41,630 bases of DNA from Perkinsus chesapeaki ATCC PRA-425 (Eukaryota > Protista > Perkinsozoa), in contig JAAPAO010000298.1 of NCBI GenBank assembly GCA_013115145.1, positions 1 to 41,630 of the forward strand, in the 5' to 3' direction. The notes under the pieces were generated by a model. That model did no database searches, had not been told where the DNA came from, and saw only the letters and a program-made list of their open reading frames with translations. Shown here piece by piece: positions 1 through 41,630 of the stretch (position 1 is the stretch's first letter; each line of letters begins with the position of its first letter). The position numbers and the translations under genes are program-made.

Positions 1-1691
1 TATTAGCTCAAGCCCCTACTGGTAGTGGTAAGACACTAGCATTTATAATACCAGTATTACAAAGATTAGCTAGACCAGAAAAGAAGTAGTAAAGGGGGAG
101 GAGGAGGTATAGGAGATTTCACGGAAATATGGTATGAATAGGTTCTGTCGATGTATTATAGTGGACCCTACTAGAGAGTTAGCTGTACAAACAGTTAGAG
201 AGGCTGATAGGCTAGTACAGGGGTGTAGTAAGAAGTTTAGGATTAAATTATTGGATAAAAATACTAATGTAATTAATAATAAGATAATTGGTATGATGAG
301 GAGGAGGGGGTTAACTTAGGTTAAAAGATTGGATATCGGTGTACATACACCATTAGGATTGGTACAAGCATTAAAGGATGGTACACTTAATATTAATGAT
401 ACAGAGGTTATAATATTCGATGAAGGTAATGATAATAATAATGGATAATAATGTTTATAAAACAGTCGCACTACTGTTAGGTGATAAGCTATTGGATCTA
501 GGGTTCCAGGAACAAATAGATGAGATTATCAAATTCGCTACAGATGAAGATGATCGTCGTCGAACAGCTGGTAAACACTTGTTCATTTTCTTTTTCTTGT
601 TGTTGTTATATGTGGTTTATAGGTAACTCTCTTGCACCTATTCAATTAGCTTTATTCTCTGCTACTATGCCTGATAATGTTGTACATTTAATGACTAGTG
701 TTATGGATCCATCTCCTAATAGAGTATGGGTTGGTCAACAAGGATCAGCTGCTAAAGATGTAATACCATATTATATATTATATTATTAACGATAATAGGT
801 ACAACAAAGGTTATTATTCTGTGGAAATGAAGAAGGTAAATTGGTAGCATTACGTAGAATGATAACTAGTGGTGAAGTTAAACCACCATGTCTAGCATTT
901 GTACAGAGTAAAGCTAGAGCACAGGAACTTACTAAGGAGTTGATGTTTGATGGTAGTAATAATGATAATACAAAGGGGAAGAAACTCTCCTCCTCCTTGT
1001 TTTTATTATTAGGTGTATTTGTAGCATGTATACATTCTGATATGACACGTAAACAAAGGGATACCTGTATAGATAACTTTAGATTAGGAAAGATATGGAT
1101 ATTAATATGTACAGATGTTATGGCTAGAGGTGTGGACTTTAAAGGTGTACAACAGGTAGTAAAGAGAAGGAGGGAGAAAGACAATAGGCTTATTATTTTT
1201 GTGTAATAATAATATATTATTAGGTTATTAACATAGATTTACCACGCTCATCAGCCACCTATATACATAGGGTAGGTAGAACTGGTAGAGCTGGTAATAA
1301 AGGAGAAGCTGTTACCATGTTTACTATGGATGATAAACCGTAATAATGATATGTATTAAATAACCGCATAGAAGCAGCTGCTGTTCATATCAGATATCTA
1401 CGACCAATTATTAGTGTGATGAAGCAATCAGGTTTGGATATACCTGATTGGTTGAATAACTTACCACATCCTAAAAAGGGTATACAGACTAAGAATTCTG
1501 AATATAAGTAATAAGGGGTGGATAGGGAGGGTTTAGGACTATCAGTGGTAATACTTAGGAAACCATTAGAGAGAGCTCATCTAACAACATTATCTGGCTA
1601 TGATAGACAAAGGATAGCTAAACGAAAACAGATGATAGCGATGTCAAAGGAGAAAAATAAAAGGGCAAAAACAACAACAACACCTGAATAG
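1..1691 (+). CDS. ROK1: DEAD-box RNA helicase, ROK1/DDX52 type; 5'-truncated by the window; multi-exon
   Basis: Spliced translation gives [10 protein letters not shown] (I), DPTRELA (Ia), IIFDE|GD (II), LFSAT (III), [16 protein letters not shown] (ROK1-like IV), [12 protein letters not shown] (V) and [12 protein letters not shown] (VI). Stop TAG at 1689-1691. Confidence 0.88.
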
Positions 1692-1799
1692 TAGTAATAA
1701 TTACTATTGTTCTTATACGTATACAGTTTATCAGAATATCGATCTATTGTGGTGTAATGAGTGTCAATATACCTTATAGTTATAGTTGTTCTTACTAAT

Positions 1800-3224
1800 A
1801 TGCCAAGTCATACCATACCATCAACAACAACAGCCACAACGGCTGCTAGTTTAATAGCAGCCGGTGGAGTACTTATATTTGCAGCTGGCATTATAGGGTC
1901 AATGAAGTCTAATGTAAAGGAAATGTGGTATTAATAGGTTATGTAATACAATAGATACGGACTTTGGAGGGGTTACTGGCACATGAGACTGAAAAACGGT
2001 TAGCAGAAAGGACTGGTAGAATAAGAGCGGAGCGAAGGTTAGAGGATAAACAAGGAGAAAGTGATGGAAGCAATAATGATGAGGAAGGGGATGGAAAAGG
2101 ATATACTATGTAGTAGTGGTGGTGATGGGTGGTGATGGTAGTAGTATTATATTAATAATAGGTATACTTTAGGGACATGTCGCAGTTGCTTTCCTAAACG
2201 TAATGGTACACCTAGACAAAGTGGTATTGCTGATATAGCTAAAGGTGTTATTGAAATACGTCCAACAGCTAATCCTAAAAGTTGTTTACAAGGATTAGAA
2301 GGGTAAGTAGTAATGTAATATTGGTAGTAGATAGTAGTAGTATTATACAGATACTCACATATATGGGTTATATACCTATTCCATCTTAATACTAATTTAG
2401 CAAAGAGATCACCACACTTTAATGGTTTAAAGGGTTTAGTATCACCTCCACGTAAGTTCATGACCGTATACTATTATTATAATCATTAATAATTATGTTA
2501 TATATAAGGTAACCCTAGTCATGGTAAGGTAGGATCATTGGCATGTAGAAGTCCACATAGACCTAACCCAATAGGTTTAACACTTTGCCGTTTACATAGT
2601 GTTGATGCTGATAAAGGTAATTATAAAGTATTATAATTAGTACTAAGGTACTTTATTATTAAGGTACTTTAACAATATCAGGATTGGATGTAGTAGATGG
2701 TACACCTATACTCGATATTAAACCCTATCTACCTATGACTGAATCTCAACCATTAGCTAGTGTAATATTAATATACCATGCATATGCATTAACATATACA
2801 TTAGGTACCTTCATGGGTTGGAACTAGTTATGAAGAAAATGACAAGTGAGTAGTAGTATTATTACTATTAATAAATATACTATTATTATTCAGATTATTT
2901 GTTATATGGGAATGCAAACGTGATGTCCCTAAAGGTGCTGGTGAGTATGTTAATATGTCAGATGATGAAGTTCTTACTCTAATCGATAGTGTAGTTCTCC
3001 CTATTATTACCCCCTATTACGTATTATTAAAGGTACTGTCTCTGGATATAAGAAGTAAGCATCAAAAAGAGAATACAAGTAAATGGGAGGGTGAGGTAGA
3101 GTTATGTTACCTAACAATAAAGTAATAATAACATTTGAGATAGGATATAGAGATATATAATCATAGATATGTTATTAACTTGGATCATCAAGTGGTAACT
3201 GTTAAGTCAATAACCCCATCATAG
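1800..3224 (+). CDS. TRMO: tRNA m6t6A37 methyltransferase TrmO/TsaA (YaeB) family, with N-terminal hydrophobic segment; multi-exon
   Basis: Exons give SCFPKRNGTPRQSG, GLEG|YSHIWVIYLFHLN, VSPP, ACRSPHRPNPIGLT, GLDVVDGTPILDIKPY and VLSLDIRS. ATG at 1800, TAG at 3222-3224. Confidence 0.88.
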
Positions 3225-3336
3225 TACTTCCTTACGTTCCTATTATATATATTATTTGAGTTGTATTACTATAACACAATAATATAAAATAATAACGTCA
3301 AATGGTAATAAGGGTAAAGCCCATGAATACTACATG

Positions 3337-5930
3337 CTATAATAAAGGAGACCCATGAGAGGATGATGATGCAGGTTCTATAAATTGTGCTTTTCTATTA
3401 ACCTTTTTTATACCATCTAATATCATCCTTATACGTGTTGTCCTATGTGCCCTAAAAATAATACATATTAATAAGTATAATATTGAATATCCATCCACCT
3501 GCAATACTCATCCATTTTAGCTTTAATAACTTCCACATAAAACTGTGATCTAGTCAGCGCTATTGCCTTAGCGTTTCTACAAAGCCTTGATAAAGCAATA
3601 ACAAAGCAGCATACCTATTAGATATCATCCTACTAAATACTACTTACTGTATCTCATTATTACTATATTTATATTAGAACTATAGAAGTCATATGACCTT
3701 TCTGCCGTCCATAATGTAAAGCATTTATAACTAGGTAATGATGAGCTCTGACGTCTAGTTGAATATCCTATTGGCCTATGTAACATATACGCCCTGGCTA
3801 ATATACCAAAGTCAATTCTAACCTAAAAGATATCATAATATATATTATTAGATAATAACACCTACAACATCCTCTAATCTAATACCCCTTGTTCTAGTAC
3901 CAATATCACCAGGTACACACCATAGTAGTTTCCTAACTGTTGAGTCATACCGTGCATTCCTATAATAATATTAACTAATAATAATATGTTATTATTACAC
4001 TGTATGCATATCATTCTTCTTTTTTAACATCATTTTCATTATTAATTGTCCACGTTGTACCTCTAATATCTCCCTTATACATTGGTGTAATGTTAAAGCA
4101 TGTATTCTTTTATGATATACCGAGCCCTACTAATATCATCCATCTATCAACAACTATATACCACCTATCACCCTATTACCCTATGCGCTCTAATAACCCC
4201 ATATCGGCTTCTACCATCATCCTTCCTACACATCAACTACCTCTTACTACAACTCATTACTAGTAGTAGCAACAACCCTACAGATCAGCAATCTCTTTCA
4301 TTAGTTTTTTCCTTTCTTCCTTCCAAGTTGCCTTTTTCTTTTCATAAGCCTTTTTCTGTGCTAACCATGTAACAGCAGCCTCAAGATGCTGTCGACGCTC
4401 TGCTTGCCATGATGCTGCTTCCTCAGCATAACGCTGACTAAGGCTCATTATAGACTCCTCATCTGACTGTAGTTTCTGCCAATAACACAAAACCTGTCCC
4501 CTCTCTCTTAATAACCTATTCTATTACCTCATTATGTGACTGCTGTAATGTTACTCTAGCTTCTAACATCTCCTTACGTATAGAAGATACTTCAGTTTGT
4601 ATATCATCCAATCCAACACTAATACCTACCAGCAGCAGCAGCCTTACCCCTTATTACCATAATCCTTATTACCTAGATTAGCACCACATATCCCCCTAGT
4701 AATATCTGTTATTTTATCTAGGAATGTAGTAAACTGTCTAGTTTGAGCTGCTAACCGATGTTGTATCCGAAGCAATAGGACTCTATATCGACACAGTAAT
4801 GATATTAAACCTATCGATCATTTATTGAATAATAATATATCATTAATATTAATACGTTCCTCTTTAGCTTCACTATTATGTGCTACATCTACTACTGGAG
4901 AAAGCTCCTCGACTTGTAAACGCAATGATGATGCTTCCGTTTGATGGGTGGATATGTCCATCTTAGCCTGTTGTAGATGCTCCTATAAAACAGTACTAAT
5001 ATGTCTTATACTCTTCCCACTTGTTCACACCTTTAGTGTATTGATCTCTTTGTCCTTTTCCCTTTCCCTTTTATATGCTTCATCTAATAGTCGTTGTAAT
5101 TCTGTATTACGTTTATCAGAGTTAGCAATAACTCTTTCCAAGCCAACAACAGTCTCCTTCAATGATACCTATATATTATAATTAATACAACAAACTGCCA
5201 GTACGTCCTTTAGTACATTATCCTTATTAAGGTTATCTACCTCTTCACTATACTCTATCATAGTCTGTCTCATCTCTTTTAATCTAATATAAATGTATAC
5301 ACCATCTTAGTAACATTATTATTACCTAGGGTCATCTTTAGTCTTATCATCACTGTTATTATAACTAAAAGCCATCCTAAAGTATTATTGTAATACTATG
5401 TACCTTACTTCACTATAGTATCATTTAAAGTAGCCTGATCATCCCCAATAGAAGGCTTCTCTAGATGATATAGTGAAGTTAACTATTAATTTATATTATT
5501 ATCAGATATGTCAGAGTTGTTGAGTATCACCTTCATATCCTTTTGTGATGCTCTAGAAGGTAAGGATAGACTACTACCCCTATCTATACTCCTTCTAATA
5601 TTATATGTATCCTATATGAATAATATAATACTAATAAAGCTTATATAATTATTACTCCATGTAATGATGATACTGCAGATGACATACTAACACCTTCCTC
5701 TTCATCCTCCTCCTCCTCATCATCTGTTGTAAATATAAGGCTATGTACTACAGCTGTATGATGTATCCTGAAATATAATATCCTTAATAATACTATTATA
5801 ACTATATTACCTATCCAATAGTTCACTCTCCTCTCGTAAAGCATCCAATTCACTACGTTTAGGCCCAGTCATTACACACATCTACCAATCACCAACCTGC
5901 GCAGTTCGAATGCATATAGCGCGCGCCATT
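3337..5930 (-). CDS. Hypothetical coiled-coil protein; multi-exon; start not resolved
   Basis: Chain of GT-AG-bounded minus-strand exons rich in E/K/R/L/Q (ELDALREESELLDR, KLQSDEESIMSLSQRYAEEAASWQAERRQHLEAAV, EKKKATWKEERKKL). Stop at 3337-3339. No family motif recognised. Confidence 0.6.
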
Positions 5931-6308
5931 CTAATCGATTTGGTTGACCATGCCTGTTGCTCTACCATCAGAAGCTTACCTCGATGATTATCAGGGAATG
6001 GTTATTAGAGTGAGCATCTGATAACAGCAATGGTTGGGGTATATATACAATATGACTATGTGGAAGTTTGGTATTAAATTTAGATGTTTGCATGATATCT
6101 TGTCCTATTGAGTTATCTCTATTGATCATCGTACTTGTTAACGCTACATTATCCCTACGGGTACCATCCTAATACCCATGCTGTGAGGAGCATATTATAT
6201 AATATCATCACTTAGCGAACATATCTATACAAAAGATACGCTAGTGTAGCTAACGCTATATTGTCATTATCATCAGTTTTATCAGCTCCCTATTTTCCCC
6301 CTATAACA

Positions 6309-7580
6309 ATGTCCTCAACTGAAGGAACCACTAAGGTTAAGCAGGGCCTTGCTCAAATGCTTAAAGGTGGTGTTATTATGGATGTTATGACCGTTGAACA
6401 AGCCAAGATCGCCGAGGCTGCTGGTATCACTATAACTTATTATAGTATTTAATATCATTTAGGTGCTGTTGCTGTGATGGCTCTTGAACGTATCCCAGCT
6501 GATATTAGAGCTGATGGTGGTGTTGCTAGAATGTCTGATCCTAAGATGATTAAGGAGATTATGGAAGCTGTTTCCATTCCTGTTATGGCTAAGTGCCGCA
6601 TTGGTCACTTTGTCGAGGCACAGGTAACATATTAATCTACCGTAGCTCCATATATTATATATTAGGTCCTTGAAGCTGTTGGTGTTGATTATATTGATGA
6701 GTCTGAGGTCCTCACTGTTGCTGATGAAGATAATCATATTAATAAGACTAAGTACCCTATAACCTCTCATTTGATATTATTACCCCACTACATCAGGTTC
6801 AAGGTGCCATTCGTGTGTGGATGCCGTAACCTTGGTGAAGCTCTTCGTCGTATTGCTGAGGGTGCTAGTATGATTCGTACCAAGGGTGAAGCTGGCACTG
6901 GTAAGGTTCATTAAAGTATATCATCCAATACATCCATTCACCATAGGTAACGTTGTTGAGGCTGTTCGCCACATGCGCACTGTTAACAGAGAGATCCGTA
7001 TCCTCCAAGCTTTAGAGGATGATGAGGTATTCACCTTTGCCAAACAGATTGGTGCTCCACTATCTCTTGTTGAGGAGACCAGACAGCTTGGTCGTTTGCC
7101 TGTCGTCAACTTTGCTGCTGGTAAGATATTATTATCAAGTTTATGTATGTTATACTTGTTCTTGATTAGGTGGTGTTGCCACCCCAGCTGATGCAGCTCT
7201 ATGCATGCAGATTGGTGTTGATGGTGTCTTTGTTGGCTCTGGTATCTTCAAGTCTGATAACCCAGAGAAGCGTGCCCATGCTATTGTCCAAGCTGTTACT
7301 CATTTCAAGGATCCTAAGGTATTACGTTGATACTGCCGCCCCCCCCCACATCACTGTACTTAGGTTATCGCTGAAGTATCTGAGGATCTTGGAAAGCCTA
7401 TGACTGGTATTAACTGTGACGAGTTGAAGGTCCGCTTCGCTGAGCGTGAGGCTGGTAACATGCCCACTACTTCCGGAGACAAGAAGGGTAATGAAATAAA
7501 GGGTAAGTAGTAGCTTAGATAAATAACAACATTATATACATGTTAAATATGTAGGTACATCCCTCGCTGAAGTTGAGTAA
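6309..7580 (+). CDS. PDX1: Pyridoxal 5'-phosphate synthase subunit Pdx1 (PdxS/Snz1); multi-exon
   Basis: [49 protein letters not shown] (catalytic Lys), [19 protein letters not shown] (second Lys), [31 protein letters not shown]. Strong codon bias. The unspliced stop is at 7510; the last exon 7555-7580 gives the spliced stop. Confidence 0.97.
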
Positions 7581-7815
7581 GTCTTATGTTCCTCCATAAT
7601 ATAGTAACCGTTAACATTTAACGTTGGGGGGAGTAGTATGGTTTCTCGGAAATATCATTTGAGTGTGATGGAGTTAATATCGTCACAGCCGAGTGTGCTG
7701 AGTGGTGGATACTAACCAATACATGTACGCAACATGCAGCTAAAGATGCTTAACAATCGTTTAATACTACTCTACGTGAAACCGCCGCCGTGGTCGGTAT
7801 GATGGTAAAAGGGAA

Positions 7816-9171
7816 TCATTGTTGCTGACCGAGTGCTACGTTAAATAATAATGCTATGACACTTCCCCATAATATACCATGAACCAACGCGAAAGGCATA
7901 AAGTAACCCGCTACTTCTTGCTCGGTCTCATCTGATGATACTCTTTTTGGGCCATCTACCATAGACCATGTAACACCCATACCATTAGTTAAGGCTAATA
8001 ATGCCATTTGTACATGTTTAAACCAATTCCATTGAAAAGGTCTAATAGATGGATATAATGCAGTAGAAATGAATAATGGTATAAAACAAACTCTACAGCA
8101 TACGAATAGAAATAGATACCAACCCTTTAATGGTGGCAACAAACCAGGAGCAGCACGTCCTACTGTATCTAACACCTGAAAGGTGAACGTAACTTGAGCT
8201 ATAAAATCTATATTAGAGGGGTTCTCAGGGAGCCATAGAACACTTTGAGCAGGAAAAACTACGAAAGTGACAGCCATTGTGACCCATACGCAAACAGCAC
8301 TCGGAGCAACGTCACGGAGGATAGCAAGTACAGGCCGTCTAGTTTGACGGGTTGATAGACTTGAATGCATTCTATTATCCTCTATACTCAGAACTTGGAC
8401 CACATAGGGATGTTTGGATGTACCAAACGTATACATTGGGATCATTAATAATGCGAGACATGCACCAATAGAGAGAAGTATAAGGCATCTCCATTGAGGT
8501 ATCGGAGTTACACCAGATGATCTTAGGATCCAATTGAAAAGTACGTATAGGGGCCAAGGGAGTAACCCTGCTACACCCTCACCAATCATAATACTCACAG
8601 TACAGGATGAGGGGCATAATGCAGCAATACCGAGTGCAGTAGGCTCGAACACAGCATAACCAGTACCAAGTATGAACATACAAATGAGGGCTAATGAGAA
8701 TGATATCGTTGAGTTATCTATAGTTAGAGCAATAATAGCAGTTAACACAGTTCCTATCGCTAAGAGTACACAGCCTAGTAAGATTCTAGGCTTGAAAGGA
8801 AATCTATTTCCATACCATATAAGTAATATTTGTACTATATTAACAGCAATGGAGTAAAGGAAGGATAAGCATGCTGCGTAGTAATGTTGAAACCTACCGT
8901 TGAGGTAGTCCAGTTCTGTTAATATTAAATTATACGGCAGAAGAGCAATGAATCCAAAGCAGCTCATCTGGAAAAACAGTAGCCAGTTAACCCTCGCCGA
9001 GCTGGGGATTGGTGATCGGTCTTGCTCGGCCGATTTCGACGATTCTTCCGAACTGGTGAAGCCAGATGAGAATCCATCTGATGATACCACAGGAGTAACC
9101 AGCGTGTTATTCGGTCGCCCAATTATCGTGTTATCCGTTAATGGTTCTTCGGTAGCTGATCTACCCGTCAT
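7816..9171 (-). CDS. Equilibrative nucleoside transporter (ENT/SLC29) family, copy 1 (divergent, inverted); intronless
   Basis: Uninterrupted ORF with ~11 hydrophobic segments and GFIALLPYN, VFPA, FQVLDTVGR, LTNG and EQEVAGY. Met39 of the tracked ORF (9171) is preferred as start; an upstream ATG at 9285 is possible. Confidence 0.88.
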   Translation of the reverse strand: MTGRSATEEPLTDNTIIGRPNNTLVTPVVSSDGFSSGFTSSEESSKSAEQDRSPIPSSARVNWLLFFQMSCFGFIALLPYNLILTELDYLNGRFQHYYAACLSFLYSIAVNIVQILLIWYGNRFPFKPRILLGCVLLAIGTVLTAIIALTIDNSTISFSLALICMFILGTGYAVFEPTALGIAALCPSSCTVSIMIGEGVAGLLPWPLYVLFNWILRSSGVTPIPQWRCLILLSIGACLALLMIPMYTFGTSKHPYVVQVLSIEDNRMHSSLSTRQTRRPVLAILRDVAPSAVCVWVTMAVTFVVFPAQSVLWLPENPSNIDFIAQVTFTFQVLDTVGRAAPGLLPPLKGWYLFLFVCCRVCFIPLFISTALYPSIRPFQWNWFKHVQMALLALTNGMGVTWSMVDGPKRVSSDETEQEVAGYFMPFALVHGILWGSVIALLFNVALGQQQ

Positions 9172-9300
9172 ACAAGGCACAGGGACTTCAAGGCTTAGGC
9201 GCGAGGCTAGCCGCACGCATGCGCAGAGGGGCCGAGCTTTGCACGCGCGTACAAGCCCAGAGGCGCTCCAACTCTGAATGACCACTTGATGATGATGCTG

Positions 9301-9361
9301 CCTCCGTCTTCTCTTTCTTGCAGGTGTGACATAATTATGGTTTAGTTGATTACTGTTGTAG
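9301..9361 (+). promoter_or_regulatory. Polypyrimidine tract plus CAG followed directly by a 38-nt GT...AG element upstream of ENT copy 2 (trans-splice acceptor and/or 5'-UTR intron)
   Basis: CCTCCGTCTTCTCTTTCTTGCAG (9301-9323), then GTGTGA...TGTAG (9324-9361), 22 nt before the ATG at 9384. Confidence 0.35.
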
Positions 9362-9383
9362 TTGTTTCTTATCCTGTTCCTAC

Positions 9384-10622
9384 ATGGTTGCCGTGAAAGA
9401 TATCCCAGCCGAGGATACCAAACCCGGCCCTAAGGTCACCGCCTCGTTATTGGCCCAAATGGCTGTACTAGGATTTGTAGCCTTGGCCCCCTGGAACTTT
9501 GTCCTATCTGAGCTATCATACCTGGATGGGAAGTTTGAGAACCATTTCGGTGCTACTGTTCCTATATTCTATGGTGCGGCTGTTAACATCGCACAATTAC
9601 TTCTCATCTGGGTTGGTAACAAGTTCACCTTTGCACCCCGTTTCGACTGGGGATGCATAATCCTATCCATATTTAACATCCTACTGGCTATCGTCGCAAT
9701 GACCATTGGTAATGACAATGCGGTAGAGAACCCTAATCTTGGTTTTGGATTGGGTTTAGTATGCGTATTCTTGCTTGGTTTTGGTCATGCTGTTATGGAG
9801 TCTTCTGCATTTGGTCTCGCTGCCTTGTGCCCGAAGTCATGTATGATCTGGGTTATGGTAGGCGAAGGACTTGCTGGTCTAGTAGGATGGCCGTTGAGCA
9901 TGTTATTGAACTGGGCCCTTACTTCCGGTGGTGTTGACCGTGTTGAAGAGTGGAGATGTCTTATATTCTTCTGTGTCACTTCGGTTGTCACCATTGCCAT
10001 TGTCCCCATGTTCCGCATGCTTACTTCGAAGCACCCCTATATGGCCGAAGTCCTCAAAATCGAGCAAAATCGTGCCAAATCGAGCGTGATGACTCGGCAG
10101 ACACGTCGTCCGGTTTTGGCCATTATAAAGGATGTTAGCCCTATGGCATTCGGTGCCTGGTGCACTCTTGCTGTAACCTTTATTGTATTCCCTGCCCAGG
10201 TTGTGCTTTGGCAATCCTCAGACCCATCCAATACAGGTTTCGTATCTCAAGTTATATATACGTTCCAGGTAGTTGATACCATTGGACGTTTCGTTCCCAA
10301 TCTTGGATTCAACATGCGAGGTAGTTTCCTTATTGCCTTTACCTTAGCCCGTTCTCTCTTTATTCCTCTGTTTATCTGTACCAGTCTTTATGCAACTGTT
10401 GTTCCTTTCCAGTATGACTGGTTTAAGCATATGGAGATGGGAGTATTCGCCTTAACTAATGGTGTATCTGCTACCCTGTCAATGGTCTATGGCCCACAGC
10501 GTGTTCCTAATGATAAAGCAGAACAAGAGGTCGCTGGATACACCATGGGTTTCGCGCTCATCAACGGTATTTTCATCGGTAGTGTACTTGGTATCTGCAC
10601 TAACCTCGGCCTTGGCCAGTGA
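9384..10622 (+). CDS. ENT/SLC29 family transporter, copy 2; intronless CDS
   Basis: 412-aa ORF with GFVALAPWN, VFPA, FQVVDTIGR, LTNG and EQEVAGY. Confidence 0.93.
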   Translation: MVAVKDIPAEDTKPGPKVTASLLAQMAVLGFVALAPWNFVLSELSYLDGKFENHFGATVPIFYGAAVNIAQLLLIWVGNKFTFAPRFDWGCIILSIFNILLAIVAMTIGNDNAVENPNLGFGLGLVCVFLLGFGHAVMESSAFGLAALCPKSCMIWVMVGEGLAGLVGWPLSMLLNWALTSGGVDRVEEWRCLIFFCVTSVVTIAIVPMFRMLTSKHPYMAEVLKIEQNRAKSSVMTRQTRRPVLAIIKDVSPMAFGAWCTLAVTFIVFPAQVVLWQSSDPSNTGFVSQVIYTFQVVDTIGRFVPNLGFNMRGSFLIAFTLARSLFIPLFICTSLYATVVPFQYDWFKHMEMGVFALTNGVSATLSMVYGPQRVPNDKAEQEVAGYTMGFALINGIFIGSVLGICTNLGLGQ

Positions 10623-11326
10623 TATTATTATTATCCTTAGCCGCCTTGCAAAAGGTGTTACTGGTCCATTATTCAGTTACTACAGGAGTTAGTGCAACCA
10701 TTTGTTTTCAAATTGTATTATAGTGTACTGATGATGGTATACTCTATATCGTCTTATATCGATGTTCATTATTATGTTGTCTTGCCGCCCTTATAATGGC
10801 ATAGACTTCAACTTTCTATGATTAATTATTATTGAATAGCAACTCGAAGTACAAGAAGAAGAAGTCTCTGGATTCAGTCCATCAAACTGTTAATAGGAAT
10901 TTTCTATTAATAACGCAGATTAGAAGAAGAGTTGAACTATGTTTTAAAACAGTATGTTGTGTTCAGTGGGACAGCATGCACACAATGGCTACTATAGAAA
11001 GTACGAGAATAGAAAGTACATATAAGCATGCGATACAATAGCCCCAGCACATAACTGTCGGACTAAATAGTACAGTGGTTACCGGATAAAACCCCAGCAG
11101 CCGTTTGAGCTCATCACTGGTGGCAATGTGACAGTATGACAATGATATTAGGTTGCGCGTGCGTGCTGAATGAAGCTAGCTGAATGACAGCTAGAGACGG
11201 ACGCTAAGATATTTTATTACATGAATTAAAGGATTGATACTTAAGGATACACCACTCCGATTAGAGGAATAATCTTGTTACGATAGTCTTACTTAGTGTT
11301 TTTATCAACGACGTACCATTAATAAC

Positions 11327-12598
11327 ATGGCCATCGAATCACAAGTGTATCCAGAGTCTAAGGTTGGCGATATCGAGGAAGGTGAAGAGAAGCCTAAGGT
11401 CCAAGCCAAGGTCGATATATGGTTGCTTATCCAATTTGCAATTCTTGGATTTGTTGCCCTGGCTCCTTGGAACTTCGTCCTTGCTGATATTGATTATCTA
11501 GATCGGAAGTTTGGACATCACTTTGCATCAACAACGCCGATCTTCTATTCAGTTGCTGTCAATTGTGCACAGTTGCTCCTCATCTGGGTTGGTAACAAGT
11601 TCACATTTGCCCCTCGCTTTGATTGGGGTTGCATTATATTATCTGTCTTCAATATCCTATTGGCTGTTGTCGCTATGTTTATTGGTAATGATAACCCCGT
11701 CGATAACACAAGCCTTGGATATGGACTTGCCCTAGTTTGTGTATTCCTTCTTGGTTTTGGCCATGCTGTTATGGAATCTTCATCATTTGGTCTTGCAGCT
11801 TTATGCCCTCAGTCTTGCATGGTTGCTGTTATGACTGGTGAGGGTATTGCCGGTTTGGCTGGTTGGCCCTTAAATATGCTCTTACAGGTTATTCTGGAAG
11901 CTGCTAATGTTCCTCGTAGAGAAGAAGTGCAATGTATTATATTCTTCTGCTTTACTTCAGCCTTTACAATGTTCATTGTCCCTATGTTCCGTGTTTGGAC
12001 ATCTAAGCATCCTTTCATGGTTGAGATATTGAAGATTGAGGCTAAGAGATCCAAGGAGACTTTGACTGTTCGTCAGACAAGGCGTCCAGTGTGGAATATT
12101 GTTAAGGATGTTGCACCAATGGCTTTCTGTGCATGGTGCAGTCTTGGTGTAACATTCGTTGTCTTCCCCTCTCAAGTCGTTCATTGGCAATCCAGCAATT
12201 CAAACAATACCGGTTTTATCCCTCAAGTCATCTACACCTTCCAAGTGGTCGATACAGTTGGTAGATTCCTGCCTAGCTTCGGTATATCAATGCCTAATCT
12301 TCTATTAATATGCTTTGTTCTTGGAAGAAGTATCTTTATTCCACTTTTCATCTGCACCAGTCTCTTCCCTACCGCTGCACCATTCCGTTTTGATTGGTTC
12401 AAGCATTTAGATATGGCTCTTTTCGCAGTGACTAATGGTTTAAGTTGTACTATTGCCATGGTAAAGGGACCTACACGTGTCAGCCAAGATAAGGCTGAGC
12501 AAGAGGTTGCTGGTTACACTATGGCTTTCGCTTTGATCTTTGGTATCTTATGCGGTAGTGTATTTGGCCTATGCGCTAATCTTGGTTTGGGCCAATAA
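11327..12598 (+). CDS. ENT/SLC29 family transporter, copy 3; intronless CDS
   Basis: 423-aa ORF with GFVALAPWN, VFPS, FQVVDTVGR and VTNG. Shares LLLIWVGNKFTFAPRFDWGCIILS with copy 2. Confidence 0.93.
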   Translation: MAIESQVYPESKVGDIEEGEEKPKVQAKVDIWLLIQFAILGFVALAPWNFVLADIDYLDRKFGHHFASTTPIFYSVAVNCAQLLLIWVGNKFTFAPRFDWGCIILSVFNILLAVVAMFIGNDNPVDNTSLGYGLALVCVFLLGFGHAVMESSSFGLAALCPQSCMVAVMTGEGIAGLAGWPLNMLLQVILEAANVPRREEVQCIIFFCFTSAFTMFIVPMFRVWTSKHPFMVEILKIEAKRSKETLTVRQTRRPVWNIVKDVAPMAFCAWCSLGVTFVVFPSQVVHWQSSNSNNTGFIPQVIYTFQVVDTVGRFLPSFGISMPNLLLICFVLGRSIFIPLFICTSLFPTAAPFRFDWFKHLDMALFAVTNGLSCTIAMVKGPTRVSQDKAEQEVAGYTMAFALIFGILCGSVFGLCANLGLGQ

Positions 12599-13525
12599 TA
12601 ATTGTTATGATATTTTCATCTGTGTGTTATTGTCAAGTGTTTCTACTATATAAATAACGTCACTCATCAGTCCGTTATATTTATGAAATCACTGTTCCCC
12701 CCTCAGATGATGACAATCACTTTATGTTGCATTTCCGTGTGTTTCACGGTTTTGTTGAGGATGTGCCTCAAGACGTATTGCCTTTAAAGCATATCTCTCG
12801 ACTTCGTTGTACTGATTCAGTAGCACTTAGTTGTTCCCAGTAGTGTTATTGGTATGTTGTTATTACTCCTATTTTAAATGTGCTATAATGTTTAATCGTC
12901 ATTAACCGGGCTGAGTCCATGGTTATGTTCGTCTTATACTTTCTAATGATATTCCATAGTAGGAGTCAACTGCCGCCGACTTATGTACATCATCCTAAAG
13001 TTTAGGATCTATTCTACTAACAAATCATCTTTTACAATATGCGTGTTGTGTTGATTGTAGTGAATGGGACGTATTACGAATATGAGGTTCGCTATAGTAA
13101 GTAATTGTATAGATGTAGTGACTTCGCGTGTGCACTGGAACCTGTAGGCACTCAGGTTGTCCGACATTCGATAGCAGAACCGAAAACCACTCGAAGCGCC
13201 ATGTGATGCTCTCGAGTAGGTTGTAGTAGAAGTTCCACCGCTCAACAATATTGTTGTTCTCACATTTCATATCATGCCTGTCTCACACTCGTATCATTAT
13301 CTATGATATCTGCCTTATTAACCTTATACAATGCTGACTAGCGTAGACAGGCGATTTTGTTGCTAATCTCACAATTTATGTCTACTTGTATCTTAAGCTA
13401 AAGCGCTAGCTAGCGTGGTCACACAGTGCTTGCCCCCCGAGCCTGGCTTTATGCACTTATAGTGCTCATCACATATAAAATTATCCATTTGTTGTTGTAG
13501 TTTATATAACTTTGTATAACAGGCC

Positions 13526-14815
13526 ATGTCTTCTACACAAGGGTCACCCATCAGCAAAGCTGATTCTAGCCTCTCTGATATCGAAGAGGGGAAGTCTACT
13601 AAGGTTACCGAGTCTAAGCCCAAGGTCGACTTCTCGCTACTATGCCAGTTCTGTATTCTGGGATTTGTAGCTTTGGCTCCTTGGAACTTCGTCTTGGCAG
13701 ATTTACCTTATCTTGACTCCAAATTCCATAATCACTTCAGTTCAACGGTTCCTATTATTTATTCAGTTGCTGTGAATCTTGCACAGTTACTTTTAATTTG
13801 GGTCGGTAACAAGTTCAGTTTTGCTCCCCGTTTCGATTGGGGTTGCGGAGTATTAAGCGTATTCAACATCCTTCTTGCTGTTGTTGCTATGACTGTTGGT
13901 GATGGTAACCCGTGCCCTAATGAAGGACTAGGTTTTGGTCTTGCTCTAGTCTGCGTTTTCTTGCTTGGTTTTGGACATGCTCTTATGGAGTCTTCATCCT
14001 TTGGTTTAGCTGCCCTTTGCCCTCAATCATGTATGATCGCTGATATGACTGGTGAAGGTGTTGCTGGTCTAGCCGGTTGGCCTATTAATATGCTTCTACA
14101 AGTCATATTTGATGCTGGTAATGTCCGTCGCCAAGCAGAATGGCAATGTCTTGTATTCTTCTGTGTTACCTCTGTTATCACAGTATGTGTTATTCCTATG
14201 TATAGATGTGTAACATCTAAACATCCTTATATGAGACAGGTATTGAAGATTGAAGAGAACCGTAAGAAGACCAGCTTGAAGACACGTCAGACTAGACGTC
14301 CCGTTATATACATTCTAAAGGATGTCCTCCCTATGGCTTTGTGCGCTTGGGGCACTATGACGGTCACCTTCGTGGTATTCCCTGCCCAGGTGTCCTATTG
14401 GAAATCTGAAGACCCAACCAACACTGGTTTCGTATCACAGGTTATCTACACTTTCCAAGTTGTTGATACTATTGGCCGTTTCTTACCTAGTTTGAAATTC
14501 AACATGCCTAGTTGGTGCCTTATGATCTGGGTTGCTTGTCGTCTTATCTATATTCCGTTGTTTATGTGTATTAGTTTGTACCCCACCCTCATACCATTCT
14601 ATTATGATTGGTTTAAACATCTTGTTATGGGATGCTTTGCTATCACTAATGGTACTGGGTGCACTTTAGCTATGATGAAGGGACCAGAACGTGTTAAAGA
14701 GCAGTCCGAAGAAGAGGTCTCTGGTTATATTATGGCATTCGGCTTGATATCTGGTATTCTAACCGGTAGTATATTCGGCCTTATTGCCAATATCTGCCTT
14801 GGTCAGAGTACTTAA
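13526..14815 (+). CDS. ENT/SLC29 family transporter, copy 4; intronless CDS
   Basis: 429-aa ORF with GFVALAPWN, VFPA, FQVVDTIGR, ITNG and EEEVSGY. Confidence 0.93.
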   Translation: MSSTQGSPISKADSSLSDIEEGKSTKVTESKPKVDFSLLCQFCILGFVALAPWNFVLADLPYLDSKFHNHFSSTVPIIYSVAVNLAQLLLIWVGNKFSFAPRFDWGCGVLSVFNILLAVVAMTVGDGNPCPNEGLGFGLALVCVFLLGFGHALMESSSFGLAALCPQSCMIADMTGEGVAGLAGWPINMLLQVIFDAGNVRRQAEWQCLVFFCVTSVITVCVIPMYRCVTSKHPYMRQVLKIEENRKKTSLKTRQTRRPVIYILKDVLPMALCAWGTMTVTFVVFPAQVSYWKSEDPTNTGFVSQVIYTFQVVDTIGRFLPSLKFNMPSWCLMIWVACRLIYIPLFMCISLYPTLIPFYYDWFKHLVMGCFAITNGTGCTLAMMKGPERVKEQSEEEVSGYIMAFGLISGILTGSIFGLIANICLGQST

Positions 14816-15752
14816 ATCCGGAACACCAATCTATGATGATGGTGTTGCTGTTGTTGTTAAGTATGTTGATGCTGTATTATTATTGACTGTATTAATGGCC
14901 ATAGCTGATGATGATGCTGCTCCTTGTTCCGTAAGATTTATTTTTACTTCTCTAGTTACTCTTCTCTATAATAAAGTAGTGACTGACCCTGACGCGAGGC
15001 GCCTCTCAATGACCACCAATATTTTGCTGTAAGTATTTCCTAATACTGGAGATAAAATTATGTGTATATCTGTTAACTACTGCTGATGTTTTAGCTCACT
15101 CTTATCGTTACTATAATCACCTGCTAGATTGACGACGACGATGTTCCTCTGATTCAAGTAGCTGATGTCTTGGTGTTGCTGTTTAGAACCGAAAAAGAGT
15201 TTGGTTCTCTGCAACATGATAACAACAACAACAACTACTTTACTCGTAATCTTCATCCTCATCATCATCACCATAATCTATTATTGTTTTATAAGACCAT
15301 TCATGGCCTCGTTAGCCTGCTGATCGTTTATTAAGTTTATGATGATAGATGAGTGAGCTATAACTATTACTACTCTACTTCTACTATATCTTCATTTATT
15401 ATTAGGTGGGATTTTCTCTCTATCAGACCAGAATAGTTTATGACTTACAAGTCGTGTCTCTCTTGATCCCGCTGGACTTCCTATTCTTTACGCTTTGTGT
15501 TTAGTAAAAGTAGTCATTTCAACAACAAACTCAACAACAACAAGTTCATAATATACTAACTATAATACTAATACATTCGTGCACGCAAATAATAGCGTTA
15601 TTGATGATAACAATGAGGTAAAGGGTAGGAGGAGAAGCAGCAGCAGCAAACATGTCAGAATTGGCTCTCAACCCAAAGATTCATCATTATAGTGGAGGCC
15701 ACGTGAGCCTGCGTCACAGCAACTTATCGTTATGAACAACAAATAATTGACT

Positions 15753-18741
15753 TTATTTTAATGAGACATATCTGGGTCCATCACTAACTACACTTTCACG
15801 TTTAGCCTTGGACTCTTGTACGTTAGCTCGGACTCGCTCGAATGAGTCGGAGAATATCTGCCATACTATCCTAAATGCCTATCCCTACTGACACCCCCTA
15901 CCTGTTGAGTTATCGCACCAGGCATTAGAAGGCAGGGAGACGAAGTATCGTATACCCAGGAATCAGATGGGCCTGGATCTGCATCACCTGCATCGACTTC
16001 CTTATCTATATTTGAGATATATACTATAATTTCTTATACAAGTATATATACGAACCTGCTTCCTTTTTCTCACCAAGGTAGCCAGTAGCCTCCTCAAGTG
16101 CCGTGCATACTGTCTCATCGATTAACATCCTTATATCAGCACCAGACCATCCATGCTGATACATTCTACTACTATCATTCATATACCCCCACAATGCCTA
16201 CTGTTCGTCTAGCCCACATCCTCAGATTTACCGTATCTTTACAGAGATAACCAGCTTGTATAAGACTACTGCACATGGTAGTGAGTATGTCATATCTTTG
16301 GTCTTCATCTGGCATTGGTATTTTAACCTTATCATTATCACATTATAACACTGTCCGAGTAACATTCCTGCTGCTGCTGCCTACATGTAATCCGAATCTA
16401 CCATAACGTAGCAATGCGGGATCGATAACATCTGGACGATTGGTCGTGCCTAAGTGTATAGGACATGACTACTAGAGTAGTAGTAATAATTACCAATAAT
16501 AAGTATATTATTAAGGGGTTTAGTGTCAAGCACTCTCCTATTACCATTCACCATGGTGTTATCTAAGATCAAAATTGACAATAAGTAAGATGTGTTGGTC
16601 ACCGGACTACCGGAGACCCTAGATATCCTGCTCCCTCCAGGCGGGGAAGGAGGAGGAGGAGAAGAAGAAGGAGAATGCAGAAGACCATTGTTGTTGTTGT
16701 TACCCCCATGGCGGCCGCCTAAATGTTATTTGTCACCACGGTAGAGCACGGGTAGATAGAGATATTAGCACCCCTGTCAGTTCCCAGTACTACTTTTATC
16801 CTGCCCCCTGCCTTGCTTATTGTTATCAGGTAATGGTATAATACCTTATAATAGTCCATTACTCTACCTTATCTATTATTATGTATTCCTTACCATCCAT
16901 ACAGGCTAGTAAACATGATACTAATGAATCATCAGCCCTACTATTAGTATCACTCCCCCTTGTCTTAGTTAGTCCATCTATCTCATCTAATATTATCATA
17001 TGCAATGATAATGGATCATGTGATGTTTTTCTAGCAGGTTCGAATAGCTAAATACAGCAATGCCCCCCCTCCTTCCTGCCTCCTACTACTTACTTGAAAT
17101 AGTTTATGTTCACTTTCACCATACCATTTACTTTGTATATCAGGTGCATGAACTACTTGTACACTATCACAACACAAAGCCTGATAACGACAACAACAAA
17201 GCTCCCAGTGTAACCCACCACCACCATGACTACCTGCGAAAGGACCTTAGCTAATGATGTCTTACCGCAGCCTGGTGGCCCTGATAGCAATAGTCCCCTA
17301 TGATGCTGCATCCCTAGTGTCTGGAACAATACAGGTAATATAGTCCTACTAAAGGCCTTAATAACACTATCACCTTCAGCTCATCTGGGTGTAGTGTACG
17401 TGATAGCAGTAACCTTTGCAATAGTCTTATCTACAACATACCAATCCATAGTCCCTACTATACCGATACTATTCCTACTGTAGCCCTTGGTATACCGGAT
17501 ATACCTCCATCTCTAACAGCTTGCTCTAATGTACGTATCTCCCTCCTTCTCTCATGTATGGCATGAGCAACCCTAATACACCATCATCTTCACCAGTTAG
17601 CCATGACTATCACCTCGATGCCCGATGAGCCTCGTCCTCTACATCAGCAGCAGCAGCAGCAGTGGCCTGGTGTTGGTTATGATAGTAGTCCTGTCCGCCT
17701 GCCATCTCAGTAGCCCTACTCCTTCTATCCTCTATAGATGATGCTTGGTGGTGTTGTTGTGCCTTTGATGGTACTATAGATGCTTCTCTAATATATCTAA
17801 CCCATCACTATTATCATACCTATTATTATTACACCCTTACTCTCTCATACGTTTAGCAAAGGTACAAGCATGTGCCATATAAGGTATTGATATACCATCA
17901 CTGTTACTAGGCGGCGGTCCCCAGTCAGAAGAAGACCTGTATTATATTTAGATATGTCTTTAATGCCTGTGCAGCTCCCTACCCATCAGCCTCTTCTGGA
18001 GTTGGCACTGCTATTGATCTACCTGTAACGGCATGATGATGACTACCTATCTGTGTGTCTATATAATCTTCTATAAAGTTACGTATCTACCCATACCACA
18101 CTTCCGCTTGATCATCTTTAGACATACTACCCCTCTATTAACCCAATCCCTATCATGTCTTGTCAAGACTTGTAATAGGCGTATAGGTACATCTCTATCA
18201 CTCTGTATACTATACTTCAACGTTGAGCATAGGTCAGTAGCTAGTGTATCAAGGACCTTTCACAACAACAACCATGCCCATAGCCTATCCTTTTCCTTAC
18301 ATTTTGTGCTTTAGCAGCATCACAAGACTGCTGCTGCCTACCACCACTGGCTACTAACCTTTGCATTAGCTCCTCTCGTGTGCCATCTGTTGCCATGCCT
18401 TTCATAGCTAATATAGACTTTAGGTCATTCACCGATAATGGCTCTAACGCCAATCTCAGTGTCTAAATACACTAATGATAACAACAACAACAACTACTAC
18501 ACGCACCTACCTGCCCTTCATAAGGATGTGCAGTAGACTTAGTAGAGGCATCACCTTCATTACCACTAGCAGCAGCACTACTGCTACTATTGGCGGCATA
18601 TCGCCTCACTGTCCACAGTGCCGGCCGCCTGCTAGCCAATGTTATAGCTGAGGAGGGGTAAGGTAAGGTTTAGCAGCACTATGGCTTACTAGCCCTCCTG
18701 TGTATTGTGGTATACAAGGAGACTGCAGCAAGAGCAGACAT
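15753..18741 (-). CDS. AAA+ ATPase: mitochondrial-type presequence, SAP domain and a single NSF/Sec18-D1-like AAA module; multi-exon
   Basis: Presequence MSALAAVSLYTTIHRRA|TITLASRRPALWTVRRYAANSSS, with a 42-nt intron at 18648-18689. SAP-like LSVNDLKSILAMKGMATDGTREELMQRL (18355-18438). Walker A GPPGCGKT (17258-17281), pore loop SKWYGESE, Walker B LHMIILDEID (~16976-17005), SRH NNILIIG|TTNRPDVIDPALLRYGRF, lid GWSGADIRMLIDE and ITQQ|IFSDSFERVR. Stop at 15753-15755. Confidence 0.82.
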
Positions 18742-18899
18742 TTAACAGCCATAGACACTAAGATGATGACAGGGGAGAGGGGTATAACACGACAAGTTAT
18801 GAAGAAAGAACGGTATGAATAATAATAACGTGACAACATGCAATGGGTAGTAGTAGTAACATGCTAGTTATGCCGATAATGCCTTTTATTTAATACTCT

Positions 18900-20456
18900 A
18901 CCACACCTTCTCCTTATCCTACCCCATAACGATGCCCCTCTAACAATGCACTACTATTCTATATCCTTCTATCCTCCTTACCTTGTATACTTCCTTGCTG
19001 TATTACAGCACTGTCCTCCTCCTCCTAATAGGCTGACTTCCACCTCCTCAAGCCTCTCTTCACCATATGATCTCCGTTCCTCTAAGGTATCAGTAGAGTT
19101 ATATTATCACTCATCACCTCACCAAGTAATGCCCTACTAGGCCCATCTGACACTAGGAGCCTATCCTCTTCACAATTGCCTTTTGTCATCTTATGCCCAG
19201 TAATGAATCTATTTCCCTTTAACACTAGTAAAACTCAATAACAATAGGTATTACCCCAGTAGCTTGCCTTAACATGCTGCTGCTCTACGGCCAGGTGGTG
19301 ATCGACATTATACGAGAGGACGGCAATAGTGTAATCAATCAATACTTGACATAGCAATCTTATGGTAGTAGTAGCTTCAACGGGACAGTGATATAATAGA
19401 GATGGTGAGCGACACACTCATCATTTTATAGAAGGTGTTAACAACTTGTCTGCAGTAGCTTAATACACGGAAGAAGCACTAGCATGCATATAGAGATAAT
19501 AATAGTAGTAGTAAGCACTTCTACACCAGAGAAGGACAGCAACAGCACCAATAGGGAGTGATAATGGAAGTAATGGAATCATAATTTCATGGTATTATAC
19601 GAACGGAGGGAAGCATCATTAGCAGGCTTCATACGGCGGCTCAACAAACGGCCAAACTCAGTTGTCAAGCATCGACGTTTGAGGGTTCTCAGAAGAGATT
19701 GGCGTCTAAAGGGAATGCTGTTAAAGGCTATTGTTGAAAGCATGACCTACTTCTCCTGAATAAGGCCAGCACAGCCCTCTTCATCATCACTATCTAGATT
19801 GAAGTAATAATCGCTACTGTTAGTAGCAGTACGGCTGCATGCTGAATGGGAAATATGGTATTAATAATGATGATACACTAACTACCCGTAGCTGGCGTAA
19901 GATCAGCGGACTTAAGGGATTCAGTATCGCTCTTCAGAGGGGTATCATCGGGATCCACAAAGAGCTCGACATACAAGTCGTGGGGCATGTCCCTGATAAT
20001 AAGTACCACTATATGATTAGATGACACTACCTCTTAAGTGTAGCATTGGTAAGCCAGGACGGCTTGTCAATATCATTTAATGAAGTAACTTCAGCTACCA
20101 CAGTACGATCTCTCATCCATACTAATGTGGCTTTACGATTATCATTACGTATGTAGTTGGAGGCCAATATCTGATAGACTACTAATAAAGAGGAGCTATA
20201 TAGCAGCAGGTTACAAAGCATCCACGTCTAATGCATCTATCAGCAGATAGATCGGAGTTAGCCCGGTCAGCAGGTAGGTTGATAATAGGATCTTCGGTAA
20301 CTATTAGGACCTGTTACAAAATATGAAACGGCTGGGAAGATTCATAATGAGGTCGCTTGGAAGCCTTACCTGATTCTTCGCGATAGTGCACTCAGCGAAC
20401 TTGAGCCCAAACCTAGCATCACGGGTCTCCTTGCAGATTGTAACGTGCCAGACCAT
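18900..20456 (-). CDS. Hypothetical protein; multi-exon; N-terminus weakly PDZ-like; 3' end unresolved
   Basis: In-frame GT-AG-joined exons MVWHVTICKETRDARFGLKFAECTIAKNQ|VLIVTEDPIINLPADRAN...IRRGCF|ILASNYIRND...LKR|DMPHDLYVELFVDP. Later exons could not be joined unambiguously. Confidence 0.5.
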
Positions 20457-20764
20457 CTACTCTAATAATAGGTCAGAGTGCGTAATATAATAAACCTTTT
20501 AGTAGGGGTCCCGGTCACATCTTGCTAGTCTTACCGAATCTTGCGTTTCCTCAACGTAACATTTCGAATGTTGCGCAGGAAAAGGTCAGGTTCTCTTCTC
20601 ACTCATTAAGTTCCCTATTTAATAAACGGACCTCTAACCCCGCATTATGTCAGTATCTTAGCTCGACGCGTGAATTTGAGGTTGTGATTTTCCCCCAGGC
20701 ACGTTTTTGCTGATTGTTGTTGTTGTGGGCTGGTAATATGATGTCCTCTCCCTCCCGTCGATCT

Positions 20765-23160
20765 ATGGCGACTCTTCGTCGTGTTAGCCCTAGAGCAGTA
20801 AGGGCATGTGTACCGCGTAGGGAAGTAGAAAAGAAATGGCATAATCTTGGAGAGTTTACTATGACTGAATCTGATAATGCTGCTTTTCGTGATACAAGGG
20901 TAAGTAGGTGAGTATTCAACCTAAGATACTCTCTATAGGCCCGTGATACAGTAGCACTCAATACCATCACCAAGTACGGTACTTCTGAGCCAGAGCCTAT
21001 CGACTGGAAACGTTGGGAGAAGGAGGTCGGCGGTCTTCCTGGTGCGCTATATGTTATTATATATGTTAGATTACCCATAAGGAGCTTGTTACTTCATTAA
21101 AGTCCTTCTACACTCAGAACATGCAGATGTTGGACGACTTTGCTCAAGAGGATCACAAGAAGGCTGTTAAGGATGTTTGTAAGCTTGTAATTTCATACCG
21201 TATTCTTCTACTTGACTCAACCAGGTGGCTCTTGGGAGCTCTTCGATGAAGCCGTGGTGTCCTGTGAGGACAGTGTAAAGACCTCTGAGCAAATTGTGAA
21301 GAACGGTGCCCGAGCCCTATACATTAGTTTCAACAACCCTCCCATCTCCCATGCTACCACGTCTGAATGGTTGGATGCTGATCAGTAATGATAACAAGAA
21401 TAATATAATGCTAATATATCCGTAATAGGTACTGGCAGGCATTTGTAGAGAAACATATGTATCATGCTAACTATCTCAATGCCCTTGCTGAGGATCCTGA
21501 GAGTGCTGAATATATAAAGGGTATTGAGGATACTACTATGAAGCAATGGCATGTACTAAGGGCCTGCCTACACGGTGAAGGGGGATCATGGTGGCTTCTT
21601 GTCAGACATGGGATGATCGTGGTGTCACTAATCATAATAATAAATATCTATACCAGAGGCCAAGCTTCGAGGTAGGCTCCTCATTAAGATCCTTGTGTGT
21701 GGTATAAACTATTTAGTACTATGATCTCTATCGTGGACCATTAATTGAACATATGATATTCTATCTTACTAAGACTGGTGGTGATGCCCGTACATTCCCA
21801 GAATTGATGCCTCATCAATGGTTTGCTGAGATATATAATAATAGGTATCATACCACCTACCAGCTCTCAACTATGAAACCTATACACCACCATCTATTAG
21901 GTTTGAAATGTACTCGGTGCTTCAGCGTCGTAGAAGAGCCTTCCAAGAGTCATCTCTCTCTCGAGAGGCTCACTTGGATTTAGCTCCTGCCCATATGGAT
22001 AGTGATGGGGAACAGTAGTAGCTATTAGACCATGCTATGGTGTAGCAAGTTGCTTAGGTATTATGAACGTTTATTGTCTCGTGAGGGCAGTATGGTAGAG
22101 CTATCTGCAGCTAGGCTCATGGGTAGTACATGTTAAAGTTGTTGATCGTGCTGGTAATAGGAGGTTTATTAGGTAACTTTATATTCCTTAATGATGCTGC
22201 TATACCTGTCCAGACACAGTCTGCTCTATTACGTGTAACACAAGAGCGTCCTAATGGAAAGTAAGCAACGTTGTGAAGAGTACGGTATGACATGCACTCA
22301 GGTTCTACTCACTTGGTGATGATGTAAACTGTCTTTTCTATGTACCTGCTGATGCAGCTGTTGGCGAGGAGGTCTGCCCAGTAGAGGCATTCAATACGTT
22401 TATGGACTATATTAAGCTCACTGGTAGAGCATCCCTGAGGCATGGTTTGAGTCTACGTTGTTGTCAGGTCGCAGGTTCAATCCCGGGTACAGTCAAGCTC
22501 TTAATATATTCCATCGTACCCTAGAGACAAGGAAGCCTGGCTTAAACGGTCGCTGGTTCCAAGTAGAAGGTGAAAGCCAAGCTGATGCTTTCCTTAGAAG
22601 GCTTAAGGTAACACAAGTAGCTTAGTATTTGTTACCTTTGTATTAGTCTGATGATCCTCATAAGCCAGTCTATAATGAGTATGTCGCAGAGCTTAAGGAG
22701 AGATGGGCTAATAAGAAGGAGATAGCCGATAAGGATGTTATGGCTAAGTTGATTGATGTGGAACAGAAGTATAGGAAGGAGTGCTATGACTTTGATACAT
22801 TGCTTATGTCAATGAATGAAGAGGTTAGTGCAGAGGTAAAGGAGAAGGCTCCGGAGTATGAGAGCCTTATGGATAATGGTAATACAATAAAAAGGGGTTT
22901 GCGGAGGGGGGTATTTAACTATTAGATGGTATGACACATATGATGGCTGATGGATCTATTGTTGCTATTGATATTGAAACACGTGAAGGGTTGGGTAACC
23001 AGCAGCAGCTACTTTCTAGAATGACAGAATTTGAGGCTAGTAAGTCCTATATGTTATCAATGATTATGTACCCTTTGATATAGGTAAGGATAAGTTCGCT
23101 GAGAATGTTAATCATACGAAGACGGGTCTTGATACCAAGAGACCTCAACAACCTCAATAA
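20765..23160 (+). CDS. ATP5PD: Mitochondrial F1Fo ATP synthase subunit d, long myzozoan (Toxoplasma-like) form; multi-exon
   Basis: MATLRR presequence, then IDWKRWEKE, GWELFDEAV, NGARALYISFNNPP, EWLDADQ|YWQAFVEKH, TGGDARTFPE, FYSLGDDVNCLFY and ADAFLRRLK. These match the recalled T. gondii subunit d. Stop TAA at 23158-23160. Confidence 0.9.
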
Positions 23161-23401
23161 CAACAACATTGAGCTGTTGTTGCTGCGGGACGTGCTGATC
23201 GTTTTTAGAAGCTTCTCATAGTCATTGTCGTGGTGGTGGTGGTGGTCGTCGTCGTCGTTGTAGTAGTCGCATTATTGGCCCCTTACGATGATGACATTGT
23301 TGCTGCTGCTGCAATATCATTATTTAGCGTGTTTCGGTTATGCTCCGTGTTGTTGAGTTTAAAGTGTGTCAAGCTTGAACTAGGTGTTGCTTCTTATTTT
23401 A

Positions 23402-26196
23402 ATGGTTGATATACCTGTGCCCCCAACTACAACTCGTCATCCTGATATAACATTTATTATTTCCTATTTAACCTCCTCCTTCTCTTCGTCTACCCGTTCC
23501 AAACGTCTGGCCTTACTCGGATGCGTCTTCGCCTGTGTAGCAGCCTGTGTTGCTGCTTTATTATTAGTATTATCGAATCGGGGCAAGTCATGGCATAGGT
23601 TACGTAGATCTAGATTGGTATTAGCAAGACTTGCTTCATTATTGCTCACAGAGTGGAAGCTACTATTGCGGTAGGCAGCATGATGATGATGATGCATATC
23701 TGACCACTAAAGTGTAATTAGGATAATATCAACAGCGTGTCGATCAACCTCAGAGTTAAGGGTACTCCTTGAAAGGATTGACCGTGCCTTAACAGAGGTA
23801 GTCATTAACCTCCTCCTCCTCATCCATCAGCTACTGCCTGTACAGGTCCTAGCTGATCGTGATATGGTTGGTTTGGCTGTTGCTAGTTCTCAAAGGAATC
23901 AGGCTAGCAGCAGCCCTAATGCCTCAACAGTAGGGTTACCAGGGCTTGGTCATAATGGTCAAGGAAGGAAGCTGAAGCCAGCAGCTACTATGGCACTGCA
24001 TGAATTCAAGAGGAGCAAACGTAATAGACTGGTTGGGTGTAGTTAAATATGGTGCAGATTGTGTAACTTTCGGTGGCACCAGGATTGCAGGGGGAGGTGT
24101 ATCTGCTCCTGAGGAATCACGTCCTGAATCTAGTGCAGAGGATATCTCTGAAGAAGAGGTAATGCATGCTTCAACCTTTGGGTTTGGTCACTACTGAGGT
24201 TTAGGGTTGTAGCCCACAAGCCAGACTGGAGGCAGCTCAACGCCGTTATAACAGAGGGGAGACATTACCAACCCTACAGCCACGTAGAGATGTAATGCAT
24301 TGTATCATCATCAACTGGGGGTAGTTATAGTAGCATATGTCAGCCAGCAGAGGTCCTTCATAATGCCCTTGAATCGGCAAGTAAGGTTGGAGGAGGATCT
24401 ACTAGCAGCAGACAGAAATCATATGATGTTCATGGATCATCGTCTTCGTCACCACCTGCCGATCTTGACGGTACTGAGGGGGGTTAGGTTGTATATAAGT
24501 TGGGTATAGGATCCAGTAGCCCATCTGCTGTTGAACTGTTGGATGGCTGCTGCCTCAACTATTATTATGTTGTTATTCAGTACCACCACTGAAGCGTAGG
24601 CTATTTGAAAGCCTTCGTATATTATGTATTGATATTGGTGGTACTAGAACTAAGTTTATGTATGAACACGGTAATAAAAGAGTATTATTACCAGCAGCAG
24701 ATAGCGCACAGCTATGGGATAAACCTAATAGATTAGAGAGTTTAAGGAAGAGATTAGCATCACATTTGGTAGTAATAGCACTAATAAAAATAGGCTAACC
24801 CTGCCACTAGAGGCTATATGTGTGTAGATTGGATCAACATCTGATGAGGATATGGATTCAACTGATGGCCCTGATGATGATGAGCCAGGAAGGCCACCTA
24901 GCCCGTATATTAGGCAAAGGCAGCTACCGGTCGCCATGCACCAGATTGATAGAGTCGTATTCTCTGTAATATATCTGCTACTGCTGCTGCTGCTGGTATT
25001 GGTATTACTCTTGGATGGTATTCTGGATGATAGGTACCTGGTACGGTAGAGTTGACCACGGACTTGGATAAAGAGGATATGTGTACGGTAAAGAACATGC
25101 CCAGCTTATCGCCTCTATTTAGAGGGTAGTCAGCATGGTAACGGATGATTCTCATGTGATCTACGGCAAACAGGTTTAACTTCAAAAGTGCCTTCTCGGT
25201 CCTATTCCCATGTGCTAAGATATACGCAGTTGCTGATAACTTAGCAGCAGCCATGGGGGTTGCATGTATGCCTAGATGCAGGAACCTGAGTGCAGGACTA
25301 GTAGTGGTACTTGGTACAGCACCAGCAGCAGCTACATTCTTCCGACCACCATCAAATGGTGTACATCATAGACATGCTCTTAGTGCTAAGACTATAGAGC
25401 TGGCTATGTGGCAAAGTTGGATATGGTTTACTAAGATGCCATTAAACGATCCATATGGGTAAGGCTCATGGATTAGAGGGGCTAGGGGATAGCTAGAGGT
25501 GTCAGATACTGTGGTGGATTGAAGGTTAGTGAGGATGGGAAAATAATACAATTAAAGGATCAGAATCAGTACTGGGGGATAGGGTTGCCACCCGACATGA
25601 TTGGGGTGAGGGTATTTAGAATGTAATTTATTCACTGTGGTAGGTGCAAGATACCTCATCATCAAGCTAGGATACGCTTTGCTTTGGATACTCTAACATG
25701 GAAAAGGCTAAGAGGAAAGCATCCTGATCTTCCTAAGGAGGTAATAGTAGGATAGGCTTTGAGTGTTATGGGTGATTGATAGATGCAAGGGAATCTATCC
25801 GAGGCAGAGGCTACTAAGGTATGGTGTTCTAGGGTACAAAGTATGGTTAATGTTATGGCACAAAGGTTTCATGGTGTATATGGTCCACCTGATATAGTGG
25901 TAGTAGGATTGAGGGAGGGGAGGATGAGGGGATGGGTTGAGTAGGTATTACTAGGAGGTAACTCGTTACGATGTAAAGGGCAAGTTAATGAGGCTGAATA
26001 CTTTGACCCTGATTGTTCAAGTAAGCTTGGGAGCGGGAGGATGATGATGGTCGTGTTTGATATCCTTTTGATGATAGGATCTATACCGGTAAGGGTTCCT
26101 GTGATGATACCAGACTCGGATAGCGAACAACAATTACTACATATGTCTGGTCTAGCACAAGCTGCTGCTTATAGGATACAACAAGTAGTATTGTAG
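23402..26196 (+). CDS. ROK-family (polyphosphate-glucokinase-like, actin-like fold) kinase with an N-terminal transmembrane anchor and long low-complexity linker; multi-exon
   Basis: TM KRLALLGCVFACVAACVAALLLVLSNR. Kinase motifs in order: ILCIDIGGTRTK (24619-24654), IDRVVFS|VPGTV, NMPSLSPLFRG|FNFK, IYAVADNLAAAMG, GLVVVLGT, WCSRVQ...PPDIV|VLLGGNS, HMSGLAQAA. Stop TAG at 26194-26196. Confidence 0.72.
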
Positions 26197-26541
26197 AGAG
26201 GCTGTTGTAATAGTTATAAGGTTGGATGTTGTTGTTGTTGTTCCTTAATAGGTCCATGCACCTGGCCCTGATCCCTTAGCTAGGGGATGGACTAGAGGTG
26301 GAGAGATATATCTATGGCAGAGAAGGCCTGAGATATTGTAACTGCTACTACTGCTCTTATTTATTATTAGTACCATTAGGGTCATTATTATTTTTACCAT
26401 TCTCCTGCACTATGGCTTTCCTATCCACTATCACCTTTATTTGATTGTCTCCCTCGCACATCTCACTTCTCCTCCTCCTTTGGAGCTATTAATATTGTTA
26501 TGTTAATACACCGTCACAACCTTTATAGTTTAATCCTTCCA

Positions 26542-29436
26542 ATGACCGAGTCCATATCCATTCTTCAAAGGTTAGAGGAGGTAACCACCCGCCTGGAGCA
26601 GCTATACAGTGCTAGTAGCAAGGCAGCAGCAGGGCCTTCAGCTAATAGAGGGTAGGAGGGAGGAGGACGAGGACACAGGTGGCTTTGGATGGTGGCACCA
26701 TTAGGCCTCCCCCACCACCAGAGTTGCCGGATTTTATATCAGACTTTGACAGAAGGATGTGCCCAGTGTTGGAGGGTGTGGTTAAGGCCGGTCGGGGTGT
26801 TGGTGTGGAGGCGGTAGTGTTGGCTACTGAGAAGTATGTTGAAAGTGTGAAGATGTTAAGGAATGTAACAGCCTACAAGGAAGGTCAATTGGTTAATCTT
26901 TGGTTTGGTTCAGTTGCTATTGTTAACTAGTATAGCTAGTAAGCCTGGTGATGCAGATTGGCAGTTCGTATTAGCACCTGTCATGGAGCTAGGGAAGGCT
27001 GTCGGAGCTCTAGGTGGGCGGGCATGCCCAGTAGAGTATGTACTACATATTAAGGGTACTGTAGAGGCTATGAATATTGTAAGGTGATGATAGGTTGGGT
27101 ATATGGGTTATGTTATAATTACTAGGTTATGGTATTTGTTACACCTGGTAACCCAAAAGCAGTCATAGCTAACTGTTTGGAGAGTGCTGACTATTACTTT
27201 ATGCAGGTATTATATAAGGGGATGTATCTTCCACCTGCACAAGGATTGTCTTCCAGCTCTTCACTGCTGCCATAGGTGGTTGGATAGATCCCAGGTCATT
27301 ATTTGACTTCACCCTCTCTCGTTGAAATGCATAAACTAATTCGACACCTGATCTGGAACTTTACTGGTAGAGCAACCCGAGCACTAATTATAAAATCTAA
27401 TATATTAGAAGCATAATAGAAAGTAGTTTAATAGGAAATATATTATTAGACGAAGCACGAAGTGCATTCTGTATCGTAATGATGTTGTATTACTTGAAGA
27501 TTGATCAGGTATTGAGACGTAAAGTGGATGTGGAGTCGTCGTGGGTTAAGGCTATTAAGGGTAGTCTTACAGCTTTAATGGACTACTTTAATGATGATGA
27601 AAGATATAAAATGGGTATCATGTGGAAGGTTAATAGTGGTGTAGCAGCTAAAGAGTAAGGTACATACTGTTATATCTGCTGTATTGTTATTGTTATAGTT
27701 TCCTTACCAAGCATGTCTTGACGGCAGCACCCTGGCCAGCTAGTATAGCATCCCCATCAGCACCAACAGCTAAGGGACATGCTCCACCACCACCACCTCC
27801 AAGTAGTAGACCTGGATAGGAAATAATAAGGAAATACGTTTACACGTCCCAATACTAAGAAAGCAGTCATGTCCTTTCGGTGAGGGAATCTTACAGCTTG
27901 AGATATTAAAATAATACCTCACCACTGTTAAATGGTGATGTTTCAGATGCTAAGGGTAAAGCCCCACCACCACCGCCACCTTCAGGAGGGATGGCTAATG
28001 GAGGTAGGATGTATGTTATCTGTTGGATATGGCCCCTCTGTAGCTCCACCTCCTCCTCCTAGAGCTGGTGCTGCCCCAGCACCTGGTGGAATGGCTGCGG
28101 TAATAAGGGGTAAGGGTTCATTGAGTAGGCGGCAAGTGTTAGGTATTCGCTGATATACGTAAGATTGGTACAGAAGGTAAAAGCTTAAAGCATGTAACTA
28201 AGGATATGAAGAGTAAGAATATTAAGCAATCACATGTACCGGATAAATACCGTAAGTAGTAGTCTGGTCTTAATTAGCAGGGCAACTGTGGTCTAGTTAC
28301 AGCTGTCAATGGTAATGGCTCATCAAAAAGTGGATCTGTGAAGGCACCTGAAGGAGGGCCTACTGTAAAACCTCCTCGCTGTGAGGTAATGGAGCTGCTA
28401 GGCAGGGTGCTGGGCTAAGGGAAGGGTACGTATTAGGTGCTTAGGGATAATTGGATAGTAGAGAACTACGTCAATCATCCGGAGGTGTTGGAGCTACCTG
28501 ATGTAACTATGAAGCAATTAGTTTATATATCCAACTGTACTAAAACAACTGTGCAAATACCAACTAAGGTAACTCTGAAGAGTAAGGAGCTTACCTAATG
28601 GTTACTCAGTGTAAATCGGTGTGTATTGATGGATGTAAGAATGTACAGCTGGTGTTAGATAGTGTCATATCATCTGTTGAATTAGTTAACTGTGAGAGGT
28701 AGCAGTACTATACTTCATAACCATAACCCTTTGTCCTTATGTCAGTTGCCGTGTTCAAACTATTGGCTGTGTACCTTGTGTTAGCATTGACAAGTGTTCA
28801 GGGGTAATATCTAGTAGTTTATCGCCCATTCACAGCTTCTAGTCCTCCTTCTACTCTATAGGCGACACCAATATAATGCTTGTTGGTATGTTATTAATTA
28901 TAGAGGCTTCCTCTTAGTATACCAAAGCTCAATTAGAATATAGGACATTACGTTTAGAGGCTCGGAAGAGGAAAATATTGCCTCGGTTTATATTAGGCAA
29001 TTCTACGGCTATGTGATAGTGTGAATACTCTGTATACTCTGTTAATTAACGAAAGCTGTTGTAAAGCGGCGGCGCTACGATATGTTACTATTGTCTGTTG
29101 TGTTAGCTACTGCAATATCATTAGTAACTGTCGGTAGTAGGTTCAACTATTCTTATCAAAGGCATCTTTAGACTGTGCTATTACTACTAGTAAGAGCTCT
29201 GAGATGAATCTTAATATACCTATGTAATAATGATATTATACAAGTTAGTAACAGTACGTGTGGTTAGATCGGATGATGGAGAATATAAGGAGATGCCTAT
29301 ACCAGAGCAGTTTGTTCATAAGTTAACAGCGGCTGTTGAGGATCCTACCAAAGCTAAGCTACACAGTGACGTTTCTGATCTGTAATAATAATGCTTGTCT
29401 ATAAGTAATTGGTAGTATCTATGCAGGTACGCATGA
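26542..29436 (+). CDS. CAP: Adenylyl cyclase-associated protein (CAP/Srv2), full-length; multi-exon
   Basis: N-terminal LQRLEEVTTRLEQL (RLE motif), helical domain, poly-Pro, WH2-like LKHVTKDMK, and CARP domain WIVENY...CKSVCIDGC...SIDKCSG|VQLFLS...TSKSSEMN...EMPIPEQF. The terminal 10-nt exon 29427-29436 gives SDL|YA*. Confidence 0.93.
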
Positions 29437-29583
29437 CTGAGGGGAGTTCCATTGTTAAGTCAGATAATAATGCAATACATACTACTACTATACGAATTGA
29501 TTAATCATGCCTTTTCTTCCATATCTCATTTATTGTGTTGAAGTAGTGTCGGCTATTGGCATCTATAGTGTACACTGTCCTTC

Positions 29584-32500
29584 ATGGATACTTCGTCATC
29601 CACCCCTACAGCAGCTGCTGCTGTTGAAGGCAGTGAGCCTATAAAGGAAGTAGATGCTCCTAAACTAGTGCTGAATGCTAAGAGGAAGTGTGCACTTGTA
29701 GTCGGGTTCAATGGTAATAACATCTGGATGGTTTTGGAGTCTTTGGCTCTTTGTAGGATAGTATTTAATGTACGTTAGAAAGACTGAAGGGCTCTGAATG
29801 AGGGCCCCAGGTCTAGACAAAGATACTTTTAAGTGAAATGCCTAGTGTAAGATTCATGTTATTCACTAAAGGCTTTCCAACTCATTGTTGATATTGTGAG
29901 AATAACAATGCTAGGGGCTCTCAAATAGTTCCATGAAAGAAAGGCGCCCAGAGAAGTTTAGAATTGCCATTATTTTTCGACCTTCTCTTTACTTCTCGGC
30001 CATTTTGTGTGTCGTATTGCTGTCTCAAGGTACCAAGTACCGTGGCCTGCAAATGAACGTAGATAACTGTGATCGTGTAGAGTATGTTGAATCTGATCTA
30101 TTAGCAGCAATGAAGAAGGCAGGTGTGGTTAAACCTGATGTAACACGTTTAGATGAGATACAATGGACTAGGAGTAGTAGGACTGATGCTGGAGTAAGCA
30201 GTACTTAGAGAAGGAACAAAAGGATACTTGTTGTTGTGGTATAGGTATCAGCAGCAAGAATAGTAGTGAGCGCTAAGATACTTGTGCATGAAGGCCCTAA
30301 TGTTAAGGGTAATAGACAAGCAGATCATGTTAATAGGACGTAATAAGCATATTAACAACTATAGCTGGTTGATTGGTGTTATTAGGTATCCTGAGATAGT
30401 AGATGCTATTAATATGTACTTACCTAAAGAGATAAGAGTATTCAACTGTATGAAGATATGTGCTAGTTTTAATGCACAGAAATCATGTAGTGTATTGGGA
30501 AGGCTGATACAGAACAGGCTAACATACTCGACTAAACATTTCGAAGTCACTGTTATGCTGCGCCGCCCAGCGTCCCTAGATCGCTGAAAAGTCGTATCCC
30601 CATCCATCTGTTGTATGATTCACGAGGATCTCGTCCTTAGGGTCACCACATATATATTCATTTTTCCTTTTAAGGTAACTGGCGGCATTACTCCTACTAC
30701 ATGCCAGCCTCATTAGCTGGTGATGTTGATAACCTTAAAGAGGCACTTGCTCAGTTTACCAATGCCCATAACTATCATAACTTTACTAATCTTAGTGTAA
30801 GGGAGATACGAAGGGCTAAGGAAAGGAAGGCTAAGAAAGCAGCAGCTAAGAAGGATAAACACTGGGGTAGGTGATGATGAGAAGGGGAATGATGATGATG
30901 GATAGTTGTTGCTCAGAGGATGGACCTAAGAAGTCACCGGCTACCTCTACTGATGAGGGGGAGGTTAAGTCAGCTTCAGAGACAACAGAGGAGAAGCCTG
31001 AGAAGACTAAGAAGGCTACACCAGAGGAATCTAGTGCTGCCGAACAGGCTAAGAGGGATGCTAGTAAGATGTACGCTGATGGTGTTACAGCACAGCTTCT
31101 GGACAGGCTCTGAGGAGAAGGTTGAAGAGCCAGCGGCTAAGAAGGCACGTATTGAGCAGCAACATCAGCAGCAGCAGAAGCCAGTAGTGGTTGCTAAGAG
31201 CGATGATGACACCGATGAGGATATGTCATCACCAGAGCAAGGAGGCACCTACATGCCATTCAGTGGTGGGGAAATGGACTGGTAGATAGTAGGCAGCTCT
31301 TTATTAGGCTCTTTACTACCTAGGCTACAAATACTACTAGATCAGTGTAACAGTGCCATACACAGTTTTACAGCAGCACCATTAGAGATGGATAATGGGG
31401 AGAAATGGGTAAGGGTTGATGTTAGAGGACAGTTCTTCCTGTAAGACCACCGTATGGTATATAATGATGCTTATTAATATGGTATAGGTACAACCAAATA
31501 AGGTTAATGATAGGGGCGGCGATAGCCTATGCTAGAGGAGTGTTCCCTAGTATCATATGTATACAGTTTGCTATTGATACCAAGTAGGCACGGTAGATCC
31601 TTCCTCTAGGGGAGTACTGTTATTATCAGTTATAAGTTCCATTCGCCCCTAGCACCGGCATGTGGCCTGATACTACATACTAGTGGCTTTACTGGTATGG
31701 ACACAAGAGCTGGGTATGCTATTATGGAGCATGGCCATCATCACAGTGTAATCGTAGCTATGCTATGGCGCAGTATCATTGATATAGGCAATCGGTGAGT
31801 CAAAGCCTCCAAAGAGCGCTGTGTATGAGTTCCTATCTGAAGAGCAGCAAGAGGAGGCCGATAAGTTCCTAAAGGCTGAGATACTACCAGAAGTGAGGTA
31901 GCTTAACTATGCTTTTTGATATTGTTAATGTATGACTCAGACGACTGTGGCTCGAATCTAATGTCGAGAAAGAGTTTGAGGATGAATGGTTGAACAATGC
32001 TGTCCCTATCACTGATGAGGATGTGGCCCTGATGGCAGGAGCTGTAGAGGAGGCACGTGAGGCGGCGAGTAGGCAAGGATTAGAGCTTCGGACTTTACGG
32101 TATGGCTGTAGGGAACAACGAACCATGTAAGCATCTTGAAGCAAGGGAGAATAAGGTGAAGTCGGTGAAGGAGACCATAGAGAAGCAGGAGACTGATTTG
32201 GCAAACGATGAAAAACGTCAAAGGCGAGGCCTCGGCTTGAAGCTACCTGATGCAGTTAAACGACAGAAGCTTCTCATTGCGGTAAGAGAGTACTTGAGGA
32301 GCAGTAGCAGTGCTGCCTCATACTGCTGTTCTAGCTACTGCCTAATCGTACAGCGAGTGATATCCTATGCACATTCCCTGATGAGATCCTTCCTGGACCA
32401 CGGCTGTACAACATAACTCTTAGAGTGGCATGGTAAGCATGAGTTAAGCACCTTGTCTTCCTGCTGCTATCGCTGTGTTTCCAGGGCTATAGTATTTGGA

Positions 32501-32755
32501 GAGTATGGTCTATCTGCCAGCTCTGGTGTTGATGATATAATGAAGGCAGTAAGGGAACAGGGTATTATTAAGCTAGAGCACGAAGGAAAGGAAATTAATA
32601 TAATGGCTGGGTATAATAAGAAGGAGAAGCAACATCATCATAACAACAAAAATAGCCCTTCCCTCCACAAGCAGCAGGAGGAGGAGGAGGAGCCCGGTGA
32701 CTCGACACCTCCACCACAGAAGCCCATAGAGAATACAGAGCCTGTTACTGAGTAG
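29584..32755 (+). CDS. PUS1: TruA-family tRNA pseudouridine synthase, Pus1-like; multi-exon
   Basis: KRKCALVVGFNG|TKYRGLQ, SSRTDAG|VSA (catalytic Asp), NMYLPKEIRV, HNYHNFT, GQFFL|YNQIRLMIG and PLAPACGLIL. Stop at 32753-32755. Confidence 0.88.
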
Positions 32756-32763
32756 ACTGCAAT

Positions 32764-32932
32764 CACACTTAATCAGTCTAGTGCTGCTGCTGCTGCCACA
32801 CTTAATCAGTCTAGTGCTTTTGCTGCTGCCACACTTAATCAGTCTAGTGCTGCTGCTGCTGCCACACTTAATCAGTCTAGTGCTGCTGCTGCTGCCACAC
32901 TTAATCAGTCTAGTGCTGCTGCTGCCACACTT
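32764..32932. repeat. 33-bp minisatellite, 5 copies plus a partial sixth
   Basis: Unit CACACTTAATCAGTCTAGTGCTGCTGCTGCTGC starts at 32764, 32797, 32830, 32863 and 32896 (30 bp, one TGC lost), with a partial copy at 32926. Copy 2 has GCTG changed to TTTG. Confidence 0.97.
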
Positions 32933-33226
32933 TACTGTAACGTTGTTTCTATCGTTTCCTTATTCTAGAATCCTGTGCAAGGGATTCGTGGGCATCGCTG
33001 TGTTGTTACGCGTAGTTGTTATTATCGCTCGCCCGAGCGGTCAAAAAACATGTCCCCCTCCTCCTCCTCCGATCATTAGCTGCTATTCATTACATGTACT
33101 AGAGAGCACACCGGCTTCAGCTCGGTGGTGTATGCTCCACCATATGCACCAATCTAACACCGGGTGTCTAGTGTAGCATCGTTATCGATATTATCTGACA
33201 GCCTGTGTCTGAGATACCTTTTTCCG

Positions 33227-36200
33227 ATGTCTCCAGATATCCGTCTCACTTGCCCTCCTCTATGCCCACTGGTGTCCCGTTGGTTCTACTACTATCCCTT
33301 TGCCAACGTCCCTCCACGTGACCTTTGTGCATCTGCTCGTGGTAGTGGTCCTAGTATATCAACGAGAGCACTGCTACTCGGTTGTGGTGATATGGTATCT
33401 GTTGCCCACACCTTGCTCCTCAATCAGGCTTGTGCTGAGGCAGAGGCTTGGGCATCGACACCGCTGCAAGCGATCTGTTGCGATACAGAGCCTGCTATCG
33501 TTGCTCGTAACCTAGTCTACCTCCAACTGTTGCACAACTTCATGGGGAACAACGACAACACCCTATCCCCTAGAGATGCTTTGATAGCTTGGGAGGCCGT
33601 CTACAGTAAGGTCGTGGAAGGAAGGGAGATTCAGTTCTAAAGTATGATACATTAGCACGCAATGCTAAGATCCTCGAACTTGAAGATCTGTCCATGGCCA
33701 TCACTGATTACCTTGAGAAGGGCTATGTTAGAATAGAGGATGGTCACCTGCTGCCGGATGTGTCACCGATTGATGCCACCAATAGGGAAATTATCAACCC
33801 AACCTTCTTGGCTGATGTGGTAGACTTCTCCACGGCCTATCGCTTTAAGTCATATAAGACCGCCACGGCCGAAGATATTGCTAAGGTTTGGCGGGTGCAT
33901 TACTCATCTCATCCGTTCTATTCGATACCACCTGAGCTATGGAAGGTTTATGATGAAGCTGGTTCCTGGTCTACCAGGTTTGTCGACCGCCGAGGTGGGA
34001 GACCTCATCGATTGTCCCCCTCTGAGATCTGTTTCGAGATGTTCTCCTTGAGGTCTGAGGCACTAGGTAAGGCTCTGATGAGTGGCAAACATATGATAGT
34101 ATTACACTGCGGAGATGCGCTCAAGTTGTGCGATGCGCTGGCCCCTCACCCACGCGTCTAGAGCATGTCAGACGTTGGCTCGATGAATGACTTGCTGGAT
34201 GATTTGAAGGCTATTGGTCCCCCAAATACTTTTGATACGATTGATACCTCCAACTTGGCTGATGACCTCGGTGCCTTACCGATACTGCTTACCACGGCTC
34301 CTCTACTGGCGATTGATAACCCCAGAGCTGTGTTGGCAACAGATCTTATGAAGGGGGTGGGAAAGGATGATAGCGAAATACTGAAGAACTCCCTAGGCTC
34401 GATCCCATTATGGCTTATACCGTACGCTATCGGTGTGCAACTAGATTGTATACGATCATATGAGCATCGTGATAGTCGTGGTAAGGCAGACCCCACGAGC
34501 AGCTGGACAGCGTATCCAAGATCATATCTGGAACAGGTGGATGCTTCTGCTGGTCCTATTAATGCATCTCCTAAGGAGATTCTCCTTACCGCATGCGATG
34601 GAGGAGATGTTACCTTAACTTTGATAGAATATGCATTAGTGACTCGCCAGAGATTGAAAATATAATACACAAGGCATTGGACCTTGCCACTACATCTGGT
34701 GGACGTGTGCATCCTCTTGGAGTTCCAACAGTTGTCCGTTTCCTGGATGCTCTATTCCGCTCTGGATGCCTCACTGCACGGCTCAAAGAGGATAGTCTGT
34801 TATTAATATCAAATGTTATGGTCAGTAAAGCAGTGGTTAAGACACCCTTCTCGATGATACCACACTATACTCAAGGTTACCAAGCTTTATGCTGCATCAA
34901 TGGTCTGACCACATACCGAGACCTCTATGGAGAGAATATACCCTTAGTTGAAGCTGTACTACAGGTATCTTCTGACTGGAGATCACAACGGCATGGTTCC
35001 CTTGGAGGAATGCTGGGCTTGGGTAAATGCAATGATAGTTGTGATCGGCCAGACTACAGATTTGTGGATGTTATGTTCGCATATGGTGTTGGTAGGCAGG
35101 TTACCTTTACAGGATATATGTTAGAAGATGATAGAGTACACGTTATCATGCCTGATCATGTATCAACTCAGCCTGTATTGTCGGTCAGTATTACGGCCAC
35201 TGGAATCCTACCAGACATCATCACAGTGTCAGCGTGTGTGGTGTCTAGGGTCAGGATACCATCGACAATGTACAGCATGACTCCACCTACCCCCTCGAGT
35301 CTACCTATGCCTTCTCTATATACTGTGATGCACTGGCTCCCTGATGGTGCTGGACGCTTTAAGATCAGACTCGTTGATGAGGCCCTTCTAGTCGCTCTCC
35401 GAAAGAATGATCCAGTGAGATGCCTGGTTGAAGCAAGCAGCCGTCCAAATATCCTTGTTGTCATCACGGGAGATGTAACTCTGGCTAGGGTATCCATGCC
35501 GGTCGAGGTTTCGGTAAATGATGTCCACTTGCGGGTTTCGAGGTCATCTGGGACGCTTGATATCACCGTCCCGGTTATGTTTTGTTGTCCTCTTACTGCC
35601 CTCTCCACCAGAAGATCCTTACCACGGTCAGTCTCTGGTCGTACAAGGGTCGGCCAGGTCCTGGACCCCATTCCAAAGCTCTCTGATGAGACCCTCAGTT
35701 CTCTCGAGGGATCAAACCCTTGGGCCGCGTTGTGGCTCGGATCACTAGGATTACCTGTCCGAATAGCTAATGTAGAGAGCCGGGGTTTATGCCAACTACG
35801 CATGAATCTATGTAGACTCTTTCTTGATACTCTGGGACACCGAGCTGAAGGCCAGGCCTGGGGTGGAAGGGCTATCGTTTCTCTACTACACAAAGGATCT
35901 AGTGATGTTATACTTCTCATGTCAAGAGATGTCAGTTTCGACTGGACGTATGGCTTCACCATCCGTGCTGGAGTGTGCATCCTTAAGCCGGAGACCGTTT
36001 TCCAAGTTGCCCCGGAAGTCGTTGAGCTAACGTATTTGAAGTGCTCTACAGACGACAACTGTGATGAATTTCGCTACTGGACTGAGGAGTACCTTCCAGC
36101 GGCCATCGAGCTTGCTAGTCTGAGTCGAAGCAATGTCGACACAGCATCGACCGGCTTTTGGAAGGGTTGGCTCGGCTGGAAGGACATACCATTATCGTCT

Positions 36201-36623
36201 ACGTGCATAAGCTTCTTCTCGCCTGCTATCCTGTTCCCGCTCGGCTCCCCTGTTGTCGCTCTAAATGCAGCGAACTCACTATCTTTTGGAGAGAGAAGAG
36301 ACTTGGTAACCGGGGCTGACCTGCGGGGCACGCCGGAGGACTTCGAGGAGTTGCAAAAGAGAGTAGAGAGAATAACGCAAGAAAGATGTCCACAACGTCC
36401 ACCGCAGCAAGCCCCGCATCTAGCCAGCTCTTCATCATCCGTACCCTCGCAAGCCTGTGGTATCCCATCCCCGAAATGCCCTCTCTGTGTGGTGTGCCAT
36501 AAACCAGGGAATAGCCGCTGCTCTCGATGCAAGAAGGTCTATTACTGCGGTGCGCAATGCCAACGAGTAGACTGGTCGAAACATAAGAAGACAGAGTGCC
36601 TAGAAAGTCTGATCCCTCGTTAA
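33227..36623 (+). CDS. DUF4470-domain plus C-terminal MYND zinc-finger protein; about 4 exons; start uncertain
   Basis: YPFANVPPRDL, LLLGCGD, CCDTEPAIVARN, GDALKLC, FDTIDTSNLADDLG and MYND CVVC...CSRC...YYCGAQCQRVDWSKHKKTEC. The four tracked ORFs can be joined by ~29-32, 54 and 35-nt GT-AG introns. Confidence 0.8.
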
Positions 36624-37011
36624 GGTGAGCTTCCTAGCACTATTAGGTATGCGCCATTGTCCTTTTCAGATGCCGAGACTGTAATCACCCAATCAACTAG
36701 CGGACGTAAGAAGCTTTGCTACTCCCTAAGACATGATATCACTTCCCCATCGGGTACCAAATCTTAACTACAAAACTATAGAAATAAATGTGACACATTT
36801 TATAACTCCTTACCGTATTTTCCTTACTTGTTGTTGAGTCTTGTGTTCGAAGTGGATCGCAGTTACTAATCGCAAAACCCTGAGCCCAGTCACGTAGTAA
36901 TTGAGCAACCCTCCGTCCTGATAAGCAACCCGAGAATGACAAACCTTGCAGCCTTTGTACAATTGTTCGTATCTTCCACGATAGTTAATTTTTTACGCCA
37001 AGGTCTATCCC

Positions 37012-39645
37012 ATGAATCGACTAGTTGAGGCCTTCTCTGCAGCCAAGAACGGCGTCACCGACACCAAGGTGAGTGCCATGGGATGCAGATTCTTAGGAAG
37101 TTTCCTCCCAGGCCAAGGCGAAGAAGTCACCGGCTCGTGTGTATAGATTCCACACCCGGGAAGTTGCAGAGGAGCGGCCACTGTCTGAGGGTAACGAAAG
37201 ATTTCCCAGCGAGATTTAGATTATGAACTGTGTCAGGTGGCTTCGCTTATGTCAGCTTGATGAAGGATGTTCATACTGGTCGAAGCTATGCTATGAAAAA
37301 GATGATATGTACAGTAGGTTGATACATACCCGCTGAGGGCATTGTTATATTGCAGGATAGGACCCGGTATCAGATGGCCCTCCACGAGTGTACCATTTTA
37401 GAGTCATTGGTTGGGCATCCTAATATAGTAAATTGCTATGGGCATATTATTGAGCAAGGTACAAGCAGCTAATGATGAATTCATTGCCATCAACCCTTAT
37501 GATAGGTGAGCAGCCTGGCTCAAAGGATGTTTGTTTGCTGCTTGATTATTGTGATGGTGGTCATTTGCTTGACCTACTAGATCGGTACCATGGCCGAGTA
37601 CCAACAGCCACCATTGTGAGTTCGGTGTACAATGCCTACTTCTACTCAAGTCGGATATTCAGGTAAAGGTCATGAAAGACCTTATGTCTGCAGTTAACAT
37701 TTTACATACTCAAAAACCTCCAATCCAGCATCGGGACTTGAAGGTCGAGAACGTCCTGTACAATTCAGCGAGTGATTTATATACATTATGCGACTTCGGC
37801 AGTGCTACTACTAGAGAATACCCTGACCCAAGCTCTTTATCAAAGGCACAGATGGCTACGTTAGAGGAGGATATACAACGTTACACTACCCTTATGTATC
37901 GACCACCTGAAATGGTAGATCTTTACACTGGCCTACCTATAACAACCAAATCTGATATATGGATGTGTGGCTGTAGGCCGCCTTAACAGCTAACCTAGGC
38001 TTCTGCCACTGCCAACTTGTTGTGTAGGTATACTCTTCACTCTTATATGTTACCGGCACCCCTTTCAAGATCAATCAGTCTTGGCAATATCAAATGCAAG
38101 GTAGCGACTTGCAAGAGTCTTTGTCACTAGTCAGCTCATCAGATATAGTATCGACCCTGAAGCTGCAGAGCGACATCCTCGGCCTCTCTCTGATCTATGC
38201 CGATGGATGCTGTCACGTGAGCCTACCACAAGGCCTACTGCTCAACAGGTAAGGCTGTATACTACTTCATAAGCCTTATGCTCGCCAGGTGTTGGATGTC
38301 TTGGAAAACTGGAATCGGGTAGCCATTGAAGGCTTGACGATTCCACATGCAAACGATGACTCTGTGAAAGGTAGTCAGTTCTCTGTTGCTGATTGCCAGC
38401 CCACCGACATGATTGTCTTGTTGCCCAGGTGCCAGTGCAGCGACTGCTTGTCTAGCTGTTCCCTCGCAGGGTAAGGGTGATGAATCATATCAATCTAAAT
38501 TCTTTTTAGGGAAGAGAACACGGAAGCATCAAAAAAGACGACCTAAGTCAGTAGAACCACCATCTATACAAGCATCACCGTCATCGTCATCTGATGAGGG
38601 CAGGGAAGTACATTCAGCTCCGGATTGGAGCATACCATCCGATGATGGTGAGCGGCCAGCGAGGCGGGGGGCTTGACTTCTACATCACTTCTAAGAGTTT
38701 TTATCTGCTCTTGCTTCAGCCGAGCTCCCGTCATGGCAAGCGTTTCAGCCAGACTCCCAGCCTTCTTCCTCACCAGAGCAGTCGGGTCCGGCTCCTACTA
38801 CTGGTAAGAACGCTTCGCTACCAGTGACCACAAAGCCCTGCTATAGGTGACTGGAAGTCATTCACAGACCCTCATCCGCTAAGAGAGCTCTCCCCGCCTG
38901 CCGATTTCGATGCTAATGCTCCACCTCTGTGTAGGAAATTCACCGCTTTTCCTGTTCTTGGTGGCTAGCACCCTGGTTCTGTTTTAGCCTCTACTGCACC
39001 CGCCGCCGTCGCCACGTCCTGGGGCACCGCCGCCGCAGCCTTCGTTTCCTCACCCACTGTCCAGCCAATCTCCACACCACCTTCAGGTAGGGCAGAGCAG
39101 TTTAGGGCGTTCCTGGCCATCTTTGTGGAACATCTTGTCGGTATGCCATCAGGTGATTCTCTACCAGCTTGGACAGCCTTCGGAGGCTCCCCATCATCCG
39201 CACCTCCCGCTGCTGCACCCACGGTGTCTTTGGTGAATGATACAAGCCAATTCACAACAGGAACTGATGTGTGGAGTAACTCTCCTATGAAAACAGCTAA
39301 CGACAGCACTACCAGTGAGGGGTTACTTTCCGGTTAATCTTTCGGAATTTGGGACCATTTAGACCAGTGGAACGCTTTCAATTGTAATTCAATGCAAGTT
39401 AACGAGGGTGGACGAGAGGCTCAGACTGAGGTAAGATGCAAAGTTGGTAATTTCAATCTGTTACTACACATTTGAATTGCAGAGTGGGCAACCTGCCGAA
39501 GTGAAGACTACGACAGACTTAATAAGACTAATTGATGGCAACGGTGCCACAAGTCCAGTAAATACAGATAACATGGTAAGCTGTTGACCTTTATCAGTTA
39601 CACGCTATTGTCTCGTTGTAGGTTGTCCAGAGCCCTCCGGGATGA
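37012..39645 (+). CDS. NAK-family (AAK1/BIKE/GAK/Ark1-like) Ser/Thr protein kinase with a long S/P/A-rich tail; multi-exon
   Basis: LSEG|GFAYV, AMKKM, GHPNIV, HRDLKVENVL, LCDFGSAT and YTTLMYRPPEMVDLY...KSDIW. Predicted last exon 39622-39645. Confidence 0.88.
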
Positions 39646-40024
39646 ATCCAGTAAATTATTAGCAATAATTGTTCACTTAACTGGGCCCATTGAATCATCA
39701 ATATTTGTTCCTTGTATAAGATTGTCATTCATCATCATCATTCAAGTTTCAATTGAGGCATCCTCTCAAGCTCTTGCTTTCTGATGGGGGATTAGTAATA
39801 ATTAAGAGGGTTCCAGGTATGCCATGATATTACAATACATTTAACGTGCCACTCGCTAGCTCATCGTGCTGCCTGTGCGTTTCGATAGTTGAACCACCTT
39901 CCTTGATTATTTTTCTTGTCAATTAATCTTCTTGTCAGTTGTTTGCTATCGTTGTATCTTGTGGGTAACCAGCAAGCCCGTGCCACTGACAAGATATCAC
40001 TCTCTATCATTGAGCTCTACTATA

Positions 40025-40303
40025 ATGGGAAATACAATACCATGCCGTGGCGGTATCAAACCACTAAGTCCAAAGGGCCGTCTTGCCCCTATTGATGATA
40101 TCTATGCAATAGATTCCCCATCTGAGCGACTAAGGTTAGCTAGGCGTCGTAGGGAAATGCTGGTAGCAAGGATCAGCGGTATATCATCATCGGCAACAAC
40201 AACAAGTAGTTCTAACTCGGACCTTGACACGATAGCTCAGCATTCAACTACTAGTTTCCCTCGCAAGTCGCGCCGGAAGGGTCGGACTCTCCGACTCAAG
40301 TAA
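40025..40303 (+). CDS. Small basic hypothetical protein (MGNTIPC...), possibly spliced further
   Basis: 92-codon ORF, Arg/Ser-rich. Gly2 and Cys7 suggest acylation, but Pro6 is a poor myristoylation context. A GTAACT donor overlaps the stop. Confidence 0.35.
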   Translation: MGNTIPCRGGIKPLSPKGRLAPIDDIYAIDSPSERLRLARRRREMLVARISGISSSATTTSSSNSDLDTIAQHSTTSFPRKSRRKGRTLRLK

Positions 40304-40810
40304 CTGTCTATTTATGTATGCCTTCTGTCAACTATCCCTCTACTGCGAGATGCTCCTCGTGGTTCTGCTGTTTTAGTCTATCTTGCAGGTATAGTCGTAT
40401 ACCACTTCATTACTGGCTCTACTTATCGAATCGTTAATCCCTATTGACCACTCACATTGTTACATCCCATCTATCGTATCGAGTAACCCTTTATTCAGTA
40501 ACCGTGGAACTGCCATCACCACTGAGGCGTTATTGGCCCCTGTGTGAGCCATTCCTATGCCATAGGTTTCCTATTGCATCATCCATATTCTTTCCTCTTT
40601 ACTGTCCAACAAAGGGTCCTATTTTATAGTCCTTGCTGCTGTTAGTAAACCCTAACACATGTTGAGTTTTCCTTTAATCATTGAGACTCGGATGCATAAC
40701 GATTGACAGATGGTGGACGACAGACGTTACACTTTATACTTCACGAAAATCGTTCTCGTGAGCTGTTCAAGCTGTGGTCTAGTTGGCCGTAGCTATTTGC
40801 CGTTTTTCGA

Positions 40811-41630
40811 ATGGCTACTAGATGCTTACGTTGCATAGTAGGCGATGACAATTCGCCCATCAGTGATCCCCATCGAGCACCGCTAATGTCTCCGAGAGAG
40901 AGGGTGACATTAAATCCATGCGAGAAGTTTAGACGGCATGGGTTGTGGCCGTGGAGACTTACAATTCACATATGTCTTGCTATTCTTACAACCGCTATGG
41001 TGTAGGTGAAGGAAGTACACCTATTCGATAAGTGTTACTCGTGTAGGTGCATTTGGACCAAAAATGACTGCCTTCACGCGAGGCACGCTTTAAGGCATTT
41101 TTACACAGGTTTTATAGGAGTATCAGGAAATCCAGGAGAACGTGAACGATGTAAGGACCTTTTCATCAACATGCACAGTGACCATGCCCGTGGAGGAGCC
41201 TGATAACGCTCAACACCCATAGCATCCAACTTCGCAGAATTATGCGTCGCCCTATGCTCCCTGGATACATTCACCCTTAGATGCATCCACGGCATTGGAG
41301 CTAGCATCGTTGTGTAACCAGACTCTAGACCATTACTGGCACTTGGATAGCAGAAGCCTTTCAGACTTCAGGTCAGCAGCCCATGCTTCGCCTTCTCAGC
41401 TTGCGAGCTCCAAACTCTCTATTCCGCCCTTCGCAATTGTACTCGCTCATGTGTCTATTCCGGAAGCCTTTAGAATATGTACCTATTTCCCCACTGGAGG
41501 GTCACTATTCATTAGACACCTCTCTCGACCATTGGTGCTTGACATATTTTATCTCAATGGTGAGCATCAACGACTAACTCTTCATGAGGACTGGGTCCAT
41601 GATCCAGTTTACGGTCACTTGATAAATTCT
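40811..41630 (+). CDS. Mucolipin/TRPML (polycystin-family) cation channel-like protein; 3'-truncated by the window
   Basis: LNPCEKFRRHGLWPWRLTIHICLAILTTAMV resembles the TRPML pre-S1/S1 motif (MNPCEKxR...PWKL). It splices in frame to CIWTKND...LRHFY. Confidence 0.72.

What the first reader, a model, noticed from the sequence alone, without database searches (positions are those of the whole stretch)
15753..18741. Mitochondrial-presequence + SAP domain + single NSF-like AAA+ ATPase: an architecture I do not recognise
Seen: a spliced N-terminus with no acidic residues for over 40 aa, Arg/Ser/Thr/Ala-rich and ending RRY|AANS. It is followed by a SAP-like motif and then one complete AAA module. 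The module has intact Walker A, Walker B Glu, both SRH arginines and the lid helices, and a stop follows about 20 aa after the lid. Established: LHMIILDEID, NNILIIG-TNRPD and the 'LLSRTLHPDELKTLGMQHHRG' lead-in parallel NSF/Sec18 D1. NSF itself is cytosolic, has an N domain and D2, and has no SAP. SAP motifs bind nucleic acids and occur in mitochondrial DNA-acting proteins such as S. pombe Ydc2. R-X-Y|A fits the R-3 MPP/Icp55 pattern. Inference: an NSF-derived motor re-targeted to the mitochondrial matrix to remodel nucleoid or RNP complexes, in a lineage with highly unusual mitochondrial genomes and fragmented rRNAs.
Basis: partly seen in the sequence, partly recalled or inferred. Interest (0 to 1): 0.82.

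Follow-up and report, generated by a model that had tools for sequence, protein, structure and literature searches.

The report
SAP-tagged NSF-like ATPase of Perkinsus
A many-exon gene of the oyster-parasite relative Perkinsus chesapeaki joins a nucleic-acid-binding SAP motif to a single motor domain derived from the membrane-fusion ATPase NSF, behind an organelle-style leader; the architecture is real, found only in Perkinsus and undescribed, but its location and job are untested.

Summary
The window is Perkinsus chesapeaki contig JAAPAO010000298.1. The stretch 15753-18741 (-) is the annotated gene for KAF4664056.1 (652 aa, 19 GT-AG exons), auto-named "vesicle-fusing ATPase".

Confirmed here:
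- A 47-residue acid-free, Arg/Ser/Thr/Ala-rich leader.
- A SAP motif, at or above Pfam's cut-off in three Perkinsus species.
- One complete classical AAA module, with no NSF N domain and no D2.

A careful tree (100/99 support), shared indels, per-domain BLAST and Foldseek all place the module with NSF/Sec18 D1, on a long branch.

Orthologues were found only in P. olseni and P. marinus, at a syntenic locus. The region between SAP and AAA has no detectable relative elsewhere.

Two P. olseni gene models carry a longer, acidic N-terminus. Three-species comparison argues these are fusions with a separate 100-aa upstream gene. A conserved ATG exon and phase-1 intron give acid-free leaders of 47, 63 and 53 residues.

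Mitochondrial targeting and nucleoid or RNP remodelling remain inference. No transcript, proteomic or localisation evidence could be obtained.

Verdict: a real, lineage-restricted new variant of a known motor family, of moderate interest. The scan noted this stretch once before; that note is the same finding.

The parts
15753..18741 (-). Whole gene: 19 annotated exons (probably 20) encoding P0022 / KAF4664056.1
   Evidence: Exact spliced mapping of P0022 to the window, all introns GT-AG. Annotation on contig JAAPAO010000298.1.
18559..18741 (-). Leader, residues 1-47 (exon 1, a 42-nt phase-1 intron, start of exon 2): acid-free, rich in Arg/Ser/Thr/Ala
   Evidence: Composition. The equivalent ATG exon and phase-1 intron are found in P. 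olseni (L002, ATG at 10638) and P. marinus (L003, ATG at 6618), giving acid-free leaders of 63 and 53 residues.
18352..18438 (-). SAP motif, residues 72-100 (LSVNDLKSILAMKGMATDGTREELMQRLV)
   Evidence: PF02037 at 28.5, 28.2, 24.6 and 24.8 bits against a cut-off of 23.9. AF2 helix-loop-helix, pLDDT 78-94.
17688..18339 (-). Middle region, residues 105-262: predicted helical, conserved within Perkinsus, no known domain
   Evidence: No Pfam hit. No homologue outside Perkinsus. AF2 pLDDT below 50-60.
17386..17645 (-). Long helix (residues 263-300) followed by the NSF-type pre-Walker-A linker GISGIP...LLLSRTLHP
   Evidence: AF2 helix H263-300, pLDDT 70-93. Aligns with the NSF/Sec18 'GIGGLD..IFRRAFASR..P' segment.
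16316..17293 (-). AAA core, residues 347-512. Walker A 17281-17258, pore loop 17129-17109, Walker B 16996-16976, sensor-1 16497-16436 (spans an intron), Arg fingers 16417-16394
   Evidence: PF00004 at 99 bits. Motif positions.
16611..16718 (-). Probable unannotated in-frame exon (36 residues, SGRHGGNNNNNGLLHSPSSSPPPPSPPGGSRISRVS) inside the only long intron. It lies in a low-complexity insertion between helix alpha-3 and strand beta-4.
   Evidence: It splits the 231-nt intron into 75 + 48 nt, keeps phase 1, and resembles the P. olseni insert exon RHHHNGGTVGPRPPSTPPAPAKV.
15798..16152 (-). Lid subdomain: GWSGADIRML helix, a roughly 39-residue acidic insertion, and the last helix ITQQIFSDSFERVRANVQESKAKR. 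A short tail then runs to the stop at 15753.
   Evidence: PF17862 at 25 bits, below the 27.2 cut-off. The last helix aligns with the last lid helix of Cdc48 D2. AF2 helices H555-574 and H617-640.
18870..18935 (-). Neighbouring conserved ORF end 'ASLWGRIRRRCGRV..' with a stop at about 18864. It is probably the C-terminus of a separate small gene, not part of this gene.
   Evidence: tblastn. A stop follows the motif in all three species. It is a separate 100-aa gene in P. olseni, FOZ60_017515.

Best explanation
This is a Perkinsus-restricted paralogue built from the D1 motor of NSF/Sec18. It has lost, or never had, the SNAP/SNARE-binding N domain and the D2 oligomerisation ring. In their place it carries an N-terminal SAP motif and a helical region of about 200 residues of unknown fold.

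Shown: the architecture; intact ATP-binding, hydrolysis, arginine-finger and aromatic pore-loop motifs; conservation and synteny in three species.

Inferred: it assembles, probably in a nucleotide- or substrate-dependent way, into a single hexameric ring. That ring would thread or pull apart protein substrates while the SAP motif tethers it to DNA or RNA.

Inferred with less confidence: the 47-63-residue acid-free, Arg-rich leader directs it to an organelle, most likely the mitochondrial matrix. There it would remodel nucleoid or ribonucleoprotein complexes.
For: Gene model: exact 19-exon mapping. Every exon is recovered in frame in the P. olseni and P. marinus loci, with conserved gene order of CAP, a ~590-aa gene, a ~207-aa gene, this gene, then nucleoside transporters.

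SAP: at or above the Pfam cut-off on the exon in three species, and confidently modelled as helix-loop-helix.

AAA: 99 bits with all catalytic motifs.

NSF-D1 origin:
- The best per-domain BLAST hits are NSF-D1-type, 150-179 bits and about 35% identity, reaching into the pre-Walker-A linker. CDC48 domains score 125-141 bits.
- Shared signatures and indels: 'SR..P' linker, 'LH.II.DE', 'LNNIL.IG.TNR', and a 4-residue insertion after 'IHT'.
- In the careful ML tree, Perkinsus plus NSF-D1-type rows have 100/99 support.
- The constrained clade has a higher likelihood than the free quick tree, p-AU 0.94.
- Foldseek's top PDB hits are NSF/Sec18 D1 at 33-34% identity, against 25% for p97.

Leader: acid-free for 47, 63 and 53 residues in three species, although its sequence is poorly conserved. 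It starts at a conserved ATG exon followed by a conserved phase-1 intron.
Against: No expression evidence. No RNA run holds the stretch, and the two small same-species runs laid nothing on the gene.

No localisation evidence. The P. marinus orthologue C5L6G5 is absent from the stored part of the P. marinus mitochondrial complexome tables, but that file is truncated.

Two P. olseni models (P0002, P0020) start further upstream with acidic residues.

The R-3 motif is not conserved, and the helical moment of the leader is modest.

SAP proteins are mostly nuclear (general knowledge).

NSF D1 alone does not hexamerise stably without D2 (established knowledge of NSF), so ring assembly here is assumed.

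The long stem (1.57 substitutions per site) makes the exact position relative to NSF D1 unsure.
Confidence: 0.45

Rival explanations
1. Same protein, but nuclear. It would be a SAP-tethered single-ring AAA unfoldase acting on chromatin or nuclear RNPs, functionally like a minimal NVL/Rix7, Yta7 or p97-on-chromatin. The basic N-terminal stretch would be a disordered nucleic-acid-binding tail, not a targeting peptide.
For: SAP motifs are typical of nuclear proteins (general knowledge). The leader's cleavage motif is not conserved and its amphipathicity is modest. Atlas feature hits for residues 60-330 are N-terminal domains of other AAA proteins, including a nucleolin-binding one, but at scores of 0.58-0.72.
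Against: An acid-free stretch of 47-63 residues at the very N-terminus is kept in three species while the sequence drifts. An acidic patch follows immediately, which is the usual pattern for cleaved targeting peptides. No NLS or nuclear evidence was obtained.
Confidence: 0.3
2. The annotated start is wrong. The gene would continue upstream and include the exons encoding 'M..ES.DERTAFM..GSSSTVASS..SLWGR.RRRC..', as in P. olseni models P0002 and P0020. The true N-terminus would then be acidic and no presequence would exist.
For: Two of the P. olseni models join these exons to the AAA gene. The homologous exon lies only about 125 nt upstream of the ATG in the window.
Against: The upstream ORF ends in a stop 10-15 codons after the conserved motif in all three species, with unrelated tails.

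The P. olseni fusion needs a 331-nt intron, whereas introns here are 41-57 nt.

Inside that 'intron', P. olseni and P. marinus have an ATG exon homologous to exon 1, with the same phase-1 intron.

A third P. olseni assembly annotates the upstream exons as a separate 100-aa protein. The P. chesapeaki annotation gives them to yet another gene.

A stop codon directly precedes the ATG in the window.
Confidence: 0.15
3. It is simply the organism's NSF (vesicle-fusing ATPase), as the database names say.
For: Automatic names 'transport between ER and Golgi ATPase protein' and 'Vesicle-fusing ATPase'. D1-type similarity.
Against: There are no CDC48_N or CDC48_2-type N-domain hits and no second AAA domain. 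The protein has a SAP motif and a leader instead. It sits on a long branch outside all sampled NSF D1 sequences.
Confidence: 0.02

Closest known systems
NSF / Sec18, D1 domain
   Same: The AAA module groups with NSF-D1-type domains at 100/99 support. It shares the pre-Walker-A 'SR..P' linker, 'LH.II.DE', 'LNNIL.IG.TNR.D.ID.ALLR.GRF' and length features. The best structural matches are NSF/Sec18 D1 at 33-34% identity. It has an aromatic pore loop and both arginine fingers.
   Different: No N domain and no D2 ring. It adds a SAP motif, a helical region of about 200 residues, a low-complexity insertion between alpha-3 and beta-4, and an acidic insertion in the lid. It sits on a long branch and has an N-terminal leader.
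Cdc48/p97, VAT, Afg2/Drg1, NVL/Rix7 (tandem classical AAA unfoldases)
   Same: These give the highest whole-protein scores in PDB and database searches, because both of their domains match. The fold and motifs are the same.
   Different: Per domain they score lower than NSF D1 and fall on the other side of a 100/99 split. They have two rings and N domains.
Single-ring classical AAA proteins with a small N-terminal targeting module (Vps4-MIT, katanin, spastin, Msp1/ATAD1)
   Same: The same logic applies: one AAA ring plus a short N-terminal recognition module. These typically assemble on substrate or nucleotide (general knowledge).
   Different: They belong to a different AAA subfamily; Vps4-like rows sit far from the Perkinsus clade. 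Their N-terminal module is MIT or a transmembrane segment, not SAP.
Uncharacterised SAP+AAA cluster in the ESM Atlas (about 420 aa, 63 members, labelled mostly Thermoplasmatota)
   Same: It has the same two Pfam families and is the top feature-based hit, at 0.94.
   Different: It is much shorter, from a different domain of life by its label, and its AAA subtype is unknown. No alignment could be made, so kinship is untested.
Organellar SAP proteins (S. pombe Ydc2/Cce1 resolvase; plant plastid nucleoid pTAC3)
   Same: These are precedents for SAP motifs acting on organelle DNA (recalled knowledge, not tested here).
   Different: They have no AAA module and are unrelated outside the SAP motif.

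Membership tests
Classical AAA clade (Pfam PF00004) | Walker A, Walker B, sensor-1 Asn, second region of homology with two Arg, pore-loop aromatic | tested here: met
   PF00004 at 99 bits. GPPGCGKT, IILDEID, TTN, ALLRYGRF and KWYGESE are all present and conserved in P. olseni and P. marinus.
NSF / Sec18 | D1 domain of NSF type | tested here: met
   100/99 clade with NSF-D1-type rows. Shared indels and signatures. Foldseek's top hits are NSF/Sec18 D1.
NSF / Sec18 | N-terminal SNAP/SNARE-binding N domain (CDC48_N / CDC48_2-like) | tested here: not met
   No such Pfam hit in P0022, P0002 or P0020. Residues 105-335 have no Pfam hit. tblastn with NSF matches only the D1 region of the window.
NSF / Sec18 | Second AAA domain (D2) that holds the hexamer | tested here: not met
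   A single PF00004 stretch. One Walker A in the protein. No D2 match in the window. The stop at 15753 is conserved in three species.
SAP domain (PF02037) | HMM score at or above the gathering cut-off, and a helix-extended loop-helix fold | tested here: met
   28.5, 28.2, 24.6 and 24.8 bits on the exon in three species, against 23.9. In full-length context the scores are 23.4, 18.9 and 20.0. AF2 helices 74-83 and 92-104, pLDDT 78-94.
SAP domain (PF02037) | Binds DNA or RNA | not testable with these tools
   Needs EMSA or an equivalent assay.
Mitochondrial matrix presequence | N-terminal 20-60 residues without acidic residues, rich in Arg/Ser/Thr/Ala | tested here: met
   47, 63 and 53 acid-free residues with 5-6 Arg in three species.
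Mitochondrial matrix presequence | Amphipathic helix and a conserved MPP R-2/R-3 site | tested here: inconclusive
   The maximum 18-residue helical moment is 0.8-1.2 on the Kyte-Doolittle scale. RRY|A occurs only in P. chesapeaki; the others have GRRA(S/A)SSSS. No TargetP or MitoFates was available.
Mitochondrial matrix presequence | Import into and processing in mitochondria | not testable with these tools
   The stored part of the P. marinus complexome tables does not list C5L6G5, but the file is truncated.

The most novel reading that the evidence does not exclude
A genus- or perkinsid-specific mitochondrial matrix motor: an NSF-D1-derived single-ring unfoldase recruited to mitochondrial DNA or RNA by a SAP motif. 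It would serve the unusual Perkinsus mitochondrial gene-expression system (fragmented rRNAs, frameshifted genes). This would be the first NSF-lineage AAA protein working inside an organelle on nucleoprotein substrates.
Probability: 0.25. Interest if true: 0.75.

Novelty: new variant of a known kind. Interest (0 to 1): 0.45.

Why it matters
NSF is usually regarded as a conserved enzyme dedicated to SNARE disassembly. A lineage that has detached its D1 motor and re-equipped it with a nucleic-acid-binding module and an organelle-style leader shows how AAA motors are re-purposed.

If the mitochondrial reading is right, it gives a concrete, taggable candidate for the poorly known machinery that handles the aberrant mitochondrial genomes of perkinsids.

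It also corrects misleading database names: 'vesicle-fusing ATPase' and '26S proteasome regulatory subunit'. And it exposes conflicting gene models at this locus in three Perkinsus genomes.

Tried and rejected
- RNA evidence: the look-up of sequencing runs listed only two tiny same-species runs with a 0.00 share. Read laying put nothing on the gene. Loci of P. olseni and P. marinus cannot be given to the reads tools.
- Proteomics: the P. marinus mitochondrial complexome paper (PMC13623125) has no stored supplement. The preprint's table is truncated and lacks C5L6G5.
- Homologues of the SAP-to-AAA region (residues 60-335): only Perkinsus.
- Exhaustive HMMER with the Walker-B exon: beyond Perkinsus, only generic NSF-like hits at 50 bits or less.
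- AF2 of the N-terminal half alone gave pLDDT 44, which is unusable, so no fold search was run on it.
- The quick tree left the Perkinsus clade in a polytomy with zero-support placement. This was replaced by the careful tree.
- Literature searches for SAP+AAA or an NSF paralogue returned nothing relevant.
- The canonical NSF reading was rejected on domain content.
- A plastid bipartite leader was considered and set aside, because P. olseni and P. marinus have no signal-peptide-like hydrophobic core (inference).
- Peroxisomal PTS1 was rejected: the conserved C-terminus is VSLK, not SKL-like.
That it does is assumed from general knowledge.
Full report
**Identity of the sequence**

A protein search starting from one exon led to a 652-aa database protein whose only contig is 41,630 bases long, the length of the window. 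It is KAF4664056.1 of Perkinsus chesapeaki, on contig JAAPAO010000298.1 of assembly GCA_013115145.1. Its automatic names are 'transport between ER and Golgi ATPase protein' and 'Vesicle-fusing ATPase'.

The protein maps exactly onto window 18741..15753 (minus strand) as 19 exons with GT-AG introns. Seventeen introns are 41-57 nt and one is 231 nt.

**Check of the observation**

- Leader: residues 1-47 contain no Asp, Glu or Lys. They hold 6 Arg, 8 Ser, 5 Thr and 11 Ala, in a protein that is 12.4% acidic overall.
- SAP motif (residues 72-100): Pfam PF02037 scores 28.5 bits on the exon alone, against a gathering score of 23.9. In the full-length protein it scores 23.4. The same exon scores 24.6 in P. 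olseni and 24.8 in P. marinus. AlphaFold2 models it as two helices joined by a loop, with pLDDT 78-94.
- AAA module: PF00004 scores 99 bits. It has Walker A GPPGCGKT, pore loop KWYGESE, Walker B IILDEID, sensor-1 TTN and the two arginines of ALLRYGRF.
- Single module: there is one Walker A in the protein and no CDC48_N-type or second AAA hit. tblastn with NSF, Sec18 and CDC48 against the whole window matches only this D1-like region.
- Room for more exons: the next gene downstream is an intron-less nucleoside transporter on the other strand, about 940 nt away. There is no room for a D2 exon set.

- The lid carries an acidic insertion of about 39 residues before its last helix (ITQQIFSDSFERVRANVQESKAKR). 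That helix aligns with the last lid helix of Cdc48 D2.
- The single long intron very probably hides an in-frame 108-nt exon (16718-16611). It would split the intron into 75 + 48 nt, and it resembles the corresponding P. olseni exon.

**One gene or two?**

Loci from P. olseni (L002) and P. marinus (L003) were fetched. Gene order is conserved: CAP, a ~590-aa gene, a ~207-aa gene, this gene, then nucleoside transporters.

tblastn recovers every exon from SAP to the stop codon, in order and in frame, in both species. The P. marinus database entry is a 227-aa fragment named '26S proteasome regulatory subunit', but its locus encodes the whole protein including SAP. SAP and AAA therefore belong to one conserved gene. 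No transcript evidence could be obtained.

**The N-terminus**

This is the weak point. Two P. olseni models (P0002, P0020) start further upstream and include acidic residues. Their extra exons end in a conserved 'SLWGR.RRRC.(K/R)V' motif. That motif also exists in the window, at 18935-18870, just upstream of the annotated ATG.

In P. chesapeaki those exons are annotated as the tail of the upstream 295-aa gene. In a third P. olseni assembly they form a separate 100-aa protein, FOZ60_017515.

Four observations favour a separate small gene:
1. In all three species the ORF stops 10-15 codons after the motif, with unrelated tails.
2. The P. olseni fusion needs a 331-nt intron, in a gene whose introns are 41-57 nt.
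3. Inside that 'intron', P. olseni and P. marinus each have an ATG exon (MLLHSLHHRCCLGTTTAAYVTQF / MLHSLPRHYLGTTLAACAAHQF). It is followed by a short phase-1 intron (43 / 53 nt) and an exon homologous to exon 2 of the window, exactly as in P. chesapeaki (42 nt).
4. A stop codon directly precedes the ATG in the window.

The three reconstructed leaders are acid-free for 47, 63 and 53 residues, with 5-6 Arg each, and each is followed by an acidic patch. The presequence-like character is thus conserved while the sequence drifts, as expected of a targeting peptide.

Against that, the R-X-Y|A motif occurs only in P. chesapeaki. The helical moment is modest, and no predictor or experiment was available.

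**What kind of AAA module?**

Whole-protein searches are topped by Cdc48/p97, but only because both of their domains match. Several lines place the module with NSF D1:
- Per domain, NSF-D1-type domains score best. They reach 150-179 bits at about 35% identity, starting in the pre-Walker-A linker. CDC48 domains reach 125-141 bits.
- The alignment shows NSF-specific features: 'GI(G/S)G..', the '..SR..P' linker, 'LH.II.DE', 'LNNIL.IG.TNR', and a 4-residue insertion after the 'IHT' position.
- A quick tree left the position unresolved. Constraining Perkinsus with NSF D1 gave a higher likelihood.
- A careful IQ-TREE run (56 rows; NSF-D2-like and very long-branch rows left out) groups the Perkinsus clade with all NSF-D1-type rows at 100/99. 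That group stands against CDC48 D1 and D2, Afg2/Drg1, FtsH and Vps4-like domains. Perkinsus is sister to the rest on a long stem of 1.57.
- Foldseek on the AF2 model ranks NSF/Sec18 D1 chains first at 33-34% identity, against 25% for p97.

Caveats:
- The AF2 alignment was rich in NSF-like rows.
- PEX1/6, Rpt, katanin and Msp1 were not in the tree.
- Many NSF-like rows had been picked by similarity to one exon.

**Distribution**

A search scored on residues 60-335 alone returned only Perkinsus proteins. The exhaustive HMMER search with the Walker-B exon found nothing closer than generic NSF-like proteins outside Perkinsus.

The middle region has no Pfam hit and is modelled with low confidence as helices. 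A long helix (residues 263-300, pLDDT 70-93) precedes the AAA core.

The ESM Atlas lists an uncharacterised ~420-aa SAP+AAA cluster, labelled mostly Thermoplasmatota, as the best feature match. The domain pairing is therefore not unique, though kinship is untested. Literature searches found no description of such a protein.

**Mechanism**

- Shown: a complete, conserved ATPase with an aromatic pore loop, joined to a SAP motif.
- Inferred: a single-ring unfoldase or remodeller tethered to nucleic acid. NSF's hexamer is held by D2 (established knowledge), so this protein must assemble differently, perhaps on substrate or through its N-terminal helices.
- Location: I put mitochondrial matrix at about 45%, nucleus at about 30%, and a wrong N-terminus at about 15%.
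- The specific nucleoid/RNP role is a hypothesis only.

**Verdict**

This is a real, lineage-restricted new variant of the NSF branch of AAA ATPases, mis-named in the databases. It is of moderate interest, which would rise if organellar localisation is shown.

Noticed in passing
window 16611-16718 (-): Probable unannotated in-frame exon (36 residues, Asn/Pro/Ser-rich) inside the only long intron of the gene. With it, all introns would be 75 nt or shorter and the protein about 688 aa.
   Followed up: yes
window ~18864-19200 (-); L002 9952-10457; L003 ~5966-6420: A small conserved ORF set ('..DERTAFM..GSSSTVASS..SLWGR.RRRC..' then a stop) is annotated three ways. It is the tail of a 295-aa gene in P. 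chesapeaki, the N-terminus of the AAA gene in two P. olseni models, and a separate 100-aa protein in P. olseni FOZ60_017515. It has no Pfam hit.
   Followed up: partly
L003 6618-9565 (P. marinus GG679769.1): The P. marinus database protein XP_002775810.1 (227 aa, '26S proteasome regulatory subunit, putative') is a truncated model. The locus encodes the full SAP+AAA orthologue.
   Followed up: yes
window 7816-14815: Array of four intron-less nucleoside-transporter (PF01733-type) paralogues. Three are tandem on the + strand (9384-10622, 11327-12598, 13526-14815) and one is a 489-aa ORF on the - strand (7816-9285). Neighbouring genes have an intron every ~100 nt. The array is conserved in P. olseni and P. 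marinus.
   Followed up: no
P0087 (MMETSP transcript, 904 aa) and Atlas diatom clusters: An NSF-like family in diatoms and other algae has a hydrophobic N-terminal leader, an intact D1-type domain and a C-terminal region without a Walker A. It may be another re-targeted NSF paralogue.
   Followed up: no
P0005 (1504 aa, source unknown): Large protein with two tandem NSF-D1-type AAA modules after a long repetitive N-terminal region. It groups inside the NSF-D1-type clade.
   Followed up: no
ESM Atlas cluster (rank 1): Cluster of about 420-aa proteins carrying both AAA and SAP Pfam families. It has 63 members, labelled mostly Thermoplasmatota, and is uncharacterised.
   Followed up: no
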